A stretch of DNA of 64,000 nucleotides, from contig JAHFOV010000002.1 in NCBI GenBank assembly GCA_023261505.1, positions 14,136-78,135 of the forward strand, in the 5' to 3' direction. The stretch's first letter is position 1. Every line of letters begins with the position of its first letter. The notes under the pieces were generated by a model, which was not told the DNA's origin, ran no database searches, and worked only from the letters and a program-made list of their open reading frames with translations. This document shows positions 1 through 64,000 of this stretch, one piece after another. The stretch comes from Planctomycetota bacterium. Its GTDB lineage: Bacteria > Planctomycetota > Brocadiia > Brocadiales > Bathyanammoxibiaceae. The position numbers and the translations under genes were made by a program.

Positions 1-149
1 GAATCTAAAGACGAGACCCTTCGCTACGCTCAGGGTGACAACCTCCTGGCAATCAAAATTCCAATTGGGGGTGGTAAGGGGGAAGTTCCCCTTACATGGT
101 TTTATCCATTTTTATAAAAGATAAAATCATTTATAATTTATTTTAACAA

Positions 150-1286
150 ATGTCTCCCAAAATAAAAAATCTCCTCCCCCCAGGTAATTACTTCTTTGAA
201 GGCAATCAGGCCTGTGCTGAGGCGGCGCTTGCGGCCGGGTGCAGGTTCTTCGCAGGCTATCCTATCTCCCCGTCTAGTGAGATACTTGAGAGGCTCTCCT
301 GGCGGCTCCCAGAGGTGGGAGGGGTGTTCATCCAGATGGAGGATGAGATCGCCTCCATTGCGGCAGTAATCGGGGCGGTGTGGGCAGGGGCTAAGGCAAT
401 GACGGCCACTAGCGGGCCGGGCCTCAGCCTAATGCTAGAAAATATTGGCTACGCTATCATTACGGAGACTCCCTGCGTCGTAGTCGACGTCCAGAGGGCC
501 GGCCCTTCCACAGGACAGGCTACCAGACCCTACGATGGGGATATTATGCAGGTCAAGTGGGGTTCAAGTGGGGATTATCAGATTATTGCCCTCGCCCCCT
601 GGTCTGTTCAGGAGATGTACGACCTCACCATTCAGGCCTTCAACCTGGCAGAACTATATCGGGTGCCTGTCTTTGTTATGGGTGATGCGGCCTTGGCCCA
701 CCTGAGGGAGAGTTGCCGTATTCCCGAAGAGGTGGAGATAGTGGGGCGTAAAAAGGCAAGCGGCGTTGCTCATTTTGGGACCGATGAGCTTTCTGGTGTA
801 CCCCCAATGGCCAGCTTCGGAGAGGGGGAGGGGTTAATTATCACTGGTTCCACGCACGATGCCCTCGGCTACCGCAGAACCCAGGACTCCGATATACAAC
901 AAAAATTAGTGAACAGGCTTAACGAGAAGATTCTTTCTAACGTGGGCGAGATTATAGAAACAGAGGAATATTTCTTGGAAGGGGCCGATGTGGCGGTGGT
1001 CGCTTATGGGATAGTGGCCAGGGCAGCCCTGGCCGCAGTCAAGGAGGCCCGCCTGAGGGGGATAAAGATAGGATTGCTCAGGCTCAAGACCCTCTGGCCC
1101 TTCCCCGAGGAAAAAATAAGAGCCTTAGAAGCCAAAAAGATTGTAGTCCCCGAGCTTAACCGGGGTCAACTAGTGCGGGAGGTAGAGAGGGTGGCACAGG
1201 CAGAAGTAATATCTGTGAACAGGGTGGACGGAGAGATTATGAGGCCGGGGGAAATCGTGGAGGCGATAAAAGGGGTTAGGGACTAG
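150..1286 (+). CDS. 2-oxoacid:ferredoxin oxidoreductase, alpha subunit
   Basis: 378-aa ORF. 'GNQACAEAALAAGCRFFAGYPISPSSEI' and 'TATSGPGLSLMLE' are OFOR alpha signatures. Beta and gamma genes follow. Confidence 0.85.
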   Translation: MSPKIKNLLPPGNYFFEGNQACAEAALAAGCRFFAGYPISPSSEILERLSWRLPEVGGVFIQMEDEIASIAAVIGAVWAGAKAMTATSGPGLSLMLENIGYAIITETPCVVVDVQRAGPSTGQATRPYDGDIMQVKWGSSGDYQIIALAPWSVQEMYDLTIQAFNLAELYRVPVFVMGDAALAHLRESCRIPEEVEIVGRKKASGVAHFGTDELSGVPPMASFGEGEGLIITGSTHDALGYRRTQDSDIQQKLVNRLNEKILSNVGEIIETEEYFLEGADVAVVAYGIVARAALAAVKEARLRGIKIGLLRLKTLWPFPEEKIRALEAKKIVVPELNRGQLVREVERVAQAEVISVNRVDGEIMRPGEIVEAIKGVRD

Positions 1287-1322
1287 GGATTAGGGGTTAG
1301 TAGAAAAGATGAAGAGAGCGGA

Positions 1323-2120
1323 ATGAGTGAAAAGAAGGGAAAGGAAATGGAAGCCACCTGGAAAAAATACCTAAGAAAAGAGACCCTGCCCCTACCATTT
1401 TGCCCGGGCTGTGGGCATGGGATAGTGCTTTCTGCTATCCTTAGGGCCATTGAGGCTTCAGGGATAGATATAAAGGACATGCTCTTTGTCTCGGGGATAG
1501 GCTGTGCTGGCTGGATTCCAAGTCCACACATAAGGGCTGATACCATGCACGTTACCCATGGTCGCCCCATAGCCTTTGCCACAGGGGCCAAACTCTTTAA
1601 CCCCAGGCTTAAGGTCATGGTAGTGAGTGGTGACGGAGACCTGGCCTCCATCGGTGGAAATCACCTTATTCATGCGGCAAGGCGGGATATTGATATGGTG
1701 GTGGTGTGTGCCAACAATGAGATATACGGTATGACTGGCGGGCAGGTCTCCCCCACTACCGGACTAGGAGTCAAGACGACAACGACGTTAGCGGGGAATA
1801 TAGAGCCACCACTAGATTTATGTAAGCTGGTGGAGGCGGCCGGGGCAAGCTATGTGGCGAGGTCAACTGTCTTTCATCTGGAACACCTTATTAGTCTTCT
1901 TAAAAGGGCACTAAATCTTAAGGGCTTTTCATTTATAGACGCCTTATCGCCATGCCCTACACAGTATGGAAGGCGGAACCTCTACGCCTCAGCAGCGGAA
2001 CAGTTAAAAGACCTGGAGAAGAGGTGCATCTTGCTGCAAGAGGCCAGCGCTGCACCTCCGGAGACGCTGAAGGATAAGGTTATCATAGGAGAGTTTGTCC
2101 TTAGAGACAGTAAGCAGTAG
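1323..2120 (+). CDS. 2-oxoacid:ferredoxin oxidoreductase, beta (TPP-binding) subunit
   Basis: 'FCPGCGHG' cluster cysteines, 'SGIGC' and the 'VVSGDGDLASIGGNH' TPP motif. Confidence 0.85.
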   Translation: MSEKKGKEMEATWKKYLRKETLPLPFCPGCGHGIVLSAILRAIEASGIDIKDMLFVSGIGCAGWIPSPHIRADTMHVTHGRPIAFATGAKLFNPRLKVMVVSGDGDLASIGGNHLIHAARRDIDMVVVCANNEIYGMTGGQVSPTTGLGVKTTTTLAGNIEPPLDLCKLVEAAGASYVARSTVFHLEHLISLLKRALNLKGFSFIDALSPCPTQYGRRNLYASAAEQLKDLEKRCILLQEASAAPPETLKDKVIIGEFVLRDSKQ

Positions 2121-2200
2121 GTAGTACGCAGTAAGCAGAAAACCCTAGCTTTCCATTTTTACTCCATGGTGCCTAGCCGCTACTGCTTAGTGCTTACTGC
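2109..2200. repeat. family E heptamer-periodic inverted repeat (AGTAnGC)n ... (GCnTACT)n
   Basis: Left arm 'agtaagcagtaggtagtacgcagtaagcag' and right arm 'gctactgcttagtgcttactgc'. Spans the stop codon of the beta subunit. Confidence 0.75.
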
Positions 2201-2218
2201 CCTGTGTTTCTTAAGTAT

Positions 2219-2767
2219 ATGAACGACACAAAAAAGGAGATTAGGATAGCAGGCCTTGGCGGCCAGGGGGTGGTCTTTGCGGCCCAGTTATTGGGTAGGG
2301 CAGGGGTCCTTGAGGGATGGTTTGTCTCTCAGTCCAGTTTCTACGGCCCGGAGTCAAGGGGCACCCTTTGTTATGCGGATGTTATCCTCTCCAGGGAATC
2401 TATAGACTTTCCCTTTGTGACAAGACTTGATATATTAATAGCTTTAAGTCAGGAGGGATACGATAGATTTGCAAAAGATACTGTAGGGTGCACCTTCTTT
2501 GATACAGGGCGGGTAAAACCTGACCTTTCTTTAAAGATGGAGCATTTTTCTGTAACGGCTGAGGAGATGGCACAGAAGGAGTTGGGAAAAAAGATGGCAG
2601 CAAACTTGATAAGCATTGCGGCCTGTTGTGCAAAAACAGGAATAATCTCGAAGGAATTCCTGATAAAGGCTCTGCAAGAGTTAATAGAGGGATCTCAGAG
2701 GCCTGTTAATATTAAGGCCCTGGAACTGGGCTGGGAGTTGGGAATAAAGGCGGTGGCCCATGTTTGA
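2219..2767 (+). CDS. 2-oxoacid:ferredoxin oxidoreductase, gamma subunit
   Basis: 'IRIAGLGGQGV' gamma-subunit motif. The ATG at 2219 is preferred over the GTG at 2204 given in the ORF track. Confidence 0.8.
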   Translation: MNDTKKEIRIAGLGGQGVVFAAQLLGRAGVLEGWFVSQSSFYGPESRGTLCYADVILSRESIDFPFVTRLDILIALSQEGYDRFAKDTVGCTFFDTGRVKPDLSLKMEHFSVTAEEMAQKELGKKMAANLISIAACCAKTGIISKEFLIKALQELIEGSQRPVNIKALELGWELGIKAVAHV

Positions 2768-4091
2768 GAAATTTCCTTTGATAAAGGTAAAGCCTCCGGG
2801 ACCGGAGGCCAGGGTTCTACTAGAAAAGGATGCAAAATATATCTCGCCGTCCTCGAGCAGGGCCTATCCACTAGTGGTTAAGCGTGCCCAGGGGGCCATG
2901 GTGGAGGATGTGGACGGGAATCGTTATCTGGATTTTACTGCTGGTGTGGCAGTTACTAACACATGCCATTGTTCTCCTGAGGTGGTGAAGGCAATCTGCG
3001 ACCAGGCGAGGGAACTTTTGCACATGTCCGGCGCAGATTTCTTTAATCCATTACAGATAGAATTGGCCGAAAAACTTAGCGAACTTTGCCCTAGCCCATC
3101 TCCTAAGCGGGTATTCTTTAGTAACTCGGGGGCAGAGTCTGTCGAGGCTGCCATAAAGCTAGTCAGACACCGTACAGGGCGTCCTTACATCATTGCCTTT
3201 ACTGGCGCCTTTCATGGGCGTACCATGGGTGCGCTCTCCATTACTGCAAGCAGGCCCATACACAAGAAGGGTTTCTCACCGCTGGTTCCTGGAGTAATCC
3301 ATGTCCCTTATGCCTACTGCTACCGATGCCCTTATGGGGTAGCTCACCCAAGGGAGGAACTGGCCTGCGTAGAGTGGATAGAGGAAGAATTATTTAAAAC
3401 CTATGTGCCACCTGAAGAGGTGGCTGCAGTATTTGTTGAACCTATCCAGGGGGAAGGGGGTTACATAGTCCCACCAAAGGCCTTTCTGAAGGATTTGTCA
3501 GACTTATGCAGGAGGTATGGTATCCTTCTTGTGGCTGACGAGGTGCAATCGGGGATGGGCAGAACTGGGAAGATGTTTGCTATTGAGCACTTTGAGGTAG
3601 AACCGGATGTAATATGCCTGGCCAAGGGTATTGCCTCGGGACTGCCTCTAGGGGCGACCATAGCCCGGCAGGAATTGATGGAATGGCCCCCCGGTTCTCA
3701 TGCTAGCACCTTTGGGGGGAACCCCGTGAGCTGTAAAGCGGCCCTAGCTACACTGGAACTCTTGAAGGGTGGTTTAGTGGCCAATGCGGCAGTTGTGGGA
3801 GATTATCTCTTGAAGGAATTGGAAGGTCTTTACAATAATCATCCAATCATGGGCGAGGTGAGGGGCAAGGGGTTAATGATTGGTATAGAACTGGTAAAGG
3901 ACAGGGATACCAAAGAAAGGGCCTCAGAGGAAAGGGATAAGATTGTGCAGAGGGCCTTTGAGAAGGGGCTTCTCCTATTAGGTTGTGGCAAGAACTCTAT
4001 CCGTTTCGCACCACCCCTGATTATCACCAAAAAGGATGCGGATACTGCGTTAAATATCCTTGAAGAGGTGCTGAGGGAAATAGAGGGATGA
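2760..4091 (+). CDS. class III (GabT-like) PLP aminotransferase
   Basis: 'SNSGAESVEAAIKL', 'DEVQSGMGRTGKMFA' and the PLP-lysine context 'LAKGIASGLPLGA'. The start overlaps the gamma-subunit stop (ATGTTTGA). Confidence 0.85.
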   Translation: MFEKFPLIKVKPPGPEARVLLEKDAKYISPSSSRAYPLVVKRAQGAMVEDVDGNRYLDFTAGVAVTNTCHCSPEVVKAICDQARELLHMSGADFFNPLQIELAEKLSELCPSPSPKRVFFSNSGAESVEAAIKLVRHRTGRPYIIAFTGAFHGRTMGALSITASRPIHKKGFSPLVPGVIHVPYAYCYRCPYGVAHPREELACVEWIEEELFKTYVPPEEVAAVFVEPIQGEGGYIVPPKAFLKDLSDLCRRYGILLVADEVQSGMGRTGKMFAIEHFEVEPDVICLAKGIASGLPLGATIARQELMEWPPGSHASTFGGNPVSCKAALATLELLKGGLVANAAVVGDYLLKELEGLYNNHPIMGEVRGKGLMIGIELVKDRDTKERASEERDKIVQRAFEKGLLLLGCGKNSIRFAPPLIITKKDADTALNILEEVLREIEG

Positions 4092-4702
4092 GAAGTTATT
4101 TCTCTAATAAATACAAACTATCTCTTTTGCTTCTCTGTCTTTTCTTATTCTTAGGGGCTGTGGAGCCTGAGGAGGGTCTCTTTGAGAAAATGGTTATAGA
4201 CAAACTTACCTCTCTGGAATCCAGCCTTAAGGAATTGACCAATAGAGTAGAAGATATAGAACGACGGCTGTCAAGGGTAGAAAAGAACCTCATTGCTGTA
4301 AGGGCCCCCAGCCCCGTCGCTCCCCTCACTTCGCAAGGGGAGGGGGCTACTGAACCTTCGTCAGGAATGACTGTGCCACCTCAGGAGCCGCCTAAGAAAA
4401 GACTTAAGTCCTCAGTTCCTAAGGAGAAAGAGATAGCTGATGGATTGAAAGTTGTAGATGTTGACTACTATGGCACAGGGAAGAATACCTTTTTTAAGGG
4501 AGAAATAGAAAATAACACGGGGGATGACATTGTATACGCCTTATTCAAGATAGAGGTGTATGGGGAGCAGGGAGATTTGCTGGGCATTGAGTCCTTTGAA
4601 GTCAAGGATATAAAAAGGGCATGGCCTAAGAAGTTTACATTGACTATATATCATGTTGAGGATGACACTATAGCTGATTACTCAATTAAGCGGCTCAAAT
4701 GA
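4088..4702 (+). CDS. hypothetical membrane-anchored coiled-coil protein
   Basis: Hydrophobic N-terminus 'LSLLLLCLFLFLGA', a heptad-like segment and a Pro-rich linker. ATGA overlap with the upstream gene. I recognise no family. Confidence 0.5.
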   Translation: MRSYFSNKYKLSLLLLCLFLFLGAVEPEEGLFEKMVIDKLTSLESSLKELTNRVEDIERRLSRVEKNLIAVRAPSPVAPLTSQGEGATEPSSGMTVPPQEPPKKRLKSSVPKEKEIADGLKVVDVDYYGTGKNTFFKGEIENNTGDDIVYALFKIEVYGEQGDLLGIESFEVKDIKRAWPKKFTLTIYHVEDDTIADYSIKRLK

Positions 4703-4754
4703 TAATTGAGGTTTTAATCAGCTTCGGGCGGATTGAGACGCCGCAGGCGACGCA

Positions 4755-4861
4755 GTCATTGCGAGAGACAAAGTCCCGAAGTCACGCCAAAGGCGGATTC
4801 GTCTTTGGCGAACAATCTCATTCTGTTTTGGGAGATTGCTTCGCTCCACGCGCAATGACAG
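4755..4861. repeat. family A palindromic repeat (GTCATTGCGAG...GAAGCAATC / GATTGCTTCG...CGCAATGAC arms)
   Basis: Left arm at 4755-4783, right arm at 4831-4861 and an inner hairpin 'cgccaaaggcggattcgtctttggcg'. Confidence 0.8.
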
Positions 4862-4946
4862 CTTCTTTTCCTTGACTGATCGGAATGACATGAACTATTA
4901 GCCTGACTTTTGCATCTATACAGGTCACCGCCCAATTGATTTGCAT

Positions 4947-5717
4947 TTACCTGTTCTTAAAGCTCGGTGGCCGTTTTTCCAGAAAGGCCCTTATCCCTTC
5001 CTGGCTATCCTCCGTGAGAAAGGATCTGCTGAAAAGTTTTGTTTCTAATTCCAGCCCCTCTGCTAACGGCCTGGGTAGACCCCATTCCACGGCCTCGATA
5101 ATTAGGCCCATGGCAATCGCAGGCTTTCCGTGTAGCCTTTTGGCGAGGAATTTCGTTTCTTCCAGGAGTATCATGGGTTTGGTTACGTGATTAATGAGGC
5201 CGATGGCCTTGGCCTCTTCAGCAGTAAGCGGTTCTCCTGTCAGGAGCATTTCCAGGGCCCTGCCCTTTCCAATTAATCGGGGGAGTCTTTGAGTGGCACC
5301 CGCTCCTGGGATTATTCCGAGATTTATCTCTGGCTGTCCAAGTTTCACGGCCTCTGCGGCTATCCTTATGTGGCAGGCCATAGCTAGCTCCAACCCTCCT
5401 CCAAGGCAGTGGCCGTTTATGGAAGCAATAACAGGGATAGGGCTAAGTTCTATCCTCCTGAGTATCTCGTGATATTGCTGGGCAAACCGCATTACCTCCT
5501 GCACAGAGCTGAACTGGGCCAGTTCTTTTATGTCTGCCCCGGCGCTAAAGAAGTTGCCAGTACCTGTGATAATTATCACCTTGGCCCCTTTCAGTTCCGC
5601 AAGGGCCTTGTCTAGTTCCAACATCGCCTGGCGGGAGAGGGCGTTTACAGGAGGATGATTAATCCTTAGTAGGGCAATCTCTTCTTCTACACTCATTGTA
5701 ATAGCTGGTTCTGCCAT
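4947..5717 (-). CDS. enoyl-CoA hydratase/isomerase (crotonase) family protein
   Basis: 'FSAGADIKE' and 'INGHCLGGGLELAMACHIRIA' crotonase oxyanion-hole motifs. Confidence 0.8.
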   Translation of the reverse strand: MAEPAITMSVEEEIALLRINHPPVNALSRQAMLELDKALAELKGAKVIIITGTGNFFSAGADIKELAQFSSVQEVMRFAQQYHEILRRIELSPIPVIASINGHCLGGGLELAMACHIRIAAEAVKLGQPEINLGIIPGAGATQRLPRLIGKGRALEMLLTGEPLTAEEAKAIGLINHVTKPMILLEETKFLAKRLHGKPAIAMGLIIEAVEWGLPRPLAEGLELETKLFSRSFLTEDSQEGIRAFLEKRPPSFKNR

Positions 5718-5757
5718 TGGTTCCTCCGCATTGGTAGGGCAGGTGTAAAACCTGCCC

Positions 5758-6603
5758 CTACAATAAAGATATCCCTTTTTCCAAGGTAAACTTTCCGTCT
5801 ATTCTTGTAATATAACCAGCCTCCACTCTTGGGTCATGTTGAAAAATCACCAGCCATTTCTCCTCTAACGCCTGCTCCAGTAGCCGCCTTTTTTCCTCCA
5901 GACTCTCCAGAGGGTATAGGTCGTAGGATTCGATGTAGGGGAGGTGAAGATGGCTTGCTGTAGGTATAAGGTCAGCCGGGAAGAGGGCTACCTGGCCATT
6001 GGATTCTATCTTTATGCATTGATGGAACCGGGTATGGCCCCCGGTCCTTAAAAGTGTAATACCCTTCTCTATCTCCAGTTCTTTCTCCTCAATGAGTTCC
6101 AGCTGGCCGGTATCTCCCAGGGGGAGGAAATCCTCTTTTATATAGGAGGCACGCGTACGCTCATTAGGGCTGACTGCGTTCTCCCACTCTCCCTTCTGAA
6201 TAATATACTTGGCCTTCGAGAAGCAGGGCCTGATACGGCCCTCCCAGGAGAAGGTATTGCCACCGGCATGGTCCCAGTGGAGGTGGGTGTTTATCACTAT
6301 GTCTATATCATGAAAGGTCAGGCCATATTGGGCCAGGGAGTTCTCAAGGGGTGGGTTTCTTTCAATTCCGTAGATTTGACGGACTTTTTCATCCAATTTA
6401 TTTCCTATACCTGTATCTATAAGGATATTTCGTTTGCCGGTCTGGATAAGGAGGCATCCCAGGGCGACGGTAATGCGATTTTTCTCATCGGGAGGGTAAA
6501 GCTTCTCCCATAGTACCCTTGGCACCACCCCAAACATGGCCCCCCCATCAAGGCGGTATAGCCCATCAGTACAGTAATGAAGCAAGAAACTGCCCAGTTT
6601 CAT
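5758..6603 (-). CDS. MBL-fold metallo-hydrolase
   Basis: 'NTHLHWDHAGG' (HxHxDH) metallo-beta-lactamase motif. Confidence 0.75.
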   Translation of the reverse strand: MKLGSFLLHYCTDGLYRLDGGAMFGVVPRVLWEKLYPPDEKNRITVALGCLLIQTGKRNILIDTGIGNKLDEKVRQIYGIERNPPLENSLAQYGLTFHDIDIVINTHLHWDHAGGNTFSWEGRIRPCFSKAKYIIQKGEWENAVSPNERTRASYIKEDFLPLGDTGQLELIEEKELEIEKGITLLRTGGHTRFHQCIKIESNGQVALFPADLIPTASHLHLPYIESYDLYPLESLEEKRRLLEQALEEKWLVIFQHDPRVEAGYITRIDGKFTLEKGISLL

Positions 6604-6689
6604 GATAATGAATTCTATCCCTTCGCTTCGCTCAGGACAAGGCTGGTTTCTCTTTTATTTAATTGAACCTTTGGGGTAAGGTATTTTAG

Positions 6690-7664
6690 CTATTTCTCTA
6701 CTGGCAGCGTGTCTTTATTGCCCCATTCGTTCCAGGAGGGATAATAAAGACGTACCTTGTCATAGCCCAAAAGACGTAATACAAAATAGGTGTGGGATGC
6801 TCTAATGCCAGCCTGACAATAAGGTACAATGGTCTTGTCTTTTGTAACTCCCACGCCCTCTAGCAGATTTCTTAACTCCTCATAAGTCTTGAAGGTCTCG
6901 GTAGTGGGGTTTATGGCATTGCTCCATTCCAGGAGGATAGCTCCGGGGATGTGCCCGACCCGCTTGGATAGTCTTGCCGTTCCAGTGTACTCAGCCTTTG
7001 AGCGTGCATCCAGGAGGATTACCTGAGGATTTCCTAATGTCTTCAAAACCCATACCGCATCTGTAGCTACTTCTGGTTTAATTTGGGCCTTAAAGGAACG
7101 CGCCTCCACCCTGGGTATATCAATTGAGAGGGGGCGGGCTTCACTTCTCCATTTAGCGATGCCACCATTAAGAAGGGCTACCTTATTGTGGCCCAGCAGT
7201 TCCAGGGCCCAGAAAAACTGGGCGGCATAAAGGCCCTGGGCATCATCATACATCACTACCATTGTGTCGTTCCCTATGCTAGCATTTCTTATTATAATCT
7301 CGGCAAGTTCTACGTTGGTTTCACCTGCCTCCGGTCCCCAGGAGGCGCAGTATTCCGCAATATTTTCCGGCTCTTTTGCCCCTTGGTTTGCCTGAGGCAG
7401 ATAAACCTTTTTGGAGACCCCTTTAATTGCAGATACTATTTCGTCTAAATCTAGATATACGGCCCCTGGAATATGCCCCTGGAGATAGGCGTCTCTAGAT
7501 CCCTGCATATCAATAATACGCAGGTCGGTATCATGCAGGTGTGTGGCAAGCCAGTCTGTCTCTACCAGTATGTTGGAGTTAGGATACGAACCTGCCAGGC
7601 TCTCTCCTAGATAAAAGAGCGTCAGTGTCACAAATACTTGAAATACATTAAAAAGCATTTTCAT
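6690..7664 (-). CDS. secreted two-domain rhodanese (thiosulfate/3-mercaptopyruvate sulfurtransferase-like)
   Basis: Active-site loop 'CQAGIRASH' in the C-terminal rhodanese domain. Signal-like 'MKMLFNVFQVFVTLTLFYL'. ATG at 7664 is preceded by AAGGAAAGGA. Confidence 0.75.
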   Translation of the reverse strand: MKMLFNVFQVFVTLTLFYLGESLAGSYPNSNILVETDWLATHLHDTDLRIIDMQGSRDAYLQGHIPGAVYLDLDEIVSAIKGVSKKVYLPQANQGAKEPENIAEYCASWGPEAGETNVELAEIIIRNASIGNDTMVVMYDDAQGLYAAQFFWALELLGHNKVALLNGGIAKWRSEARPLSIDIPRVEARSFKAQIKPEVATDAVWVLKTLGNPQVILLDARSKAEYTGTARLSKRVGHIPGAILLEWSNAINPTTETFKTYEELRNLLEGVGVTKDKTIVPYCQAGIRASHTYFVLRLLGYDKVRLYYPSWNEWGNKDTLPVEK

Positions 7665-7725
7665 AATAATTTTCCTTTCCTTAGAAGGATTCTGAAATCT
7701 CTGAAAATGCAATGGAACCCAAATT

Positions 7726-7749
7726 CCCTCCCCCTTGATGGGGGGAGGG
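7726..7749 (-). terminator. GC hairpin downstream of the PstS-like gene
   Basis: 'ccctccccc-ttgatg-gggggaggg' (family D-like). Lies 30 nt beyond the stop at 7780. Confidence 0.45.
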
Positions 7750-7779
7750 AAGGGGCGGTAAGTATTAAAAGATCCTCAG

Positions 7780-8616
7780 TTATTTTGATAACATTACCGG
7801 GATATGCTTCAGGCTAGACACTATTGTCTGCCCTTCGGGACTCAGGGCAAAGTTGATAAACTCCTTTACCTTGCCTACAGACTCACCCAGCGTAATGAGG
7901 TTGTAATCCTCATATAGTTTGTACTCGGATGGAAAGGTCTTTTCGCTGGGAAGATATCCATCTACGGCCAAAACCCTGACCTTAGAAGATTCATAGCCAT
8001 AAAGGGTCTGTCCAATGGCAGCAATGTCCTCTTCCACAAGTCTGTTGGTGTCCTCTACAGCATTCACCCTTACAAAAGGAAAGACTTTTCGTGTTTCTAT
8101 GGTTTCTCCGTAGTGGCAAACCTGATTAGACAGGGTTGTCATGACGCACGGTTCGAGCATCACCAGCTTTATTGGAAGGTCTTTACCTCCGACTTCCTTC
8201 CAGTTATTAATCTCTCCTGAGAATATCTTTTTTAGTTGTTCTAAAGAGAGATTGTTTACCTTGTTCTTTTTATTCACAATCAGGACAATCGGGGCCTTAG
8301 CTAGCACTACTTTGCTACAACCTGCAGGGGCTTCTGCCATATTTTGTGTACTAACACCAACGCTTACTTCACCAGCGGTTACCTTTTTTACGCCACTCAT
8401 GCAAGGCCCCGAAGCTATGCTAAAGTACGTATTGGTCCGCTTGGCAAAAGCCTCTGCCAGTTTTTTCGTTAGTGGAAGGGTGCATGGATCTACTGCAATG
8501 CTGATTATGTCAGCAGCCGAGACAGGCATGGTCAAAAACAGGAAAAGAATCACACCCAAAAGCCCTCTGGCCACCATAAGTACTACGTTAGATTTTTCAG
8601 AGAAATAACCGAACAT
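7780..8616 (-). CDS. PstS-like (PBP-like 2) periplasmic substrate-binding protein
   Basis: 'LSLEQLKKIFSGEINNWKEVGG' is typical of the phosphate-binding-protein-like family. Signal peptide and a strong SD (GGAAAGGAGGAG). Confidence 0.6.
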   Translation of the reverse strand: MFGYFSEKSNVVLMVARGLLGVILFLFLTMPVSAADIISIAVDPCTLPLTKKLAEAFAKRTNTYFSIASGPCMSGVKKVTAGEVSVGVSTQNMAEAPAGCSKVVLAKAPIVLIVNKKNKVNNLSLEQLKKIFSGEINNWKEVGGKDLPIKLVMLEPCVMTTLSNQVCHYGETIETRKVFPFVRVNAVEDTNRLVEEDIAAIGQTLYGYESSKVRVLAVDGYLPSEKTFPSEYKLYEDYNLITLGESVGKVKEFINFALSPEGQTIVSSLKHIPVMLSK

Positions 8617-8655
8617 TCTGTCTCCTCCTTTCCAAGAGAAATGTTTGTAAGATTT

Positions 8656-9687
8656 CTATAGGTCTTTAAAACTAAACTCTAGCTCCATTTCCTCATGGGG
8701 AATACCGTCCACCTCCACATAAGGATAGATAAAGTAATTCAGGGGTTCACCCTTCTGTCTGGGGACTAACCATATATCTCTTCCAGTGGTGAACTTCACC
8801 CGATTGGTGTCATGGGCCCCGAAAAAGTATTCTCTTTTAGAGGGATTTTTATATGCCTCTGAGGCATCTATAGGCACCCAGCCCTTTTCTTTCAGGTAGA
8901 AATGGGCCCAGCAGTGGTAGCCACTGACGATTCCCTCTTTTTTATCCTGGGATATGGGGAAACCAATCTCAAAGACAGCAGGAGTGCCGAGGGTCTGGGC
9001 CAGGGCAATGAAAAGTGCATGATAGTCAGTACAGTTGCCATATCGTGCACTGCACGCCCAGCGGGTATCACCCCTACCCCAGCCCGTACCTTCCTTTTTA
9101 TACTCCATGTTATTCAGGACGTAATTATAGGCCTCGTGCATCTGGCTTTGTGAATCTCTCCGTGTATTTCTTATCCGAGTCGCTATATCTTCTACTTCAG
9201 GGATAATCGCCCCGAGGCGGGAGGGCTGTAAGAATTGGATTGCCTTTTCATGTGGGAACTCGGGGTCTACCTCCTTGCGATCCTCGTAACGAGTGGCCCT
9301 GAATCTCATTTCCAGGTCAATTTCCTGGGGTAGGGCACCTCGAAGTTCAAAAAACGCTATCTCATTGTTGTAAACAGGTTCTTTGTGCAGGGTATAGGCA
9401 GAGGGGGCCTTAATCTCCATAAAAGATATCTTTTGGTTATCATCGGATTGTGGTATGGGGAACCAAACCCTTATCTCCCTGGGTTGCAAGGCCACTCCCG
9501 TCCTTTGTGGCAGATGGTTAATCTTTGCAGAGTACACGAATTCAAAGCTCCTCTTCGGTCTCGTGTCTTCAAGAGCCTGTTTCTGCTGATTTACAATGGG
9601 CGCGGTCCCGCCACCTGTACACCCAGACATTACAGGGGCGATAAGAAGCAACAGAAAAGATATACAAATGGGTCTAAATCTGGTCAT
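8656..9687 (-). CDS. transglutaminase-like cysteine protease-fold lipoprotein
   Basis: Cys-His-Asp core 'GNCTDYHALF', 'YHCWAHFY', 'PIDASE'. Lipobox 'VMSGC'. The ATG at 9687 is preferred because the longer ORF runs through a repeat. Confidence 0.7.
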   Translation of the reverse strand: MTRFRPICISFLLLLIAPVMSGCTGGGTAPIVNQQKQALEDTRPKRSFEFVYSAKINHLPQRTGVALQPREIRVWFPIPQSDDNQKISFMEIKAPSAYTLHKEPVYNNEIAFFELRGALPQEIDLEMRFRATRYEDRKEVDPEFPHEKAIQFLQPSRLGAIIPEVEDIATRIRNTRRDSQSQMHEAYNYVLNNMEYKKEGTGWGRGDTRWACSARYGNCTDYHALFIALAQTLGTPAVFEIGFPISQDKKEGIVSGYHCWAHFYLKEKGWVPIDASEAYKNPSKREYFFGAHDTNRVKFTTGRDIWLVPRQKGEPLNYFIYPYVEVDGIPHEEMELEFSFKDL

Positions 9688-9877
9688 AGTTTTATTTAAA
9701 ATGTGTTTTTGAAATGCAGCGTGCGACCTTGTGTCGCACGAATGTGCTGTAGATACGTGCCAGGCAAGCCATGCCTGAGGCAGATCCGCCAAAGGCGTTA
9801 CTGGCACGCTACAATTCCCCTGAACCAGGGGACTAGGAAAGAATTCAGGTAAAACCTTTGGAGGAAAAGGTGGGGGG

Positions 9878-9944
9878 AGTAAGCAGTAAGGAGTAAGCAG
9901 TATGCAGCAAACAGCCTGCTGTACAGTGCCTACTGCTTATTGCT
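9878..9944. repeat. family E heptamer-periodic inverted repeat
   Basis: 'agtaagcagtaaggagtaagcagtatgcagcaaacag ... gcctactgcttattgct'. Confidence 0.75.
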
Positions 9945-9990
9945 GGGCATTGCGATATTTCTTTGAAGAAATAGGGGGATTTCATGGCTG

Positions 9991-10383
9991 CTAACTTACC
10001 AACTCCTTCACCTTATTAATTATCTCCCAGGCCACATCCAGATACCCTTTTGCTTCCTCTCCGGTGGGTTCAGAGTATTCGGAGGCTGGGAAGCGGTTGT
10101 CTAGATAGTAACAGTTCATACCCTGGGAGGGCTTAAGGTATTTCTCAAAGGACTTGTCATGCTTACTTGCCTCTTTGAGGAGGGTAACCACGTCGTATGT
10201 ATCTCCTGGTGTGCCCCCCTTCAGGAGGAGGTAGCCCTTTAGGTATTTTTCCACCGCTTGGTGGGCCAACAATCCTATTATATCTGTATAGCCCTCTTCA
10301 TCATAGAGGGATACCGCACTCTCTATATGATGGGCCCCTTTGGCGAACCATAACTCAGCGGGACTTCTTTTCCCGGTTTTCAT
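9991..10383 (-). CDS. HEPN domain protein (PF05168-like)
   Basis: 'AHQAVEKYLKGYL' and 'NRFPA...EEAKGYLDVAWEIINKV' follow the HEPN pattern. No nucleotidyltransferase partner is adjacent. Confidence 0.65.
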   Translation of the reverse strand: MKTGKRSPAELWFAKGAHHIESAVSLYDEEGYTDIIGLLAHQAVEKYLKGYLLLKGGTPGDTYDVVTLLKEASKHDKSFEKYLKPSQGMNCYYLDNRFPASEYSEPTGEEAKGYLDVAWEIINKVKELVS

Positions 10384-10394
10384 TGTACCTCTTT

Positions 10395-10457
10395 AATTGA
10401 AATTACAAATTGCAAATTCCAGATTATAGATTTAAATTTAATTTGTAATTTGAAATT
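10395..10457. repeat. family C A+T-rich palindrome (AATTACAAATTGCAAATT-type)
   Basis: 'aattgaaattacaaattgcaaattcc...aatttaatttgtaatttgaaatt'. Confidence 0.75.
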
Positions 10458-10580
10458 AGCTTTAATTTTACCATTGCCAAAGGGCTAATCAATTATAAAA
10501 TAATCATCTGATATTTTCTATTTCTAAGCAGTAATTACCAAAAGAAGTTGAAAGTCTGCTCGAGACGTACGAAGCAGACC

Positions 10581-10666
10581 CATTGCAAAAGGAGGAGATT
10601 GCTTTCGCCACAATAAGGGCCTCGCAATGACTGGAAGTGTCGTTGCGAACGGAGCGAACCAATCTC
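10581..10666. repeat. family A palindromic repeat, degenerate double copy
   Basis: 'cattgcaaaaggaggagattgctttcgcc...cctcgcaatgac' plus 'gtcgttgcgaacggagcgaaccaatctc'. Confidence 0.7.
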
Positions 10667-10692
10667 TTATTGTATTTTAAGGAGAAAAAGAC

Positions 10693-11541
10693 TTGTCCAC
10701 CAAAAAAGTAAGTGGATTCGCTCCGCATAAGGCGGATGGCGAACCGTTTGAGATTGATTGCCATGTCCACACTTTCTGGTCTGCCTGTGCAGACCCTGTA
10801 ACCGTGGAGGATTACCTATCCTGCGCTAAAAAGGCCAGGCTAAGTGGCATGGCCACTCCCAACCTCTTCGCCATAACAGACCACAGCAACGACATCTATT
10901 TTGGTGGCAGGGCCACTCCCGGCAAAAAAGATGAAAGGGAAGAACCGAAACGGCAAACAAAAACGCTAGACCTCAAGCCCATGCTTAAAACTAGGGCCTA
11001 CCGTCTTGAGAAATACCTATCGGAGTTGGATCCTTACCGAAAGTATGGGGTAAGAAAAGGTATTGAGCTGGAGCAGATGCCCGATGGACAGTTTATCTTT
11101 GACTGGGACTTTAGAGAAAGGTTTGATGTGATTATAGGCTCCGTGCATATTATTCCTTCCCTGAAGCGTGGGGAAAGTGTGGAGGTGGTGCAGGAAGAGT
11201 TTTTGTTTCTCACCATGAAGGCCCTGGAGCAAGATATAGACATACTGGCCCACCCCACAAGGGGTCTCAGGAGGGCAGGCATAGCAGTACCAGGGGCTTA
11301 TCAAGACATGATTATTGAGAAGGCCCTCTCCAGGGGAATAGCCCTGGAGGTAAATGCGCACTCCCTTGACCCCGATTCTGTTTTTCTTCGTAAATGCCTG
11401 GAAAAAGGTACTAAACTGGCCTTTAGCACTGATAGCCATTCCCTGAAAGAATTCGGAGATTTCTCCTTTCATAGGCTTATGCTTCAGGAGGCGGGGATAA
11501 ATGGAAAGGAGTTATTAGAAAATTGCTTTCAGTTGGAATAA
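10693..11541 (+). CDS. PHP (polymerase/histidinol phosphatase) family metal-dependent phosphoesterase
   Basis: 'IDCHVHT', 'ITDHS', 'GSVH', 'ILAHP' and 'STDSH' form a metal-ligand series. TTG start 8 nt after AAGGAG. Confidence 0.6.
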   Translation: MSTKKVSGFAPHKADGEPFEIDCHVHTFWSACADPVTVEDYLSCAKKARLSGMATPNLFAITDHSNDIYFGGRATPGKKDEREEPKRQTKTLDLKPMLKTRAYRLEKYLSELDPYRKYGVRKGIELEQMPDGQFIFDWDFRERFDVIIGSVHIIPSLKRGESVEVVQEEFLFLTMKALEQDIDILAHPTRGLRRAGIAVPGAYQDMIIEKALSRGIALEVNAHSLDPDSVFLRKCLEKGTKLAFSTDSHSLKEFGDFSFHRLMLQEAGINGKELLENCFQLE

Positions 11542-11577
11542 AGGCTAAGGTCTACGGAAAGAGGAGAGAGGCAATAG

Positions 11578-12564
11578 GTGGCAAGTAAAAATACTTTTCG
11601 CTGTACCCCGTCTCCTGTGATCTGTACCCTAATATGCCTGCTCTTTTCCCTTTTACTTCTGGTAGGGTGTGAATATGAGGTTAAGGATCACGTTTCCATA
11701 GCTTCCCGTCTCTTGGATTCAGGAGAGGTGGATGAGGCTATTGTGGAGCTAAATAAGGCCCTGGAGCTTTCCCCCAAGAATACTCAGGCTCGCCTACTAT
11801 TGGGACATGCCTACGAGAAGCAAGGAGAAGCTGAAAAGGCCTTTAATGAGTACTTGAAGGCCATAGAAGATAACCCGCATTCTGCCAGTGCCCATGCCTC
11901 CCTGGGGCTGGCCTATTCCAGAAAGGGTATGCCGGACAAGGCTATTGAGGAACTAAAGATAGTAATAGATACGTTCCCCAGGATGGCAGAACCCCACTAT
12001 ATGATAGGTATGGTGTATGGTGAGAAGGGGATGTTGGATGAGGCAATTAAAGAATTTAAGAAGGCAGTGGAACTGGAACCCAACTATGCCGAGGCCCACC
12101 TTTATCTGGGCCTGGCTTACGATTCTAAGGGCAATTATGAGAAGGCTATCAGGGAGTATGAAGCTGTACTCTCCATGAGGCCCCAGGATGCTGTAGCCAG
12201 TGTTAACCTTGCTGAGGCGCACAAGAACCTTGGATTGACCCTGGCCAAGAGGGGCCTGACCAAGGAAGCGGTCAACCACCTTCAGAAGGCTACAGAAATA
12301 GACCCTAACCTGGTGGACGCTTATCTGCACCTGGGAAAACTTTATGAAGAAAACGGGCAACCGGAGGAGGCTATTAAAGAATATCGCAAGGCTGTAGGTA
12401 TAGACTCAGAACTTGCCAGCGCTCACCAGGCCCTGGCAGCGGTCCTTCAGAAAGAAGGGCTAACCGAGGAGGCAGAAAAAGAGCTGGCAATTTACAAAAA
12501 GCTTACCAAAAAGGAGGAATTAGAAAAGAGAAACGAGGGATTAGTAAAAGAAACTAACCCCTGA
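11578..12564 (+). CDS. TPR-repeat lipoprotein
   Basis: Serial 34-aa TPR units ('A..LG.AY...G....AI..Y..A....P'). Signal/lipobox-like 'LLLLVGC'. Confidence 0.8.
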   Translation: MASKNTFRCTPSPVICTLICLLFSLLLLVGCEYEVKDHVSIASRLLDSGEVDEAIVELNKALELSPKNTQARLLLGHAYEKQGEAEKAFNEYLKAIEDNPHSASAHASLGLAYSRKGMPDKAIEELKIVIDTFPRMAEPHYMIGMVYGEKGMLDEAIKEFKKAVELEPNYAEAHLYLGLAYDSKGNYEKAIREYEAVLSMRPQDAVASVNLAEAHKNLGLTLAKRGLTKEAVNHLQKATEIDPNLVDAYLHLGKLYEENGQPEEAIKEYRKAVGIDSELASAHQALAAVLQKEGLTEEAEKELAIYKKLTKKEELEKRNEGLVKETNP

Positions 12565-12580
12565 CCCTACTCACTAAGCC

Positions 12581-13093
12581 TTACTTTATAGTAGCCAGAT
12601 ATTTCTCAAAGGCATCGTAAACGGGCCCTTTGAAGAGGACTATATAGACCTTTTCTAAAGAGCTTCCCTTTTCCAGGTGTTCCATTATTGTGTCTATCAT
12701 TATCTGGGCACACTGGTTGGCTGGAAAACCAGCTACTCCCGTCCCAATAGCGGGGAATGCAATGCTCTTTAATTTTTTCTCTTCAGTCCTCTTTAGAGAA
12801 TTTTTTACAGAATTAAGGAGGGACTCCCTGGTGGTTAAAGGCCCTCCGAGGCTCATACTGGCGGCGTGGATGACGTACTTGGCCTTGAGCTTTCCTGCCC
12901 CAGTAATGGCAGCCTCTCCCAAAGGAATAGGGCCAAGCTTGTTGCACTCCTCCTGGATAGAAGGTCCACCCCTTTTTCTTATGGCCCCCGCCACCCCTCC
13001 TCCAAGCATAAGCTCAGTGTTAGCAGCGTTTATAATTGCATCCACTTCCATCTCTGTAATGTCACCCTGGGTGAGAATTAGCTTCTCTTTCAT
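12581..13093 (-). CDS. macro domain protein (ADP-ribose / O-acetyl-ADP-ribose hydrolase-like)
   Basis: 'DAIINAANTELMLGGGVAGAI' and 'IAFPAIGTGVAGFP' macro-domain motifs. Confidence 0.8.
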   Translation of the reverse strand: MKEKLILTQGDITEMEVDAIINAANTELMLGGGVAGAIRKRGGPSIQEECNKLGPIPLGEAAITGAGKLKAKYVIHAASMSLGGPLTTRESLLNSVKNSLKRTEEKKLKSIAFPAIGTGVAGFPANQCAQIMIDTIMEHLEKGSSLEKVYIVLFKGPVYDAFEKYLATIK

Positions 13094-13508
13094 AGCCTTT
13101 ACTCCTCTTATCCAGGTAAATTTGTAGAATACTCTGGGCTGCCATAGTGTCAGCCCTTTTTGTCCTTTCCTTCCTGGAGAGACCTCCAGCCTTCATAATC
13201 TTGTGTGCTCCTGCCGTGGTTAGCCTTTCGTCTATTAGATGAACGGGCAGGTTAAACTTGACCTTAAGATTTTCAACAAACTGAAGCACCTCATGGGCCT
13301 CTTTGCCCAGAGTGGCATCCATCCTTTTGGGCAATCCCACTACTATCTCTTCAACCTCTTTCTCCCTGATTAATTGAGATAGCTTCTCGAGATCTTCTTC
13401 CAATCCGCTGCACTCCAGTATCCCAAGCGGTTGAGCAGTCAGGCCCAGTGGGTCACTAAGGGCCAGCCCTAGCCTCTTTTTACCATAGTCTATTCCGAGG
13501 ATGCGCAA
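13062..13508 (-). CDS. ruvX: Holliday junction resolvase-like nuclease RuvX/YqgF
   Basis: 'MRILGIDYGKKRLGLALSD' and 'DERLTT' YqgF signatures. Confidence 0.85.
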   Translation of the reverse strand: MRILGIDYGKKRLGLALSDPLGLTAQPLGILECSGLEEDLEKLSQLIREKEVEEIVVGLPKRMDATLGKEAHEVLQFVENLKVKFNLPVHLIDERLTTAGAHKIMKAGGLSRKERTKRADTMAAQSILQIYLDKRSKGYEREANSHPG

Positions 13509-13560
13509 GGTGTATTCTTTTCAATAAGGGTGACCCGACCGGGTCGCCCCTACAAACAGA

Positions 13561-14790
13561 TTAAGCCCCAAGGAACATTAGCACTATCCCTGACCCAAGA
13601 GGCAAGGAAATATTATCATCTCTTAGGGGCAAGGACTCAAGGAAGGAAGACACCAGGGCTACAGACAAGGCAGGTATAGGAGAAAGGCATAGAAAGGAGC
13701 AAAAACAGGCCACCAGGAAAAAAGCCAGAGTACCCACCACGCTCTTAGAACGATTATAGGGAAGGGGCCTTCCCTTCCACACCTTCCCTACAATGGTGGC
13801 CGCACTGTCGGCAAAGGCTAGTATCCATATTACTACCAGGGCCACATGGGCAGGAAAGAGTAGAAGGGACATTATTACACCAAGGGCCATAGTAATTGGC
13901 CCGGTAACCAGACTTCGCCTTTCATCTATCCTCATACACGCCGTGGTTACACTGCCAAATAAGGGTACTGGCCTGCCATTTAACCGCCCCAACTCAGAAA
14001 GGGCATATAGCACCAGTAATAAAGTTAAAAAAATTACAGTAGGAGAAAAAGCAACATTTGCAAAAAAAGGAACAGCCCCGGCCCATATATGTACAAGCTT
14101 TCTTCTTAGCTCCTGTAAAAATTCCCTCTTCTGGTCAGCCACCTCGCCACCGTCAATATAGTTCAGCAACTCTCTCAGGTCTTTCCCATCTATCAGATAG
14201 TCGGCCTTTTTCCTTACAAGCAGTCCAGCGTTTACACCAATGCTCAGGCCTGCCTGTTCCATTATAGAGATATTATTAGGGTCATCGGCTATTACTACCA
14301 CTTCTTCCCACCCGATATCCCTTTGCCTTGTAAGTTCTTTTATGAGGGCAGCCTTTCCTGTAGAGGTGCTCAAGTCCCCTCCTACTGTCCCTGACAATGA
14401 ATCTCCAGAAAAACCTACATCTATACCAAAACCCATGTCGGCCCCCAGCTTAAAGGCTAAGTCTCTTACCAGGAAATCTGGTACACCGCTACTAATAATA
14501 GCAACTGTATGCCCCCGCTCCTTCAGTTTTTGAATAACTTCTTTAATCCCTGCAATGAGGGTCATCTCCTTGTATACTTTCCATAGGGTATTTAAGGATG
14601 TGCCCCGGAGTGCCTTGTATACCTCCTCTAGGACCCTTTCAATACTAAGTCTCCCTAGGTCGAAGAGGATGCAAAGATGATAGGTGCGAAGATACGAGTA
14701 GAGGCCCTGATTACGGGATAACCTTAGCAGATAGTGATCCCTGAAGATAACGCCGTCTAGGTCAAAGACTATGAATTTCCCCTGTCGCAT
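13561..14790 (-). CDS. fusion protein: HAD-IB phosphatase domain plus polyprenol (dolichol/phytol) kinase-like CTP-transferase membrane domain
   Basis: N-terminal half has 'FIVFDLDGVIF', 'ISSGV' and 'ADDPNN' HAD motifs. C-terminal half is multi-TM with 'FADSAATIVGKVWKG', typical of dolichol/phytol kinases. Confidence 0.6.
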   Translation of the reverse strand: MRQGKFIVFDLDGVIFRDHYLLRLSRNQGLYSYLRTYHLCILFDLGRLSIERVLEEVYKALRGTSLNTLWKVYKEMTLIAGIKEVIQKLKERGHTVAIISSGVPDFLVRDLAFKLGADMGFGIDVGFSGDSLSGTVGGDLSTSTGKAALIKELTRQRDIGWEEVVVIADDPNNISIMEQAGLSIGVNAGLLVRKKADYLIDGKDLRELLNYIDGGEVADQKREFLQELRRKLVHIWAGAVPFFANVAFSPTVIFLTLLLVLYALSELGRLNGRPVPLFGSVTTACMRIDERRSLVTGPITMALGVIMSLLLFPAHVALVVIWILAFADSAATIVGKVWKGRPLPYNRSKSVVGTLAFFLVACFCSFLCLSPIPALSVALVSSFLESLPLRDDNISLPLGSGIVLMFLGA

Positions 14791-14875
14791 ATAAACTTCT
14801 GTTCTGCAAGAAGCCTCGTAAGCTCACAATGTTCTTTAATTTTAATAGTGAGATTGCTCGCTCGCGACTGACAGG

Positions 14876-16423
14876 TCACTCGGCTTCTTCAGGTTTGGGC
14901 AGTAGCTCCCTTTCCCTCATTTCTTCCAATGCCTTGAGTCTCCTGAGTATAGAGGCCTCACTCTGCATACCTATATATTTCTTTAGAAGGTTGGACCAGG
15001 AGATGTATGTGAAGGCATTGGGGTTCATGTGGGCGAGTCCCTTCCTGACGAGGAAGGCGTAGTTTTCCCACATGTATAGGAAATCCCGCTCTATGCGGCT
15101 GGGGTTGCCCTCCTTCGCCCAGAACTCACCATAGAAGCCTCCCAGTGTATCCGGCCATTTTTCCTCCACAGGGGCCGGGGCTTTTGGTCTTTCTTCAGGC
15201 ATTGGAAAAAGGGCCTTCTCCTCATAGAGTTTCTTGAGTAATCCATAGGATTCCTTGACATAGGCGAAGACCTGGTCTGAGGCAAGGTCCATGGAGGTGA
15301 GGTATTCCTTGGAAAATCTTAAGGAATGGCACTGTACGCAGGTCTCTATCCAGGCAAGCCTCCTCTGCGTCAGCTCTGGATTATCACTAATGTATTTACT
15401 GGGCGGAAGGTCCTTAAAGATGTTGTTGTAGAAAAGGACATCTCCTTCACCCATTATGGACTTCCTTACCATATTGTGAGAATACTCTCCCTTGTAATAC
15501 ATATGACAGTAGGCACAGGTCGGTGCTGGGTACTGGGCTTCTTTTAAGGGTTTGTCCCAATCCCACTTTGAACCCTGGGTAGTGTAGACAGTCCCGTGCT
15601 TCGAATCTCGATAATACTCAATATCGGGGTGGTCTGGACCGTTGTGGCAGGTAGCGCAGGCCTCCGGCCTTCTTGCTTCTGCAGCCTTAAACGAATGGCG
15701 GGTGTGACAGCTGTCGCATTTGTGCTGGATGTTGTGGCACATGTCACATCCCTGAACTACATTCTTGTCTGTGGCTGCCCAGATATCTGTCCACAGGTTA
15801 GCATCGTAAGAGCGGGCGTGGCTTTCTCTACCTTCTGGCCAGTCGGGTATGCCATACTTGGCCTCAGAAGAGAATTCTTCTACCTCCTTCGGGTGGCAGA
15901 CGCCGCATGTATCAGGCAAGGGCATTATGAGTTCTTTCCCGTGGTCAAGCTTTTCCGCTCCTGGTTTACCATGGCAATCGATACAACTAACCTGTGCAAG
16001 CTTCCCCCCGAGCGATGCCTTTATCTCCTTTAACCTCTTTTTTTGATATGGCTTAAGTAGTTTAAAGTTACCGTGAGTACTCTCGGCCCAAGACTTTACC
16101 AGTAATGGATTTAGCTTGGAATGACACTCAATGCACTGGTCTCTGCTAAAGACGCCTTGAGGAACGGCTGGAGGCGTGTAGAAATATTGTGGGGCCCAGT
16201 ATTTGTGGGTGGGTATGGGTTCCCAGTACTTTGCATACGGCCCTACACCTTTTCCTACCTCTCCCGGATGGGTAAAGGCCTCCTTTTTTTCTGTTACAAC
16301 CCCGCCGTGGCCGTAGGCTGAGTAAGGCACATCTACGTGAGGCTTTTCCTCCTCTTCTTTGGCAGTGGCAGAAAGACAAAATAAAAATATTGCTAGAATA
16401 CCGACCAGTCCTCTAGGCAACAT
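14876..16423 (-). CDS. octahaem hydroxylamine oxidoreductase (HAO/HZO) family cytochrome c
   Basis: Eight CxxCH motifs (CIECH, CIDCH, CGVCH, CDMCH, CDSCH, CATCH, CAYCH, CVQCH), including the HAO-typical 'CDMCHNIQHKCDSCHTRH'. Signal peptide. The ATG at 16423 follows GAAAGGAAGGA. Confidence 0.85.
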   Translation of the reverse strand: MLPRGLVGILAIFLFCLSATAKEEEEKPHVDVPYSAYGHGGVVTEKKEAFTHPGEVGKGVGPYAKYWEPIPTHKYWAPQYFYTPPAVPQGVFSRDQCIECHSKLNPLLVKSWAESTHGNFKLLKPYQKKRLKEIKASLGGKLAQVSCIDCHGKPGAEKLDHGKELIMPLPDTCGVCHPKEVEEFSSEAKYGIPDWPEGRESHARSYDANLWTDIWAATDKNVVQGCDMCHNIQHKCDSCHTRHSFKAAEARRPEACATCHNGPDHPDIEYYRDSKHGTVYTTQGSKWDWDKPLKEAQYPAPTCAYCHMYYKGEYSHNMVRKSIMGEGDVLFYNNIFKDLPPSKYISDNPELTQRRLAWIETCVQCHSLRFSKEYLTSMDLASDQVFAYVKESYGLLKKLYEEKALFPMPEERPKAPAPVEEKWPDTLGGFYGEFWAKEGNPSRIERDFLYMWENYAFLVRKGLAHMNPNAFTYISWSNLLKKYIGMQSEASILRRLKALEEMRERELLPKPEEAE

Positions 16424-16496
16424 AGTTGTCCTTCCTTTCAACGAAATAAAAAGCTGGGTTGGTGAGAGGATTCTTACCCCCGACCCTCAGAAAAAA

Positions 16497-16525
16497 ATGA
16501 TAGCAAGATTTCTGCCTATTTTCAA
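16497..16525 (-). promoter_or_regulatory. sigma-70-type promoter of the HAO-like gene
   Basis: The minus strand reads TTGAAA-17 nt-TATCAT. The paralogous copy upstream of the neighbouring gene conserves both hexamers. Confidence 0.55.
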
Positions 16526-16595
16526 CTAGCTTATTTTACACACACTTACATATACTTTAGACTGACTCTTCCAACTGGGCTTTTTCACGGCTTTT

Positions 16596-17099
16596 CTATT
16601 CCCACATTTCCTCCTCGCTTTCCGCTTCCCAGCCACCTTCTTCTATAGTTTTCTCAACTGCATTTATGCGGCGCAAAAGTTCATTCACTGCTGTTCTGTC
16701 TACAATTTCTTCTTCTACAATGCCTGCAATGTGGGAAAGAATATTAGCCGCCTCACTGCTTCTCTCTTGTATGGCTTCTATTGCGTTCTGAAAGAAGTTA
16801 TTTGCATTCTCCTTGGATTGGCTGGGGTCCACCTGAAAGGCACCGTCTGGAAGGGACTGATAATAATCATTGATAGCCATTACTTCTTTTACGAGGCTTT
16901 CAACTTTTGTTTCTTTTTTTGGCTCCTTCTTTATTTCCTTTTCCGCCTTTTTTTCAGCTTTTTTTTCTGGCTTGCCCGCCTCTTTTTCTGCACAAGTAAT
17001 ATTTGCGGTAAAGACAAAGAGCGAGAGCAGCTCACATAAAGCAACTATAAAAATTGTGGACTTTGTCCCTGAGTTCCTGCCCAGGCCTCTAAGCAGCAT
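16596..17099 (-). CDS. hypothetical small secreted protein with a Lys/Glu-rich repeat
   Basis: Signal anchor, a 'KPEKKAEKKAEKEIKKEPKKETK' tract and an acidic helical C-terminus. It shares the promoter, 5'UTR and start module of the downstream HAO gene. Confidence 0.5.
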   Translation of the reverse strand: MLLRGLGRNSGTKSTIFIVALCELLSLFVFTANITCAEKEAGKPEKKAEKKAEKEIKKEPKKETKVESLVKEVMAINDYYQSLPDGAFQVDPSQSKENANNFFQNAIEAIQERSSEAANILSHIAGIVEEEIVDRTAVNELLRRINAVEKTIEEGGWEAESEEEMWE

Positions 17100-17197
17100 G
17101 GCTGTCCTTCCTTTCAAAGAAATGGAAATCTGAAGGTAAGCAAATGTATTCTGAACCCTCGGCCCTCCTGCAGAGCCTCAATCATAAAGGATGACAA

Positions 17198-17226
17198 ATA
17201 GTAGCAAGTCTTTTGCTTATTTTCAA
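17198..17226 (-). promoter_or_regulatory. sigma-70-type promoter of the small secreted protein gene
   Basis: The minus strand reads TTGAAA-17 nt-TACTAT, homologous to 16497-16525. Confidence 0.55.
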
Positions 17227-17430
17227 GGAGTTTATTTTACTCAGGTGGTGGAATATATGGGCATATTTTAGGTCTCGGGGAAAGTCATAAATACTTTATT
17301 TACTTTTCACTTAATGGGTGGTGGGAAGGGGGGGAGCTACCAGAGGATTGTTTCAGACTTTATTCCCGCAATGGCAAAGCAGGAGGTGGCTTGCTGGGAA
17401 AGACGTCTTCTAACGATTAGCAGGCATGGC

Positions 17431-18591
17431 TTAGTTTTCCATGGATTTTGCCATTTCTATCCTTCTGGAGATGGGAGGATGGTCGTAGAAGAGGTACTCA
17501 ATGAGGCCGCTTGGTTCTTTATCTGCAAGGTTTTTATCGGCCAGCTTTTCCATCGCAGAGATGAACGCCGAGGGATTTCGTGTTTTATCCAGGGCAAACT
17601 GGTCGGATTGTTTCTCCAGATGGCGGCTGTAGGCATTCTCAAGGGGGAGAAGCACTAAAGTAAATGCCACCATGATTAACAATAAGAGTGGGAAGGCGGC
17701 CACGTCGTGAATTTGTTCTAATCGAAAGAGGGGTATAATCTGGCGGAATATACGGTCAGCCAGGGCTAGCCCTACAAATACGCTAAGACTACCTATTAAG
17801 AGAAGCCTCTGGATATGGCGGTGGACATGGTGACCAAGTTCATGGGCAAATACAACCTGTATCTCCTGTAGGGTGAAGCTCTCTAGCAACGTATCGCTGA
17901 AAATCACCCTCCTGGTCTTCCCAAGGCCTGCCAGTAGGGCGTTGACCTTTCTGGTATCTTTACCCAGGTCAATCTTAAATATGCCTTTCAGGTCGAGTCC
18001 CGCCTCAGCGGCCATGGGCACCAGTAACCCCTTGAGAGCCTCATCCTCAATAGGAGTGCTCTTATAAAAGAGTGGAAGTATAAGCACAGGAGTCAGCCTC
18101 GCCATAACCAGGGCAAAAAGGGTGAAGAATAACCCAGCTATTGGCCACCAATAATCAGTAAAATTGTATAGTAAAAAGTAAAGTACTTCTATCATAAGGA
18201 GGCTTAGCGAGAAGGCGAGGGCTGTTGCCTTAAGCTCCTCTTTAGCCCAGGCGCCCAGACCCTGACGGGAAAGCCCGTAGCTGTGCTCTAGAAGGAAACC
18301 AGAATAAAATTCTAGCGGTAGGTTTATTATGACGTAGAGCGAGAAGAAACCTGTGTAGTATAGTGCCACCCGGAGATAATAGTTGCTAGATACCTCTGAG
18401 GCCCATCCCCTTAGGGGTACAGAGAGATATAGGGCCATAAGCAGTAAATATCCAATACTAATAAGAAAACTTATTATTATGAGTAAATACTTACGGCGGT
18501 TGTAGTCCCTTGAGTTATTATTTACGTCTTTTTGGACAGTGTTCTCGCTGCCCGCGCAATCACTTACTAGATGTTTTTTGTTGAATTCCAT
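17431..18591 (-). CDS. M48 family (Ste24/HtpX-like) membrane zinc metalloprotease
   Basis: 'FAHELGHHVHRH' HExxH motif, a multi-TM N-terminal half and a C-terminal 'DHPPISRRI'. Confidence 0.8.
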   Translation of the reverse strand: MEFNKKHLVSDCAGSENTVQKDVNNNSRDYNRRKYLLIIISFLISIGYLLLMALYLSVPLRGWASEVSSNYYLRVALYYTGFFSLYVIINLPLEFYSGFLLEHSYGLSRQGLGAWAKEELKATALAFSLSLLMIEVLYFLLYNFTDYWWPIAGLFFTLFALVMARLTPVLILPLFYKSTPIEDEALKGLLVPMAAEAGLDLKGIFKIDLGKDTRKVNALLAGLGKTRRVIFSDTLLESFTLQEIQVVFAHELGHHVHRHIQRLLLIGSLSVFVGLALADRIFRQIIPLFRLEQIHDVAAFPLLLLIMVAFTLVLLPLENAYSRHLEKQSDQFALDKTRNPSAFISAMEKLADKNLADKEPSGLIEYLFYDHPPISRRIEMAKSMEN

Positions 18592-19564
18592 GGAAGTTTC
18601 TTACCTTGAGGCCCAAATCGGCAATCATCTGAAAGTCCTCCTCCGGCGGGCTTCCCTTTGTAGTAAGGTAATCTCCTACGATAATACTACTAGCTCCTGC
18701 ATAGAATATCCAGCTCTGCATACTTCTTAGGTTCTTCTGCCGCCCTCCTGCCACCTTTATCTCGTTGGCTGGTAGGATAAAACGGAAAATGGCAATAATC
18801 TTCAGTATATCTATTGGGGAGAGGTTATGATTGGCCTCGAGGGGAGTACCAGGAATAGAGTGTAAAAAATTTAGCGGTACTGTATCTACTTCTAATTCCC
18901 TGAGGGTGAAGGCTACATCCAGGCGGTCCTCAGGGGATTCTCCCACCCCAAAAATGCCTCCGCTGCAAATCTCCATCCCTGCCTCTTTCGCTACGCTGAT
19001 TGTAGTAAGACGGTCTTCATAGGTATGAGTAGTACATAGTTTTGGGAAAAAACGTCTGGAGGTTTCCAGGTTGTGATTGTATCGTTTGACACCACTAAGT
19101 TTTAGGAGTTTTGCCGCCTCGTTGGTTAGAAGGCCGAGGGAGGCATGGATGGATGTAGTATTGCTTACGGCTCGTATCGCTCGGCAAAGAGATACCAGTT
19201 CCCCATGGCTGAGCCTCTTACCGCTTGTAACCATTCCCAGAGCGCTTGCCCTTGAAGCCACGGCCCCCAGGGCATTCTCCCGAAAGGTCTCCTCTCTTAC
19301 CAGTGGGATGTCTTCTACTCCTGTTTCATACCAAAGGGACTGGGCGCAAAACTTACAATCCTCCGGACACTTACCGCGCTTAGCGCTCATTATGGCACAA
19401 CAGGTAATTTCGTTGCCTTTATAATGATGTCTTATGGCATTGGCCCAATAAAATAGGTCATGTAAAGACTCACCCTTTAAAGATAATAGCAAAAAGGCCT
19501 CCTCTCGATTAACTTGCCCACCAGATAAGACCTTCTCACCTAATTCTTTAAGGCTCGCATTCAC
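18560..19564 (-). CDS. bioB: biotin synthase-like radical SAM enzyme
   Basis: 'CPEDCKFCAQS' CxxxCxxC motif, 'YNHNLETS' and 'YLTTKGSPPEEDFQMIADLG' are BioB-like. Confidence 0.7.
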   Translation of the reverse strand: MNASLKELGEKVLSGGQVNREEAFLLLSLKGESLHDLFYWANAIRHHYKGNEITCCAIMSAKRGKCPEDCKFCAQSLWYETGVEDIPLVREETFRENALGAVASRASALGMVTSGKRLSHGELVSLCRAIRAVSNTTSIHASLGLLTNEAAKLLKLSGVKRYNHNLETSRRFFPKLCTTHTYEDRLTTISVAKEAGMEICSGGIFGVGESPEDRLDVAFTLRELEVDTVPLNFLHSIPGTPLEANHNLSPIDILKIIAIFRFILPANEIKVAGGRQKNLRSMQSWIFYAGASSIIVGDYLTTKGSPPEEDFQMIADLGLKVRNFHGIQQKTSSK

Positions 19565-20579
19565 GACATTTTACCCTTAATTCCTTATAAGCCGCTGATA
19601 CTTTCTGCCACACCATTTCCGGCTTTTCTGACCTTAGATAGCTCATACAGGCACTGCCCTGGTACGACCATACGGCTATATTCCTCACTCCTTCCTCGTA
19701 GGCTATCTTTATCGCATGGCCTACCTCTTCCTCCCTCCCTTCAGGGATTCTGAAGCCCTGTATCCAGATCTGGGGTTCTCTGCCGTGCTCAGCACAAAGG
19801 GCTACTATTGCCCTGGAGACATCCCTTACAAAATCCTCCATCTTTCTGTTGAAGCAGAGCCAGTAAGGGTCTGTGCCAAAGATGTCCAGTCCTTCTAGCT
19901 TTACTGCCTCTTCCCACTCGTATATGCCGTAGCGGGGGTCTAGGGTGGGGAAGATGCAAAGAGCGTTCTTAAGCCCCTTTTCAGAGGCAACTTTACACAG
20001 TGAGCCTATGAACCTTAATATTGTATCCTGTCTGAACCTCTTGACCTCGTCATTGAAATCGGCGGGCATCTCGTGACGGTATTCCTCCAGAAAAAGCCTC
20101 TGACAGGTCTGACAGGTACAGGCCCACACCACCTGGGGCTTTCCGAAGAGGGGCACTAGATCCCCATAGTAAAGATGAGGTTCATCCCAGAAGATACCAT
20201 TCGCTTCTGTATTTGCAGCCAATTCCAACCAGACCCTCATGAAATCCCTGAAGACCTGAGAATTTAGGCAGGCCTTCTCCATGTTTATCCTGTTGCCACT
20301 GATGGTAATAGTCTGCCGACAGTGGGAGTTCCTGGAGACGAACTCAGAGAAGGCCTCCCCTCCAAATACCCTGCCGACTCCCCAGGGGTCAAGGAATACC
20401 TCAAGCTCTGATTCCTTGCTGACCCTTACAATCTCTGCCATTGTCTCAGGGTAGTAGGTCATATCCTCCTCACTAAAGGTATGGACAACGAAGTTGCAGC
20501 CTGCCTCAGCCACGGCCTCCATATCTTCTCTGACATGCTCTACGTGCCTGGAGCCGAAATAACTGACGCCTAGTTTCAT
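19548..20579 (-). CDS. hypothetical protein, possibly a TIM-barrel glycosyl-hydrolase-like fold
   Basis: Long ORF with coding-like composition, overlapping the bioB start by 17 nt. I recognise no confident motif. Confidence 0.35.
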   Translation of the reverse strand: MKLGVSYFGSRHVEHVREDMEAVAEAGCNFVVHTFSEEDMTYYPETMAEIVRVSKESELEVFLDPWGVGRVFGGEAFSEFVSRNSHCRQTITISGNRINMEKACLNSQVFRDFMRVWLELAANTEANGIFWDEPHLYYGDLVPLFGKPQVVWACTCQTCQRLFLEEYRHEMPADFNDEVKRFRQDTILRFIGSLCKVASEKGLKNALCIFPTLDPRYGIYEWEEAVKLEGLDIFGTDPYWLCFNRKMEDFVRDVSRAIVALCAEHGREPQIWIQGFRIPEGREEEVGHAIKIAYEEGVRNIAVWSYQGSACMSYLRSEKPEMVWQKVSAAYKELRVKCRECEP

Positions 20580-20599
20580 GCTAGAATTCCTTTACAAAA

Positions 20600-20700
20600 C
20601 AGGGGTTAGTAAACAGGGATTAGAGACTAGTAAATAAATCTAACCCCTAAACCTTTTTCCTAACTTCTAGCCTCTAAGCCCTGCCCCCTAATCCCTAATT
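20600..20700. repeat. family F inverted repeat (GGGGTTAG / AGGGATTAG ... CTAACCCC / CTAATCCCT)
   Basis: 'aggggttagtaaacagggattagagactag...ctaacccctaa...ccctaatccctaatt'. Short relatives occur at 1283-1305 and 61950-61990. Confidence 0.7.
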
Positions 20701-20706
20701 CTATAT

Positions 20707-22425
20707 CTATCTCAACCCTTCTCCAATGGCAAGCTTATAAGAGATAACCATGGCACCGAGGGATGCTACACCAAGAAGGATAAGACCCTGTCCGTATTCT
20801 TGAAATATTAGTTTTCCTATGCCAAAGGTGGTCCCATATATAAGCGCCACTCCTGAGAACCATTCCACCAAAAATCCCCAGCCCAGCACACCTCTTTCCA
20901 GTCCAGGAAGCTCCCTCTGTATAGGGCGCCAGAATCCGCCGGGCCTCACCCGCTTGTAGAATTCCACCAGTTTTTCCTTAGGTTCTGGCCGTGTTAGAAA
21001 AGTTACAGTTACCCATACTATAATAGAAAGGGGCACAAGCAAGACAAATCTGTGCTGCACCTGCACACCCATTGCCACGAGCAAAGAATTTATCAGTAAT
21101 GAGGCCGAGAGAGCAGAGATTTCTGACCAGGCGTTTATCCTCCACCAGAACCATCTGAGGATAAGCACCAGCCCTATCCCTGCAGCCATTGGGGCCAGGA
21201 ACTCCCAGGCCTTGCTTATAGAATCCATCTGACTTGCCACCACCCCTGCAATGGCCATCAGCACTGCACCTGCAATCCTGGAAACCAGCACATAGTGTCG
21301 TTCAGAAGAAGATTTTACCAGAAACCTCCTGTAGATGTCATTAATGAAGTAGCTTGAACCCCAATTGATGTGAGTGGTGATGGTGGACATAAAGGCCGCT
21401 AGGAAGGAGGCCAGTAGGAGACCCTTAAGCCCGGGGGGCAGGAAGGAATTTATGGCAGCAGGATAGGCCTCCTTGTCGCGGCACTCTGGCATAGTTACCA
21501 TAGAAACAAGTGCAACAATAATCCAGGGCCAGGGTCTTAACGCATGATGGGCAAGGTTAAACCATAAGGTGCCTAAAAGGGAATGCCCTTCGCTTTTAGC
21601 CGATAACATTCTCTGGATTATGTACCCGCCGCCATCTGCATGGTGTGTTGCCCACCACATGATTAACATAAATACTAAAAAGGTAAAAAGGGGAGTATCC
21701 CAGAATGGGGAGGCATGGGTCTCCGCAGGTGGTAAAAAGAATAGAGTAGAACCGCCCATCTGTGCTACCCTACCTTTAAGTTCTGCTATTCCCCCCACAT
21801 GCTCAAGAGAGAAGAGGGCCAGGATGATAGAACCCACCATGGCTAGAAAGAACTGGAAGAAGTCTGTGGCCACTACGCCCCATAAACCTGAAAGGACGGT
21901 ATAAATTAAGGAGATAACCACACAGAATGAAATAGACAGCCACTGCATATCCCTGGGGATTCCCAGTGTGACATGTAAAACAGTTGCCATAGCCTGGATG
22001 ACCCAGCCCATGACAATGAAGTTGTAAACGGTAGCAAAATAAGCGGCCTTAAAGGCCCTGAGGATGGCGGCGGGGCGGCCAGAGTATCTTATCTCTATGA
22101 GTTCATTATCAGTAAGAACCTGGGCCCTAACCCATAGCCGGGAGAACAGAAACACGCTCAGCAGACCCCCCAGGGCGGCATTCCACCAGAACCAGTTTCG
22201 CCAGATACCTTCCTTACGGACGTACTCAGTAACAGCCAGGGGGGTATCTGCCCCGAAAGTGGTGGCTACCATAGAGGTGCCCAGAAGCCACCAGGATAGG
22301 TTCCTGCCCGAAAGGAAATACTCTTTTACATCCTTACCTGCCCGATGGGAAAAATACAACCCTATCCCAAGAGAGAGGGCAAGGTACAGACCAATAATTA
22401 TCCAGTCAATCAGGGCAAGGCCCAT
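20707..22425 (-). CDS. sodium:solute symporter family (SSF) transporter
   Basis: About 13 TM segments. The N-terminal 'YFLSGRNLSWWLLGTSMVATTFGADTPLAV' is SSF-typical. Confidence 0.8.
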   Translation of the reverse strand: MGLALIDWIIIGLYLALSLGIGLYFSHRAGKDVKEYFLSGRNLSWWLLGTSMVATTFGADTPLAVTEYVRKEGIWRNWFWWNAALGGLLSVFLFSRLWVRAQVLTDNELIEIRYSGRPAAILRAFKAAYFATVYNFIVMGWVIQAMATVLHVTLGIPRDMQWLSISFCVVISLIYTVLSGLWGVVATDFFQFFLAMVGSIILALFSLEHVGGIAELKGRVAQMGGSTLFFLPPAETHASPFWDTPLFTFLVFMLIMWWATHHADGGGYIIQRMLSAKSEGHSLLGTLWFNLAHHALRPWPWIIVALVSMVTMPECRDKEAYPAAINSFLPPGLKGLLLASFLAAFMSTITTHINWGSSYFINDIYRRFLVKSSSERHYVLVSRIAGAVLMAIAGVVASQMDSISKAWEFLAPMAAGIGLVLILRWFWWRINAWSEISALSASLLINSLLVAMGVQVQHRFVLLVPLSIIVWVTVTFLTRPEPKEKLVEFYKRVRPGGFWRPIQRELPGLERGVLGWGFLVEWFSGVALIYGTTFGIGKLIFQEYGQGLILLGVASLGAMVISYKLAIGEGLR

Positions 22426-22679
22426 AATATGCGAGGTGGTGCTACCGCCCCAATGTTACCAGCCAACAAGGGGTAAGTCAAAAATTTTTGCCACAAGAAT
22501 ACAGTTTTTCCTTAAATGGCAAGTTTTCATGCAATTGGGGAGTGCTAATAAAACCGGATGTACGACCAAAAAGAAGGAATTCCAGCGGCTATTCCAAAAA
22601 GCTGGAAATTGCTTAAGGTATTGCTTTCATGGTATAAAAGGTTTATATATTTTTTAAAATCTTTTATTCGAAAAAGCTA

Positions 22680-23954
22680 ATGAAGCCCTCCAAATTAATT
22701 TTTGTAATTATACTCCCTACCATTTTGGGCATTGCTAGTATTGTAGTTCCGTTGATTACACAATGGGAGCAGGTGCAAAAGTTTTTCTATCGCGAAAAGA
22801 AACCCCCAGTTGTTGTAAAGCTCGGTTATTTACCAATTGTGACATCATTATCAACGGAAGTGGCATTTTACAAGGGCTTCTTTCCTTCCCCGAACAAGAA
22901 ATTAAATCTAAAACGTGTAGAAAGGATACCCTTTTCAACAAGCGAAGATTTAGCCAATGCCCTTGCGTTAGGGGAAATCCAAGTAGCCTCTTTGTTTTCG
23001 ATAGTTACTATGGTAACTCGGGAGGCTAATGATCCTGGACGTGTAAGGATATTCAGTGTAAGCAATGTACGTAGTGATAAGCCTTTTGATGCTATTCTAG
23101 TCCCTGAAGAAAGTTCCATTCAGAAAATCGAATCCCTGACAAATCAACGGATAGGCACATTTCCAGGAAGCACTGCTACCTCAATCTTAAAACGCTTTCT
23201 AGAGGAAAGGGACCTTCCTACTGATAATCTCAAATTCGTTCCGATACCTCCCAAATACCAGCTAGAGTACCTTCAAAATGGTAAAATAGATTTGCTTTTT
23301 TGCTATGAGCCTATTGTCACCCTAGGACTTTTAAAGGGGTACCGCAAAGTCAACGGGTCAGTCTACGCATCTCTTTCCGAGCCCTCCCCCTGCCCAATAG
23401 GGTGCATGGCGATAAACCGAAAGTTTGAAAATGATCACGAAACATTAGCAAGTGAAATTATTCGCGCCATAGATAGAGCCATTATGTTTATACGAGAGCA
23501 TCCCTCAGAAGCTAGACCAATTTTGAAAGAGACACTTTTAAAAGAGGCACAGATGTCCGAGGAAGAAAAAGAAAAAGTGGCTAATTTGTGTATTTTAGCT
23601 GACTATACTTTATCAATTGAGACAACGGCACCTGGACAAATAGATAGCATGCAAACGTTCCTTAAAAAACTCGTGGATCTAAAGGAAATACCTAATATTA
23701 ATGTACAAGAGTTCCTAAAGACTCTCTTGGGTACATCTAAAGAGGAGGTCTCTGAAAAACTTGAAAAACTACCCGAAGGAATCCAATTTCCCGATTCACT
23801 AAAAGACAAGATGAGGTATGATGCTGAAAAAAAGCTTCTTATTTTTAAAGGTGTTATGAAAGAAAAAGAAAGAATTGACTTGCTAAAGTTATCACAAGAA
23901 CACCCATATCAAGATGCCGTAGAAGGACTTTTTCATAAGTCTCAGATACGATAA
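22680..23954 (+). CDS. NMT1/SsuA-like ABC substrate-binding protein with an extra C-terminal region
   Basis: 'VVKLGYLPIVTSLSTEVAFYKGFF' and 'RIGTFPGSTA' follow the SsuA/TauA/NMT1 pattern. No permease or ATPase gene is nearby. Visibly A+T-richer than its neighbours. Confidence 0.55.
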   Translation: MKPSKLIFVIILPTILGIASIVVPLITQWEQVQKFFYREKKPPVVVKLGYLPIVTSLSTEVAFYKGFFPSPNKKLNLKRVERIPFSTSEDLANALALGEIQVASLFSIVTMVTREANDPGRVRIFSVSNVRSDKPFDAILVPEESSIQKIESLTNQRIGTFPGSTATSILKRFLEERDLPTDNLKFVPIPPKYQLEYLQNGKIDLLFCYEPIVTLGLLKGYRKVNGSVYASLSEPSPCPIGCMAINRKFENDHETLASEIIRAIDRAIMFIREHPSEARPILKETLLKEAQMSEEEKEKVANLCILADYTLSIETTAPGQIDSMQTFLKKLVDLKEIPNINVQEFLKTLLGTSKEEVSEKLEKLPEGIQFPDSLKDKMRYDAEKKLLIFKGVMKEKERIDLLKLSQEHPYQDAVEGLFHKSQIR

Positions 23955-24132
23955 AGAAGATACTATGAAAGTACAATGTAGAAAATATCAGCAAAGATTA
24001 CGACCGCGCTCAGGTTTTCATTTTTCTGTGTAGGGGTTGTTGCAGAGCAGGGTAGGTAAAGGCCATGCCTCACACAAAGGGTAGCAGGTTTATAATACAA
24101 CTTGACCATAAGTAATAATAGATGACAGGGGA

Positions 24133-24161
24133 AGGTAGGTCAGGGTTTGACCCTGACCTAC
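24133..24161. other. perfect 12-bp hairpin downstream of the PEP-CTERM remnant
   Basis: 'ggtaggtcaggg-tttga-ccctgacctacc'. Confidence 0.6.
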
Positions 24162-24212
24162 CCGGCTGCTGTACGCATGACCTCCCCTGAAGCCTCTCTT
24201 TAAGAAAGTTTA

Positions 24213-24326
24213 TTATGCTTTCTTGAGTAGCCTCCTTCTCCTAAGGCCAAAGAGGCCAGCCACTCCTGAACCCAATAGAAGCAGGGTGCAGGGTTCGGGA
24301 ACTACCGAACTGGAAGAGGCAGCCCG
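24213..24326 (-). pseudogene. orphan PEP-CTERM sorting-signal remnant (C-terminal 37 codons only)
   Basis: My minus-strand translation gives 'RAASSSSVVPEPCTLLLLGSGVAGLFGLRRRRLLKKA*'. That is a VPEP motif, a TM helix and an Arg-rich tail. An in-frame stop lies immediately upstream and there is no start codon. Confidence 0.6.
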
Positions 24327-24410
24327 TTAAAAGTCAGTCTCTCAATCTAGTAGAAAGCACGGCCCTTTTGCTATAATGAGTGGGGATGTATGGGCATGCG
24401 TAAAACTAAG

Positions 24411-24472
24411 AATCACAAATTTCAAATTGCAAATTGAGAGATCTGAAATTTGGAATTTGCGATTTGTAATTA
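24411..24472. repeat. family C A+T-rich palindrome
   Basis: 'aatcacaaatttcaaattgcaaattgagagatctgaaatttggaatttgcgatttgtaatt'. Confidence 0.75.
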
Positions 24473-24485
24473 GATTTAAAGGACC

Positions 24486-26435
24486 ATGGAACTAGAGGAA
24501 AGACTGGAACACCTGCCCACAGGGCCAGGCGTCTATCTTATGAAGGACGCAAAGAGCAAGGTCATTTATGTGGGCAAGGCAAAAAATCTTAAAAATCGGG
24601 CCAAGAGTTACTTCCAGAAGGGGGGCGACGGGAGGTTACTTGTTCAACATCTCCTCAAAAGAGTTGCCGACGTGGATGTAGTTCTCACCGATACGGAAAA
24701 AGAGGCCCTTATCCTTGAAAATAATCTGATAAAACAGTTCAAGCCTCGCTACAATACCATCTTCAGGGACGACAAGACCTATGTAAGTATAAAAATTGAC
24801 CTATCCAAACCTTTTCCCCATCCTCAAATAGTCAGGGAGGTGAAGAAGGACGGGGCCCTATATTTTGGTCCTTACAGCTCCAGCCGGGCCGTAAGGGAAA
24901 CTCTGAGGTTCCTTTACGAGCTTTATCCCATAAGAAAGTGTTCAGAAAGGACATATACAGGAAGAAAGAGGCCGTGCCTGTATTATCAGATGGGTAAATG
25001 CCCTGGACCTTGTGTGGGGCTGGCCGATGATAAGGCCTATAGGGAGATTATTGAGGAGGTTATACTCTTCTTGAAAGGTAAAAGGGAGGAGCTGATAGAG
25101 GCCCTTAGAGAAAAGATGCTAAAGGAGGCCGAGGCAGAAAACTTTGAGAAGGCGGCAGAAATACGGGACCGCATCCAGGCCATCCAACAGACCGTAGAGA
25201 GACAGAAGATACGTTCACCTAGTTTTATAGACCGAGATGTCTTTGGGTATTACCGAGAAGGCAAAGAGATGTCCGTTCAGGCCATGTTTATACGCAACGG
25301 GAACCTGGAAGACATAGCCTCTTACTTTCTCCCCGTACACTACAATAACCCTGAAGAAGTCTTTTCTGCCTTCCTTGTTCAGTTCTACAGTCACAACCGC
25401 TTCATCCCCAGGGAGATACTGATACCCATGGAGGTAGAAGATGCTCCTCTGCTAGAGGAGATATTGACGGAACGAAAGGGGCAGAAGGTTTCCGTGATAT
25501 TCCCCCAAAAGGGTGAGAAAACAAGACTGGTAGAGCTAGCAATGAGGAATGCTGAAAATGCATTCAGGGCGAGACACAGCACACCTCAGCGTCACAAAAT
25601 GATTCTTGAAGGACTTAAAGAGGCCCTCGGTCTAAAAAATTTCCCTCAGAGGATAGAGTGTTTCGACATATCCAATATTGGTGGCAGGCAGGCTGTGGGT
25701 TCTATGGTAACCTTTGAAGGGGGATTGCCTAATAAAAATAGGTACCGCAGATACAAAGTAGAGACGGTTCCCCAGGCAGACGACTTTGCCATGATGGAGG
25801 AAGTCCTAACACGCCGCTACAAGAAGGCCCTTGAAGAAAATTATCTCCCTCAACTGACTATAGTTGATGGGGGCAAGGGGCAGCTTGGGGTGGCCCTAAA
25901 GGTTATGGAAAAGTTAGGGATAAAGGATGTAGACGTCATCGCCCTGGCTAAGGCCAGGAAGGCGATATCTGACTTAGGCGGACGGGGCGTCATTGCTAGC
26001 GAAGCGAAGCAATCTCAAAGATTGTTCGCCAAGGCGAATCTGCCTAAGGCACTACTTCGGGGCTTCGCCTCTCGCAACGACCGGCCATCCGAGCTCCAGG
26101 ATAGGGTGTTCATCCCGTGGAAATCAGAACCAATCCTCCTTCCTACCGATTCGCCAGAACTTCTCCTGCTGGGGAGGATTAGGGACGAGGCTCACCGCTT
26201 TGCCATCACCTACCACAAGAAGCTCCGCCAGAGGCAATTCTATCGTTCACCGCTGGATGAAATCCCAGGTATAGGTCCAGCCAGGAAGGCAAAGCTAATG
26301 AAGTGCTTTGGCAGTATAGAGAACATCCGACAGGCAGGGCTTAAGGATTTAAAAGAGGTTGCTGGATTGCCTGCCAAACAGGCTGAGCTTATATATAACT
26401 ACTTCCATCCTCCAGTTACAGCCTCTAAAACCTGA
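24486..26435 (+). CDS. uvrC: excinuclease ABC subunit C
   Basis: GIY-YIG 'GVYLMKDAKSKVIYVGKAKNLKNR', UVR domain, 'DISNIGG', 'VDGGKGQL', 'IRDEAHRFAI' and a C-terminal HhH. Carries a repeat-derived in-frame insert at about 25989-26082. Confidence 0.9.
   Translation: MELEERLEHLPTGPGVYLMKDAKSKVIYVGKAKNLKNRAKSYFQKGGDGRLLVQHLLKRVADVDVVLTDTEKEALILENNLIKQFKPRYNTIFRDDKTYVSIKIDLSKPFPHPQIVREVKKDGALYFGPYSSSRAVRETLRFLYELYPIRKCSERTYTGRKRPCLYYQMGKCPGPCVGLADDKAYREIIEEVILFLKGKREELIEALREKMLKEAEAENFEKAAEIRDRIQAIQQTVERQKIRSPSFIDRDVFGYYREGKEMSVQAMFIRNGNLEDIASYFLPVHYNNPEEVFSAFLVQFYSHNRFIPREILIPMEVEDAPLLEEILTERKGQKVSVIFPQKGEKTRLVELAMRNAENAFRARHSTPQRHKMILEGLKEALGLKNFPQRIECFDISNIGGRQAVGSMVTFEGGLPNKNRYRRYKVETVPQADDFAMMEEVLTRRYKKALEENYLPQLTIVDGGKGQLGVALKVMEKLGIKDVDVIALAKARKAISDLGGRGVIASEAKQSQRLFAKANLPKALLRGFASRNDRPSELQDRVFIPWKSEPILLPTDSPELLLLGRIRDEAHRFAITYHKKLRQRQFYRSPLDEIPGIGPARKAKLMKCFGSIENIRQAGLKDLKEVAGLPAKQAELIYNYFHPPVTASKT
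25989..26082. repeat. family A palindromic repeat inside the uvrC coding sequence
   Basis: 'gtcattgctagcgaagcgaagcaatctc...cttcggggcttcgcctctcgcaacgac', with the same inner 'ttcgccaaggcgaatc' module as the copy at 4783-4818. Confidence 0.8.
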
Positions 26436-26653
26436 GCCATGCTCTACCTTACGAGTACTCTTAAAAGTGTTAATAGGCAAACTTACATCAAAGTTAACTG
26501 CAAATTTACTGAGAATTTACCGTTGAATTACCTTATTTTGCTGGTAAAATGTGTGTGTTTCAAGCCTTTTTTGTATATAAATCAAAAATATGAATTAAAA
26601 ATCTGAAGCAAGGTTCGTCAAAATAATTGGCGAATCTGCCTGAGGTATGATTT

Positions 26654-27559
26654 ATGCAAGAGATATTCTTTAAAGAAAGTTCACTGCTTACCCTGGAGAT
26701 GAGACTATTCTTTGCTGTGGTAGGACTCTATGTCCTGAGTTGTATTCTGCACCTCCTCCAGTTTGGTGTGAGTTCCATTATACCTTCGGTGCTGCCGCTG
26801 AGGAATTTTGCAATTGGCAGGATGGCCACCAAGACCCTGCTCCTGGCCGTACTTGCCCATACCCTGCTGATTATTTTGAGGGGCATAGAGGAGGGCCAGC
26901 CCCCTGTACAAAATAAATATGAATGTCTCTCCTGGTTTGCCTGGTGCAATACTTTTACTTATCTTTTTATACGGAGGAGATGGGCAGAGCTCACTACACC
27001 GGGAATCTTTGTAACCATGCTCTCCATAGCCGCCCTCTATATAAGTATAAACAAGTATAGTCCGTTGGTTACACCCCTTGCCCCAGCTCTACAAAGCCCT
27101 TGGTACTTCTGGCATGTCCTTATAGCCTTTGGTGCCTATGCGGTGTTCGTGGTGGGTTGCTCTGTGGAATTATCTTACGTCATAATAAAGGCACTGGGGG
27201 CCGCAAAGAGGACGTGGGAGGATTACGGACTTCCATCTTTAGAAGTAGAAACCTTTCACAGGTTGTCTTACGTTCTGATACTGATGGGATTTCCATTATT
27301 AACCTTCGGTATGATTTCAGGTGCAGCCTGGGCGGACGAGGCCTGGGGAAGGTACTGGTCGTGGGACCCATTTGAGATACTGTCACTCATAACCTGGACG
27401 GCCTTTGCCATGTACCTGCACACTATGTCTCTACCAAAGTGGAGGCCAGTGTGGGGCTCGGTCTTTTGTCTGGTTGGCTTCTCCTGCATGCTAATTACCT
27501 TTATGGGGTCTGGCTTCCTGACTAAACTATTTGGCCTTTACAGCATGCATGCCTATTAA
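26654..27559 (+). CDS. ccsA: System II cytochrome c biogenesis protein CcsA/ResC
   Basis: Trp-rich haem-handling motif 'WADEAWGRYWSWDPFE'. Multi-TM. Confidence 0.85.
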   Translation: MQEIFFKESSLLTLEMRLFFAVVGLYVLSCILHLLQFGVSSIIPSVLPLRNFAIGRMATKTLLLAVLAHTLLIILRGIEEGQPPVQNKYECLSWFAWCNTFTYLFIRRRWAELTTPGIFVTMLSIAALYISINKYSPLVTPLAPALQSPWYFWHVLIAFGAYAVFVVGCSVELSYVIIKALGAAKRTWEDYGLPSLEVETFHRLSYVLILMGFPLLTFGMISGAAWADEAWGRYWSWDPFEILSLITWTAFAMYLHTMSLPKWRPVWGSVFCLVGFSCMLITFMGSGFLTKLFGLYSMHAY

Positions 27560-27562
27560 GCT

Positions 27563-27623
27563 AGTAGGGAGTAGGCAGTAGACAGTAGGTAGTTTTTACT
27601 TCCTTACTGCTTACTTCCTACTG
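27563..27623. repeat. family E heptamer-periodic inverted repeat between ccsA and resB
   Basis: 'agtagggagtaggcagtagacagtaggtag ttttt acttccttactgcttacttcctactg'. Confidence 0.75.
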
Positions 27624-27644
27624 TTAAAAAGGAATTATAAAAAT

Positions 27645-29108
27645 ATGCGCTCCCTCCTCTACGATGTATTTAGCTCTACCAAGACTTCCATAGTCCTATT
27701 TGGTATCCTCCTGTTATTTTATCTGGTGGGAAATGTCCTCCCTTACGGTGGTGATTATGAGCAAATTAAGGTCACAGGATTGGCCTTAAAGATTATAAGA
27801 GGGCTGGACCTCCTTAATGTTTATTCAGGCCCATACTTCCTGGGAGTGGTAGGGCTTTTTTTCATTAACCTTTGCCTCTGCACTTATAAGCGGTTCCTTT
27901 GGATACTCAAGATCAGGCAGCCGGCTTTGCTTTCAGTTTCTAGCCTTTCTGCCCATAAGGACACAGTATGTTTTCAGCCGCCTTATGGTCCTGAAGAGGC
28001 AGTAAGACGTATTGAGAGATTTTTCAAGAATAGGCTTTTCTTCCAAAAACCTGCCCAACTTTTGGGAGAAGCCCAGTTAGGGGGAGTGTTTGAGCAAGGG
28101 TTTATCCACTACGTATGGCTCTCTCTCTCATATCATATCTCTGTGATAATAGCGGTGATTGGGGCTGTTATAACCTTCCTTTTTGCCTTTGAGTCTACCC
28201 TGACCATCTATCCAGGGGAACCTGTGGAGGTTGCTACCGTCTCAAAGGACATAAGGTGGAATAAGTACATTGGCGCTGAAACGCATTTTGAGGTCCCTCC
28301 GGAGGCGAAGTTCAAGTTGGGTCTTGAGAATTTTTCTATTACATATACTCAGAAGCCCAGCATAGAGAACTTCCCTGCCAAGGGCTTCGGACCCAGACTT
28401 AAAGAATCTCTAAAACCAGGGGGTTTGATAGTCTCTTCTGCGGAGGACGCCTTTTATGCAGTAGAGTATGCAAGTCGCATAGTGGTGTATAGTGGTGGGC
28501 GACCTGGAAAGGAAGTTACTGTTAAAGTGAATGAGCCTCTGCGCTACAGGGGACTGACTTTCTATCAAAGCGCTTATGACTACCGCTTTGATCTTCTTGC
28601 CAACGGTGTAAAGGTGGAGCCAGACGCCAGCGGTAAATATATGCTTCCAGGTGTGGAGGGAGAGTTCACCGCCCAGCAGGTAGTTTCAGGCACACTACTT
28701 TTAAAAGATGGAAGTAAATGCATTATTCGTCCTTTTGTGAAGCTGGCCTATATGGGGGGTGGCCCTGCCACCCCTGGAGAGGGGAAGCCGGCCTCAGGCA
28801 GAGAGGTATTTAAGATTTACGAAGGTGAACGAAAGGAGATTAAAGGGGTGCAGGTAGAGGTGGGAAACATTAAGGCTGGCACAGTCCTGAGTTATCGTCA
28901 CGACCCAGGGGTACCCCTCCTCTGGATAGCGGCCCCTGTACTCTTCTTTGGGATGCTCTTCAGGGCCTGGGGGAGGTGGTTAAGGACTAGCTACATAGTG
29001 CAGAAGATCCCTGAGGGCAGCCAGGCCTACGTGCAAGTTCAAAGGGCGGGGATTTTTGGGGGTGAGGTTAGGATGATGGGAAAATTACGCCATACCCTTG
29101 AGGGGTAA
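27645..29108 (+). CDS. resB: System II cytochrome c biogenesis protein ResB/CcsB
   Basis: N-terminal TM pair, a large soluble loop and a C-terminal TM, which is ResB architecture. Adjacent to ccsA. Confidence 0.75.
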   Translation: MRSLLYDVFSSTKTSIVLFGILLLFYLVGNVLPYGGDYEQIKVTGLALKIIRGLDLLNVYSGPYFLGVVGLFFINLCLCTYKRFLWILKIRQPALLSVSSLSAHKDTVCFQPPYGPEEAVRRIERFFKNRLFFQKPAQLLGEAQLGGVFEQGFIHYVWLSLSYHISVIIAVIGAVITFLFAFESTLTIYPGEPVEVATVSKDIRWNKYIGAETHFEVPPEAKFKLGLENFSITYTQKPSIENFPAKGFGPRLKESLKPGGLIVSSAEDAFYAVEYASRIVVYSGGRPGKEVTVKVNEPLRYRGLTFYQSAYDYRFDLLANGVKVEPDASGKYMLPGVEGEFTAQQVVSGTLLLKDGSKCIIRPFVKLAYMGGGPATPGEGKPASGREVFKIYEGERKEIKGVQVEVGNIKAGTVLSYRHDPGVPLLWIAAPVLFFGMLFRAWGRWLRTSYIVQKIPEGSQAYVQVQRAGIFGGEVRMMGKLRHTLEG

Positions 29109-29196
29109 TAGGTCAGTAGCTATTAGATTAACACCTATAAAACCCATTGTCCTGGAAAGTTTAATTTGCTAAAATATACTTTTGTAAGGTGAGAAA

Positions 29197-29463
29197 ATGA
29201 AACAAGAAATACATCCAGAATATGTAGATTGTACCGTAATATGCGGTTGTGGCGAAACCTTTAGAACTCGTTCCACCAAGCCCAAGATAATGGTGGAAAT
29301 ATGTTCCAAGTGTCATCCGTTTTATACGGGTCGACAGAAACTGGTAGATACCACTGGCAAAGTGGAGAGATTTCGCCGCAGGTACAGAAAAGGTGCTGGA
29401 GCTGTGGAAGCTGTAGCAAAAGCAGGTTTGCCTCTGGCGGACCTGCCTAAGACAGGACAATGA
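29197..29463 (+). CDS. rpmE: 50S ribosomal protein L31
   Basis: 'MKQEIHPEY...CGCG...[10 protein letters not shown]'. Confidence 0.9.
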
Positions 29464-30548
29464 AGGACAACATATTACAAAAACTAAAGGTATTGTATGA
29501 GAGGTACATGGAGCTGGAGAAGCTAATAGCCGAGCCAGCTACATTGGCCAATCCTGCCCAGTATGGTACCTATATGAAGGAGAGGGGGAATCTGTCCAAA
29601 ATAGTCCAGCCTTACCTCCAGCTTACTCAGCTCCTCAAGCAGAAGGAGGAGACGGGGAGGATGGTCTCAGAAGGGGAAGATAAAGAGCTTCAACATCTGG
29701 CCAAGGAAGAACTCCAGCAAATAGAAGAAAAGGAAAAAGAACTCCTTGAAGACATCACTAACCAGCTCCTTTCTCGAGAGGGAGGTGGAGAAAGGAGTGT
29801 CATCATGGAGCTAAGGGCGGGGACTGGAGGAGAGGAGGCCGCTTTATTCGCCGCAGACCTCTTTCGTATGTATGCGAAATATGCGGAGAGACAAGGCTGG
29901 AAGGTAGAAGTCTTTGATAGTAACCCTACGGAACTTGGTGGGCTTAAGGAGGCTATCTTTTCTGTTGAGGGAGATGGTGCATATGAGAAACTCCGTCACG
30001 AGAGTGGCACCCACAGGGTACAGAGGATACCCGCCACGGAGACCCAGGGTAGGATACATACCTCTGCCGCTACTGTGGCCGTCCTGCCGGAGGTGGAAGA
30101 CGTAGAAATCAATATTGATCCTAAGGACTTAAAGATTGAAACGATGAGATCCTCTGGGCCAGGGGGTCAAAAAGTTAACAAGACAAGCTCCGCTGTAAGA
30201 ATGACCCACATTCCCACTGGGATAACTGTAAGATGTCAGGATGAGAAGTCCCAGCACAAGAATAGGGCAAAGGCCATGCGCATCCTCAGGAGCCGCCTTT
30301 ACGAGTTCTATGAGGAGCAAGAAAGGCAGAAAAGGGATAAGGCCCGCAGGGGGCAGATTGGCACTGGAGACCGTAGCGAAAAGATTCGTACTTACAACTT
30401 CCCGCAGAATCGTGTGACTGACCACAGGATAAACTTCTCTCTTTACGATCTGGAGAAGTTCATGGCAGGTCATATAGATGAAATGCTGGAACAACTTCAG
30501 GCACACAGCAAGGAAGAACAATTAAAACAGCTGGTGGCAACCCCTTAA
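29460..30548 (+). CDS. prfA: peptide chain release factor 1
   Basis: '[17 protein letters not shown]' (PxT tripeptide) and the '[11 protein letters not shown]' GGQ motif. ATGA overlap with rpmE. Confidence 0.9.
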
Positions 30549-30569
30549 CATTACTATTACTTTATATTA

Positions 30570-31469
30570 ATGCCCCATAATCTCCCGCTAAGCCCTCAAA
30601 AAGGGTCTAGAAGCCTCCAGGAGGTATTGGCAGAGGCCACCAAGCTCCTGGAAAAGGCGGGAATCGATTCTCCTCGTCTAGATGCAGAAGTACTTCTATC
30701 AGCAGTCCTAAGCCTTCCTAGACACCAACTTTATACGAACCTCAATGAACCCATAGACAGCTCTTCCCTTCGACTCTTCCGGCGTTTGGTCAAAAAGCGG
30801 GCCAGTAGGGTACCCCTCCAGTACATTGTTGGACATGTAGAATTCATGTCCTTGGACTTCCTCACGAAAAAAGGAATATTCATACCCAGGCCTGAGACTG
30901 AGCTTGTAGTGGAGGCAGTGCTGGAGCGGGCAGACCTTACAAGACCTTTAATAATCATGGATATTGGCACGGGAAGCGGAAGCATAGCTGTTTCCCTTGC
31001 CTTTAATCTTTCCCATGCAGAGGTATATGCATCTGACATCTCTCAAAAGGCCCTAAGACTGGCCCGATTTAATGCCAAGAGGTATCTGGTAGACGACAGA
31101 GTTTTTTTCTTAAAGGGTTCTCTTTATGGCGCATTTAAGGGCCTGGGGCTGGAGGGGAAGGTGGACTTTATTGCTTCTAACCCCCCTTACGTTCCGGAGG
31201 GGGAGTGGAAGGAACTTCAGCCTGAGGTAAGAGAACACGAGGCCCCAGAGGCGCTCATTGCTGGTAAAGACGGCGTGGATTGCTATCGAGAGATCACAGA
31301 AGTAGCGCCCCTCTGGCTCAGACCCGGAGGTTGGCTGGTCCTGGAGATAGGGGAGGGGCAAGCTGCTCCTATAAAGGAGCTTATTCTGAAGGAAAAAAGT
31401 CTGGGAGGGGTGGAGGTAATAAAAGACCTGCAGGGCATAGAGCGGGTGATAATAGCCAGGAGAGGATAA
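30570..31469 (+). CDS. prmC: release factor glutamine N5-methyltransferase
   Basis: 'DIGTGSGSIA' SAM motif and 'SNPPYV'. Confidence 0.85.
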   Translation: MPHNLPLSPQKGSRSLQEVLAEATKLLEKAGIDSPRLDAEVLLSAVLSLPRHQLYTNLNEPIDSSSLRLFRRLVKKRASRVPLQYIVGHVEFMSLDFLTKKGIFIPRPETELVVEAVLERADLTRPLIIMDIGTGSGSIAVSLAFNLSHAEVYASDISQKALRLARFNAKRYLVDDRVFFLKGSLYGAFKGLGLEGKVDFIASNPPYVPEGEWKELQPEVREHEAPEALIAGKDGVDCYREITEVAPLWLRPGGWLVLEIGEGQAAPIKELILKEKSLGGVEVIKDLQGIERVIIARRG

Positions 31470-32776
31470 TGGAAAAGCTTGTTATTGAGGGCGGAAGGCG
31501 TCTCCACGGTAGGGTTTCAGTTAACGGGGCTAAGAATGCTGCCTTACCCATCATGGCTGCCTGTATACTTACACATGGCATCTCCAGGATAAAGGGCATT
31601 CCTAACATTACTGACGTACGCCTTATGGTGGATTTGCTCCGCCGCCTTGGGTTGACGGTCGAGCGTTTGAAGGACGGAACTCTTGAACTAGCGGTAACAA
31701 GCCCGGGAGAGGTAGTAGCTCCAAATGAATTGGTCAAAGAAATGAGGGCTTCTATCTGTGTTTTGGGCCCACTATTGGGAAGGTGGGGAAGGGCAGAGGT
31801 AGCAAGGCCAGGGGGCTGTGTGATAGGGTATAGGGGCATAGACCTGCACCTAAAAGGGCTGGAGGCACTGGGAGCAAAGATAATTCAGGATAAAGGATAT
31901 ATTATAGCTGAGGGTAGCGATCTTTTTGGAAGAGAACTGCATCTGGCCGGGTCTTTTGGCCCTACAGTCCTTGGTACGGCCAACGTGATGATGGCCGCTT
32001 GCTTGGCAAAAGGCACAACAGTTATAAAGAGCGCAGCCTGCGAGCCGGAGATTCAAGACCTTGCTCACTTCCTCAACTTGGCTGGGGCAAAAATAACAGG
32101 AATAGGCACCAGTTGTCTAGTGATTGAGGGGGTAGAGGAGCTTAGCGGTGTAGAATATGAAATAATTCCAGACAGGATAGAGGTAGGAAGCTTCATGGTG
32201 GCCAGTGCAATAACCCGAGGGAACATCCTCATAGAAAATGTCAGGATGGAACATTTAGGTGCAACGATAGAAAAATTGAGAGAAATAGGGGTGATAGTGG
32301 AAGAAGAAGAAAAAGGGTGCAGGGTAAAAGGAACAGACGAATTGAAAGCCACCTGCATTGGCACCCTTCCTTACCCGGGTTTTGCCACGGACATGCAGCC
32401 TCAGTTTACCTCCCTGCTGAGCATAGCCCAAGGTACTAGCGTTATTACTGAAAAGGTTTTTCCTGATAGGGCTACGCACATTGCCGAGCTTAGTAGAATG
32501 GGGGCGAGCATCACAAAAGAAGGCCCTAATATCATCATTAAGGGTGTACAAAACCTTTCCGGTGCTGAGGTCACGGCAACTGACCTGAGGGCTAGTGCTA
32601 GTTTAATACTGGCAGGGCTCGTAGCCAGGGGTACTACAGAAATTAGAGGCGTTCATCATCTGGACAGAGGTTATGAACACCTGGAAGAGAGGCTAGCTCA
32701 ACTCGGCGCAAAAATAAAGAGGGTGCTGGACCAACCCCTGTTGCATATGCCCAAGCCTGTGGATATGATGACTTAG
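31469..32776 (+). CDS. murA: UDP-N-acetylglucosamine 1-carboxyvinyltransferase
   Basis: 'MEKLVIEGGRRLHGRVSVNGAKNAALPI' and active-site 'RPGGCVIGYRGIDLHL'. The ATG overlaps the prmC TAA (TAATG). The 31280 start in the ORF track is an artefactual extension. Confidence 0.9.
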   Translation: MEKLVIEGGRRLHGRVSVNGAKNAALPIMAACILTHGISRIKGIPNITDVRLMVDLLRRLGLTVERLKDGTLELAVTSPGEVVAPNELVKEMRASICVLGPLLGRWGRAEVARPGGCVIGYRGIDLHLKGLEALGAKIIQDKGYIIAEGSDLFGRELHLAGSFGPTVLGTANVMMAACLAKGTTVIKSAACEPEIQDLAHFLNLAGAKITGIGTSCLVIEGVEELSGVEYEIIPDRIEVGSFMVASAITRGNILIENVRMEHLGATIEKLREIGVIVEEEEKGCRVKGTDELKATCIGTLPYPGFATDMQPQFTSLLSIAQGTSVITEKVFPDRATHIAELSRMGASITKEGPNIIIKGVQNLSGAEVTATDLRASASLILAGLVARGTTEIRGVHHLDRGYEHLEERLAQLGAKIKRVLDQPLLHMPKPVDMMT

Positions 32777-32869
32777 GATTATTGAAGAGTGCCAGTTAGG
32801 CAGTGTTCCTCTATTTAAGTTCCATTTGCATATCTTAAGACCTTTAAGTATAATGCCTTGGGTTAAACT

Positions 32870-34225
32870 ATGTTTGAAGCTATTACGAAAAGTCTAGAGG
32901 CTGTCTTTGACAGGCTTAGAGGAAGGGGCCGTCTTACCAGGGAAAACATTCAGGAAGGGCTTAGAGAGGTAAGGACTGCCTTACTGGAGGCAGATGTTAA
33001 CTATAAGGTCGTCAAAGATTTAATCAATAGGGTTACAGAAAAGGCTGTAGGAGAGGAGGTTCTCCAGAGTGTCGCACCTGGACAACAGATAGTAAAGATT
33101 ATCTACGATGAGCTTGTAAGGCTAATGGGCCCCGTGGGCCAACCTATGACCTTCCAGGAAGGTAATCCCACCGTGATAATGTTAGTGGGGCTTCACGGTT
33201 GCGGCAAGACTACCACTTCGGCCAAGCTTGCCAAATTGGCCCTATCCAAAGGAAGAAAACCCCTCCTTGTGGCAGCCGACATCCAAAGACCTGCAGCCAT
33301 AGAGCAACTAAAAGTACTGGGCAAACAGTTAGGTATTCCTGTTTATTCCGAGAATGGCGGTCAACCTCCTTTACTCTGCCAGAGGGCCTTTGATTATGCC
33401 ATAAAGAATGGACAGAATGTGGTCATTCTGGACACTGCCGGAAGGCTGCACATTGATGAGGAATTGATGGCAGAGCTACGGGAGATAAAGGAAAGGACTA
33501 AACCATATAGTGTCTTGTTTGTCTGCGATGCCATGACAGGGCAGGATGCCGTAAATAGTGCCAAAGAGTTTAATTCCCAGCTGGAATTTGATGGGGCAAT
33601 CCTTACTAAAATGGACGGTGATACCCGCGGCGGGGCTGCTCTCTCTATTAAGGCTGTTACAGGCAAACCAATAAAGTATGTTGGGGTAGGCGAAAAGCTG
33701 GATATGCTGGAGGAGTTCTACCCGGATAGGATGGCCTCAAGGATACTGGGGATGGGAGACGTGGTCACCCTGGTGGAGAAGGCCCAGGCTGCCGTTAAAG
33801 AGGAGGATGCCAAGGCCTTTGCCAGGAAGATAAAAGAGGAGTCCCTCACCCTTGAAGACTTCCTTGACCAGCTCCAGAAAATAAAGAAAATGGGTCCTTT
33901 GCAGGAACTCCTGAGCATGATTCCAGGCATGGGCACCAAGATGGAAGGCCTGGAGGTTGAAGAGGCCCAGATGAAGAAAATTGAGGCCATGATACAGTCC
34001 ATGACTAAGGAAGAAAGAGCAAATCCTGATCTTATTGATGGAAGCCATCGTCAGCGGATTGCCAGAGGTAGTGCCACCACCCCTCACGACATAAACCAAC
34101 TCCTCAAACAATTCCGCTTTATGAAAAAGATGCTCAAAACCGCTTTTGGTGGAGCCACTAGCCTATCCCGAATGGGCCTCCCAAAGGGCCTACCCGCAGG
34201 CATGTTCAAAGGAAAGAGGAAATAA
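32870..34225 (+). CDS. ffh: signal recognition particle protein
   Basis: 'GLHGCGKTTT', 'DTAGR', 'TKMDGD' and a Met-rich M domain. Confidence 0.9.
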   Translation: MFEAITKSLEAVFDRLRGRGRLTRENIQEGLREVRTALLEADVNYKVVKDLINRVTEKAVGEEVLQSVAPGQQIVKIIYDELVRLMGPVGQPMTFQEGNPTVIMLVGLHGCGKTTTSAKLAKLALSKGRKPLLVAADIQRPAAIEQLKVLGKQLGIPVYSENGGQPPLLCQRAFDYAIKNGQNVVILDTAGRLHIDEELMAELREIKERTKPYSVLFVCDAMTGQDAVNSAKEFNSQLEFDGAILTKMDGDTRGGAALSIKAVTGKPIKYVGVGEKLDMLEEFYPDRMASRILGMGDVVTLVEKAQAAVKEEDAKAFARKIKEESLTLEDFLDQLQKIKKMGPLQELLSMIPGMGTKMEGLEVEEAQMKKIEAMIQSMTKEERANPDLIDGSHRQRIARGSATTPHDINQLLKQFRFMKKMLKTAFGGATSLSRMGLPKGLPAGMFKGKRK

Positions 34226-34379
34226 GTTCTCCTGAGGGGCTTCCTCTACTAAAAATTCTATCCTTTACATAACAGCGGCGATAGCGGCGTCTTTTTTCAA
34301 ATAGACTTTATTGAAGTGCTTTAATCTAATGTTATACGAAAGCAGATGGCGTAACGGATAATTGAATTGGGACTAAATT

Positions 34380-34877
34380 ATGCAGTTCAAAGTTGGGATA
34401 GGGCAAGACAGTCACCGCTTTGAGGAAAAAGGTAAGAGTAAGCCTCTTATTTTAGGGGGAGTTGAAATACCATGTGAGCTGACATTAATGGGCAATAGTG
34501 ACGCCGATGTAGTTCTCCACGCCCTTTGCAATGCAATATCTGGAATTAGTGGGAAAGTAATACTTGGTCCCCATACAGATAGGTTATGTGAGCAAGGGAT
34601 TACTGATAGCGCCGTATATGTTAGGGAAGCCCTGAAGACATTAAAGGACTATAAAATAGCACATGTAGCAGTGACAATAGAATGTCTAACCCCCAGGATA
34701 GTTCCACACATTGACAAAATGCGATCTAGAATAGCTGAAATCCTTGATATAAAAATCGAAGATGTCGGGATAACCGCTACGAGCGGTGAGGGCCTTACGT
34801 TATTTGGCCAGGGAGCGGGTGTTCAAGCTTTTGTATTAGTTACAGCTATGCAGGAAAAACCAGTAAGTTCCATTTGA
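34380..34877 (+). CDS. ispF: 2-C-methyl-D-erythritol 2,4-cyclodiphosphate synthase
   Basis: 'GIGQDSHRF', 'SDADVVLHAL' and 'TATSGEGL'. Confidence 0.8.
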   Translation: MQFKVGIGQDSHRFEEKGKSKPLILGGVEIPCELTLMGNSDADVVLHALCNAISGISGKVILGPHTDRLCEQGITDSAVYVREALKTLKDYKIAHVAVTIECLTPRIVPHIDKMRSRIAEILDIKIEDVGITATSGEGLTLFGQGAGVQAFVLVTAMQEKPVSSI

Positions 34878-34972
34878 GAACTCTGGGAAATTATCTAAAA
34901 TGACATGGTAACGGTGCAGCTTTCGGAGAGAGTTTTCGGGGCATCGAGTCAGAACATAATCAGGAGGAATGA

Positions 34973-35227
34973 ATGGTTAGAATCAGATTGAAGAGGATGG
35001 GCAGAAAGAACAGGCCCTTTTACAGGATTGCCATTATGGATGCCAGGGAGGAGAGGGACGGTAAGACCATTGAAGAGGTTGGCTGGTACGACCCTCTGGC
35101 AAGCGACAATTCCAAAAGGGAGTTTGTAAAGAAGGAACGCATAGAGTACTGGCTTAGTGTTGGGGCAAAACCTTCAGAATCTGCGGCAGCCATACTTAAA
35201 AGGCAGGGAATTTCTTTTAAGCCATAA
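34973..35227 (+). CDS. rpsP: 30S ribosomal protein S16
   Basis: 'MVRIRLKRMGRKNRPFYRI'. Confidence 0.9.
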   Translation: MVRIRLKRMGRKNRPFYRIAIMDAREERDGKTIEEVGWYDPLASDNSKREFVKKERIEYWLSVGAKPSESAAAILKRQGISFKP

Positions 35228-35234
35228 AATAAAT

Positions 35235-35291
35235 GTAGGGGCAGACCTTTAGGTCTGCCCAATGTGGACAGGTCTTCAAACCTGTCCCTAC
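35235..35291 (+). terminator. compound hairpin downstream of rpsP
   Basis: 'gtaggg-GCAGACC-ttta-GGTCTGC-ccaatgtg-GACAGGT-cttcaa-ACCTGTC-cctac'. A similar 'gtagggcagg..cctgcccctac' hairpin lies at 5734-5761. Confidence 0.5.
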
Positions 35292-35318
35292 ATTGAAAAA
35301 TCCTGAGATTTCTAGAAC

Positions 35319-36374
35319 GTGAAGCATGAATATGACGTCGTGGTGGTAGGGGCAGGACCCTCCGGGGCTGCTACTGCAAAAGGGCTTAGCCGGAATGGTT
35401 TGAAGGTACTAATAGTAGAGAGAAAGAAGCTCCCCAGGTACAAGATATGCTCCGGGCTAATTAACGAGAAGTCCCAGAAGCTCACCCAGAAACATTTCGG
35501 ACAAATTCCCGATGAATGTTACTGCAGGCCAAAGATAATAAAAGGGGTTCGCCTCTGGGAAAATACTGAAAAACATACCAACTGGCCTTTTGGGGGAAAG
35601 GATGGGGCGCCTAATGTTTGGAGGGCACAGTACGATAAATGGCTGGTGGACCATTCAGGGGCAGAGGTAAGGGATGGGTGCCTGCTTAAGGATTTCAAGG
35701 TTAATAGTAAAGCTATAACCCTTTATTGCCAGGACGAGAGCGAAGGAAGTATTGAAATAAGTTGCAAATATCTCGTGGGAGCAGAAGGATGCCTCTCATC
35801 AATAAGGGCCAAACTGAATCCCAAACTTGAGAGCGAATGCCTCTGGTTCCTTGCCTACCAGAACTATTATGAGGGAGAATGCAGCCTCGACCCCGAATGG
35901 TATCATGGGTTTCTGGACGCAAGTCTCGGAGAGATATACGCCTGGTTCAATGTAAAGGACGATTTCATTATCTTCGGCACCTCCATTAAGCGGGGAGAGA
36001 AGTTTGAACCTTACCTCAAGACTTACACTGAGTTCCTTCAGAAAAACTTTGGATTAAAGCTGGGGAGGCTTGTAAGGAAATCCAGTTGCCTGGGCACAAA
36101 CCTTTGTGCAACTGGGAATTTCTATCTGGGAAGTGGGAACATACTCCTTGTGGGAGAGGCCGCAGGGTTTCTAAACATGTTCGGAGAAGGCATATCCTCT
36201 GCCCTAGCCACCGGACTATTGGCCGCCCAGGCCGTCAACGAAGCTGAATCAGAAAACCCAAACAGACCCGTGCTTGAGATTTACACAGAGCTTACCAGAC
36301 AAGAGCGCCGAGAAACCCTTGCCTCGTGGAAGCTGGCCAACAGGATAGCAGGGAGAAGGCTGTTGCTAGAGTGA
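35319..36374 (+). CDS. FAD-dependent oxidoreductase (geranylgeranyl reductase family-like)
   Basis: 'YDVVVVGAGPSGAATA' dinucleotide fold and 'LLVGEAAGF'. GTG start. Confidence 0.7.
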   Translation: MKHEYDVVVVGAGPSGAATAKGLSRNGLKVLIVERKKLPRYKICSGLINEKSQKLTQKHFGQIPDECYCRPKIIKGVRLWENTEKHTNWPFGGKDGAPNVWRAQYDKWLVDHSGAEVRDGCLLKDFKVNSKAITLYCQDESEGSIEISCKYLVGAEGCLSSIRAKLNPKLESECLWFLAYQNYYEGECSLDPEWYHGFLDASLGEIYAWFNVKDDFIIFGTSIKRGEKFEPYLKTYTEFLQKNFGLKLGRLVRKSSCLGTNLCATGNFYLGSGNILLVGEAAGFLNMFGEGISSALATGLLAAQAVNEAESENPNRPVLEIYTELTRQERRETLASWKLANRIAGRRLLLE

Positions 36375-36527
36375 ACTAGGTAGTAGGCAGTAGGCAGACC
36401 CAGGTCATTGCGAGCGAAGCGAAGCAATCCCATAGGAATGAGATTGCTTCGTCGCTTCGCTCCTCGCAATGACAGAGAGTGGAAGGCCGTCAACAGGATA
36501 GCAGGTAGAAAGCTATTACTAGAATAA
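36326..36527 (+). repeat. 49-bp direct duplication of a gene 3' end flanking inserted repeats
   Basis: 36326-36374 and 36479-36527 are identical at 39 of 49 positions by hand alignment. Both encode W-K-x-x-N-R-I-A-G-R-(R/K)-L-L-L-E-stop. Confidence 0.8.
36404..36473. repeat. family A palindromic repeat, archetypal copy
   Basis: 'gtcattgcgagcgaagcgaagcaatc-ccataggaatgag-attgcttcgtcgcttcgctcctcgcaatgac'. Confidence 0.85.
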
Positions 36528-36529
36528 AG

Positions 36530-36592
36530 CAGGAAGTAGCCGCTTGCTGCTTACTCCCTCCTGTTTACTGTCTACTCGCTACTATCTCCTAT
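36530..36592. repeat. family E right-arm tract; partner left arm at 36378-36397
   Basis: 'ggaagtagccgcttgctgcttactccctcctgtttactgtctactcgctactatc'. Lies between convergent genes. Confidence 0.65.
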
Positions 36593-37489
36593 TTACTGCC
36601 TTTCCGCCTTCCTGAATAGCCCTTTTCTCCTGAGGCCAAGTAACCCCGCCAGCCCAGTGCCAAGTAGAATCAAGGTGGAAGGTTCAGGCGTTGGTTTTGT
36701 GCAGGTATAGTCGTCAAAAACATTCGTACTAACTATTGCTGTGCTTCCCGCAGCGTCACGCTGAGCCCAAGTGAAATTGCTTACCAAAAACCCTTTACCA
36801 CTTGCGTAGTGATCGTTTTCAGCAAAAACTTTTCCAGTGCCTTCACGTTTGGCGTGGATTTGTCCTGTAACAGACACTGAACCCCCGCTACCAAAAAAAC
36901 CCTGCCCTGTATCGGTCGTACTGAATTCAATCATTAACTCATTTGCGAGTGGAGTGAAAAGGAATTTTGTCTTAGGTGGCATAGCACCTGGTTCCCAATT
37001 GAACGACAGCTCGACTGGGCCCTTCCCCACCTTAAGACCGACAGAAACTTTGTCATTGTTCACTTCAACGTTTGGATCTACATCAATAGTCCACTTATCA
37101 GTATAGTCAAAGTCTGCGCATCCTTCATTCTTAACAGAGAATGTCCATGTTTTTGGAAACAAGTTAGCGCCAGGCGCTCCCGGTGGTAGGTTTGGCCTTC
37201 CTGGAACTATTAAAGGCGTGAAAAACGGTGCATCAAGGTTGTAGAATTCTCTAAAATGGAAGTTGTCCCTATGGCTTATAAAGTAAGCATGGGGTTCCAC
37301 TGAAAATAAGTTCAAACGACTATCTACTGTCCAAGTGCCGCCGAAAACTGGAGGTAAAATGCTTCCTGGAACTATATGAGAATGTATATCCTGATGTTTT
37401 ATAGGATGTGCATCACTTATTGAAAAGTGACCAAAAGAAATGTAAAAAATGGTAATTATTAGGAAATAAAATAATTTTTGTAAGCACAT
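36593..37489 (-). CDS. PEP-CTERM sorting-domain secreted protein
   Basis: C-terminus 'PTPEPSTLILLGTGLAGLLGLRRKGLFRK' and an N-terminal signal. The ATG at 37489 lies 7 nt after AAAGGAGGG. Confidence 0.8.
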   Translation of the reverse strand: MCLQKLFYFLIITIFYISFGHFSISDAHPIKHQDIHSHIVPGSILPPVFGGTWTVDSRLNLFSVEPHAYFISHRDNFHFREFYNLDAPFFTPLIVPGRPNLPPGAPGANLFPKTWTFSVKNEGCADFDYTDKWTIDVDPNVEVNNDKVSVGLKVGKGPVELSFNWEPGAMPPKTKFLFTPLANELMIEFSTTDTGQGFFGSGGSVSVTGQIHAKREGTGKVFAENDHYASGKGFLVSNFTWAQRDAAGSTAIVSTNVFDDYTCTKPTPEPSTLILLGTGLAGLLGLRRKGLFRKAERQ

Positions 37490-37791
37490 TGTTTCGCCCT
37501 CCTTTGTGGCGTGCGTCTCAACCACCACTTTATTTAGCACCTTTTTAAAAAGGCAAAGTCGATGTCTAAATCACCTCCTTTCGTATCCTCTTGTCCCAAA
37601 CTAAGATTTACTTTCTAGCTACGAGAAAATTATTCCGTAAAGGTATAGGAAGGGCATCAGTGGCAAGAGTACAACAGTTGTTGGTAGTAAATCAGTAGAA
37701 GTGTGACAGACCCTTGTCGCCACCCAGCAATTTAAGATTCGTCACAAATGACTTTCAATCACCTCCTTTCACATCACTCTGCCAAAAACAA

Positions 37792-37807
37792 AGCACAAGC
37801 TGTGCCA
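37792..37807 (-). promoter_or_regulatory. candidate sigma-54 (-24/-12) promoter upstream of the PEP-CTERM gene
   Basis: The minus strand reads TGGCAC-AGCTT-GTGCT, against the consensus TGGCAC-N5-TTGCW. Lies about 300 nt upstream of the ATG at 37489. Confidence 0.45.
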
Positions 37808-37846
37808 ATCATCCAGGCAAGAAATGATTTTTTGTAACAACTTGCT

Positions 37847-37880
<34 letters not shown>

Positions 37881-37903
37881 TTTCTAATCTCAAGCCAAAA
37901 AGT

Positions 37904-37932
37904 AAAAAGTGTTGATTTTCTCAACACTTTTT
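37904..37932. terminator. bidirectional intrinsic terminator-like hairpin
   Basis: Perfect 12-bp stem 'aaaaagtgttga'/'tcaacacttttt' with loop 'ttttc'. A/T runs flank it on both strands. Confidence 0.6.
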
Positions 37933-38207
37933 TCTCTACCATTTGTAAGATGTTAAAATACAACCTGTTATGAAAGTAGTTAATAGTGGAATTTTCCAGG
38001 AAAGTGGACAATTTTTTTAGAACTTAACGGGCAGAATTCTTTTCCTGGCTGGAAAGAATCTTGCAAAAGGCAAAACTGTTTTAATTAGATTCTTCTCTTC
38101 CCCTTCGCCTTTGGCTCAGGGCTTCGGCTCACTCAGAATGACAAATGGGGGAGGTTAGTTTTGAGGAGGTGTCTACTGAGAATTAAAAGGTTTTCAACAT
38201 AGTGCCT

Positions 38208-39227
38208 CTAGTTTCGCGATAATATGCGGGTCACCTCATCCACCTCAAAGGTTGGAAAAGCCTTTAGCTGGCCGTCTTCTATTAGCTTTAAACCCTTAGT
38301 CTTTTCTGCAAGGCAGCCAATGTCTGCTGCCTGTATGCCCTGTGCCCTTAAGGCTGAAAGCACCTTTTCACACTCTTCCGGAGCCACCGCTATGAGCAGT
38401 GCACCTGAGGCAATAATGCCCAGGGGGTCTAAACCATAATAGGAACAAAGTTCTTGAGTCTCTGAAAAGATAGGTATCCTTTGTTTATCAATTTCGGCTC
38501 CCAGGCTTGCAATTTCTGCCATCTCCTGTATGCCGGTAGCCAAACCCCCTTCTGTGAGGTCATGCATGGCGTGAACCTTTGCCGCTCTAGCGGCTTTAAG
38601 AGCCTCTTTGACCACACTAATCCCTGGGTCAACGAGGAATTCTTGCGCTCTTTTGACGAAACCCTCGCCAAAGTGAGCCCTTAACTCCCCGGACCTTTCC
38701 CTGGCTATGAGGGCTGTACCTTCAATGGCTATACCTTTTGTTAGGATTATCCTATCCCCTGCCCTGGCATTGGTCTTGAGGACGAGTTTATCTCTAGCTA
38801 CCTCGCCCAGCATGTGCCCAACTACTATGGGCCTATCCAGCCCTGGGGTAACTTCTGTATGCCCCCCGCAAAGGGCTACTCCTAATTGTTCTGCGGCCCT
38901 GGACATATCAGCAAAGATAGCCGTTACCAGCTCCTCATCGGTTTTCTTTTCGGGCAGGAGCAGGGTGGCAAGGAACCATTTGGGTTCTGCGCCCAGGGTG
39001 GCTACATCATTGGCATTCATATGTACGGCATACCAGCCTATCATTTCTGTGGCGTAGGTAATGGGGTCGCTCTTGGCCACCAGGTATCTATCCCCCATAT
39101 CAATAACTGCTGCATCCTCGCCTACTGTTGGCCCTATCACTAGACGTGGGTCTCTAACCCCCGTGTACTGCTTTAGGAGTTTGGCAAGGAGTTTTGGGTT
39201 CAGTTTCCCCAGAGGGAGGTTTTTCAT
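38208..39227 (-). CDS. AIR synthase-related (PurM/ThiL/HypE superfamily) protein
   Basis: 'GEDAAVIDMGDRYLVAKSDP' and 'NANDVATLGAEPKWF' are PurM-superfamily motifs. Confidence 0.7.
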   Translation of the reverse strand: MKNLPLGKLNPKLLAKLLKQYTGVRDPRLVIGPTVGEDAAVIDMGDRYLVAKSDPITYATEMIGWYAVHMNANDVATLGAEPKWFLATLLLPEKKTDEELVTAIFADMSRAAEQLGVALCGGHTEVTPGLDRPIVVGHMLGEVARDKLVLKTNARAGDRIILTKGIAIEGTALIARERSGELRAHFGEGFVKRAQEFLVDPGISVVKEALKAARAAKVHAMHDLTEGGLATGIQEMAEIASLGAEIDKQRIPIFSETQELCSYYGLDPLGIIASGALLIAVAPEECEKVLSALRAQGIQAADIGCLAEKTKGLKLIEDGQLKAFPTFEVDEVTRILSRN

Positions 39228-39249
39228 CTTGATAGGATTGTAAAACGAA

Positions 39250-39333
39250 GATTGGAAATTTCAAATTCTAAATTCCCAATATTAAATCCCCCTATATCCC
39301 CCTTTAGCAAAGGGGGACTGAGGGGGATTTTCC
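39250..39333. repeat. composite family C plus family D (CCCCCTTT..AAAGGGGG) repeats
   Basis: 'ggaaatttcaaattctaaattccc' followed by 'tccccctttagcaaagggggactgagggggatttt'. Confidence 0.7.
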
Positions 39334-39337
39334 CTGT

Positions 39338-40420
39338 CTACTGTCTAGTTTCTACTGTCTTTGATTCTAACTCAAATTTCCCCCTCTTATGCTCATACTT
39401 TGGTAAATTAAGCTCGGCTACCCTGGTGATGTATTCCTGAGTGGTAATAGAGGTGTACCAGTGTCCATTATACCTTGCCCAGGTGGTGACACCAGCAAAG
39501 ATGCCCAGTAAAAGGATAGCATAGAGGGCATAATGCACATTGCCTTTGGCTCCTGCCACCTTCATTTCCAGGGCCCCTGGTACTGGGCAGGCGTTGAGGC
39601 AATCGTAACAGTGCCAGCATTCGGGTGAGATTTCTCTCTTTACCTTATCCACAGGCAGGAGTACAGGGCATGCCCTCCGGCAGGCCCCGCAGTTAATACA
39701 TTTTTGCTCATTCCGTGTCACCCTGACCCCGAAAGGGTTGTTGTAGTGCAGTAACCCCAGGAATGCGCCGTAAGGGCACAAGTATCTGCACCAGAAATTC
39801 TTGGTAATGAAGGACAGGGCAACTAAGACAGACAGAACAATGAGGGTGTTATTGTTCATACTGGTGAAGAACTGTAACATCTTTATATCTGCCACCCGGA
39901 TATAAGGTACCTCTCTGTAGAAGCGCTCCAGAAAACTCCCGTCCATCTTTATCAGTATCTGGTAAAGGAAGAAGAAGAGCATTAAATACTTCAGGCTCCT
40001 AAGTGCCCAGTCCGCTGTCTTTGGTAAGGTGTAGTTTTTGCCCAAAATCTGTTTGCCACCCATCCAAAGCCACTCTGAGAAGGTACCCACTGGGCATATC
40101 CAGCTACAAAAGCCCCTCCCTATGAAAAAGGCTATTACAAGTACCGAGGAAAGGATGACGAACCCTGCTGGATGAATGGGGTCAATCTTTCCTGAGACAA
40201 GGAAGTACTTGAGTCCAATCAATGCCCCTATTGGCAAAAAGGCCTCCACCCCTGGGGGCCTGGCTACATAGGGGAGCGTCCCGCCTGACTTACAGTACTC
40301 CACAAATAGATAAAACTTGTAACCAAGAAATAGGACAAAGAGGAAGAAGAACAATTGTACCGACCAACGTACCCTCTGGGAGTTTATTTTCAGGTTTTGA
40401 ATATATTTTGAAACATCCAT
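39338..40420 (-). CDS. membrane-bound 4Fe-4S polyferredoxin (NapH/MauN-like)
   Basis: Multi-TM with 'CINCGACRRACPV' and 'CWHCYDCLNACPV'. The ATG at 40420 lies after AAGGAGG. Confidence 0.7.
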   Translation of the reverse strand: MDVSKYIQNLKINSQRVRWSVQLFFFLFVLFLGYKFYLFVEYCKSGGTLPYVARPPGVEAFLPIGALIGLKYFLVSGKIDPIHPAGFVILSSVLVIAFFIGRGFCSWICPVGTFSEWLWMGGKQILGKNYTLPKTADWALRSLKYLMLFFFLYQILIKMDGSFLERFYREVPYIRVADIKMLQFFTSMNNNTLIVLSVLVALSFITKNFWCRYLCPYGAFLGLLHYNNPFGVRVTRNEQKCINCGACRRACPVLLPVDKVKREISPECWHCYDCLNACPVPGALEMKVAGAKGNVHYALYAILLLGIFAGVTTWARYNGHWYTSITTQEYITRVAELNLPKYEHKRGKFELESKTVETRQ

Positions 40421-40680
40421 AAAAAACAAACCTCCTTAAGAAATAAAACAACATCATTATTATAAGGTATAATTTTAAGGGCAGTCAAGGCCTTACTGCA
40501 GATAGGTCTTCTTGACCGACCTAAAGGGTATATACCTAGTCGTGTAAGGTGTCTTAAAAAGCACCCTATTACTCACCCTCCCCCTTCCCCCTCCCTTGAA
40601 GGGAGGGGGATTAATTGTTGTTTCCATAAAGGAAAGGGGGCATACTCCACGTTACCTTATCCCTTTACGCTTGACACGTT

Positions 40681-40710
40681 AGCTAAAGCTTTGATACAAT
40701 CTGCTTTATA
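40681..40710 (+). promoter_or_regulatory. sigma-70 promoter with extended -10 upstream of the central-carbon gene array
   Basis: TTGACA (40681-40686), an 18-nt spacer ending in TG-n, then TACAAT (40705-40710). Lies about 70 nt upstream of the ATG at 40783. Confidence 0.6.
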
Positions 40711-40782
40711 AAAGGGTGACTTAGGCGGAATCAGGAGGAACTATTCTAAGCACCTGTACTTGCGAACCTTAAGGAGTTAAAA

Positions 40783-42195
40783 ATGTTACGTTTTAATGAA
40801 CGCAGACGCAGCCTGGAACAGGATGACTATAGATTTGAACTCCAGGATGTAAAGGAGCCCAATCTCTATAGGGATATGTTCTCTTATGGGCAGATACCTA
40901 AAATACCTTTTAACTACCGCCTTAGTCCTATGGACCCTCCAGAGAATATATGGATTACTGACACTACCTTCCGCGATGGACAGCAGTCAAGGCCTCCTTT
41001 CACCGTAAAGCAGATTGTTGACCTCTATGACCTTCTACACCAACTAGGGGGAAAACAAGGGCTCATAAGGCAGTGCGAATTCTTCCTTTACACTGACAAG
41101 GACAAGGAGGCTGTTGTTAAATGTCTCGAGAGGGGTTACAAATATCCAGAAGTTACTGGGTGGATAAGGGCCAACAAAAATGATTTTAAACTAGTGAAAG
41201 AAATGGGGCTGAAGGAGACAGGGATCCTCACCTCTGCCTCTGATTACCATATTTTCTACAAGCTGGGTAAGACCCGCCGCCAGGCCCTGGAGAGTTACCT
41301 GGACATTGTGAGGGCAGCCTTGGAAGTAGGCATCATCCCTCGCTGCCACTTTGAGGATATTACCAGGGCAGACTTTTATGGATTTGTAGTCCCCTTTGCC
41401 CAGGAACTAATGAAACTTTCAGAAGAGAGTAAGATACCAATAAAAATACGTGCCTGTGACACAATGGGCTACGGAGTTGGCTATCCCGGTGCTATGCTAC
41501 CTAGGAGCGTACCTGGTATAGTTTATGGCCTCAGCCATTTTGCTAAGGTACCTCCCCAAAACCTTGAATGGCATGGCCACAACGATTTCTATAAGGCGGT
41601 CTCTAATGCTACCACCGCCTGGCTTTATGGCTGTAGTGGTGCTAACGGCACAATACTTGGTATTGGTGAGCGTACTGGAAACACCCCCTTAGAGGCCCTT
41701 GTTATTGAATATATGGCTTTAAGGGGTGACGATAGCATTGATACGACTATTATTACCGATATAGCAAATTACTTCAGAAAAAAGATAGGTTGCGAGATTC
41801 CACCCAATCAACCCTTGGTGGGGTCCCACTTTAATGTAACCCTAGCTGGCATACATCTGGATGGCCTTCTCAAGAATGAAGAAATATATAACATCTTTGA
41901 TACCAGGAAGCTGCTCAAGATACCCCCAGGGGTAGCGGTCAACGACAAATCCGGGGTAGCTGGGATCGTTCACTGGATAAAGGTCAACCTTAATGTCCAG
42001 AGGGAAGATTTAACTAAGTCCCATCCTGGCATTATAAGGATAAAAGATTGGGTAATGGAACAGTATGCCAAAGGCAGGATAACGGTTATATCTGACGAAG
42101 AGATGATGGAGCAGGTCAAAAAGCACCTACCAGAACTTTTTGAATCGCCTCGGGAGGCTAGCGAGAGCCTTGAGACTGTACGAACACCAGGCTAG
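40783..42195 (+). CDS. HMGL-like/DRE-TIM acyl-CoA condensing enzyme (Re-citrate synthase / homocitrate synthase family)
   Basis: 'WITDTTFRDGQQS' and 'EWHGHNDFYKAVSN' metal-ligand motifs. TCA-gene context favours Re-citrate synthase, but substrate cannot be assigned from sequence alone. Confidence 0.7.
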   Translation: MLRFNERRRSLEQDDYRFELQDVKEPNLYRDMFSYGQIPKIPFNYRLSPMDPPENIWITDTTFRDGQQSRPPFTVKQIVDLYDLLHQLGGKQGLIRQCEFFLYTDKDKEAVVKCLERGYKYPEVTGWIRANKNDFKLVKEMGLKETGILTSASDYHIFYKLGKTRRQALESYLDIVRAALEVGIIPRCHFEDITRADFYGFVVPFAQELMKLSEESKIPIKIRACDTMGYGVGYPGAMLPRSVPGIVYGLSHFAKVPPQNLEWHGHNDFYKAVSNATTAWLYGCSGANGTILGIGERTGNTPLEALVIEYMALRGDDSIDTTIITDIANYFRKKIGCEIPPNQPLVGSHFNVTLAGIHLDGLLKNEEIYNIFDTRKLLKIPPGVAVNDKSGVAGIVHWIKVNLNVQREDLTKSHPGIIRIKDWVMEQYAKGRITVISDEEMMEQVKKHLPELFESPREASESLETVRTPG

Positions 42196-43336
42196 GGAGA
42201 TATTACAAGGCTACGTCACTTGTATACCTAAAAGCAGCACCATATTCAAACCTGAAGAGGCAGAGGAGGCTTTCCTTAAGCTTGGTCAGCCCAGGGCAGT
42301 GATAAAGGCCCAGGTATTGACAGGGGGTAGGGGTAAGGCTGGGGGCGTGAAGATAGTAAATAGTCCGGCAGAGGCAAAGGATTTTGCTAAAAGGCTGCTG
42401 GGCTCAAGATTAGTAACGCCTCAAACCACACCAGAAGGAGAGGAAGTTAAGGCGCTACTCTTCCAGGAAGTCATCTCTATCCAGCGGGAATTGTATCTAG
42501 CCTTTCTCATTGACAGGCAGAGGGCATGTTCTTTGCTTGTGGGGTGTGGAGAAGGGGGTGTAGAAATAGAAGAACTGGCCAGGAAAGCCCCAGAAAAGGT
42601 CTTAAAGGATCCCTGGGATAGCTTGCAAGGTTTGCTCCCCTTCCAGGCCAGAAGGACAGCCTACTTTATGGGCTTATCAGGTTCTTATCTCAAAGAAGCA
42701 GCCAGCTTGATACTGGGCCTTTCAAGGGCTTTTATTGAAAAGGAACTCACTCTTCTAGAAATTAACCCCCTGGCCGTCACCTCTGAAGGGTCTTTGTCTA
42801 TATTGGATGTTAAAGCTAATTTTGATGACAACGCCTTTTTTCGCCATCAGGAGATGGTAGCCATAAGGCCCAGGGCAGAGGAATCTCTGGAGGCCCTTGC
42901 CTCCAGCTTTGGTTTGAGCTATGTGGGGTTAGAGGGGAATATAGGGTGCCTGGTGAATGGAGCGGGACTTGCCATGGCTACTAATGACATTATCAGGGTC
43001 TGCGGGGGTAAGCCGGCTAATTTTCTTGACGTAGGTGGAGACGCCTCTACTGAAAGAGTGACCCAGGCTTTCAGTATCTTGCTGCGGGACCCAAGGCTGA
43101 GGGCAGTCTTAGTAAATATTTTTGGTGGTATAACTCGTTGTGATACCATTGCTAAGGCAATCCTGGAGGTCTTAAAGGATACACCTCTCCGTATTCCTAT
43201 GATACTAAGGATGGAAGGAACTAATGCCTTAGAAGCAAGGAAAATGCTAGAGGGTTCTGGTCTTCCATTTCGCTTTTCCAGGGAAATGAAAGAAGCAACC
43301 TTACTGGCAATAGAAGCTGCTGAAATAAAAGAATAA
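42170..43336 (+). CDS. sucC: succinyl-CoA synthetase (ADP-forming) beta subunit
   Basis: The TTG at 42170 gives a canonical 'MRLYEHQAREIL' N-terminus (the ORF-track start is TTG 42140). 'KAQVLTGGRGKAGGVK' and 'NIFGGITRCD'. Confidence 0.85.
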   Translation: MRLYEHQAREILQGYVTCIPKSSTIFKPEEAEEAFLKLGQPRAVIKAQVLTGGRGKAGGVKIVNSPAEAKDFAKRLLGSRLVTPQTTPEGEEVKALLFQEVISIQRELYLAFLIDRQRACSLLVGCGEGGVEIEELARKAPEKVLKDPWDSLQGLLPFQARRTAYFMGLSGSYLKEAASLILGLSRAFIEKELTLLEINPLAVTSEGSLSILDVKANFDDNAFFRHQEMVAIRPRAEESLEALASSFGLSYVGLEGNIGCLVNGAGLAMATNDIIRVCGGKPANFLDVGGDASTERVTQAFSILLRDPRLRAVLVNIFGGITRCDTIAKAILEVLKDTPLRIPMILRMEGTNALEARKMLEGSGLPFRFSREMKEATLLAIEAAEIKE

Positions 43337-43371
43337 GGAAAAACTGCTAAAACAACCATAGGGGAAAGACA

Positions 43372-44586
43372 ATGAAAAGGATAATAGTGAAATTGACCTG
43401 CCTGCTTGCAATACTTTTCGTAAGCTCCTTTTTGGCAAAAGGAGTAAAGGCTCAAGTACACGACTATGTATACGACTACGAGAGGATGAGTAGGGCAGTC
43501 GTATCTATGTTGAATGCGGTGGAGAATTTTATTGCGGTGAATATAGATGTAATAGACTGCAATAATGCATTTATAGGGAAACCTATTCCTAAAGATGCGG
43601 CTTGCAACTACAAAGGAATCAATCCAGAGGGGGGTTGCATGAGGATAGGTAAAGAGCTTACCCAAAGGACGGGGATAAAGGTCAAATTTGCTTCCGAAGG
43701 GAAAGGGAAACTGGGCCTAAGGAACAAAGAGAATACGCCAGATGAATGGGAAAGCAACCAGTTGAAAAAGTTTGCAACCATTCGCTACCCGAAGGGCGTA
43801 GGTTTTGGAGAGGTTGAAATGATAAAAGAAACTTTAGACGTACAATACCGCTACATCTATCCTCTTTATGTAGAACCGTCATGCCTGAAATGCCATGGTG
43901 ACCCAGCGACTAGCCCAACAAAGGATGGCAAAGATGTTACAGGAAATACGATGGAAGGCTATAAGTTAGTAGAACTTATAGGTGCTATTAGCATAGTATC
44001 TCCTATAGAGGCGGAACCCACAACAGGGACAGAGGTGGTATTTTATGACTATAACAAAATGGCTAAGGTTATTATTAATCTTCTCCAGATGCCAGGTTAT
44101 TTTATGGCCAGGAATTTAGACGTAATTGACACCTATGGTGCCTTCTTAGGCAAGCCAGTTCCCCAAAACGAGCCCTCTAGCTATAAAGGAATTAACCCCG
44201 TTGCTTTTGCGAAAACGATTACCACGGAATTTGCTGCCAGCACCGGTATAAAGGCGAGGTTTATATCCGAAGGGAAAGGCTCATACGGTCCCAGAAACCC
44301 TTCCGAAGCTGCGCCTGATCCCTGGGAACTTATTCAGCTCAGGAAATACACGGAGAAAGCTCCCAATACAGAGGGTTATGGTGAAGTAATAAAGATTTCA
44401 GCCGTAGGCCTTACTGTTTACCGCTATTTCTACCCCCTTTACATAAACGAACTCTGCCAGAAGTGCCATGGGGACCCTGCAACCAGTCCTACCAGGGATG
44501 GTAAGGATATTACGGGCGCCTATATGGAAAATTACAAAGTCGGGGATCTCCGCGGCGGAATTAGCCTGACTTTCCCTGTGAAGTAA
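43372..44586 (+). CDS. secreted tandem DUF3365 (Tll0287-like) dihaem c-type protein
   Basis: Signal peptide. Two homologous halves each end in 'YRYxYPLY...[21 protein letters not shown]...Y...G.IS'. Confidence 0.75.
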
Positions 44587-44606
44587 TTCACGTCAGGCTG
44601 GATGGA

Positions 44607-45491
44607 ATGCAAATCGATCGCAACACGAGGGTCATCTGCCAGGGCATGACAGGGACGGCAGGGAGCTTCCATACCCGCCTTATGAAGGAGTATGGAACAA
44701 AAATAGTGGCTGGGGTTACACCTGGAAAGGGGGGTACCTTCCATGAAGGGATACCAGTTTACGATACAGTTCTGGAAGCTGCTAAAAAAACAGACGCCGA
44801 GGCCAGTGTAATATTTGTCCCTGCCCCTTTTGCCCCTGATGCCATAATGGAGGCGGTGGAGGCTGGCCTTCGCCTTGTAGTATGTATTACAGAGGGCATT
44901 CCGGTCCATGACATGGTCAGGGTTAAGAGATACTTAGCTGAAAGGAACGCTTATCTCATCGGCCCCAACTGCCCGGGAATCACAGTGCCCGGGCAAGCCA
45001 AAATAGGTATAATGCCTGGCTATATACATACCCCTGGTATAGTGGGTGTGGTCTCACGCAGTGGTACCCTTACTTATGAGGTAGTATGGCAGCTAACACA
45101 GCGTGGCATAGGCCAGTCTACCTGTATTGGTATAGGAGGTGACCCAATCCTGGGAATGAGCTTTGTAGACGTCCTGAGGCTCTTTGAAGAGGATAGCGAA
45201 ACCCACGCCATTATCCTCATAGGAGAGATAGGGGGCGTTATGGAAGAAGAGGCAGCTAGCTACATCCGATCCGCCGTAAAAAAACCCGTAATCAGTTTTA
45301 TTGCTGGCAGAAATGCCCCCAGGGGGAAGCGAATGGGCCATGCCGGGGCAATAATAGAAGGAGGAATGGGTACATGGCAGAGCAAGGCAGAGGCCCTAAA
45401 AGAAGCAGGAGTTCACGTGATTGATAACCCCGCTGAGGTAGGCGTTAAAGTATGGACATTATTTAGAGAAACTGGGCTTATAAAAGTTTAG
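44607..45491 (+). CDS. sucD: succinyl-CoA synthetase alpha subunit
   Basis: '[14 protein letters not shown]', 'SRSGTLTYE' and the phosphohistidine loop 'MGHAGAII'. Confidence 0.9.
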
Positions 45492-45512
45492 TAAATATTT
45501 TATAATATTTGC

Positions 45513-45734
45513 ATGGCGCGCCAAAGGAAGGGTGAAGTTGCTATAAATCATAATTACTGCAAGCGGTGCAATATCTGCCCTCAGTTCTGTCCCACTAAGA
45601 ACCTTGAGATCGTAGGAGGAAAGCTGGTGTCTTATGATAGGTGCATTGCTTGTTTTGCTTGTGAGAGATATTGCCCCGATCTCGCCATAGAGGTGGTTAA
45701 AATATACCATGTCGAAACAACTCCTGCAGGGTAA
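45513..45734 (+). CDS. 2-oxoacid:ferredoxin oxidoreductase delta (2x[4Fe-4S] ferredoxin) subunit
   Basis: 73 aa with 'CKRCNICPQFCP' and 'CIACFACERYCP'. Precedes the alpha, beta and gamma genes. Confidence 0.75.
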   Translation: MARQRKGEVAINHNYCKRCNICPQFCPTKNLEIVGGKLVSYDRCIACFACERYCPDLAIEVVKIYHVETTPAG

Positions 45735-46749
45735 TCAGGCCATAGTGATAGCGGCAGAGAGGGCCGGCTTAGGCTTCTTTGCTGGCTATCCCATCACCCC
45801 TGCCTCTGAGATACTTCATGAACTGGTGGGTAGAAAGTACATAAAGGTCATGCAGATGGAGGACGAGATAGCCTCCATAAATGCCTGTATAGGGGCCTCC
45901 CTTGCTGGGCTTAAGGTCATGACGGCTACCAGTGGGCCCGGTTTCTCCCTCATGCAGGAGAGCATAGGGCTAGCCCACATGATGGAAGTCCCTATGGTAA
46001 TAGTAAATGTACAAAGGGTAGGACCCAGCACAGGGATGCCGACCTTCCCCGCCCAAGGTGATATTATTCAGGCAAGGCACGGCAGCCATGGAGACTACTT
46101 CCCTATAATCTTTTATCCCAACTCTGTTGAAGAGATCTACCGACATACATTCAGTGCCTTTAACGCCGCCGAAGAGTCCCTTAGTCCTGTTCTACTCCTC
46201 AGCGATGGCTACATTAGCCACCTGTACGAAACCGTGGAGCTTACGAACTATCCAGTTGTACAGAGGGGCAGACCACCTCTAGGCGCAGGTAACCGTCACT
46301 TTACTGGTCTTACCCATAAGGACTCGTGCCCCGTAACCTCAAGCCCTGAGGTGCACAGAACCCTTCTAGCCCACTTCCAAAAGAAGTGTATGCAGACCTG
46401 CGCAAACTACAACTTTTATGAATATATTGAAAACGACACGGCAGATACCCTTTTGATAGCCTTCGGTGCCCTATCAAGGGCCATTTACAATTTTAAGGAT
46501 AAATATGGCGTTTTCAGGCCCATCAGGCTTTTCCCCATGATAGAAGAATTAAAGGACTTCGCTTCCCGATACGAATACATTGTAGTCCTGGAAATGAACA
46601 CTGGCCAATATTGTTATGAGGTAGAAAGCCTTCTGCACAGAGAGGTGGAGCTACTGGCCCTGCCTGGAGGCAAAATAGACATTAAGGAAATAAGCGACAA
46701 ACTTCAGGAATTAAGACAGGCATCATCTAAACAGGTAACGATAAACTAA
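45709..46749 (+). CDS. 2-oxoacid (probably 2-oxoglutarate):ferredoxin oxidoreductase alpha subunit
   Basis: 'GNQAIVIAAERAGLGFFAGYPITPASEI' and 'TATSGPGFSLMQE'. The 2-oxoglutarate assignment rests only on sucCD/fumarase context. Confidence 0.8.
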   Translation: MSKQLLQGNQAIVIAAERAGLGFFAGYPITPASEILHELVGRKYIKVMQMEDEIASINACIGASLAGLKVMTATSGPGFSLMQESIGLAHMMEVPMVIVNVQRVGPSTGMPTFPAQGDIIQARHGSHGDYFPIIFYPNSVEEIYRHTFSAFNAAEESLSPVLLLSDGYISHLYETVELTNYPVVQRGRPPLGAGNRHFTGLTHKDSCPVTSSPEVHRTLLAHFQKKCMQTCANYNFYEYIENDTADTLLIAFGALSRAIYNFKDKYGVFRPIRLFPMIEELKDFASRYEYIVVLEMNTGQYCYEVESLLHREVELLALPGGKIDIKEISDKLQELRQASSKQVTIN

Positions 46750-46762
46750 GCAGGCGATAAAC

Positions 46763-47512
46763 ATGGAAGACACTATGCGTTTCAAGCGCTTCCTGAAGGA
46801 AGAGAACCTGCCCACCCCATGGTGTCCGGGCTGTGGTAACGGCCAGATTCTTAAGTCAGCATGCCAGGCCTTTGAAGAACTCAATTTTGATAAGCGACAG
46901 GTAGTCATCGTCTCTGGCATAGGATGCGCGGGCAGGAGCGCTGGTTTCTTTGACATGGACTCAGTCCATACTGCCCACGGTAGGGCTATCCCTGTTGCTG
47001 AGGGTATAAAAACCGCCAATGAGAACCTGAAAGTTGTTGTACTGAGCGGAGACGGAGATCTACTGGGCATAGGTGGCAACCATCTCCTTCATGCCACAAG
47101 GCGAAATACCCCCATCTCTATTATCTGCTACTCCAACGAGATATACGGTATGACCGGTGGCCAGGTCTCTCCCACTACCAGACTAAATACCAAGACCGTC
47201 ACCACGCCCGAAGGCAACAAAGACTGCCCTGTCAACGTTCAAGCTATTATCAAGGCCCACAACTGCTTCTATGCAAGAAGTACTACCTTTCATCTAGCAC
47301 ACCTTAAAAAAAGCATTATTGAGGCACTGAGACACCCCGGTCTTTCCTTTGTAGATGTTATATGCCAGTGCATCGTCAATAACGGTCGCCGCGTAGGGTT
47401 CAAAGACGCTTTTGAGATGCTTATGTACTATAAGAACAATTATAAAATTAACGACAATACCGAACTTCTAAAAGAGAACGAGATAGGAATAACCCGATGG
47501 ACTTCAGCGTAG
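46763..47512 (+). CDS. 2-oxoacid:ferredoxin oxidoreductase beta (TPP) subunit
   Basis: 'WCPGCGNG', 'SGIGC' and 'VLSGDGDLLGIGGNH'. Confidence 0.85.
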   Translation: MEDTMRFKRFLKEENLPTPWCPGCGNGQILKSACQAFEELNFDKRQVVIVSGIGCAGRSAGFFDMDSVHTAHGRAIPVAEGIKTANENLKVVVLSGDGDLLGIGGNHLLHATRRNTPISIICYSNEIYGMTGGQVSPTTRLNTKTVTTPEGNKDCPVNVQAIIKAHNCFYARSTTFHLAHLKKSIIEALRHPGLSFVDVICQCIVNNGRRVGFKDAFEMLMYYKNNYKINDNTELLKENEIGITRWTSA

Positions 47513-48480
47513 AGGTACTAAAAGAAAAAGATATAGAAGCCACACTGAACCTCTTTTATGAGAGCATTGAGGAAATCCACCCTGCCCGCCCCAAGGAGGA
47601 CATGCAGCACTTCAAGGAAGGCTACACTGTTGCAAAACTTCGTAAAAGACTGTCCAATGAAAATTGTGTTTACCTGGTAGCCAAGGAGAAAGAAAAGGTC
47701 GTAGGGTACGTTTTTGCTTGGCTAACCGAAGGCGTGGGAGACATCCACTGGTTTGCCATTGACAAGAATTATAGAGGCAAGGGTTACGGTCACCAAATCC
47801 TGGAAAGAACCTTAAGGGAATTCCAGAGGAAAGGATGCCACGAGGGCAGGGTGTTTATCTACCCTCAAGATACCCCTGCCTATAGACTATTGGAACACCT
47901 GGGCTTCTTCCAGAAGGCCTACATAGAGGAGAAATTCTTTGGCATAGACCTTATCCTTATGGTAAAAGTCTTAGCCAAACCTCTCAGGCCGATAGTAAAA
48001 AGGATAATCCTGGCAGGAGAGGCTGGCCAGGGTATCAAGCTTATGGCTCAAGCCCTGGCTAACATACTGGCTAAGATGGGCAAGGAGGTCACCCTGAATG
48101 TCCTCTACGATGCCACAGTAAGGGGAGGAGAAATTACTGCCGAACTTATCTTCTCGGATGAAAAGATAGAGACACCTTTCTTTGAGAAGGCTGACCTATG
48201 CCTGGAGCTAGCCAAATCGTCCAAGAGAACCTTTGCTGCCGAGAGACACATCCTGGAGGCCTCTATCCTCGAAAGAGTGGCAGAAGAAAGGATACCATTT
48301 GAAAAAGAGGCCATTGAGAAATTCGGCAGCCCCATCTTCATAAATATGATTGCTCTTGGTAGGCTCCTCAGGGATATTGGCATTCCAATTGATAAAGTAG
48401 ACTTTCGTGCCACCCTCCCAGCAAGATTTCTTGAAGAAAACGTAAAGGCAATAAAGTATGGGTACACTTATCAGGATTAA
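47497..48480 (+). CDS. fusion protein: GNAT N-acetyltransferase domain plus OFOR gamma subunit
   Basis: N-terminal half has 'VGYVFAW...WFAIDKNYRGKGYGHQILERTL' (GNAT motif A). C-terminal half has 'IILAGEAGQGIKLMAQALA' (gamma subunit). Confidence 0.7.
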   Translation: MDFSVEVLKEKDIEATLNLFYESIEEIHPARPKEDMQHFKEGYTVAKLRKRLSNENCVYLVAKEKEKVVGYVFAWLTEGVGDIHWFAIDKNYRGKGYGHQILERTLREFQRKGCHEGRVFIYPQDTPAYRLLEHLGFFQKAYIEEKFFGIDLILMVKVLAKPLRPIVKRIILAGEAGQGIKLMAQALANILAKMGKEVTLNVLYDATVRGGEITAELIFSDEKIETPFFEKADLCLELAKSSKRTFAAERHILEASILERVAEERIPFEKEAIEKFGSPIFINMIALGRLLRDIGIPIDKVDFRATLPARFLEENVKAIKYGYTYQD

Positions 48481-48524
48481 ATCTCATCTGACTTGTGGCA
48501 AGGGTCTTCGCGGAGCTTATAAAA

Positions 48525-49367
48525 ATGCGCCAGATAGAGGCTAGCACCATAACCCAAACCGTAGAAAAACTTTGTATAGATGCTAACTATTTCCTGGGAC
48601 AGGATGTCATTGATGCCCTGGAAAGGTCTCTTAAGACAGAAGAATTCTGTATCGGCCAGCGAATCATAAGAGACATCCTTGAAAATGCCAGAATAGCCCG
48701 CGAGGAACTTGCTCCCTTATGTCAGGATACTGGTTTCACGGTGGTCTTCGTAGAATTAGGCCAAGAGGTAGAAATTGTAGATGGTAATTTGAAAGAGGCT
48801 ATTACCAAAGGTGTAAGTCAGGGATACACTAAAGGCTATCTAAGGGCCTCAATTGTTAAAGACCCTTTAAAACGTATTAATACAAAAGATAATACTCCGC
48901 CCTTTATTCATATAGATGCAATACAAGGAAAGCAATTAAAACTTACCATCATGTGTAAAGGTTCGGGCTGTGAAAATATGAGCCGCCACATCATGCTTAC
49001 CCCAGCCCAGGGAAGAAAAGAGATTGTAGATTTTGTGGTGGAAACCGTTGTAAGAGGAGGTGGCAGACCTTGTCCTCCGCTAATTGTGGGAGTGGGTTTG
49101 GGAGGCACCTTCGAGTATTCCGCCTATATGGCAAAGAAAAGCCTTCTCAGGCCTGTGAGTTCCCACCATCCTGAACCACATATTAAGGAACTGGAAGAGG
49201 AGCTCTTTGAAAAGGTGAATAACACTGGCTTGGGTCCGCAGGCATGGGGTGGCAGGGCTACCGCCCTTGCAGTTCACGTGGAGACCTGTCCCACCCATAT
49301 CGCCAGCCTCCCTGTCGCAGTAAATATTGAGTGCCACTCACATCGTGTAAAAACAGTAACTTTATGA
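48525..49367 (+). CDS. class I fumarate hydratase (or tartrate dehydratase) alpha subunit
   Basis: 'CQDTGFTVVFVELGQ' and 'VGVGLGGT'. ATG at 48525, with an alternative GTG at 48495. Confidence 0.8.
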   Translation: MRQIEASTITQTVEKLCIDANYFLGQDVIDALERSLKTEEFCIGQRIIRDILENARIAREELAPLCQDTGFTVVFVELGQEVEIVDGNLKEAITKGVSQGYTKGYLRASIVKDPLKRINTKDNTPPFIHIDAIQGKQLKLTIMCKGSGCENMSRHIMLTPAQGRKEIVDFVVETVVRGGGRPCPPLIVGVGLGGTFEYSAYMAKKSLLRPVSSHHPEPHIKELEEELFEKVNNTGLGPQAWGGRATALAVHVETCPTHIASLPVAVNIECHSHRVKTVTL

Positions 49368-49939
49368 TGGAAAAAAACATCGTGTCAGAAGAAATTATAC
49401 ATATAAAGGCACCATTAGATGAAAAAACAGTTTTGAGCCTCAGGGCAGGCCAATTGGTACTTTTTGATGGAATCTTTTATACTGCCAGAGACGCTAGCCA
49501 TAAGCTGCTGATAGAACTTATAGAACAAGGCAAGCCCCTCCCTTTTGACCTCCAGGGACAGGTCATATATTATGTGGGCCCTACCCCTGCTAGACCCGGC
49601 AGGGTAATAGGCTCTGCGGGACCTACTACCAGCTCCCGCATGGATTCCTTCATGGAGCCGCTTTTACAAAGAGGATTAAAGGGTACCATAGGTAAAGGGA
49701 ATCGTTCCCAGGAAGTCATTGACCTTTTGAAGAAATACAAGGCCGTGCACTTTTCCAACATTGGAGGTGCAGCGGCCCTTATTGCCAAAAGCATAAAAAA
49801 ATGTGAAATGGTCGCCTTTGAAGACCTTGGTACAGAGGCCATTTACAGAATGGAGGTAAAGGACTTCTTCGCTGTAGTTGCCTACGACACCACGGGTAAT
49901 GACTTGTATATGGAAGCCATTAAAAGATACGGTCGCTAA
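49364..49939 (+). CDS. class I fumarate hydratase beta subunit
   Basis: 'GPTPARPGRVIGSAGPTTSSRMD' and 'GKGNRS'. The ATGA overlap with the alpha stop sets the start at 49364. Confidence 0.8.
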   Translation: MMEKNIVSEEIIHIKAPLDEKTVLSLRAGQLVLFDGIFYTARDASHKLLIELIEQGKPLPFDLQGQVIYYVGPTPARPGRVIGSAGPTTSSRMDSFMEPLLQRGLKGTIGKGNRSQEVIDLLKKYKAVHFSNIGGAAALIAKSIKKCEMVAFEDLGTEAIYRMEVKDFFAVVAYDTTGNDLYMEAIKRYGR

Positions 49940-49942
49940 GGA

Positions 49943-51253
49943 ATGCCAAAAGGAAAGCTAAAGCTACTGTACATAGTCCTGGATGGCCTCTCAGACGGTC
50001 CTTATCGTCTAAAGGAACTGGGAAATAAAACACCCTTAGAAGCCGCCTACAAACCAAACATGGACAGTCTGGCGAGGGAGGGGCGTACGGGAATAATGCA
50101 TCCTATTGCCCCAGGGATTGCCCCTGAATCAGACGTCGCCGTAATCAGTATCCTGGGCTACGACCCTTATCGCTACTATACAGGCAGGGGTCCGCTGGAA
50201 TCCTTTGCTGCTGGCCTGGAGGTGAATCCAGGAGACCTGGCCATAAGGGCTAACTTCGCCACAAAGGGTCAAGGGAGAGAAATTATTGACCGACGTGCAG
50301 GTAGAAGCCTTTCCGCTGAAGAGGCAGAACAACTCTGTAAAGAAGTCAGTTCACAGCTAAAACTAGAATCTATCCCAGATTCCACCTTTCAACTCAAGCA
50401 TACTATAGGTCATAGGGCTTGTTTGGTTATTCGCACAAAGAAGGGATCCCTTTCTGGAGAGATAACCAACACTGACCCAGCATACAAGCGTGACGGCCCA
50501 GTAAGTATCCCGCAGGAAGGAGGCTTTGAAAATATCTACCAATATGTTGGGCCTCTGGAGGATTGCAAAGACCTTAAGGGCGCCACCATTGCTGCTCTCT
50601 TGACTAACGAGTTTGTCTTGAAAAGCTGCGAAATCTTAGATAAATCCCCCGTTAATCAAAAGAGGCGGGAGAAAGGCTTGCCCCAGGCCAACCTCATACT
50701 TCTAAGGGATGCTGGCGATAGACTACCTAAATTCCCAGATATGAAGAGCAAGTTCGGCCTTAGAATGGCCTGCCTTGCCGATATGCCAGTCGAGAAAGGT
50801 ATTGCCTCCCTCACAGGGATGGAGACAATAGAACTGCCACCGCCTTCCTCTGACCTGCAACGAGACTATACCTTGCGTGCAGAAAAGACCCTTGAGGCAA
50901 TAAGAGATTTTGAGGGACTGTATATACATATTAAAGGCCCCGATATACCGGGTCACGATGGAGACAGCCAGGCTAAGAAGGTGGCCATTGAGGCCATTGA
51001 CCGCAACTTTCTCGGCCCAGTACTAGAGGGAATCGCACCTAAAGAAACCGTTATAGTCCTTACGGCAGACCATACCACCCCTTGCCAGCTCAAATCGCAC
51101 TCCCATGACCCTGTACCCGTAGTTTTATACGGTGGGAATATAAAGCCAGACACAGTGTTAGACTTTTCCGAGGAATCGTGCCAGAAGGGGAGCCTGGGAG
51201 AGTTCAAGGGGACTCAATTAATGCCACTTGTTGTGAAGTATCTAAAGGCCTGA
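49943..51253 (+). CDS. apgM: cofactor-independent phosphoglycerate mutase, archaeal type
   Basis: 'YIVLDGLSD', 'HIKGPDIPGHDGD' and 'LTADHTTPC' alkaline-phosphatase-superfamily motifs. Confidence 0.8.
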   Translation: MPKGKLKLLYIVLDGLSDGPYRLKELGNKTPLEAAYKPNMDSLAREGRTGIMHPIAPGIAPESDVAVISILGYDPYRYYTGRGPLESFAAGLEVNPGDLAIRANFATKGQGREIIDRRAGRSLSAEEAEQLCKEVSSQLKLESIPDSTFQLKHTIGHRACLVIRTKKGSLSGEITNTDPAYKRDGPVSIPQEGGFENIYQYVGPLEDCKDLKGATIAALLTNEFVLKSCEILDKSPVNQKRREKGLPQANLILLRDAGDRLPKFPDMKSKFGLRMACLADMPVEKGIASLTGMETIELPPPSSDLQRDYTLRAEKTLEAIRDFEGLYIHIKGPDIPGHDGDSQAKKVAIEAIDRNFLGPVLEGIAPKETVIVLTADHTTPCQLKSHSHDPVPVVLYGGNIKPDTVLDFSEESCQKGSLGEFKGTQLMPLVVKYLKA

Positions 51254-51255
51254 TT

Positions 51256-52179
51256 GTGGTTAGCCTGAAAAACAAGGACATCATCTCCATAAGGGACTTC
51301 ACCAAAGAGGAAATCCTTTACGCCTTGAACATGGCTATGGAAATGGAGGAACGTAGCTATCCCGAACTCCTCAAAGGAAAGGTACTGGCCACCCTTTTCT
51401 TTGAACCCTCTACCAGGACTCGCATGAGCTTTGAATCGGCAATGAAACTCCTCGGTGGGGAAGTAATAAGCTTCGCTGAACCCAGTGCTACCTCACTGGT
51501 CAAAGGGGAATCTCTCAAAGATGCAGTAAAAATAATAGAAGGATACTCTGATATAATTGTCATCCGACATTTTCTGGAAGGAGCCCCAAGGCTAACGGCC
51601 GATACTGTAAATATCCCTGTCATTAATGCGGGCGATGGGGCCAATCAGCATCCCACACAGACCTTCCTTGACCTTTACACTATTCTAAGGGCAAAGGGTT
51701 CTCTGGAAGGATTATCAGTGGGATTTCTTGGTGACCTTAAATATGGCCGCACCGTTCACTCCCTGGCTTATGCCCTTGCCCACTTCCCTTGCCAGATGTT
51801 GTTCATCTCCCCTCCCTCCTTGAGGATGCCTGCCTACCAGCTTGAGGAACTCAGGGAAAGGGGAGTCAAGTACTCAGAGCACAGCTCCTTTGAGGAGGTA
51901 TGTCATAGGCTGGACGTCCTTTACTGCACACGCATTCAGCAGGAGCGCTTTGCCGATCCCGTGGAGTACGAAAAGGTTAAAGGAACCTACCGGCTTAGTA
52001 AGAGCCTCGTAGAGGGATTAAAGGTAAAGCCTGATTTTAAGATACTGCACCCCCTGCCCAGGGTGGACGAGATGGATGAGAGCCTTGACGAGACCCCGTA
52101 TGCAGTATATTTTCAGCAGGCTAGGAGCGGAATCCCTGTCAGAAAGGCACTGCTTGCCGCAATACTGGGAGCAAAGTAA
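51256..52179 (+). CDS. pyrB: aspartate carbamoyltransferase catalytic subunit
   Basis: 'FFEPSTRTRMSFE', 'HPTQ' and 'HPLPRV'. GTG start 2 nt after the apgM stop. Confidence 0.85.
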   Translation: MVSLKNKDIISIRDFTKEEILYALNMAMEMEERSYPELLKGKVLATLFFEPSTRTRMSFESAMKLLGGEVISFAEPSATSLVKGESLKDAVKIIEGYSDIIVIRHFLEGAPRLTADTVNIPVINAGDGANQHPTQTFLDLYTILRAKGSLEGLSVGFLGDLKYGRTVHSLAYALAHFPCQMLFISPPSLRMPAYQLEELRERGVKYSEHSSFEEVCHRLDVLYCTRIQQERFADPVEYEKVKGTYRLSKSLVEGLKVKPDFKILHPLPRVDEMDESLDETPYAVYFQQARSGIPVRKALLAAILGAK

Positions 52180-52335
52180 TTATGAGACCTCTCCAAAACG
52201 TAAAATGTCATTGCGATGGGCGTGAGCCCCGAAGCAATCTCTTAACGTTCTTTAAAAGGGATTGCTTCGTCCGCCTAAAGCGTCCTCGCAATGACATATA
52301 CCCTTGGAGCGTTGTGGAGTCTCATTGTAATTATA
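52179..52335. repeat. family A palindromic repeat with extended outer inverted arms
   Basis: Core at 52207-52295. Outer arms 'taattatgagacctctccaaaacg' and 'cgttgtggagtctcattgtaatta' are also inverted. Confidence 0.75.
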
Positions 52336-52432
52336 GAGGAAGAAAAAGAATATAATATAATAGTCAAAATACAGAATATAGAATTCAAAATCCTGAATAC
52401 TGACTTCTGAATTCTGGGAGTTTATAAGGTAT

Positions 52433-52882
52433 ATGCGACAACTCCAGGTCTCCGCCATAAAAGACGGCACCGTTATAGACCATATAGATAGTAAGAGCAC
52501 CTTCAAGGTGGCCTCCATACTGAATATCCCTGCAGAAAGCCGGCTGATACTAGTAGGGATGAACCTATCCAGCCGTCAACTGGGCAAAAAGGGCATAATC
52601 AAGATAGAAGGCAAAGTCCTCAACCAGGAAGAGGCTAACAAAATAGCGCTCATAGCTCCCAATGCCACGCTGAATATCATAAAGAATTTTGAGGTAGTAG
52701 AAAAAAGACGGGTAAGCCTGCCCGAGGAACTTGTTGGCATCGTAAAATGCTTTAACCCCAACTGCATCTCCAACCACGAGCGCATCCAGACCCGCCTTAA
52801 GGTGGTAAAAAAAGCCCCCGTCCGCCTCCGCTGCCATTACTGCGAAAGGACTATGGAGGGGGAAGACATCGAACTATTATAA
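52433..52882 (+). CDS. pyrI: aspartate carbamoyltransferase regulatory subunit
   Basis: 'LQVSAIKDGTVIDHI' and the zinc domain 'CFNPNCISNHE...CHYCE'. Confidence 0.85.
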   Translation: MRQLQVSAIKDGTVIDHIDSKSTFKVASILNIPAESRLILVGMNLSSRQLGKKGIIKIEGKVLNQEEANKIALIAPNATLNIIKNFEVVEKRRVSLPEELVGIVKCFNPNCISNHERIQTRLKVVKKAPVRLRCHYCERTMEGEDIELL

Positions 52883-52883
52883 A

Positions 52884-53035
52884 AACGAATTACAAATTAA
52901 GTTGCTACTCACAAATGATTTAAAGACCTTTTATAATTCCCTTAGTTTCCTTTACGAAAGGGGGATTTGCACCTTTAATCCCCCTTTTCTAAAGAGGGAT
53001 ATAGGGGGACTATTTGTAATTTATGATTTGTTTTG
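52884..53035. repeat. composite family C arms enclosing family D hairpins
   Basis: 'aaaacgaattacaaatt...' and '...ctatttgtaatttatgatttgtttt' flank 'cctttacgaaagggggatttgcacctttaatccccttttctaaagaggg'. Confidence 0.65.
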
Positions 53036-53260
53036 TAGCTTCTCATAAAACAGCCTAAAACTTTCCGATTTCAGATGCCCCACTTTTTGCGCCACAGGGA
53101 GTGCTCCCTCTATCACTTTAACGCCTCTCTTATTTCGCCCTTTTTGTAAAGGGCCGCTGCAGGTTACTCTTAGGTCTCAACAAAATGCCAAGGCTGATCC
53201 TCTTTTTTGACAGGCAGTTGCAAGGGTTTAGTGTTACGAGTCCAGTACGCTGAATATTTT

Positions 53261-53325
53261 GTTATTCTGAGCAAAGCGAAGAATCTCTAAGAGAAAAATA
53301 GACCCTTTGCTGTGCTCAGGGTGAC
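53261..53325. repeat. family B palindromic repeat (GTxAxxCTGAGC..AGCGAAG / ..GCTCAGGGTGAC arms)
   Basis: 'gttattctgagcaaagcgaagaatctc...agaccctttgctgtgctcagggtgac'. Right-arm-only relatives occur at 1-42, 6615-6640 and 38088-38144. Confidence 0.7.
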
Positions 53326-53355
53326 AAGATTTAGTTCTAACCCTTCTATTGACCG

Positions 53356-55605
53356 TTGGCGGTGGTTCTGATACTATTGGGTGAGCAAGTCAAGGCGTGG
53401 CGTAAGAATAAAAGAGGGGTCCTTATCGTGCCAAAGGCAGTTGTGTCATGGCTTAGGCAAATTTACCGTGGCGAACTTTTGGCAGGTCCGCTGTGGTTGA
53501 CATTTGTCTTATGTCTCTTCCCTGTTACCAGCCTTCAGTTTAGTATTTCACCGTTGAAGGCAGAGGTAACCTCTCCACCCACTGCAGAGATTGAGAGATG
53601 GATACGACAGCTATATTCTCCGGATGTGACAATTCGTAGTTCGGCTGCTATCTCCCTCCTTTATACAGACCATCCAGCGGCCCTTGAGTCCCTGCTGAAT
53701 ATCTTGAAGAGTGCACCTCCCCCTGCCAGTATGCAGGTAGTGGATAAGACACAAGAAAAGGAGGTACTGATTTCCGTTATCAAGACCTTTGGTTTTAAGG
53801 GGGACGACAGAGCAGTAATACCTCTTATGGAACTCCTTCAGAGAGACGAGCCTGAGGTGAGAGAGGCGGCCTGTCAAAGTCTAGGGAGGCTCCGCACGCA
53901 CAGGGCAATAGAGCAGATGGCCGTTAAGCTCCAGGAGCCTAAATACACGGTGGTGGCGAAAGTGCTTCTTATAAAGGCCCTGGGGCAAACGAGGGATAAG
54001 GAGGCAGTGGAACCACTTCTGGCCCTCTTGGGGGCAAAGGAAGTGGCTGGACAACCACCGACGAAAGAACTTAGGGAGGCCGCACTTGAATCCCTTAGCC
54101 TTCTGGCCATGCAATCCTTTGGTACAAATATTGACAAGTGGCAAGCCTGGTGGAACCTCAACAAGGGGAAGTCCAGGGAGCAGTGGTTGGCAGATACAGT
54201 GGATAGGTTAGAAGAGGCTAATAAGGAGTTAAGGACTGAGAATGAATCCCTGAAAAAAGAAGTGGCTCAGAAGACCATTGCCTTGCTATCTGAGGCTGTA
54301 GAGCAAAAGAACATAAAGCCTCTATTAGAAGCCATGAAACAGGGGCATACAGATGTACGGCTTTTTGCTATCAAAGAGATTACTAAATTAGATGACTCCA
54401 GCGTAATTCCCGACCTAGTTGTCCTTCTGGCTGATAAAGAAAAGGACGTGCGTGCGTCGGCGGTTCAAGCCCTTGGGGAGATTGGTGATGAGAAGGCCAT
54501 AGATCCCTTACTAATTGCATTAAAGGATGAAGATGCTTTAGTAAGAGAAAAGGCCGCAAGGGCACTCGGGAAATTTCGTACTAGCTCAGTGGTGGATGCC
54601 TTAATAGATAGCCTAAAACATGATAGTACCTTTGTGTTAATAGCGGCTTGCGAGTCTCTTGGGCAGATGGGTAATAACAAGGCGGTAGATTCGCTAGCTG
54701 ACCTCTTGAGCAACGAGGATGCAAGGGTAAGAGAAAGTTCTGCTGTGGCCCTGGGTAGACTCAAAGACCAAAGGGCCGTTGCACCCCTTGTTGTCGCCTT
54801 GAATGATAAGGAAGAGAGGGTAAGATGGTATGCAGCCGATAGCCTGGGTAATCTAAGGGATGAACAGGCAGTAGAGCCTCTAGCAGGGTTGCTTTCTGAT
54901 AAGGTAGCTAGAGTCAGGGAGGCAGCGGCCGGGGCGCTTGGCAAGATTGGGAGCGAGAAGGCCTTTGAACCCTTACTAAAGGTGCTTACAGATCAGGATA
55001 AGAAAGTGGTGGAACAAGCCTCCGAGTCCTTGCTGGGCATAAAAATAGAGTCGTTCGATGCCCTCGGTAAACTTGCTGATGTCTTATATGATAACAAAGA
55101 TTACACGCGCGCCAGCCAGGTTCTGGAGAGGCGGCTTTCCCAGTTTTCTACTTCAGAAAATCATAAGGAAAGGCTCTGGGACAGCCGTCTCAAATTGGCC
55201 AGAATATACTACCTCCAGAAGGACTGGCAGAAGGCGATGACCCTATATGATGGACTTTCAGAATATGATAAGGCAGATATGGAGATAAAAGTGGAACTTG
55301 CCCAGTGCTTAAAGGAGATGAAGCAGTATGACCGCCTTTTGGAGCTTTACGGCCGATGGATGAAAGAACTACCAGAGCAATCAAGAGAATGGTGGAAAGG
55401 GAGAGTAGAGGTTTTGAACAGTCTTTTTGAACAGGGTAATTATACCAGGGTAGCAAAGATAGTAGACACTTTTTTGGTGGAAGACCCAGGACTAGGTGGT
55501 CCTGATTTCAAGGCCAAGTTCTTGGAGCTCGCTGAAAGGAGCATTCACAAAACTAACTCCACCAATACCCTTGGAAGTAAAGGCAAGGGGCTAGCAGTTC
55601 CCTAA
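53356..55605 (+). CDS. membrane-anchored HEAT-repeat (PBS-lyase type), coiled-coil and TPR-like protein
   Basis: Many 'D..VR..AA.ALG.(I/L)GD..A(V/I).PL' HEAT units, a central coiled coil and an N-terminal hydrophobic anchor. The start (TTG) is uncertain. Confidence 0.7.
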   Translation: MAVVLILLGEQVKAWRKNKRGVLIVPKAVVSWLRQIYRGELLAGPLWLTFVLCLFPVTSLQFSISPLKAEVTSPPTAEIERWIRQLYSPDVTIRSSAAISLLYTDHPAALESLLNILKSAPPPASMQVVDKTQEKEVLISVIKTFGFKGDDRAVIPLMELLQRDEPEVREAACQSLGRLRTHRAIEQMAVKLQEPKYTVVAKVLLIKALGQTRDKEAVEPLLALLGAKEVAGQPPTKELREAALESLSLLAMQSFGTNIDKWQAWWNLNKGKSREQWLADTVDRLEEANKELRTENESLKKEVAQKTIALLSEAVEQKNIKPLLEAMKQGHTDVRLFAIKEITKLDDSSVIPDLVVLLADKEKDVRASAVQALGEIGDEKAIDPLLIALKDEDALVREKAARALGKFRTSSVVDALIDSLKHDSTFVLIAACESLGQMGNNKAVDSLADLLSNEDARVRESSAVALGRLKDQRAVAPLVVALNDKEERVRWYAADSLGNLRDEQAVEPLAGLLSDKVARVREAAAGALGKIGSEKAFEPLLKVLTDQDKKVVEQASESLLGIKIESFDALGKLADVLYDNKDYTRASQVLERRLSQFSTSENHKERLWDSRLKLARIYYLQKDWQKAMTLYDGLSEYDKADMEIKVELAQCLKEMKQYDRLLELYGRWMKELPEQSREWWKGRVEVLNSLFEQGNYTRVAKIVDTFLVEDPGLGGPDFKAKFLELAERSIHKTNSTNTLGSKGKGLAVP

Positions 55606-55614
55606 TTTCTTATC

Positions 55615-56967
55615 ATGAAGATACTCATAGTAGGTGCAGGAGCTGTAGGGTTCAATCTGGCAAGACAACTTTCCAGTGAGGGGCACGATATTTCCCTTGT
55701 GGAAAAAGACCCTCAAATTGCGCGCAGGATAAATGAAAAACTGGATGTCCTTCTTGTGACCGGCAGTGGCAGTACTCCTAGTATGTTGGAGGCAGCCAGG
55801 ATAAAGGATGCAGAAATAGTTCTGGCAGTAACGGATAGCGACGAGGTAAATCTAAGCGTTTGTCTTCTGGCCCATTGGTATGGAGTGGAGAGGAAGATTG
55901 CAAGACTCAGAAACGAGGAATATACAAAGGAAGGTTCCTTTTTCAGGCAAAAACAATTCTTTATAGACCACATAATAAATCCAGATTTTATAACCGTGGA
56001 CTCGGTCCTAAAAGTGATAGAGACGCCTGGGGCCAACTATGTAGCAGACTTCGCCGAGGCTAACATCCTTTTCAGGGGATTTCACGTCCCCACCGATGCT
56101 CCTATGGTTGGCAGGAAGCTTCAAGAACTCAAAGAGGTTAGCTCTACAGACACATTTTTGATAGTTGCCATCCAGCGTAAAGATGAGATGTTCATCCCCA
56201 CAGGAGAGGCCCAGATAGAGGCAGAGGATAACATATTTGTATTGATAGCCAGGGCAGGCCTCCCTTTCTTTCTGCCCATGGTAAACCGAAGGGCGATGGA
56301 TACACAAAGAGTGATTATTTATGGTGCCAGCAGGGTAGGCTTACAATTAGCTCAGATATTGGAAAAGAAGGTTAAAATGGTAGTCCTGGTAGAACCAGAG
56401 GAAGAGAAGGCACAGCTAGCCGCTACCAGGCTTTCAGAGGCTACCATACTCCACGGTCAAGCCACAGAGACAGAGCTTCTTAAAGAGGTCACAACGGAGG
56501 CCGTGGACTTTTTTGTGGGGGCCGCAGAGGATGAGGAGTCTAACATCCTTGCTTGCCTCTTGGCCAAAAAGCAGTACGCTAGGAAAACAATAGTTATTAC
56601 TAAAGACCCTGACTACGTTCCCATCTTTGGCTCCATAGGGATGGACGTGGTGATCAATCCAAGGCTCTTTACTGTGAGTTCTATTCTACAGCACATAATC
56701 CGTGGCCCCATCCTCTCTATGGTAAAACTCTTTGACAGGAGTGAGGCTGAGGCAATAGAGATGGTGGTGGAAAAGGAATCAAAGATGGCAGATAAGGCCC
56801 TTAGGCAAATACACTTCCCTAAGGGTTCTATACTGGGAACTATCGTAAGAGAGGGGGAGATAATACTACCTCGTGGTGATTTTGTAGTGGCTCCCGGAGA
56901 TCGGGCAATAGTCTTCACCATGCCTCATGTCAGAGAAAAGGTTCAATCTCTTTTCACAAAGGGATAG
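55615..56967 (+). CDS. trkA: Trk K+ uptake system NAD-binding subunit
   Basis: Two RCK/TrkA-N units ('MKILIVGAGAVGFNLA', 'VIIYGASRVGLQLA'). Confidence 0.85.
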   Translation: MKILIVGAGAVGFNLARQLSSEGHDISLVEKDPQIARRINEKLDVLLVTGSGSTPSMLEAARIKDAEIVLAVTDSDEVNLSVCLLAHWYGVERKIARLRNEEYTKEGSFFRQKQFFIDHIINPDFITVDSVLKVIETPGANYVADFAEANILFRGFHVPTDAPMVGRKLQELKEVSSTDTFLIVAIQRKDEMFIPTGEAQIEAEDNIFVLIARAGLPFFLPMVNRRAMDTQRVIIYGASRVGLQLAQILEKKVKMVVLVEPEEEKAQLAATRLSEATILHGQATETELLKEVTTEAVDFFVGAAEDEESNILACLLAKKQYARKTIVITKDPDYVPIFGSIGMDVVINPRLFTVSSILQHIIRGPILSMVKLFDRSEAEAIEMVVEKESKMADKALRQIHFPKGSILGTIVREGEIILPRGDFVVAPGDRAIVFTMPHVREKVQSLFTKG

Positions 56968-57057
56968 TATTTTCTGATAGACTGAATGCGCCCTTTACCA
57001 ATTCCCTTCTCTTGCCAGCCTCTCATCAATAAGTTATAGGGCGGCAAGGTCTATAGG

Positions 57058-58521
57058 ATGCAATCCTTGATATTATCCACCATTGGAGGACTGCTTTTGC
57101 TGTTGGGGGCTAGCATGTTCCTACCGCTAGTCATTTCTCTTTATTTCGGAAACGGCGGGGAGATAAAGGCCCTGGCCTACAGTATGTTTATAACTTTAGC
57201 GGCTGGGGGGGTGTTAAAATACTTCTTTCGCTTAAATGAGGGAGAGTTAAGCATTAGAGAGGGTTTTATTGCCGTAGTGGTAGGATGGGTAATATGCGCA
57301 TTCTTTGGAGCCCTGCCTTATATCTTCACTTCGTGCGAGACAGGCTAGCACGCTACATTTTTCGCAGGAAATTTTACTGATGCCTACTTTGAGTCCGTGA
57401 GTGGCTTCACTACTACAGGGGCTACTATTATTAAGAGCCCCGAAGCCCTACCACCCGGGCTGGCCTGCTGGAGGAGCTTTACTCAATGGTTAGGAGGCTT
57501 GGGCATTGTAGTATTTTTTATTGCCTTTTTGCCCACCACGGGGATGGCGGCCTACCGTCTTTTTGAGGTAGAGGTGCCTGGCCCTGTTTCTGAAAGGCTC
57601 CGTCCCCGCGTTGCTGCGACGGCCAGAGTATTACTGCAGATATATGTGATTCTGACAGTTTTGGAATTTGTTCTTCTATATTTAGGCGGCATGTCGGCAT
57701 TTGAGTCTCTTTGTCACACCTTTAGTACTATATCCACCGGAGGTTTTTCCACGAGGAGTTCTAGTGTTGCCGCTTATCAAAACCTCTACATAGAGGTTAT
57801 TATTACTGTATTCATGTTTCTTGGGGCTTGTAACTTTGTACTCTATTATTATCTTGGAAAGGGCGACTTTAGGCCAATCATTGGTAATCCGGAGTTGAGG
57901 TTTTTCGTTGGTCTTCTTTCGCTCACCATGCTGCTTGTAAGTCTCTCTCTGTATTTTCATGGAGACCCTTTCTTTTGTGCCTTGCGTAAAACTTCTTTTC
58001 AAGTAATTTCTGTTGCTACTACTACGGGCTTTACCACTGAAGATTACGATGCCTGGCCAGATTTTTGCCGCTTTCTCCTGGTACTGATGATGCTTACTGG
58101 AGGCTGTGCTGGCTCCACTGCCAGCGGGATAAAAAATGTGCGGCTCATGTTACTGATAAAATCCGTGGGGAGGGAATTACTCCGCCTTATTACCCCAAGG
58201 GTGGTTAAGCATGTGAAGCTCTACGGCGAGTCTGTAGAGGAGGAGGTTATTAGCAATACATTTGGGTTCTTTTTCCTTTATGTATCGCTTTTTGGACGGT
58301 TTTCTCTTATGCTGACTGCTTTTGGAAGGGATATTACCACAGCTTTTGGGGCTGTCGCAGCCTGCATGGGGAACGTGGGGCCAGGGTTAGGGGAGGTAGG
58401 GCCTAGCCTGAATTACGCCGGGCTTAGCATTATAGAGAAATGGATACTTATCTTTTGTATGCTTCTTGGGAGGCTGGAGGTCTACAGTGTTATCCTGGTG
58501 TTTCTTTATTGGAGGCGCTAG
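57058..58521 (+). pseudogene. trkH: Trk K+ transporter membrane subunit interrupted by one in-frame TAG (57346-57348)
   Basis: ORFs 57058-57348 and 57397-58521 are in the same frame. Codons after the TAG read 'HATFFAGNFTDAYFESVSGFTTTGATII', which continues the TrkH sequence. Confidence 0.7.
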
Positions 58522-58530
58522 GGGAACGCT

Positions 58531-60249
58531 CTAGAGGCAAGGTTTGGCATTTTCCAATTTATCATTCAGCGCCGCCATGAACTTTTCTAAATCTACCCCA
58601 TGGAACTGGCAGGCCGCTTCTAGAGTAACCATTTTTGCCATAGTCCGCCTGGCAACAGGGTTAGCTATCTGATGAAAGCCAAACTGAAGGAATACCTCCA
58701 TGGTTTCTGGATATTGTTCTATAACATCTGCTACTTTTGTATCTTTGGTAATCTTTTCCAGCTTCTTTGTGGGGCAAGCCTCTAAGGGTTCTTCCTTTAG
58801 ATTCATGGTTTTCCAGAGATTGTAGGCAAAAAGGCTAAGTGCGGTGACTTCTATCCATCCAGAGGCACCTACCGCAGGATAGGCTATTGCTGGATACTTG
58901 GTGACTAATAACTGGAAAAACACTCGGAGGATAATACCCAGGTTTAACAAAAAGAAGGTAAGCTCAGATAGCCTGAAGCTGTACAAGTTTACCCCTCTGA
59001 ATGTAGGAACCATCTTGGAGGAATAACCTATCATCATCATAGATATAAAGCCCACTGTTACTGCGTGGTTAGAAGACCCATGAAAAAGGTGGCCTGTAGG
59101 GGTGGATGCTCCTCCCAGGGAAGGTACAATAACCCGTATCAGTAGGCCTACTATCAACCAAAAGTAGGCGGCTCGTATAGTTTTTTCATAGCTCCTGTCC
59201 ATAATAACATCGGCCAGTTCCTTTGTAGGCTTCTCAAAGACCCTAAGGCCATAAATAAATAGGAAGATCGCCCCTGCCAGGCTGTAAGTGAGCCAGGAAG
59301 ATAGATACTCGAAAAAGTAGAGGAATATAGAGGCATTTATGACCCAAAAGGCCAGGTTAACCAGTGAGGGATTAGGCCTTGGAACGTCCAGAAAGGCGTA
59401 GACCGTCCTCAAATTTACACCAAAAATGAACATGCAGACGAAGCCAAAGAGAAAGACGTGTATTAGCTGTTTGTTAAAGGAAGAAGGTATCTCCATAGTG
59501 GAGTGCTGGTAAAGGTACAGGTCTATGTACAGGTTTTGGACTGTGGCAGCAAAGAACCAAATAAGTCCGGCTACAAAAAATTTATCAAAGATTTCTTTGG
59601 GTAATTGGCTTGATTTTACAGTTCCAAAAAGGACGTAGCAGAATATTAAGACCCCAAGTAGTTGCAACGCACCCGAGACCGGTATAAGTATAGCCAGGGA
59701 AGTTCCTGGCTGGGTCTGTAAAAGGGTCCTCAGCACAGTACCCACCAGCACCGTCCAGAAACTAAGGTAAGTAATCTTCCAGGCATAAAGGTCGGTATTC
59801 TTTACCCTAGGCAGGATGTAGTAGGCAAAACCCATGATAAAGAGGCCCACCCAGCCATAGAGCTGTGCATGGGCATGAGACTGAATAAGAATAATAGGGG
59901 GTATATAATAATCAAACTTTAGGGCAATGTAGCTAAGGAGGCCGGCACCAAAAGTGCAACCGAGCGTGAGGCAGATTATAAGGGCGGTCTTAATGTAGCG
60001 ATAGTATATAATATCTTCCACTATTGGAGGTGGGATCATTCCAGGGACTGGTCCCTTGTTTATAGCTTCCTCCAGTTCTTTCAGCAAGGTTTCCAGGTCA
60101 ACATCATGCGCTTTACAAAAGAAAGCCAAGGGTTCATTTGGTCCCCTTACCCCACCTGCTAGGATAAGCCTGTGGCGTTTGAAGACTTCAAAAGTTTGCG
60201 GGTGCTTGACTATAATGTCTTTTATGATGGAGTTTTTGTCTATTTGCAT
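58531..60249 (-). CDS. DUF1858 - NnrS-like polytopic membrane domain - DUF1858 fusion protein
   Basis: N-terminal 'IIKDIIVKHPQTFEVFKRH' and C-terminal 'VADVIEQYPETMEVFLQFGF...TLEAACQFHGVDLEKFMAALN' are ScdA_N/DUF1858-like. The core has about 12 TM segments with 'SHAHAQLYGWVGLFIMGFAYY', resembling the NnrS 'HAHEMLFGF' motif. Confidence 0.55.
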   Translation of the reverse strand: MQIDKNSIIKDIIVKHPQTFEVFKRHRLILAGGVRGPNEPLAFFCKAHDVDLETLLKELEEAINKGPVPGMIPPPIVEDIIYYRYIKTALIICLTLGCTFGAGLLSYIALKFDYYIPPIILIQSHAHAQLYGWVGLFIMGFAYYILPRVKNTDLYAWKITYLSFWTVLVGTVLRTLLQTQPGTSLAILIPVSGALQLLGVLIFCYVLFGTVKSSQLPKEIFDKFFVAGLIWFFAATVQNLYIDLYLYQHSTMEIPSSFNKQLIHVFLFGFVCMFIFGVNLRTVYAFLDVPRPNPSLVNLAFWVINASIFLYFFEYLSSWLTYSLAGAIFLFIYGLRVFEKPTKELADVIMDRSYEKTIRAAYFWLIVGLLIRVIVPSLGGASTPTGHLFHGSSNHAVTVGFISMMMIGYSSKMVPTFRGVNLYSFRLSELTFFLLNLGIILRVFFQLLVTKYPAIAYPAVGASGWIEVTALSLFAYNLWKTMNLKEEPLEACPTKKLEKITKDTKVADVIEQYPETMEVFLQFGFHQIANPVARRTMAKMVTLEAACQFHGVDLEKFMAALNDKLENAKPCL

Positions 60250-60992
60250 TTGAATTGGAAACCGTAGGCAAATAAAAGCATTGACATCAACGCAATGGCA
60301 GCCGTTTCAATCCTTAGAATCCTGGGGACTATGCTCACTTGAAGGCTTCCAGACCCTTTTGCCCTTTCTAGTTCTTCTTCGGTAAATCCTCCTTCTGGCC
60401 CTGTCATACAAAGAAGGGTTTTTATTTCGTTGTGTTCCCTAACAACCTCCTTTAATGGTCTCTCACCAAGCCCTGGTGAGGCAATGAGAGATAATTCATA
60501 ACGGCCCGTTTCTTCCAGAAGTGCAGAAAAAGGGGTTATTTCTTCTACCTCTGTAATATAAGTCCTTCCACATTGCTTGGAGGCCTCAATGGCTATTCTT
60601 CTCCACTTTTCCAACTTGTGAGAACCTTCTTTTTTAAACTTTACTACGCTCCTATGGCACTCCATGGGAATAAGCTTACTCACCCCTAGCTCACATGTTT
60701 TTTCCACTAGCATTTCGGCCCTTTGGCCCTTGGGTATAGAAAAGGCAAGAGTAATAGCTATCCTTGCCTCTCTATTTACTGGGACAGAATTTTCAATCTC
60801 TAACCTGGCGCTGTCCTTTCGGGTTTCTAATATCCGGGCAGTGGCCTCCATGCCCCGACCGTCGAAAAGATAGACCCTCTGGCCTGGTTTAAGCCTGAGG
60901 ACATGGAGCATGTGATGGGCCTCACCACCACCTATCCAAGCCTCACCCTCCTTAGGAAGGGATGGACAGTAAAAGCGCTCCCACCTTGACAT
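60240..60992 (-). CDS. rsmE: 16S rRNA (uracil1498-N3)-methyltransferase
   Basis: 'HHMLHVLRLKPGQ' and 'GPEGGFTEEE...LGPRILRxETA'-type SPOUT C-terminus. Confidence 0.8.
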   Translation of the reverse strand: MSRWERFYCPSLPKEGEAWIGGGEAHHMLHVLRLKPGQRVYLFDGRGMEATARILETRKDSARLEIENSVPVNREARIAITLAFSIPKGQRAEMLVEKTCELGVSKLIPMECHRSVVKFKKEGSHKLEKWRRIAIEASKQCGRTYITEVEEITPFSALLEETGRYELSLIASPGLGERPLKEVVREHNEIKTLLCMTGPEGGFTEEELERAKGSGSLQVSIVPRILRIETAAIALMSMLLFAYGFQFKCK

Positions 60993-61055
60993 AGTAATTG
61001 GTATAGGCTGGCAACCGTAAGAACGTTGACTAGGCCACCTCTTTAGCGGCTTGTT

Positions 61056-61928
61056 CTAGCTTCTTTTCTTCGGACTTCTTTTCGTTACCATGGCCATATC
61101 TATCCACTGATTCACCCAGCCAGCCACAGCAGGGCGCCCGTCACGGTAATTTCTGATGATGTTAGTAGGACAGACCTTCACACACTCACCACAAGATGTG
61201 CACTTGTTGTAGTCTATAACCGCCAGGTTGTTGGTAACGTGTATAGCATCAAAGGGGCAGACCTTCTGGCACTTCATACAGGCGATGCAGGGATTGTCGC
61301 ACTTTTTCTTTGCAGTGCCACCTTTATCCAGGTTCATGCACCTTACATGCACATATTTGGAAATAGGGAGGATTTTGTATAAGTTCTTTGGGCATATCTC
61401 AGCACACTTGCCGCAAGCAATGCAAAGGTCTTCATTTACAACGGGAAGACCATTGGGTTGCATCTTAATAGCCTTAGTGGGGCAGACTACCACACAGTCC
61501 CCGAAGCTCAAACAGCCGTACTCACAGTTTTTTTGTCCCCCCTGCACAAGGAAAGCGGCACGACAGTTGGTAACTCCACTATAATGGAACTTGTCCTTAA
61601 CATTCTTTGCACTGCACATGAGCACTGCAACGCGTTTTTCCCTCTTTTCGGCCTTTACGCCCATAACGTTACCTAGCTTCTCTGCAACCGCTTCGCCACC
61701 AGGGACACATAGGTTTACAGGAACTCCTTCCAGGGCCACAGCCTGGGCGTACTTACTGCATCCAGCGTAGCCACAGGCCCCGCAGTTTATTCCAGGTAAC
61801 GAGCCTTCAACCTGTTCCACCTTAGGGTTTACATCTACATGGAACCTTTCGCTGGCAAATGCCAGCCCTAAGCCGAAGAATAACCCAAGAAAACCCATAG
61901 AAATAAGAGCCGCTAATACCGTTTCCAT
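61056..61928 (-). CDS. rnfB: Rnf complex subunit B (membrane-anchored polyferredoxin)
   Basis: N-terminal anchor, 'CGACGYAGCSKYA' and several CxxCxxCxxxCP clusters. Confidence 0.8.
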   Translation of the reverse strand: METVLAALISMGFLGLFFGLGLAFASERFHVDVNPKVEQVEGSLPGINCGACGYAGCSKYAQAVALEGVPVNLCVPGGEAVAEKLGNVMGVKAEKREKRVAVLMCSAKNVKDKFHYSGVTNCRAAFLVQGGQKNCEYGCLSFGDCVVVCPTKAIKMQPNGLPVVNEDLCIACGKCAEICPKNLYKILPISKYVHVRCMNLDKGGTAKKKCDNPCIACMKCQKVCPFDAIHVTNNLAVIDYNKCTSCGECVKVCPTNIIRNYRDGRPAVAGWVNQWIDMAMVTKRSPKKRS

Positions 61929-61991
61929 AAAAAATCTCCTCTTTGTTATGGGTTAGTAAGGAATTTCTAACCCCTAATACCTATTATCTAT

Positions 61992-62642
61992 TTACCAACT
62001 TACCATACCAGAAAATCCCATGAAGGCCAGGGCCATAAGGGCCGTGCATACGAAGGCAATGGGCACTCCACGGAAAGACTGAGGCACGTTGAGCAAGGCC
62101 AGCCTCTCGCGGATACCCGACATGAGCAACATGGCTATTAAAAAACCAATCCCCGCCCCAAATCCTTGCACTGAGGCCTCAAGAAGGTTCAGGTGTTGAG
62201 GGGCATTAGTAGTACCCAACAAAGCTACCCCAAGCACCGCACAGTTGGTGGTTATCAGTGGTAGATATATACCAAGGCTCTCGTAAAGGGCCGGGCTTGT
62301 CTTCTTCATCACCGTCTCTACAAATTGTACCAGGGTAGCAATGACCAGAATATAGCTAATGGTCTTTAAGACATCCACCGTCCCTGTTTCCTTTACACCG
62401 GGAAGCATCAATCCAAGCAGGTTGGACTCCCCCGGCAGAAGCACGTAGTTGTACAAGAACCAGGTTACCGCTGAGGCCAGCGTCATAACAAAAGTTACTG
62501 CCATGCCCATGCCTAGGGCAGATTCTGTCTTCTGAGAAACCCCAAGGAATGGGCACAGACCCAAGAACCTGGCTACGACAAAGTTGTTAACAAAAACAAC
62601 ACTCATGATTATAGCAAAAAGAGTATTTAGTTCGCCAGTCAT
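61992..62642 (-). CDS. rnfA: Rnf complex subunit A
   Basis: 'NNFVVARFLGLCPFLGVS' and 'YLPLITTNCAVLG' are RnfA/NqrE-type. Confidence 0.85.
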   Translation of the reverse strand: MTGELNTLFAIIMSVVFVNNFVVARFLGLCPFLGVSQKTESALGMGMAVTFVMTLASAVTWFLYNYVLLPGESNLLGLMLPGVKETGTVDVLKTISYILVIATLVQFVETVMKKTSPALYESLGIYLPLITTNCAVLGVALLGTTNAPQHLNLLEASVQGFGAGIGFLIAMLLMSGIRERLALLNVPQSFRGVPIAFVCTALMALAFMGFSGMVSW

Positions 62643-63254
62643 TTATACCTTCTCCCCTCTCTGAAGCTTTCGCCAGTTGAAGTAGGCGAGGAGCAATCCA
62701 AGGACTAAAAAGGCCCCTGGGGCCATAATCATAACTGATGCGGGTTGATAGCTCTCTGCAACCCTTATCCCGAAAATGGTACCAGCTCCCATAACCTCTC
62801 TGATTGAAGATAGTATCACAAGGGCGATAGTAAAGCCTATGCCCATGCCTAGCCCGTCTACGGCCGAGCGCAACAGAGAATTCTGGCTGGCAAAGACTTC
62901 GGCACGGTACATAATAATACAGTTTACTACAATAAGAGGTATGAAGATTCCTAGAGACTCATTTATCTCCGGTGGCATGTAGGCCTTCATCACTAGTTCT
63001 ACTATCGTTACAAAGGCGGCAATGACAACAATGTAGCAGGGGATGCGTACTTCTTTCGGGACTATATTTCGGATGAGAGAGATAATTATATTGGAACAAA
63101 CCATTACAAAGATTACTGCCACACCCATAGCGAGACCATTGTTAACCGCTGTGGTTACCGCCAGGGCTGGACAGTTACCCAGAACTGCCACAAATAATGG
63201 ATTCTGGGCAAAGAAACCCTTGGTCAACTCACCCGTTAAGCTTAGCTCCTTCAT
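62643..63254 (-). CDS. rnfE: Rnf complex subunit E
   Basis: 'QNPLFVAVLGNCPALAVTT' and 'FIPLIVVNCII' are RnfE/NqrD-type. Abuts rnfA with no gap. Confidence 0.85.
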   Translation of the reverse strand: MKELSLTGELTKGFFAQNPLFVAVLGNCPALAVTTAVNNGLAMGVAVIFVMVCSNIIISLIRNIVPKEVRIPCYIVVIAAFVTIVELVMKAYMPPEINESLGIFIPLIVVNCIIMYRAEVFASQNSLLRSAVDGLGMGIGFTIALVILSSIREVMGAGTIFGIRVAESYQPASVMIMAPGAFLVLGLLLAYFNWRKLQRGEKV

Positions 63255-63273
63255 AATTTCTCCTCTACGTTTC

Positions 63274-63330
63274 GCAATTACAAATTACAGATTTCAAATT
63301 ATAAAGATTAAAATGCAATCTGCAATTTGT
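63274..63330. repeat. family C A+T-rich palindrome
   Basis: 'gcaattacaaattacagatttcaaatt...gcaatctgcaatttgt', between larC and rnfE. Confidence 0.7.
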
Positions 63331-63357
63331 CATTTTGGTATTTTTAAGGACTAGGGG

Positions 63358-64000
63358 CTAGTTCCTGACCTCTAGCTCCGTCTCCATCGCCGATTGGTAA
63401 ACCAGCCTTAGTGGAACCCCCTTTTCTTCCGCTATTCTCCGACAGTCCTCATATTCAGGGGCAATCCGTCTGAGAAGGACTCCATGACCATCCAGCCAAC
63501 CCACTTTTACCTTTACCTTGCCGTAGGGTGTATTTACTTCTGCAGACATGCGGTGGAGTTTCTTTCTTGCCACCTTGTAAGCCCTTATTCCAAAGGTGGT
63601 GGTCTCTTGGAAGAATACCATTTCTACAGCAGGCCTTGCAGCCTCAGTCACCAGGGCACTTAAAAGTATGCCTGGTCTGTTCTTTTTCATCTGTATAGGT
63701 GTCGTATACACGTCTAGAGCGCCAGCCTTGAAAAGTTTATCAATAACATATCCACATAGCTGTCCGGTCATATCATCTAGGTTAGTTTCAACCATCCAGA
63801 CTTCATCCTCCTCTGCCTTTGGGGCTAGCTCTCCAATAAGGACTCTGAGGAGGTTTGGGCATTCTGGATTTTTTCTAGAGCCAGCACCATAACCTACCTT
63901 CTCAAGGCGTAGGTCCGGGCACACGTCTACCTCTTCTGTAAGGGTTGTCAAGATAGCAGCCCCCGTAGGAGTAGTTAGTTCCTGGGTAGTACGAGCGGCG
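63358..64000 (-). CDS. larC: nickel-pincer cofactor nickel insertion protein LarC (DUF111), C-terminal part; 5' end lies outside the window
   Basis: 'TPTGAAIL', 'ETNLDDMTGQ' and 'TPIQMKKNRPG'. The reading frame stays open to the window edge. Confidence 0.75.
   Translation of the reverse strand, partial: AARTTQELTTPTGAAILTTLTEEVDVCPDLRLEKVGYGAGSRKNPECPNLLRVLIGELAPKAEEDEVWMVETNLDDMTGQLCGYVIDKLFKAGALDVYTTPIQMKKNRPGILLSALVTEAARPAVEMVFFQETTTFGIRAYKVARKKLHRMSAEVNTPYGKVKVKVGWLDGHGVLLRRIAPEYEDCRRIAEEKGVPLRLVYQSAMETELEVRN

Follow-up and report, generated by a model that had tools for sequence, protein, structure and literature searches.

A 64,000-nt stretch of DNA (the window) of Ca. Hypogeohydataceae bacterium YC41, an anammox lineage, was analysed. 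It appears to hold an oxidative-type HAO gene and, upstream of it, a gene that is probably young, lineage-specific and chimeric, built on a copied expression and export module of HAO.

The HAO-family octahaem cytochrome c gene (14876..16423, minus strand, as are all of the features below) encodes a protein of 515 aa, which matched PF13447 at 4.3e-80 and whose best match among solved structures was N. europaea HAO (PDB 1FGJ / 4FAS, 3.7e-101). Its eight CxxCH motifs (residues 97, 147, 173, 226, 236, 256, 303 and 362) all aligned with those of N. europaea HAO and in HAO order, bearing out an assignment first made by eye in a preliminary description of this DNA. The cross-link position, which that description had left undecided, is a tyrosine: Tyr473, in NPNAFTY, was aligned to Tyr467 of N. 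europaea, whose cross-link goes to the catalytic haem of the adjacent subunit, and the position is taken by Trp in the reductive Kuenenia protein kustc0458. The NPNAFTY tyrosine motif was present in 21 of 24 HAO orthologues checked. Asp264 and His265, as counted from the printed alignment, matched the active-site Asp267 and His268 of N. europaea. The YC41 HAO is thus presumably of the tyrosine-bearing oxidative type, the covalent cross-link itself being predicted from the alignment. Against the HDH equivalog NF052343 (NCBIfam) the protein scored 156 bits, below the cut-off of 900, and its PDB match to HDH was 2.3e-39 only. Haem 3 was bound by an ordinary CGVCH motif and not by the CX4CH that is a feature of HDH (PMC6469936).

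Orthologues 64–83% identical to this HAO were found in Tripitaka, JP1, Scalindua, Brocadia and Jettenia (e.g. 68% for B. pituitae BBO16506.1), and the next-best matches after these anammox proteins were HAOs of methanotrophs and AOB, at ~43% identity. No Kuenenia orthologue was found in the homologue searches. According to PMC7814187 and PMC12758564, the anammox gene hao8 (nomenclature of Okubo et al. 2021, PMC7814187) is sister to AOB hao and missing from Kuenenia, and accordingly no Kuenenia locus tag applies to the YC41 gene. Because the hit pattern fits this published text (sister of AOB HAO, no Kuenenia member), the YC41 HAO was placed in the HAO8 clade, to which it probably belongs; the placement was made by hit pattern and published descriptions, not by a tree. 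The YC41 protein has in common with the clade the octahaem HAO fold, eight CxxCH motifs and the cross-link Tyr. An N-terminal extension of ~35 residues is present in the HAOs of Hypogeohydataceae and Tripitaka but not in the Brocadia and Scalindua orthologues. The relationship to N. europaea HAO is distant (the ~43% identity is that of the nearest aerobic-type HAOs, not N. europaea's own figure), and, unlike in N. europaea, the YC41 gene has no haoB, cycA or cycB as neighbours and its host is an anaerobe.

The segments ahead of HAO and of the small upstream gene had been described as homologous, with bounds of 16410–16539 and 17086–17240. A single gapped local alignment (16362–16542 against 17027–17243) scored 137, compared with 32.7±5.7 and a maximum of 57 in 300 shuffles, and showed 81% identity over ungapped columns with 15 gap runs. 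Thus the homology was confirmed, but the bounds were too narrow, as it reaches somewhat further into the coding regions. Alignment of both upstream regions with MAFFT gave a mean column identity of 78%, and a repeat search returned 52 nt at 83% (16405–16456 / 17081–17132) and 48 nt at 79% (16495–16542 / 17196–17243). With three mismatches allowed, the 21-mer TTGAAAGGAAGGACARCYATG and the 27-mer GTAAAATAARCTNNTTGAAAATARGCA occurred in the 64 kb only at these two sites (expected 0.02 and 0.00, respectively).

Copy A of the module (16362..16542), ahead of and into HAO, comprised an UP-like box, a -35, an extended -10, a tRNA-His relic, a Shine-Dalgarno (SD) sequence, the ATG and the ~20 first codons. 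Copy B (17027..17243), ahead of and into the small ORF, contained the same elements, with a further ~22 nt of the anticodon arm retained from the tRNA and with insertions in the signal-peptide part. The ribosome-binding and start block of HAO was TTGAAAGGAAGGACAACTATG (16421..16441, ATG at 16421–16423), homologous to AAAGGAGGAAGGGCAACC(A/G)TG in Tripitaka loci, and that of the small ORF was TTGAAAGGAAGGACAGCCATG (17097..17117, ATG at 17097–17099). The first 15 nt of these blocks, covering the SD, were identical in the two copies despite ~19% difference and the 15 gap runs across the module. Both proteins start with M-L-x-R-G-L. Copy A was taken as the original because its N-terminus MLPRGLVGILAIFLFCLS matches xxLKGLVGILAVSLFCLS of Tripitaka. 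A metagenome scan with the 21-nt SD/start pattern found 13 loci, none of them similar to HAO or to the small ORF.

A sigma-70-like promoter was found in each copy. That of HAO (16497..16525) consisted of TTGAAA (16520–16525), a 17-nt spacer and TG-n-TATCAT (-10 at 16497–16502), scoring 10/12 with TG in the promoter scan; that of the small ORF (17198..17226) consisted of TTGAAA (17221–17226), a 17-nt spacer and TG-n-TACTAT (-10 at 17198–17203), scoring 9/12 with TG. Both match the consensus in their -35/-10 hexamers and carry the extended TG, and their spacing falls within the 16–18 nt of the sigma-70 type. A box, GTAAAATAA, lies upstream of each -35 (16531–16539 for HAO and 17232–17240 for the small ORF). 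The promoter, box, leader end and first codons noticed earlier as common to both genes were therefore all present. Copy A also resembled the single HAO upstream region of JP1, with a score of 42 against 23.9±4.0 that 0 of 500 shuffles reached. From these matches we infer that the two promoters are active. No terminator-like site was predicted on the minus strand between the stop of the small ORF (16596) and HAO, so the upstream promoter probably reads through into HAO and acts as a second, tandem promoter. It would be reasonable to expect that the two genes are transcribed alike, begin translation alike and carry related export signals at their N-termini; their co-expression is plausible.

The leader common to the two copies derives in part from a tRNA-His gene, of which a decayed 3′ fragment is left. 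In copy A this fragment forms the 5′ part of the HAO leader (16455..16491) and covers the variable loop, T arm and 3′ acceptor strand; in copy B (17148..17183) it covers the anticodon arm GATTGAGGCTCT and the 5′ side of the T arm. The copy A fragment scored 34 against Tripitaka tRNA-His, compared with 13.3±2.1 in dinucleotide shuffles (z=10), and 48 against 15.0±2.1 (z=15.6) when the downstream leader was included; Tripitaka and copy A were joined in one continuous alignment across the 3′ half of the tRNA and on through the leader as far as the ribosome-binding site. The copy B fragment scored 26 against 13.1±1.9 (z=6.8). The tRNA-Gly controls gave z=3.6–3.8 only for copy A and z=1.2–1.4 for copy B. 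ARAGORN called no tRNA in the window, and neither leader matched a tRNA in Rfam at E≤10. Between the promoter half and the 5′ half of the tRNA no significant similarity was seen; an origin of the -35 from the D arm, suggested by a resemblance by eye of GTAAAATAAGCTAGTTG to GTGGGCGTAGCTCAGTTG, was rejected, the alignment score being equal to the shuffle mean. Searches of the leaders for Rfam regulatory RNA families returned sub-threshold chance hits only, and the leader folds were no more stable than those of shuffles (z-scores of +0.27 and -0.63). What had been called a conserved 5′UTR is largely a decayed tRNA-His fragment and not a dedicated regulatory leader.

In some relatives the same position is occupied by a tRNA gene or by what is left of one. 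In the Tripitaka-clade loci L004/L010, L013 and L025 the orthologous HAO is immediately preceded by an intact tRNA-His gene. Locus L012 has, directly upstream of HAO, a 5′-truncated tRNA-His fragment bordered by genes for a tyrosine integrase and a primase-like protein. The leader hairpin and SD were tandemly duplicated, independently, in L012, L013 and L025, indicating that the leader site is prone to duplication. A 5′-truncated tRNA-His beside a gene is also what integrases leave as tRNA 3′ fragments at att sites; the YC41 fragment differs from such leftovers in that it is strongly decayed and lies inside a longer duplicated segment with no element left. Copies A and B might be the attL and attR of an integrative element in tRNA-His and the small ORF its leftover cargo, since both copies contain the tRNA-His 3′ fragment, an integrase-bearing element sits in L012 at exactly this tRNA-His beside HAO, and the copy B fragment has its 5′ boundary in the anticodon arm, near the point at which the L012 fragment is truncated. 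We regard this as very improbable. The ends of the repeat do not coincide with the tRNA fragment and extend well beyond it on both sides: upstream, ~50 nt of promoter are repeated, which are common to the single copy of JP1, and downstream, the HAO leader, SD, ATG and signal-peptide codons are repeated. Site-specific integration does not duplicate such flanks. In addition, the interval is ~680 nt only and contains no integrase or other element gene, and the small protein has no PHROG match.

The small ORF (16596..17099) encodes 167 aa: a putative signal or anchor segment at the N-terminus (residues 1–37), homologous in part to the signal peptide of HAO, a Lys/Glu-rich linker (residues 38–66) and a predicted helical domain of acidic character (residues 67–167, pI 4.2). 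The N-terminus is MLLRGLGRNSGTK (three positive charges), followed by a hydrophobic stretch of ~21 residues with one Glu, and by T-C-A before EKE. This h-region is long enough for a signal anchor instead of a cleaved signal peptide. The similarity of the signal-peptide part to that of HAO was weak (score 29, reached by 40 of 1000 shuffles). A decayed copy of the HAO N-terminal region as the source of the ORF body was considered and rejected, with a local DNA score of 27 against 22±2 and BLASTP E≥0.24. In line with the earlier failure to recognise a family, the 167-aa protein had no match in Pfam, PHROG, NCBIfam or PDB, and in searches of 5.8 billion proteins and of 1.84 billion cluster representatives the only credible match was the protein itself. 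P0122, a hit of the exhaustive search (E=3.8e-6), is an internally repetitive protein of 1099 aa with five matches at 25–30%, and was judged spurious. Matches of residues 73–84 in tblastn downstream of HAO in many anammox loci were attributed to chance; they had E>1 and coincided with the HisKA region of a histidine kinase (856 aa) encoded on the opposite strand.

The 167-aa ORF looks coding by its codon usage. Its codon log-likelihood was 0.31 per codon in frame, against 0.22±0.04 for the genes of the window, and was negative in the other frames. The high score is due in part to the Glu/Lys-rich composition. The gene-like pattern includes residues 70–167, outside the Lys/Glu tract. We infer that the ORF is transcribed and translated from the HAO-type signals and that the HAO-derived N-terminus exports or anchors its product. 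An AF2 single-sequence model of the 167-aa protein showed four C-terminal helices, at low confidence (pLDDT 43.5).

Such a low-confidence model, the orphan status of the ORF and the origin of its low-complexity Lys/Glu tract from A-rich DNA would also suit a non-functional by-product, i.e. a decaying or accidental frame in a locus where the tandem promoter is what matters or where the duplication is neutral. As the upstream promoter can serve HAO with no predicted terminator before it, and as duplications of leader and SD arise independently in related genomes with no new gene, this explanation deserves some weight, yet we consider it unlikely. The chance of 166 codons staying open at the composition of the ORF is 1.5e-5, and only the annotated frame has the codon pattern of a gene. 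The SD/start block has been kept perfectly while the rest of the module accumulated substitutions and many indels; at such a rate of divergence an unconstrained frame of 500 nt should have been broken.

By tblastn against 44 loci, ~30 of them distinct HAO loci from other genomes, the small protein was found only in three contigs of the YC41 population, which were 99.8–99.96% identical to the window. No SNP was present in the ORF or the modules among the YC41 assemblies, which are near-identical and so silent on selection. In JP1, the nearest genome and of the same family, HAO is 83% identical and has a single homologous promoter and no small ORF; the duplication was therefore dated after the split of YC41 and JP1. 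Across the orthologues of the HAO8 clade no conserved neighbour gene family of any kind was found. Conservation of the small gene beside orthologous HAOs, on which a role in common with the enzyme had been made to depend, was thus not observed.

The preliminary description had proposed from the shared module that the small secreted protein was a candidate partner, assembly factor or scaffold of HAO; on this view it would be dedicated to the enzyme, with the module enforcing stoichiometric co-expression and co-localisation. The two genes are indeed adjacent, on the same strand and with promoter, leader, SD and N-terminal export signal in common; the ORF has remained open and has the appearance of a coding sequence; and the strong acidity of its C-terminal domain might suit a protein that binds electrostatically. 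There is also precedent in the family for small exported proteins that bind HAO-type enzymes, which served as the functional model of this idea: NE1300, a small protein found bound to N. europaea HAO in PDB 4FAS, and Kustc1130 of HDH. Kustc1130, of ~10 kDa, binds HDH electrostatically and acts as an assembly factor (PMC6469936; PDB 6HIF). It is, however, described as conserved in various anammox genera (PMC6469936), whereas the YC41 ORF is confined to one population and absent from every other HAO locus examined, including that of JP1. The small protein had no similarity at E≤10 to the PDB chains of HAO/HDH entries, a set that is expected to contain the bound small proteins of 4FAS and 6HIF, and no homologue in the protein searches. 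Since the HAO8 orthologues have no conserved neighbour, HAO8 evidently functions in every other lineage with no such protein. For want of co-occurrence with HAO orthologues the proposal of a dedicated partner was not supported, and we hold it to be improbable. What ties the small protein functionally to HAO is adjacency and shared signals, and nothing beyond these.

Likewise, the 167-aa protein has only a slim chance of being an accessory subunit or membrane tether of the HAO8 enzyme that evolved recently and in this lineage alone. If it were, an HAO8 subunit or tether would have arisen by copying of the enzyme's own promoter, leader and signal peptide onto a foreign coding sequence, which would give the small protein the expression programme and the compartment of HAO (anammoxosome or periplasm) automatically, and the origin of small HAO/HDH-binding proteins in nitrogen-cycle bacteria would have been caught in the act.

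The following history is proposed for the probably young chimeric gene. The ancestor would have had a tRNA-His gene directly upstream of HAO, as the Tripitaka clade still has. This gene may have served as the integration site of integrase-bearing elements, and the Hypogeohydataceae lineage would have kept only a decayed 3′ fragment of it, now in the 5′ leader of HAO behind a sigma-70-like promoter common to JP1. After the split from JP1, a segment of ~200 nt with the UP-like box, -35, extended -10, tRNA scar, Shine-Dalgarno, ATG and the start of the signal peptide would have been copied ~680 nt upstream in YC41, and this copy would have been joined in frame with ~130 codons of unrelated coding sequence. 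Had the 5′ end of HAO simply been duplicated in tandem, the ORF body should retain homology to HAO, but none can be detected; the event would therefore need either non-tandem copying or a further step in which sequence was replaced or inserted. Partial duplication can recruit a promoter and a signal peptide and so give rise to a chimeric or orphan gene, as a general evolutionary mechanism. The YC41 locus resembles such cases in having a 5′ module copied and fused to unrelated sequence in a taxonomically restricted ORF, and differs in that the duplicated leader is a tRNA-gene scar from a hot spot of integration, and 5′UTRs do not usually come from such a source.

Taken as a whole, the locus looks like a recent local gene birth rather than a conserved enzyme partner. 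No lineage of the HAO8 clade has a conserved partner gene, and annotations should therefore avoid passing the small ORF on as an "HAO accessory protein". The locus is an instructive anecdote and no new kind of system, but a compact and well-resolved example of a hot-spot tRNA gene that appears to have decayed into the 5′ leader of its neighbour, a leader region that was duplicated repeatedly in relatives and whose module, in one lineage, would have created a taxonomically restricted and apparently coding ORF. For YC41 itself, it points to a tyrosine-bearing, presumably oxidative HAO from an uncharacterised clade closest to aerobic HAO.

An octahaem cytochrome gene (HAO; 515 aa, positions 14876–16423, minus strand) was preceded by a small ORF (167 aa, 16596–17099, minus strand), and the regions upstream of the two were homologous (mean column identity 78%, MAFFT). 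They shared two repeats free of gaps, one of 52 nt (83%) and one of 48 nt (79%), spaced 676 and 701 nt, and the segments 16362–16542 (copy A, before HAO) and 17027–17243 (copy B, before the small ORF) formed a single gapped local alignment (score 137 against 32.7 ± 5.7 for shuffles; 15 gap runs; identity 81% counting ungapped columns). The homologous segments noticed in the preliminary description were thus confirmed, and the duplication is correctly observed and statistically solid; only its extent was revised, as the homology reaches slightly deeper into both coding regions. Within the window, a 21-mer covering the SD and start and a 27-mer covering the upstream box and −35 each occurred at two sites only, one per gene. 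A promoter scan found consensus matches TTGAAA-17-TATCAT before HAO and TTGAAA-17-TACTAT before the small ORF, with an extended TG in both. The SD blocks were identical over 15 nt, and the remainder of the module had diverged.

The 515-aa protein belonged to the HAO family (PF13447, 4e-80; eight CxxCH motifs). Its closest solved structure was N. europaea HAO (3.7e-101), with all haem motifs and Asp267/His268 aligned. The presence of the cross-linking Tyr, a point left undecided by eye, could be settled: Tyr473 (NPNAFTY) aligned with the cross-linking Tyr467 of N. europaea HAO, a position held by Trp in the nitrite-reducing, non-cross-linked kustc0458, and a Tyr motif of this type was present in 21 of the 24 orthologues checked. 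Identity as a hydrazine dehydrogenase (HDH) was rejected (156 bits vs a 900-bit cut-off; haem 3 an ordinary CxxCH). Orthologues at 64–83% identity were found in Tripitaka, JP1, Subterrananammoxibius, Scalindua, Brocadia and Jettenia, followed at ~43% by HAOs of methanotrophs and nitrifiers; no Kuenenia orthologue was among the matches of the protein searches. The hao8 cluster has been described as a sister of AOB hao that is missing from Kuenenia (PMC7814187, PMC12758564). Since the match pattern fits this published description, we infer that HAO is of the HAO8 type and a predicted oxidative enzyme. It probably falls into an anammox paralogue clade already known, as an ordinary though uncharacterised member, and it has an oxidative-type Tyr.

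The sole database match of the small protein identified the source as Candidatus Hypogeohydataceae bacterium YC41. HAO8 proteins of Tripitaka and of Hypogeohydataceae, a family put forward to accommodate anammox bacteria of aquifers (bioRxiv 10.1101/2023.04.27.538623), carried ~35 extra mature N-terminal residues (~22–56 in the window HAO, KEEEEKPHVDVPYSAYGHGGVV...), a segment missing in the Brocadia, Jettenia and Scalindua orthologues (window HAO compared with L016–L039). The MAG Bin_313 carried two HAO8-type genes (loci L011 and L012; identity to the window HAO 77% and 79%) in different contexts, one with a tRNA-Gly ~1 kb upstream and the other with a truncated tRNA-His and an integrase. A Nitrospira MAG contig (L043, 4658–7545) contained an HAO ORF whose middle part closely resembled Brocadia HAO8; its start and neighbour (an AmoB-like 419-aa ORF) had a comammox-like look. 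Either chimeric assembly or recombination may account for this HAO.

In loci of the Tripitaka clade (L004/L010, L013 and L025), an intact tRNA-His lay directly upstream of the orthologous HAO, and both YC41 leaders aligned to the 3′ part of this tRNA. Against tRNA-His alone, copy A scored 34 (dinucleotide shuffles 13.3 ± 2.1, z 10) and copy B 26 (13.1 ± 1.9, z 6.8). The copy A alignment carried on past the tRNA through the leader as far as the ribosome-binding site, and with the leader included its score rose to 48 (15.0 ± 2.1, z 15.6). A tRNA-Gly control scored 16–21 with either copy (about 13.5 ± 2.1, z ≤3.8). The anticodon arm was still recognisable in copy B (GATTGAGGCTCT vs GACTGTGGCTCT) and was absent from copy A through a ~22-nt deletion. 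Neither copy was still a tRNA by tRNA detection and Rfam search, the leaders matched no Rfam family and folded no better than shuffled sequence, and no tRNA ancestry of the promoter half was detectable by alignment. Judged from these alignments, the “expression module” is in part a tRNA-gene scar.

At L012, genes for a primase-like protein and a tyrosine integrase lay immediately upstream of a 5′-truncated tRNA-His fragment, which abutted HAO. The ORFs (710 and 354 aa, respectively) occupied 588–4449 and the fragment ~4507–4578 of this Brocadiales MAG (Bin_313) locus. L012 is a case of an integrative element seated in the tRNA-His beside a HAO8 gene, which makes this tRNA an active integration site. 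The gene order upstream of HAO differed in every lineage. A leader hairpin (GTGGCAG.ACCAC) with the SD, single-copy in L004, was tandemly duplicated, independently, in genomes of the Tripitaka clade: L012 (4601–4648 and 4675–4722), L013 (~4841–4880 and ~4957–4992) and L025 (658–684 and 775–801). The site upstream of HAO is rearrangement-prone. It is very improbable that copies A and B are the attL/attR remnant of an integrated element: the repeats take in promoter sequence and the beginning of the HAO coding region, and site-specific integration does not copy these. Behind the first hairpin and SD copy came TTG and a short frame. In L025 it shared the reading frame of HAO; in L012 and L013 it stopped slightly beyond the point where HAO begins. 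In L004 (4540–4860), the intergenic stretch preceding the Tripitaka tRNA-His contained an inverted repeat, long and AT-rich (…ttgtaaattggaaattgcaaatttt / aaaatttccaatttacattttacaa…), together with tandem repeats of GCATTC/CGCATTC type.

The in-frame codon log-likelihood of the small ORF was 0.31 per codon (0.22 ± 0.04 for window genes) and was negative in other frames, a pattern that held for residues 70–167 too; the chance of 166 open codons given its composition was 1.5e-5. In coding character, then, the small ORF looks like a gene. Residues 1–37, in which a basic n-region precedes a ~21-residue hydrophobic stretch, were predicted as a signal peptide or anchor and showed weak homology, with an insertion, to the HAO signal peptide. 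A Lys/Glu-rich linker (38–66) was followed by an acidic domain (67–167, pI 4.2) with four helices predicted at low confidence (pLDDT 43.5). This body had no similarity to HAO.

A word-indexed search of 5.8 billion proteins with the small protein returned only itself, and exhaustive HMMER against 1.84 billion representatives added one repetitive protein, judged spurious. There was no sequence match in Pfam, PHROGs, NCBIfam or PDB; the PDB search returned no chain of an HAO or HDH entry, and the small proteins that bind HAO and HDH should be represented among those entries. By tblastn of 44 loci (~30 distinct HAO loci from other genomes), it was found only in three YC41-population contigs. These public contigs had the same locus at 99.8–99.96% identity to the window. 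JP1, the closest relative, had a homologous single promoter directly before HAO (score 42 vs 23.9 ± 4.0) with a divergent epimerase gene upstream, and lacked the small ORF. The small protein had been proposed as a partner, assembly factor or scaffold of HAO, a role with a precedent in Kustc1130 for HDH (PMC6469936); as the small ORF did not co-occur with orthologous HAO genes across the ~30 loci and no sequence similarity spoke for the proposal, we consider it improbable. Its orphan status would also fit a non-functional by-product, or a tandem promoter only, but the intact gene-like frame and preserved SD are at odds with this, making it rather unlikely. No neighbour gene family was conserved across the HAO clade. 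Downstream of HAO in the window (13561–14790) lay a gene for a HAD-hydrolase protein (409–421 aa, C-terminal half membrane), with RuvX and a Macro-domain gene after it, as also in L004, L009 and L013. This synteny downstream of HAO was confined to YC41, JP1 and the Tripitaka group. A scan of the interval between HAO and the HAD-hydrolase gene revealed no terminator-like site.

The small gene is most likely, from these comparisons, a one-lineage chimera and not a conserved HAO partner. The older arrangement would have been tRNA-His then HAO. Decay of the tRNA in Hypogeohydataceae would have left a 3′ scar, which now has a sigma-70-like promoter on one side and the HAO SD on the other. After the YC41/JP1 split, ~200 nt (UP-like box to signal-peptide start) would have been copied to a place ~680 nt upstream and joined there, in frame, to an unrelated coding sequence; copy A is taken as the original because its N-terminus matches that of Tripitaka HAO. 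Given the consensus matches, the small ORF would be expressed from HAO-type signals and its product then exported or anchored. As a terminator scan found no terminator-like site between the two genes, the small-ORF promoter probably also feeds HAO. The locus is not a new kind of system; in the small gene it would offer a neat example of a gene born locally where a tRNA serves as an integration hot spot.

What the first reader, a model, noticed from the sequence alone, without database searches (positions are those of the whole stretch)
25989..26082. Intergenic-type palindromic repeat inserted in frame inside uvrC
A family A element sits within the uvrC reading frame. The other four copies (4755, 10581, 36404 and 52207) are all intergenic. 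This copy is translated as '...GVIASEAKQSQRLFAKANLPKALLRGFASRNDR...'. It lies between the conserved 'VDGGKGQL...ALAKA' and 'RVFIPWKSEPILL...IRDEAHRFAI' blocks of the C-terminal endonuclease domain, where UvrC proteins I remember have only a short linker. The ORF remains open at 649 aa. A hairpin repeat has therefore become a roughly 40-residue protein insertion, apparently without killing the gene. This is a concrete case of repeat exaptation or tolerated insertion in an essential-pathway gene.
Basis: partly seen in the sequence, partly recalled or inferred. Interest (0 to 1): 0.65.

Follow-up and report, generated by a model that had tools for sequence, protein, structure and literature searches.

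The report
Hairpin repeat translated inside uvrC
A 93-base palindromic repeat normally found between genes has landed in frame in a variable surface loop of the DNA-repair gene uvrC of an anammox-related bacterium, adding 31 amino acids without breaking the gene; similar cases, including in uvrC, have been described in other bacteria.

Summary
Window 25989-26081 (93 nt, 31 codons, starting on a codon boundary) is a copy of a dispersed palindromic repeat. It lies inside an intact 649-aa uvrC (24486-26435). It is 82% identical to the intergenic copy at 4755-4859.

An independent assembly (99.70% identical over 7.7 kb, 23 SNPs) carries the identical insert. All 119 other Brocadiales-like UvrC proteins examined lack it.

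The insert follows the beta-strand VIALAK of the RNase H-like endonuclease domain, between catalytic D461 and H570. This linker varies in length across bacteria. AlphaFold models the insert with pLDDT below 50 and the flanking core at about 90.

The repeat is not specific to this genome. Its arms (C/T-GTCATTGC...CGAAGCAATC) occur in many bacterial phyla and in viral contigs. They fit most marks of the CGTC-tagged REP superfamily (Di Nocera et al. 2013), which includes Rickettsia RPE-4/-6. That paper already lists in-frame copies in uvrA, uvrB and uvrC.

I found the same family in frame in a UvrA and a GuaA. I also found a different palindrome in frame in the same UvrC loop of a sister lineage.

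Verdict: a genuine, tolerated insertion and a new member of a known kind. Exaptation is not shown.

The parts
24486..26435 (+). uvrC, 649 aa, intact ORF that hosts the insertion
   Evidence: ORF list. Pfam GIY-YIG, UVR, UvrC_RNaseH, UvrC_RNaseH_dom, HHH_5 and HHH_2. It keeps every column that is invariant in 121 homologues, including D394, D461 and H570.
25989..26081 (+). In-frame palindromic repeat: a dimer of two CGTC-type arms with a central module. 93 nt, 31 codons, UvrC residues 502-532.
   Evidence: Sequence. Family matches. 82% identity to the copy at 4755-4859. Absent from 119 of 121 homologues. DNA fold -20.1 kcal/mol, z = -3.7.
25989..26016 (+). Left arm GTCATTGCTAGCGAAGCGAAGCAATCTC, preceded by C, giving a CGTC tag
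   Evidence: One mismatch to the 26-nt consensus arm. That mismatch, GCG>GCT, is synonymous (Ala), as read directly from the sequence.
26017..26054 (+). Central module AAAGATTGTTCGCCAAGGCGAATCTGCCTAAGGCACTA, shared with the 4755 copy
   Evidence: Alignment to the reverse complement of 4755-4859.
26055..26081 (+). Right arm CTTCGGGGCTTCGCCTCTCGCAACGAC
   Evidence: The terminus matches CTCGCAATGAC with one mismatch. That mismatch, AAT>AAC, is synonymous (Asn).
25983..25988 (+). Left junction CGG GGC. CGG is repeated at 26082-26084, so the true boundaries are uncertain by 3-6 nt and the inserted DNA could be 93-99 nt.
   Evidence: Orthologues read S-G-R-P (P0005, P0004). The window reads G-G-R-G-[insert]-R-P.
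26082..26084 (+). Right junction CGG, a possible 3-bp direct repeat of 25983-25985
   Evidence: Sequence. Other copies show no consistent target duplication.
25866..25868 (+). Codon of D461 (VDGGKGQL), an invariant catalytic-site Asp upstream of the insert
   Evidence: Invariant column. Its catalytic role comes from the T. maritima UvrC literature (my own knowledge).
26193..26195 (+). Codon of H570 (RDEAHRF), an invariant catalytic-site His downstream of the insert
   Evidence: Invariant column.
4755..4859 (-). Intergenic copy of the same subfamily, 105 nt. It is the closest relative of the uvrC copy, in reverse orientation.
10581..10670 (+). Two half-copies (single arms) with their tagged heads adjacent; intergenic
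36404..36473 (+). Intergenic 70-nt copy; near-perfect hairpin, -28.2 kcal/mol, z = -8.8
52207..52295 (+). Intergenic 89-nt copy; hairpin, -26.8 kcal/mol, z = -8.0

Best explanation
A non-autonomous palindromic repeat inserted into uvrC in a recent ancestor of this strain. The repeat is a dimer of two inverted CGTC/TGTC-tagged arms, related to the CGTC-tagged REP superfamily that includes Rickettsia RPE-4/-6.

The gene survived for three reasons.
1. The inserted DNA is a multiple of three.
2. It entered in a phase in which both arms are stop-free (GTC ATT GC... gives VIA...; ...AAT GAC gives ...ND).
3. It landed in the loop after strand beta-5 (VIALAK) of the RNase H-like 3'-incision domain. 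This linker varies in length across UvrC proteins.

The 31 extra residues are translated as a looped-out, probably flexible or weakly helical excursion. The catalytic core is left intact.

What is shown: the insertion, its family, its absence from orthologues, its presence in two assemblies, preservation of frame and of invariant residues, and the variability of the loop.

What is inferred: that the protein is made and still works, that the insert is neutral or nearly so, and how the element moved. No transposase is known for this class.
For: Identity and frame.

Absence from orthologues.
- 119 of 121 relatives lack the insert.
- The ALAK..DRVFxP linker is 59 aa here. The mode is 23, and the next longest is 48.
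- Empty-site DNA was read in L002, L125 and L126.

Independent assembly: L003 is 99.70% identical over 7,755 nt, with 23 SNPs and none in the insert.

Core fold kept.
- All invariant columns are retained.
- In the AF2 model, flanking strands 483-488 and 540-542 lie in blocks of pLDDT about 90. Residues 492-535 are below 50.
- The model's endonuclease domain matches 2NRR with TM 0.91.
- The T. maritima structure has only KKEET at this spot.

Permissive loop.
- The DGG..RDExH length is 54-129 in 132 diverse UvrC proteins.
- A different nested palindrome is in frame in the same loop in P0018 and P0020.
- A 17-nt terminus of the same family lies in the same linker of P0003.

The family tolerates translation. 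Full dimers are in frame, in the same phase, in a UvrA (L111, 87 nt) and a GuaA (L087, 78 nt).

Published precedent (PMC3733652).
- In-frame CGTC and GTAG REPs are reported in excinuclease genes.
- Examples include R. conorii RC0864 UvrC and X. autotrophicus Xaut_2344 UvrC.
- The MITE review PMC10969869 covers RPEs.
Against: - There is no expression, proteomic or UV-survival data, so function of the decorated UvrC is assumed.
- Between the two strains uvrC shows 4 nonsynonymous to 1 synonymous codon changes. Neighbouring genes show 2 to 14 (Fisher p = 0.011). This could mean relaxed constraint on uvrC.
- The AF2 insert is low-confidence because only two near-identical sequences carry it, so 'surface loop' rests on flanking topology and homology, not on a confident model.
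- No empty allele of the same species was found. The JGI scan found neither allele. Recent mobility is therefore not demonstrated.
- No consistent target-site duplication or mobilising enzyme was identified.
Confidence: 0.85

Rival explanations
1. The insertion has damaged UvrC and the gene is decaying or functionally altered: an early pseudogene or a mutator-type allele. Its open frame reflects only that the insertion is recent.
For: - uvrC shows 4 nonsynonymous to 1 synonymous codon differences between the two strains, against 2 to 14 in flanking genes (Fisher p = 0.011).
- Three of the four lie in the C-terminal HhH region. One is L619R in L003, at a mostly hydrophobic column.
- The insert sits between catalytic residues D461 and H570, inside the catalytic domain.
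- Di Nocera et al. speculate that REP insertions in UvrABCD genes may create mutators.
Against: - The ORF is intact in both strains.
- Every column invariant in 121 homologues is kept.
- Both terminal mismatches of the insert relative to the family consensus are synonymous.
- The loop tolerates long natural insertions in many lineages.
- The substitution counts are tiny: 5 changed codons.
Confidence: 0.12
2. Exaptation: the 31 residues have acquired a role in UvrC, for example a helical hairpin that contacts DNA or UvrB, and are kept by selection.
For: - AF2 draws two short helices, 504-515 and 522-530, in the insert.
- Both terminal changes relative to the consensus are synonymous.
- There are no SNPs in the insert between the two strains.
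- The DNA hairpin is weakened relative to intergenic copies (-20.1 against -27 to -28 kcal/mol), as expected if selection no longer acts on the hairpin.
- Repeat insertions recur in this loop.
Against: - The helices have pLDDT below 50.
- Only two strains at 99.7% identity carry the insert, so zero SNPs in 93 nt is expected by chance (23 SNPs in 7,755 nt predicts 0.28).
- Relatives at 83% aa identity do without it.
- Inserts in this loop in other lineages are unrelated in sequence.
Confidence: 0.06
3. Assembly artefact: a repeat copy was wrongly joined into uvrC by the assembler.
For: Dispersed repeats are a classic cause of chimeric joins. The window comes from an unknown, probably metagenomic, assembly.
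Against: - A separate ENA MEGAHIT contig (L003) from a distinguishable strain has the identical insert at the identical position. It has 23 SNPs, 0 indels, and collinear flanks on both sides.
- A chimeric join would not restore the uvrC frame and sequence on the far side after exactly 31 codons.
Confidence: 0.02

Closest known systems
CGTC-tagged REP superfamily (Di Nocera, De Gregorio & Rocco 2013, BMC Genomics 14:522, PMC3733652). It includes Rickettsia RPE-4/RPE-6 and Neisseria dRS3.
   Same: - Terminal C/T-GTC tag on each arm: 33 of 35 and 34 of 35 ends.
- The first stem bases are A-T and T-A.
- A CCA(G) tail in copies from other phyla.
- Organised mostly as inverted dimers with tags outward, encoding 20-30 aa when intragenic.
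- The paper found no dedicated transposase for this class.
- In-frame copies occur in excinuclease genes, including uvrC of R. conorii and X. autotrophicus.
   Different: - Arm architecture differs. Here a 5-bp ATTGC/GCAAT stem encloses a 12-25-nt variable inner segment, often the GCGAAGC mini-hairpin. The defining form is an 8-9-bp stem with a 4-5-nt loop.
- Tails in this window are CTC or CCC.
- The paper reports CGTC repeats in 5 phyla, not Planctomycetes. This variant is in many more.
- I could not see the paper's Figure 2 to check whether 'Bradyrhizobium CGTC-1 with loops of different length' is this same element.
Rickettsia palindromic elements (RPE-1 etc.; Ogata et al. 2000 Science 290:347, as summarised in PMC10969869)
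   Same: Palindromic repeats of about 100-150 bp inserted in frame into unrelated housekeeping genes. They are translated as extra peptide segments judged compatible with the protein fold.
   Different: RPE-1 is genus-restricted and occurs in dozens of genes per genome. Here one of about six copies in 64 kb is intragenic, the host is a free-living anammox-related planctomycete, and the repeat sequence is shared across phyla.
[quoted passage not shown]
   Same: Short, non-coding, with terminal inverted repeats, multicopy and mostly intergenic, occasionally forming in-frame fusions.
   Different: No consistent target-site duplication and no parent IS with matching ends were seen.
GTAG REPs/REPINs mobilised by RAYT transposases
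   Same: Short palindromes, inverted dimers, downstream-of-gene location and occasional intragenic copies (uvrA of O. terrae in PMC3733652).
   Different: The ends here are CGTC/TGTC, not GTAG, and no RAYT association is known for CGTC repeats.

Membership tests
CGTC-tagged REP superfamily (PMC3733652) | One end of each unit carries the tetranucleotide CGTC (variants TGTC, CCTC) | tested here: met
   In 35 full elements (31 from other phyla, 4 from the window) the base 5' of GTCATTGC is C or T in 33. The base 3' of GCAATGAC is G or A in 34. The uvrC copy has CGTC on the left and GGTC on the right.
CGTC-tagged REP superfamily (PMC3733652) | Stem of 8-9 bp with a loop of 4-5 nt | tested here: not met
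   Each arm has a 5-bp ATTGC/GCAAT stem around a 12-25-nt variable inner segment. The paper allows 'loops of different length' only for a few families.
CGTC-tagged REP superfamily (PMC3733652) | Complementary A-T residues in the first and second stem positions | tested here: met
   The arms read (C)GTC-ATTGC...GCAAT in all copies.
CGTC-tagged REP superfamily (PMC3733652) | Short unpaired 3-nt tail, mostly CCA | tested here: inconclusive
   Most copies from other phyla read GCAAT-CCAG. Window copies read GCAAT-CTC or -CCC.
CGTC-tagged REP superfamily (PMC3733652) | Units mostly paired in inverted orientation (dimers); intragenic dimers encode 20-30 aa | tested here: met
   31 full dimers of 73-117 nt in 120 loci. 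The uvrC copy encodes 31 aa, the UvrA copy 29 aa and the GuaA copy 26 aa.
CGTC-tagged REP superfamily (PMC3733652) | No associated transposase gene | not tested
   I did not screen genes next to copies for transposases.
MITE | Terminal inverted repeats | tested here: met
   GTCATTGCGAG...CTCGCAATGAC termini.
MITE | Target-site duplication of fixed length | tested here: inconclusive
   Flanks of 4 window copies and 31 others show no consistent duplication. CGG flanks the uvrC insert, but this is not seen elsewhere.
MITE | A parent insertion sequence with matching ends | not tested
   No search for a parent IS was made.
GTAG REP / REPIN-RAYT | GTAG tetranucleotide at one end; flanking RAYT gene | tested here: not met
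   The ends are C/T-GTC, not GTAG. RAYT was not searched for.
Rfam RNA families | Match at gathering score to any curated RNA family | tested here: not met
   No hits in the window or in three loci rich in copies. In E-value mode only generic hairpin (miRNA precursor) matches appeared, far below threshold.
UvrC (host gene) | GIY-YIG, UVR, RNase H-like endonuclease and (HhH)2 domains with catalytic residues | tested here: met
   Pfam. Invariant D394, D461 and H570 are retained. Structure matches to 2NRT, 2NRR, 3C65 and 1YD6.

The most novel reading that the evidence does not exclude
The repeated appearance of palindromic repeats inside nucleotide-excision-repair genes may not be passive tolerance.

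The cases are:
- this uvrC;
- a different palindrome in the same UvrC loop of a sister lineage;
- the same family in a gammaproteobacterial UvrA;
- the published UvrA, UvrB and UvrC cases.

Two causal readings remain open. Hairpin-forming repeats may be preferentially captured or retained in NER genes, for example because altered NER activity (a mild mutator or altered hairpin processing) favours the repeat's own spread. Or the UvrC beta-5 loop may be a selected landing pad where repeat-encoded helical hairpins tune incision.

In addition, this particular CGTC-ATTGC element, with constant ends conserved across many phyla and in viral contigs, may be an undescribed pan-bacterial mobile element dependent on a conserved host or phage factor.
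Probability: 0.1. Interest if true: 0.7.

Novelty: new member of a known kind. Interest (0 to 1): 0.35.

Why it matters
This is a clean case of how selfish hairpin repeats add peptide segments to housekeeping proteins. The empty sites in orthologues and a second strain were both recovered.

It extends the CGTC-type repeat class to anammox-related Planctomycetota. The same repeat variant is spread across many bacterial phyla and viral contigs.

It adds three data points to an unexplained published pattern of palindromic repeats inside UvrA, UvrB and UvrC:
- this uvrC;
- a second palindrome family in the same UvrC loop;
- the same family in a UvrA.

For annotation, translated repeats of the type VIASEAKQS...RND inside real proteins should be recognised as repeat-derived. 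They are not lineage-specific domains.

Tried and rejected
1. Rfam at gathering threshold on the window and on three copy-rich loci, and in E-value mode on one copy, gave no family.
2. Literature search by sequence strings gave only unrelated primer hits or nothing. The relevant paper came from a keyword search.
3. I tried to fetch X. autotrophicus UvrC (Xaut_2344) by its published repeat peptide, to see whether its insertion is in the same loop. The first query was too short. The padded query found no candidates.
4. I scanned JGI metagenome contigs for an empty allele and then for the filled allele of this uvrC site. Both gave 0 hits, so the species is not in that collection and nothing can be said about polymorphism.
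5. I looked for a target-site duplication across copies. None was consistent.
6. Intein, intron or programmed-excision readings were rejected. The segment is a 31-aa copy of a dispersed DNA repeat with no such motifs.
7. 'The repeat derives from uvrC' was rejected. The family is pan-bacterial and the orthologues lack the segment.
8. Among long open frames spanning copies in high-GC loci, several looked like artefacts of long chance open frames or of upstream, not intragenic, elements (L006, L025, L048, L109, L021, L040). These were judged by reading the translations, not by Pfam, and were not counted. Only L111, L087 and L071 were run through Pfam. L111 and L087 were accepted, and L071 as a probable single arm.
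Full report
**What is there.** The ORF at 24486-26435 (+) encodes a 649-aa protein with the full UvrC architecture. Pfam finds GIY-YIG (15-90), UVR (201-235), UvrC_RNaseH (249-362), UvrC_RNaseH_dom (378-574, E = 2.7e-54) and HhH (590-643). Inside it, nt 25989-26081 read GTCATTGCTAGCGAAGCGAAGCAATCTC / AAAGATTGTTCGCCAAGGCGAATCTGCCTAAGGCACTA / CTTCGGGGCTTCGCCTCTCGCAACGAC. This is 93 nt, or 31 codons. It starts on a codon boundary, since 25989 minus 24486 is 1503. It translates as VIASEAKQSQRLFAKANLPKALLRGFASRND, which is UvrC residues 502-532.

**It is a copy of a dispersed repeat.**
- The consensus arm GTCATTGCGAGCGAAGCGAAGCAATC matches three places in the window at 3 or fewer mismatches, against none in 100 shuffles.
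- The 11-nt terminus CTCGCAATGAC matches nine places, against 0.45 expected.
- Complete copies lie at 4755-4859 (105 nt), 36404-36473 (70 nt) and 52207-52295 (89 nt). Two single arms lie at 10581-10631 and 10639-10670.
- None of these overlaps an ORF of 90 aa or more.
- The uvrC copy aligns end to end with the reverse complement of the 4755 copy at 82% identity (76 of 93 aligned positions, one 11-nt and one 1-nt gap). The two share an internal module.
- The intergenic copies fold into strong hairpins: -26.8 to -28.2 kcal/mol, z from -5.7 to -8.8.
- The uvrC copy is weaker at -20.1 kcal/mol, z = -3.7, because each terminus carries one mismatch.
- Both of those mismatches are synonymous in the uvrC frame: GCG>GCT (Ala) and AAT>AAC (Asn).

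**It is an insertion and not an artefact.**
- A search of 5.8 billion proteins places the gene among Brocadiales-like Planctomycetota.
- In an alignment of 121 homologues, only the window and P0001 (99% identical) have the segment.
- The stretch from ALAK to DRVFxP is 59 residues here. The mode is 23, the closest relatives (83-78% identity) have 23-29, and the next longest is 48.
- I read the empty sites at DNA level in L002, L125 and L126.
- P0001 is encoded on an ENA MEGAHIT contig (L003). That contig is collinear with the window over 7,755 nt at 99.70% identity, with 23 SNPs and no indels. It carries the identical 93 nt at the identical place.
- Two distinguishable strains in two assemblies therefore agree, which disposes of a chimeric join.
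- Comparison with orthologues that read S-G-R-P suggests the ancestral sequence was GGA CGG CCA. The insert would then be flanked by a CGG direct repeat (25983-25985 and 26082-26084), leaving 3-6 nt of boundary ambiguity. No consistent target duplication is seen at other copies.

**Where it sits in the protein.**
- The insert follows strand 483-488 (VIALAK) and precedes strand 540-542 (RVF) of the RNase H-like 3'-incision domain. It lies between the invariant D461 (VDGGKGQ) and H570 (RDEAHRF).
- All columns that are invariant in the 121 sequences are kept.
- The AlphaFold model has a mean pLDDT of 75.8. The 10-residue blocks on either side of the insert are at about 90. Residues 492-535 are below 50, with two tentative helices at 504-515 and 522-530.
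- The model's endonuclease domain superposes on T. maritima 2NRR with a target-normalised TM-score of 0.91, and on 3C65 with 0.86.
- HMMER splits the alignment to 2NRT exactly at the insert. T. maritima has only LAK-KEET-VVF there.
- This linker is not generally short. In 132 diverse UvrC representatives the DGG..RDExH segment ranges from 54 to 129 residues, with a mode of 58. The window's 105 is among the five longest.
- It is therefore a naturally permissive loop.

**The same loop has been hit more than once.**
- In P0018 and P0020 (about 61% identical to this UvrC; their sisters P0016, P0017 and P0021 lack it) the linker contains, in frame, AATCCCCCC..CCCCCCCTTTATTAAAGGGGGG..GGGGGGATT, translated IPPSPPLLKGGKGGI.
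- This is a nested palindrome of a different family. That family also occurs intergenically in this window at 39285-39332 and 52972-53009.
- In P0003 a 17-nt terminus of the present family (GTCATTGCGAGCGAAGC) lies at another position of the same linker, together with other extra DNA.
- Even the 'empty' linkers of the closest relatives are 9-bp hairpins (GGACAGGGC-TGAA-GCCCTGTCC). L126 has a compensatory pair change (GGACAGGTC-TTTA-GACCTGTCC).

**What the repeat is.**
- The hits come from Alpha-, Gamma- and Deltaproteobacteria, Chloroflexota, Bacteroidota, Cyanobacteria, Patescibacteria, Omnitrophota, Zixibacteria, Planctomycetota, Firmicutes and others. Cultured strains with complete genomes are included, such as Bradyrhizobium ganzhouense and Sporomusa malonica.
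- Thirty-one complete dimers of 73-117 nt share near-invariant ends and a variable centre.
- No Rfam family matches, and no paper in the searchable library contains the sequence.
- The base before GTCATTGC is C or T in 33 of 35 copies. The base after GCAATGAC is G or A in 34 of 35. Each arm therefore carries a CGTC or TGTC tag.
- Together with the A-T/T-A start of the stem, the CCA(G) tail and the inverted-dimer organisation, this matches the CGTC-tagged REP superfamily of Di Nocera, De Gregorio and Rocco (PMC3733652). That superfamily includes Rickettsia RPE-4/-6 and Neisseria dRS3, and no transposase is known for it.
- One defining feature is not met. Here a 5-bp stem encloses a 12-25-nt variable inner segment, often GCGAAGC, instead of an 8-9-bp stem with a 4-5-nt loop.
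- I therefore call it a variant related to that superfamily rather than a member of one of its four families.

**In-frame insertion is a known habit of this class.**
- The same paper lists intragenic REPs, notes that many lie in replication and repair genes, and names excinuclease ABC proteins.
- Its supplement lists R. conorii RC0864 (UvrC, CGTC-1 single, aa 438-446) and X. autotrophicus Xaut_2344 (UvrC, CGTC-3 dimer, aa 550-585 of 779).
- The MITE review PMC10969869 summarises the Rickettsia RPE precedent.
- I screened the 136 elements in the 120 genome loci for copies inside long open frames.
- One full dimer (87 nt, VIASKAKQSHSTGSANNGIATSPLAPRND) lies in frame in a UvrA of a gammaproteobacterial MAG (L111).
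- Another (78 nt, VIARPRSGAAISKNSEIASEGAPRND) lies inside the glutamine-amidotransferase domain of a GuaA (L087).
- Pfam domains run across both insertions.
- A probable single arm lies in a PD-(D/E)XK nuclease (L071).
- All of these use the same phase as uvrC.
- By direct reading of the consensus arms, an element whose length is a multiple of three has stop-free arms in two of the three phases. Thirteen of the 35 elements have such a length, about the one in three expected by chance. Frame-preserving insertion is therefore not a rare accident.

**Caveat on function.** Between the window and L003, uvrC has four nonsynonymous and one synonymous codon change. The two neighbouring genes that differ have two and fourteen (Fisher p = 0.011). 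The numbers are small. They leave room for relaxed constraint on uvrC after the insertion, in line with the mutator speculation of Di Nocera et al.. Nothing here tests expression or activity.

**Verdict.** The reading 'tolerated in-frame insertion of a hairpin repeat' is well supported. 'Exaptation' is not. The kind of event is already known, including in uvrC, so this is a new member of a known kind. The modest added value lies in three things: the host phylum, the recurrent use of one UvrC loop by two repeat families, and the pan-bacterial reach of this repeat variant.

Noticed in passing
window 39285-39332 and 52972-53009; L124 and L129 uvrC linkers: A second palindromic repeat family (AATCCCCC..CCCCCTTT..AAAGGGGG..GGGGGATT, a nested double hairpin) is intergenic in this window. 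It is in frame as IPPSPPLLKGGKGGI in the same UvrC loop of P0018 and P0020.
   Followed up: partly
L002, L125, L126 uvrC linker DNA (orthologues of window about 25950-26110): The 'empty' linker of the closest orthologues is itself a perfect 9-bp hairpin, GGACAGGGC-TGAA-GCCCTGTCC. L126 has a compensatory change (GGACAGGTC..GACCTGTCC). This suggests an older small palindrome insertion or a conserved mRNA/DNA hairpin.
   Followed up: no
window 24486-26435 compared with L003: uvrC has 4 nonsynonymous to 1 synonymous codon differences between two 99.7%-identical strains. Neighbouring genes have 2 to 14 (Fisher p = 0.011). Three of the changes lie in the C-terminal HhH region.
   Followed up: partly
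Genome-contig loci L004-L123; viral-contig loci from L130 up: The arm pattern C/T-GTCATTGC-N8-25-CGAAGCAATC occurs across many bacterial phyla and in at least 120 IMG/VR viral contigs. One 13-kb viral locus has up to 6 copies (L144). Neither Rfam nor the searchable literature holds the sequence.
   Followed up: partly
L111:1761-4490 (-) and L087:4073-5743 (+): Full dimers of the same repeat family are in frame inside a UvrA (87 nt) and inside the GATase domain of a GMP synthase (78 nt) in gammaproteobacterial MAGs. Both use the same reading phase as the uvrC copy.
   Followed up: yes
window 2109-2143, 9864-9926, 27563-27597, 36368-36402, 36539-36591: Intergenic arrays with 7-nt periodicity (AGTAAGC/AGTAGGC...) occur in both orientations, some directly flanking the REP copy at 36404 (D1, I5, I13, I15).
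   Followed up: no
window 10401-10428, 24411-24438, 39257-39284, 63276-63303: An AT-rich repeat with CAAATT periodicity (AATTACAAATTGCAAATT...). One copy lies about 50 nt upstream of the uvrC start codon. It may be a promoter-region or regulatory motif (D3).
   Followed up: no
window 328-1804 and 45848-47223: Several direct repeats (D2, D10, D12) at a constant spacing of about 45.4 kb, 73-90% identical, indicate a pair of paralogous genes.
   Followed up: no
P0015, P0099, P0117, P0007, P0133 (UvrC homologues): Other lineage-specific insertions occur elsewhere in UvrC. P0015 has a K/E/D-rich 24-aa insert before the VDGG strand. Scalindua-type sequences have inserts after the GIY-YIG domain. P0133 has a '..QCIASLQKG..' insert before the LAK strand.
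   Followed up: no

Follow-up and report, generated by a model that had tools for sequence, protein, structure and literature searches.

A duplicated gene end around hairpin repeats behind an anammox oxidoreductase gene, a proposed scar of insertion with long target duplication

In the window, that is, the whole stretch of 64 kb of anammox DNA which was analysed here, the last codons of a gene for an FAD-dependent oxidoreductase, its stop codon, and a few nucleotides behind it are present twice, with a short piece of hairpin-forming DNA in between. The DNA belongs to an uncultured member of Candidatus Hypogeohydataceae (Brocadiales), contig DBJWYO010000003.1. The structure is best read as an insertion bracketed by a long target duplication which spans the stop codon of the gene. 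It is a fairly ordinary scar and not a new kind of mobile element. It adds a new case to a kind of scar already known, and tells somewhat more when set beside the similar scars of other anammox loci. How it arose is judged with less confidence: insertion in place, with duplication of the resident target, is tentatively preferred at somewhat short of an even chance.

Extent and Statistics of the Repeat

The direct repeat is 61 nt long with 48 of the 61 positions identical, and its two units are spaced by 153 nt (Table 1). In the original prediction the last 15 codons and the stop codon of the oxidoreductase gene had been described as recurring downstream, with 39 of 49 nt identical between 36326–36374 and 36479–36527. 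Realignment confirmed both the recurrence, with the translations WKLANRIAGRRLLLE and WKAVNRIAGRKLLLE, and this identity. As position 36326 is a G ahead of the TRP codon, the coding part is 36327–36374 versus 36480–36527. Homology extends for 12 nt beyond both stop codons. The local alignment score of the repeat was 70 as compared to a maximum of 34 in 200 shuffles, and the repeat is thus far beyond chance. When all 84 ORF ends in the window were examined for a second copy downstream, only that of the oxidoreductase gene had one (score 28.5; next best 15.5). Both copies contain an identical core of 15 nt, CAACAGGATAGCAGG, which is a candidate crossover site if recombination made the repeat. The first 14 nt of this core (CAACAGGATAGCAG) are also identical in both copies of a second locus, L004, which is described below.

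The stop codon of the gene is followed by three heptads, the hexamer ACCCAG, a palindrome of the repeat family A, the pentamer AGAGA, and then the second copy. Between the 61-nt copies lie about 92 nt, made up of 1.5 heptads, ACCCAG, the family-A palindrome, and AGAGA. The claim that only a family E arm and a family A palindrome separate the copies therefore holds, with the two short motifs to be added. No ORF was found in this cargo, and a third copy of the gene end, searched for between the PEP-CTERM gene and the AIRS-family gene further downstream, was not found. A simple tandem duplication was rejected, as neither heptads nor a palindrome are repeated in the second unit and homology stops after 61 nt.

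Table 1: Features around the duplicated gene end and similar scars in other anammox loci. Positions are those of the window, except for L093, where they are those of that locus.
Feature	Positions	Strand	Basis or remarks
FAD-dependent oxidoreductase gene, geranylgeranyl-reductase family, 351 aa	35319–36374	+	ORF, Pfam FAD_binding_3
Copy 1, working gene end: last 15 codons, TGA (36372–36374), 12 nt of spacer	36326–36386	+	amino acids equal those of orthologue C-termini
Identical 15-nt core CAACAGGATAGCAGG in both copies	36338–36352, again 36491–36505	+	alignment
Heptad ("family E") orphan left arm	36375–36397	+	lacks its own right arm ahead of the palindrome; fold gives no strong partner
Family-A palindrome, 70 nt, termini GTCATTGCGAG ... 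CTCGCAATGAC, two 3-nt bulges	36404–36473	.	alignment, fold
Copy 2, gene-end relic: WKAVNRIAGRKLLLE* and 12 nt, in no gene	36479–36539	+	repeat alignment, ORF list, homologue C-termini
Small hairpin and long heptad right arm, overlapping the stop of the convergent PEP-CTERM gene	36540–36612	.	fold, duplex energies
Lineage-specific PEP-CTERM protein gene	36593–37489	−	Pfam PEP-CTERM
AIRS-family gene (HypE/SelD/ThiL-like)	38208–39227	−	ancestral convergent neighbour of the FAD gene
Scar in L041 (Scalindua)			cargo: pentapeptide-repeat protein; empty site: L060
Scar in L048 (Brocadia)			cargo: 952-aa secreted protein; empty site: L059
Scar in L095			nuoN-like 3'-end copies on either side of two tandem ORF104-family members
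Scar in L093 (the window's own genome)	655–691, repeated 2884–2917		nuoN-like 3' end; brackets tyrS and a prephenate-dehydratase gene

The structure does not depend on one assembly. An ENA megahit contig deposited under another accession (L090) is identical to the window over 36300–36650, and its sole difference from the window is one CATA unit in the microsatellite at 37848–37879. In addition, three Logan unitigs from two runs span both junctions, with breaks only inside the palindrome. There is no N run at the repeat, and the copies are direct and 79% identical, neither inverted nor identical. As the duplication is present in two independent assemblies, it is not an artefact of assembly, which was rejected on the megahit contig together with the unitigs over both junctions. 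Artefacts of this sort do occur in the material: the loci L025 and L069 carry gene-end duplications with perfect copies on either side of N runs, and these two were left out of the list of scars as scaffold-gap artefacts.

The Oxidoreductase Gene and the Status of Its Two Ends

The product of the gene matches the NCBIfam family GG-red-SF below the cut-off. It has 544 homologues and is kept in every anammox lineage sampled, across the Brocadiales. The C-terminus encoded by copy 1, WKLANRIAGRRLLLE, is identical to that of the closest homologues. Copy 2 is contained in no ORF of the window. The case that the second copy is part of another real gene, which had been named as speaking against the original prediction, was checked, and copy 2 was found to belong to no gene. 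It is derived at positions 7–11 and 32, including a change at L339, a residue invariant in the homologues, and none of the 120 homologues listed ends in WKAV. An origin of copy 2 from a paralogue was rejected: the FAD paralogue of 396 aa which this genome also encodes has no match to it, and neither has the rest of the window. Since copy 2 lies in no ORF, replaces the invariant L339, and is unmatched in the listed homologues, the paralogue, and the window, it is a relic. Copy 1 is the working gene end and copy 2 a dead, untranslated, and decaying one.

The ten coding differences between the copies are not evenly spread. Four of them cluster in the motif GCCGTC of copy 2, which is located within an 11-mer identical to 36229–36239 in the interior of the gene and suggests a templated patch. 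The six differences right of the 15-nt core consist of four synonymous changes, one change from stop to stop, and one from R to K. At the second position of the stop codon the relic has A, like nine of nine orthologues, and the TGA of the working copy is unique. Polarity is ambiguous at three synonymous sites.

Hairpin Repeats around the Copies

Folding of the region 36360–36480, in which the stem is the family-A palindrome, yielded −49.8 kcal/mol (z = −5.1). The relic pairs with the right heptad arm at 36545–36612 to form a long imperfect hairpin, and the fold of 36470–36612 yielded −44.9 kcal/mol (z = −2.8). The pairing of this right arm with either copy of the gene end is about equally strong (−30.8 and −28.1 kcal/mol); of seven orthologous ends tested, six paired less well. 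An assignment of the arm to one of the copies was therefore given up, as folding energies do not discriminate between them. Comparable heptads of the ACAGG type follow the gene in only one of nine orthologous loci compared (L007). Elsewhere in the window heptad arrays form intergenic hairpins.

The palindromes of family A share conserved termini and are found here and there in intergenic spacers. Since family-A-like palindromes also lie directly 3' of the stop codon of the same gene in two other genera (L054 and L025), hairpins after this gene are considered ordinary. The original prediction had proposed to look for further repeat copies flanked by duplicated gene ends. In 633 kb of anammox DNA there are 13 other complete palindromes of family A; none has such flanks, and their flank scores do not exceed 9 as compared to 28.5 here. 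Because similar flanks are absent from all 13, the 61-nt duplication is not the normal way in which family A inserts or spreads. For the same reason a MITE-type transposition of family A was rejected, although terminal repeats are present. The suggestion that the structure reveals how the repeat families spread was accordingly not borne out by the other family-A copies (0/13), and no such link was shown. Upstream of the relic in L004 a 9-nt match to a family-A-like terminus (CCTCGCAAT) was seen; extended homology around it is not significant, and the match was set aside. Comparison with Rfam families gave matches at chance level only, and a search of the literature for the termini of the palindrome retrieved only unrelated primer sequences.

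Empty Sites and an Accessory Segment in Related Genomes

Another suggestion had been to compare related genomes for empty sites. Such sites, without the duplication or the repeats, were found in related genomes including the closest one. In eight loci (L003, L006, L007, L009, L079, L080, L081, and L097) the oxidoreductase gene is followed by 50–240 nt of hairpins and then by the convergent AIRS-family gene, and none of the eight has a second copy of the gene end. Seven of these relatives, all but L081, share only 83–90% protein identity with the window, so that the comparisons are not at strain level; the closest is L097 with 90% identity over 219 aa.

In the window the two genes are separated by an accessory segment of 1.83 kb (36375–38207) which is absent in most close relatives. 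It contains the hairpins, the relic, the PEP-CTERM gene, and 670 nt with a duplicated ribosome-binding region and the microsatellite. Only three homologues of the PEP-CTERM protein were found among 5.8 billion proteins. The same spacer carries a PIN-domain gene with a small adjacent ORF in L008, possibly a toxin-antitoxin pair. Depending on the lineage, its cargo consists of PEP-CTERM genes (one or two, unrelated to each other or to that of the window), of the PIN-domain gene and its small partner, or of a gene for a small membrane protein. The spacer between the oxidoreductase and the AIRS-family genes is a hot spot for accessory genes, and the duplicated gene end dates and locates a rearrangement at this hot spot in an uncultured groundwater anammox lineage.

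A second relic of the same gene end is found in L004, a JGI metagenome locus with 84–85% protein identity. There the repeat is 63 nt long with one gap of 1 nt, and its left border is unlike that of the window, 63 as compared to 49 nt before the end of the stop codon. The cargo between the copies is an ORF of 104 aa on the opposite strand, and a PEP-CTERM/CBM96 gene unrelated to that of the window is located directly beyond the relic. An independent assembly (L005) contains the working gene end followed by the ORF104 cargo as in L004, on a contig that stops short of the relic. Between relic and working copy the identity is 79% in either lineage, the two relics share 33 of 48 positions with each other, and four-fold-degenerate sites are only 40–52% identical between these lineages. 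From these three identities the events in the window and in L004 look independent of each other and younger than the split of the lineages.

Similar Scars at Other Gene Ends

A scan of 951 ORF ends in the fetched anammox loci, in which only duplicates of gene ends were looked for, yielded further short relics which are in frame, retain the stop codon, and lie on the far side of inserted DNA (L041, L048, L095, and L093; Table 1). As nothing else was sought, it is partly through ascertainment that these scars are confined to gene ends. In L041 and L048 the two copies enclose the cargo, and the original neighbour follows the relic at its original distance. Not every look-alike is a fresh scar: an apparent relic of the aroA end in L007 was rejected, as it is a conserved promoter-like element (TTGCAT-N17-TATAAT) which all relatives have ahead of ffh. 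Taken together with the four or five scars of this type in other anammox loci, the scar in the window suggests that insertions at duplicated gene ends are a regular route by which single genes are gained.

Search for Mobility Genes

It had further been proposed to look for integrase or recombinase genes associated with the repeats. None was found in the cargo, within 5 kb, or in the 64-kb window. Of the 56 ORFs of at least 110 aa in the window, all but those at 14876–16441 and 34380–34877 were scanned, 53 against Pfam (50 of these with a threshold of E ≤ 1e-8) and one against NCBIfam only; no integrase, transposase, reverse transcriptase, or Cas1 was detected in them. A degenerate pattern of the gene end gave no match in viral contigs. 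A diversity-generating retroelement was also considered and rejected. Five of the ten mismatches are not at adenines of copy 2, no reverse transcriptase was found in the scanned ORFs of the window, and the copy which would have to be the variable one is conserved among orthologues rather than hypervariable.

Origin of the Duplication

The preferred explanation, held at a little less than an even chance, is an insertion in place with long target duplication. One old insertion straddling the stop codon would have left the relic downstream, and the 61-nt target, consisting of the last 48 coding nt including the stop codon and 12 nt of spacer, would now be doubled around ordinary hairpin DNA of the kind that follows the gene. 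The most likely route would be a template switch during repair or replication in the hairpin-rich spacer, a step which we infer together with the origin in place. The growing strand would exit in the heptad arm just past the stop codon, copy heptads and a palindrome from another repeat locus, and re-enter 49 nt upstream of the stop. The upstream copy keeps the gene intact, and the downstream copy now pairs, as the left side of a long hairpin, with the heptad arm behind it. It is proposed that scars survive at gene ends because only duplications which include the stop codon keep the gene working.

Several observations argue for such an origin in place. The 61-nt repeat takes in 12 nt of a heptad spacer which is specific to the lineage, both copies fit the same right hairpin arm, and no mobility genes were found in the 54 of 56 large ORFs of the window which were scanned. 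Close relatives which keep the adjacency of the oxidoreductase and AIRS-family genes have empty sites, the closest, L097, among them. Such scars recur around single accessory genes in anammox loci for which relatives provide empty sites (L041/L060, L048/L059, L004, and L093, the last from the window's own genome). The class is moreover documented, including cases of 46-bp repeats over gene 3' ends without mobility genes (PMC2853133). On the other side, an identity of 79% means that the event must be old, yet the frame and the stop codon of the relic are intact. No donor locus for the insert of heptads and palindrome was found in the 64-kb window, and the event would be exceptional for family A, as none of its 13 other copies has a flank duplication. 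Also to be counted against it is that, to our knowledge, the mechanism of long target duplication has nowhere been established experimentally.

The statistics of coding-like conservation do not decide between this origin and the import of a gene end which is discussed next. When the relic is modelled as neutral and the working copy as under selection, neutrality is not rejected for the window (P = 0.07). Taken over six relics coding-like conservation exceeds the neutral expectation (combined P = 0.012), a value biased by the fact that the relics were ascertained by similarity. When substitutions are placed at random, three or fewer amino acid changes together with an intact stop codon are obtained with P = 0.005–0.018. 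The unique TGA of the working copy next to the orthologue state in the relic counts against an origin in place in that it fits an imported upstream copy equally.

Import of a replacement end, the model of the original prediction, is quite possible and ranks second in probability. Here a gene end from a related lineage would have arrived together with the hairpins, either as a small element or cassette or from the homologous locus. Through one crossover within the 15-nt core, site-specific or of the Campbell type, the resident end would have been displaced downstream as the relic. This agrees with the chimeric pattern of the differences, copy 2 being aberrant at invariant residues left of the core and the differences right of it being nearly all synonymous, and with the A at the stop position which copy 2 shares with nine of nine orthologues and which the TGA of copy 1 lacks. 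An identity of 79% is the usual divergence between lineages in this segment, where four-fold sites are only 40–52% identical, and the P value of 0.005–0.018 for random substitutions points in the same direction. The event in L004, with its other borders and cargo and with 33 of 48 positions shared between the relics, fits independent recent origins better than one ancestral event. The palindromes after the stop codon of the gene in other genera make a gene end plus palindrome a plausible donor. Against import, no integrase or recombinase was found in the cargo or the window. With its 153 nt the unit cannot be autonomous and falls short of the size of a plausible circle, and viral contigs lack the pattern of the gene end. 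A fixed att site would have the same borders in both lineages, and here they differ. In addition, the repeat includes the lineage-specific heptad spacer, copies 1 and 2 pair equally well with the resident right arm, and the fairer model of an origin in place gives P = 0.07 for the coding-like signal of the window.

The interpretation given in the original prediction stood in part. For the footprint of an integrating element, the topology of working end, short repeat DNA, and displaced second end was recovered, and an element and its integrase were not found. For the replacement of the gene end, the differences right of the core and the A at the stop position speak in favour, while the heptad spacer within the repeat and the fit of both copies to the same arm speak against it. 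Excision of the unit would be expected to produce, free or as a circle, the junction palindrome-AGAGA-GTGGAAGGCCGT-core-GGAGAAGG.

It is unlikely that the relic came from the right, as the truncated left edge of an imported block of 1.7 kb comprising the relic, the hairpin, the PEP-CTERM gene, and the 670 nt. The donor of this block would have carried it downstream of the same gene, and it would have been joined illegitimately at a break provoked by the resident palindrome, with an anchor of homology in the AIRS-family gene. The absence of the whole segment 36375–38207 in close relatives which keep the adjacency of the two genes is compatible with this, as are the mere three homologues of the PEP-CTERM protein, the break in homology 5 nt from the palindrome, and the nature of the spacer as a hot spot for accessory insertions such as the PIN-domain gene of L008. 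The relic of L004 also directly precedes a PEP-CTERM gene, though an unrelated one. In L041 and L048, however, it is the cargo that is enclosed by the copies, with the relic still at its original distance from the original neighbour, and random illegitimate ends should yield relics of widely varying length. No discontinuity is detectable in the flanking genes, in which identity profiles were uninformative on recombination breakpoints. An apparent co-adaptation of the relic to the right arm is matched by an equal fit of copy 1.

A more general proposal is that anammox bacteria have a route, acting in trans or without a dedicated recombinase, which puts accessory genes and hairpin repeats across the stop codons of core genes and supplies or duplicates their last 30–60 nt. 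This is rather doubtful. If it applied, the 3' ends of genes would be general landing pads, and the 153-nt unit would be a minimal non-autonomous example in which repeat families spread by template switching between heptad arms.

The chance that the duplication is an artefact or accidental, through mis-assembly at the palindrome, collapsed strain variants, or a scaffold gap, is next to negligible: the artefactual gene-end duplications of L025 and L069 and the breaks of the unitigs within the palindrome lend it some colour, but the copies are direct repeats at 79% identity without an N run, the megahit contig is identical and the unitigs cover both junctions, the alignment score is far above that of shuffles, and an analogous structure exists in L004, whose left junction is also contained in the independent assembly L005.

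Relation to Known Systems

Insertion with long target duplication has been described previously (Nobusato et al. 2000; Furuta, Abe and Kobayashi 2010, NAR, PMC2853133). The published class comprises inserts without mobility genes which are flanked by direct repeats of more than 30 bp corresponding to a single-copy target in genomes free of the insert, with examples of 46-bp repeats which overlap the 3' end of a gene by 15 bp or 2 bp. The published cases concern restriction-modification genes and have near-identical repeats (44/46 and 47/47) (PMC2853133). The structure in the window resembles this class in the length of its repeats (61 nt, more than 30 bp), in the single-copy target in relatives, and in that no mobility gene was found. 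It differs from the published cases in its cargo of 92 nt of hairpin repeats, in the 79% identity of its repeats, and in that these are nearly all coding. The scars reported here tie anammox genomes to a poorly understood class which has been described mainly for restriction-modification genes.

The element e14 and phage 21 integrate at the 3' end of icd in E. coli and supply a replacement gene end, and islands which target tRNA or tmRNA genes follow the same logic. Elements of the e14 and phage 21 type are kilobases long and encode their own integrase. The duplicated end shares with them the order of working end, cargo, and displaced end, the mainly synonymous differences, and the identical core. 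It is also alike in that the proximal copy reconstitutes the gene, copy 1 encoding the orthologous C-terminus. Unlike them it has a cargo of only about 100 nt, no recombinase was found in the 64-kb window, and the left borders of the two lineages differ (49 as compared to 63 nt).

A lesson for annotators is that short in-frame gene ends downstream of real genes are to be taken as relics, and that palindromic repeats beside such relics are bystanders and not proof of transposition. Like REP/BIME, Correia, and Rickettsia palindromic elements, family A consists of short palindromes whose termini are conserved and which are dispersed among intergenic spacers. The target duplication of these repeats is none or 2–10 bp, unlike the 61-nt repeat here. 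A further likeness to the Rickettsia palindromic elements is that family A was found once in frame inside a gene, uvrC.

Gene-End Duplications within and beyond the Window

A second gene-end relic is present in the genome from which the window comes. On contig DBJWYO010000010.1 (locus L093) the last 11 codons and the stop of a nuoN-like gene occur twice, 2.2 kb apart, and the two copies, which bracket tyrS and a prephenate-dehydratase gene, are 76–78% identical, differ by one amino-acid change, and retain the stop.

In the window itself, the relic of the FAD oxidoreductase gene end shares the exact 11-mer AGGCCGTCAAC with the interior of the same gene. The four clustered differences of the relic all fall within this 11-mer, which may represent a templated repair patch or may have arisen by chance, the probability of the latter being roughly 0.006 by our own estimate.

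Duplicated host-gene 3′ ends also flank members of a small-protein family of 87–109 amino acids in two other anammox loci, L004 and L095. These proteins carry coiled-coil repeats of the TERDKTEILTK type and a membrane helix at the C-terminus. With 114 homologues spread over anammox bacteria, Nitrospirota, and Thermodesulfovibrionales, the family has a wide distribution; it corresponds to no Pfam family. Geranylgeranyl-reductase-like FAD genes are its repeated neighbours.

Resemblance to a gene end was also found upstream of ffh, where a promoter-like element (TTGCAT-N17-TATAAT) is conserved in the window and in four other anammox loci (L003, L006, L007, and L079). In all five the element is similar to the 3′ end of aroA, the gene upstream, from which it is separated by a spacer that ranges from about 45 to 600 nt.

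The arrangement in the window can be mimicked by assembly. Two public metagenome-assembled scaffolds, L025 and L069, contain perfect gene-end duplications, which flank runs of N and are unmerged contig overlaps.

Family-A Palindromes and Other Repeats

In two other anammox genera the orthologous FAD gene is followed, about 15 nt past its stop, by a palindrome resembling family A. Within the window a 93-nt family-A palindrome is located in frame in uvrC. As the RNase H domain match of UvrC covers 197 residues versus a profile of 159 positions, the palindrome appears to be translated as an insert of 31 amino acids, in likeness to the Rickettsia palindromic elements, which are translated inside genes. 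Two family-A-like half-copies are fused tail to head around TGGAAGT, and a lone right half of a variant (…GCTCACTCAGAATGAC) adjoins the stop of the convergent AIRS gene.

The PEP-CTERM gene is preceded by two copies of the ribosome-binding or 5′ leader region, and two assemblies differ by one repeat unit in the length of a (CATA)8 microsatellite. A 52-nt repeat of 83% identity spans the beginnings of two neighbouring genes on the minus strand, encoding a multihaem protein of 521 amino acids with many CxxCH motifs and a protein of 173 amino acids, both with the N-terminus MKGRT(T/A)ML.RGL. 2-Oxoacid:ferredoxin oxidoreductase is encoded by two paralogous gene sets (POR_N, TPP_enzyme_C, POR), which are separated by 45 kb and share patches of 73–90% nucleotide identity.

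Coordinates of the repeats and genes described
Feature	Locus	Positions
nuoN-like end copies	L093	655-691; 2884-2917
11-mer, relic	window	36484-36494
11-mer, FAD gene interior	window	36229-36239
Small-protein family	L004	2120-2434
Small-protein family	L095	3610-3894; 4001-4318
Small-protein family	L093	3001-3264
Small-protein family	L096	3001-3330
aroA 3′ end and promoter-like element (listed jointly)	window	32740-32775; 32825-32862
N-flanking duplication	L025	~2550-2650
N-flanking duplication	L069	~3155-3265
Palindrome past FAD gene	L054	2991-3062
Palindrome past FAD gene	L025	2726-2797
uvrC ORF	window	24486-26435
uvrC palindrome	window	25989-26081
Family-A-like half-copies and lone right half (listed jointly)	window	10598-10680; 38086-38142
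PEP-CTERM leader copies	window	37569-37605; 37757-37793
(CATA)8	window	37848-37879
52-nt repeat	window	16405-16456; 17081-17132
Oxidoreductase sets	window	328-2120; 45848-47512
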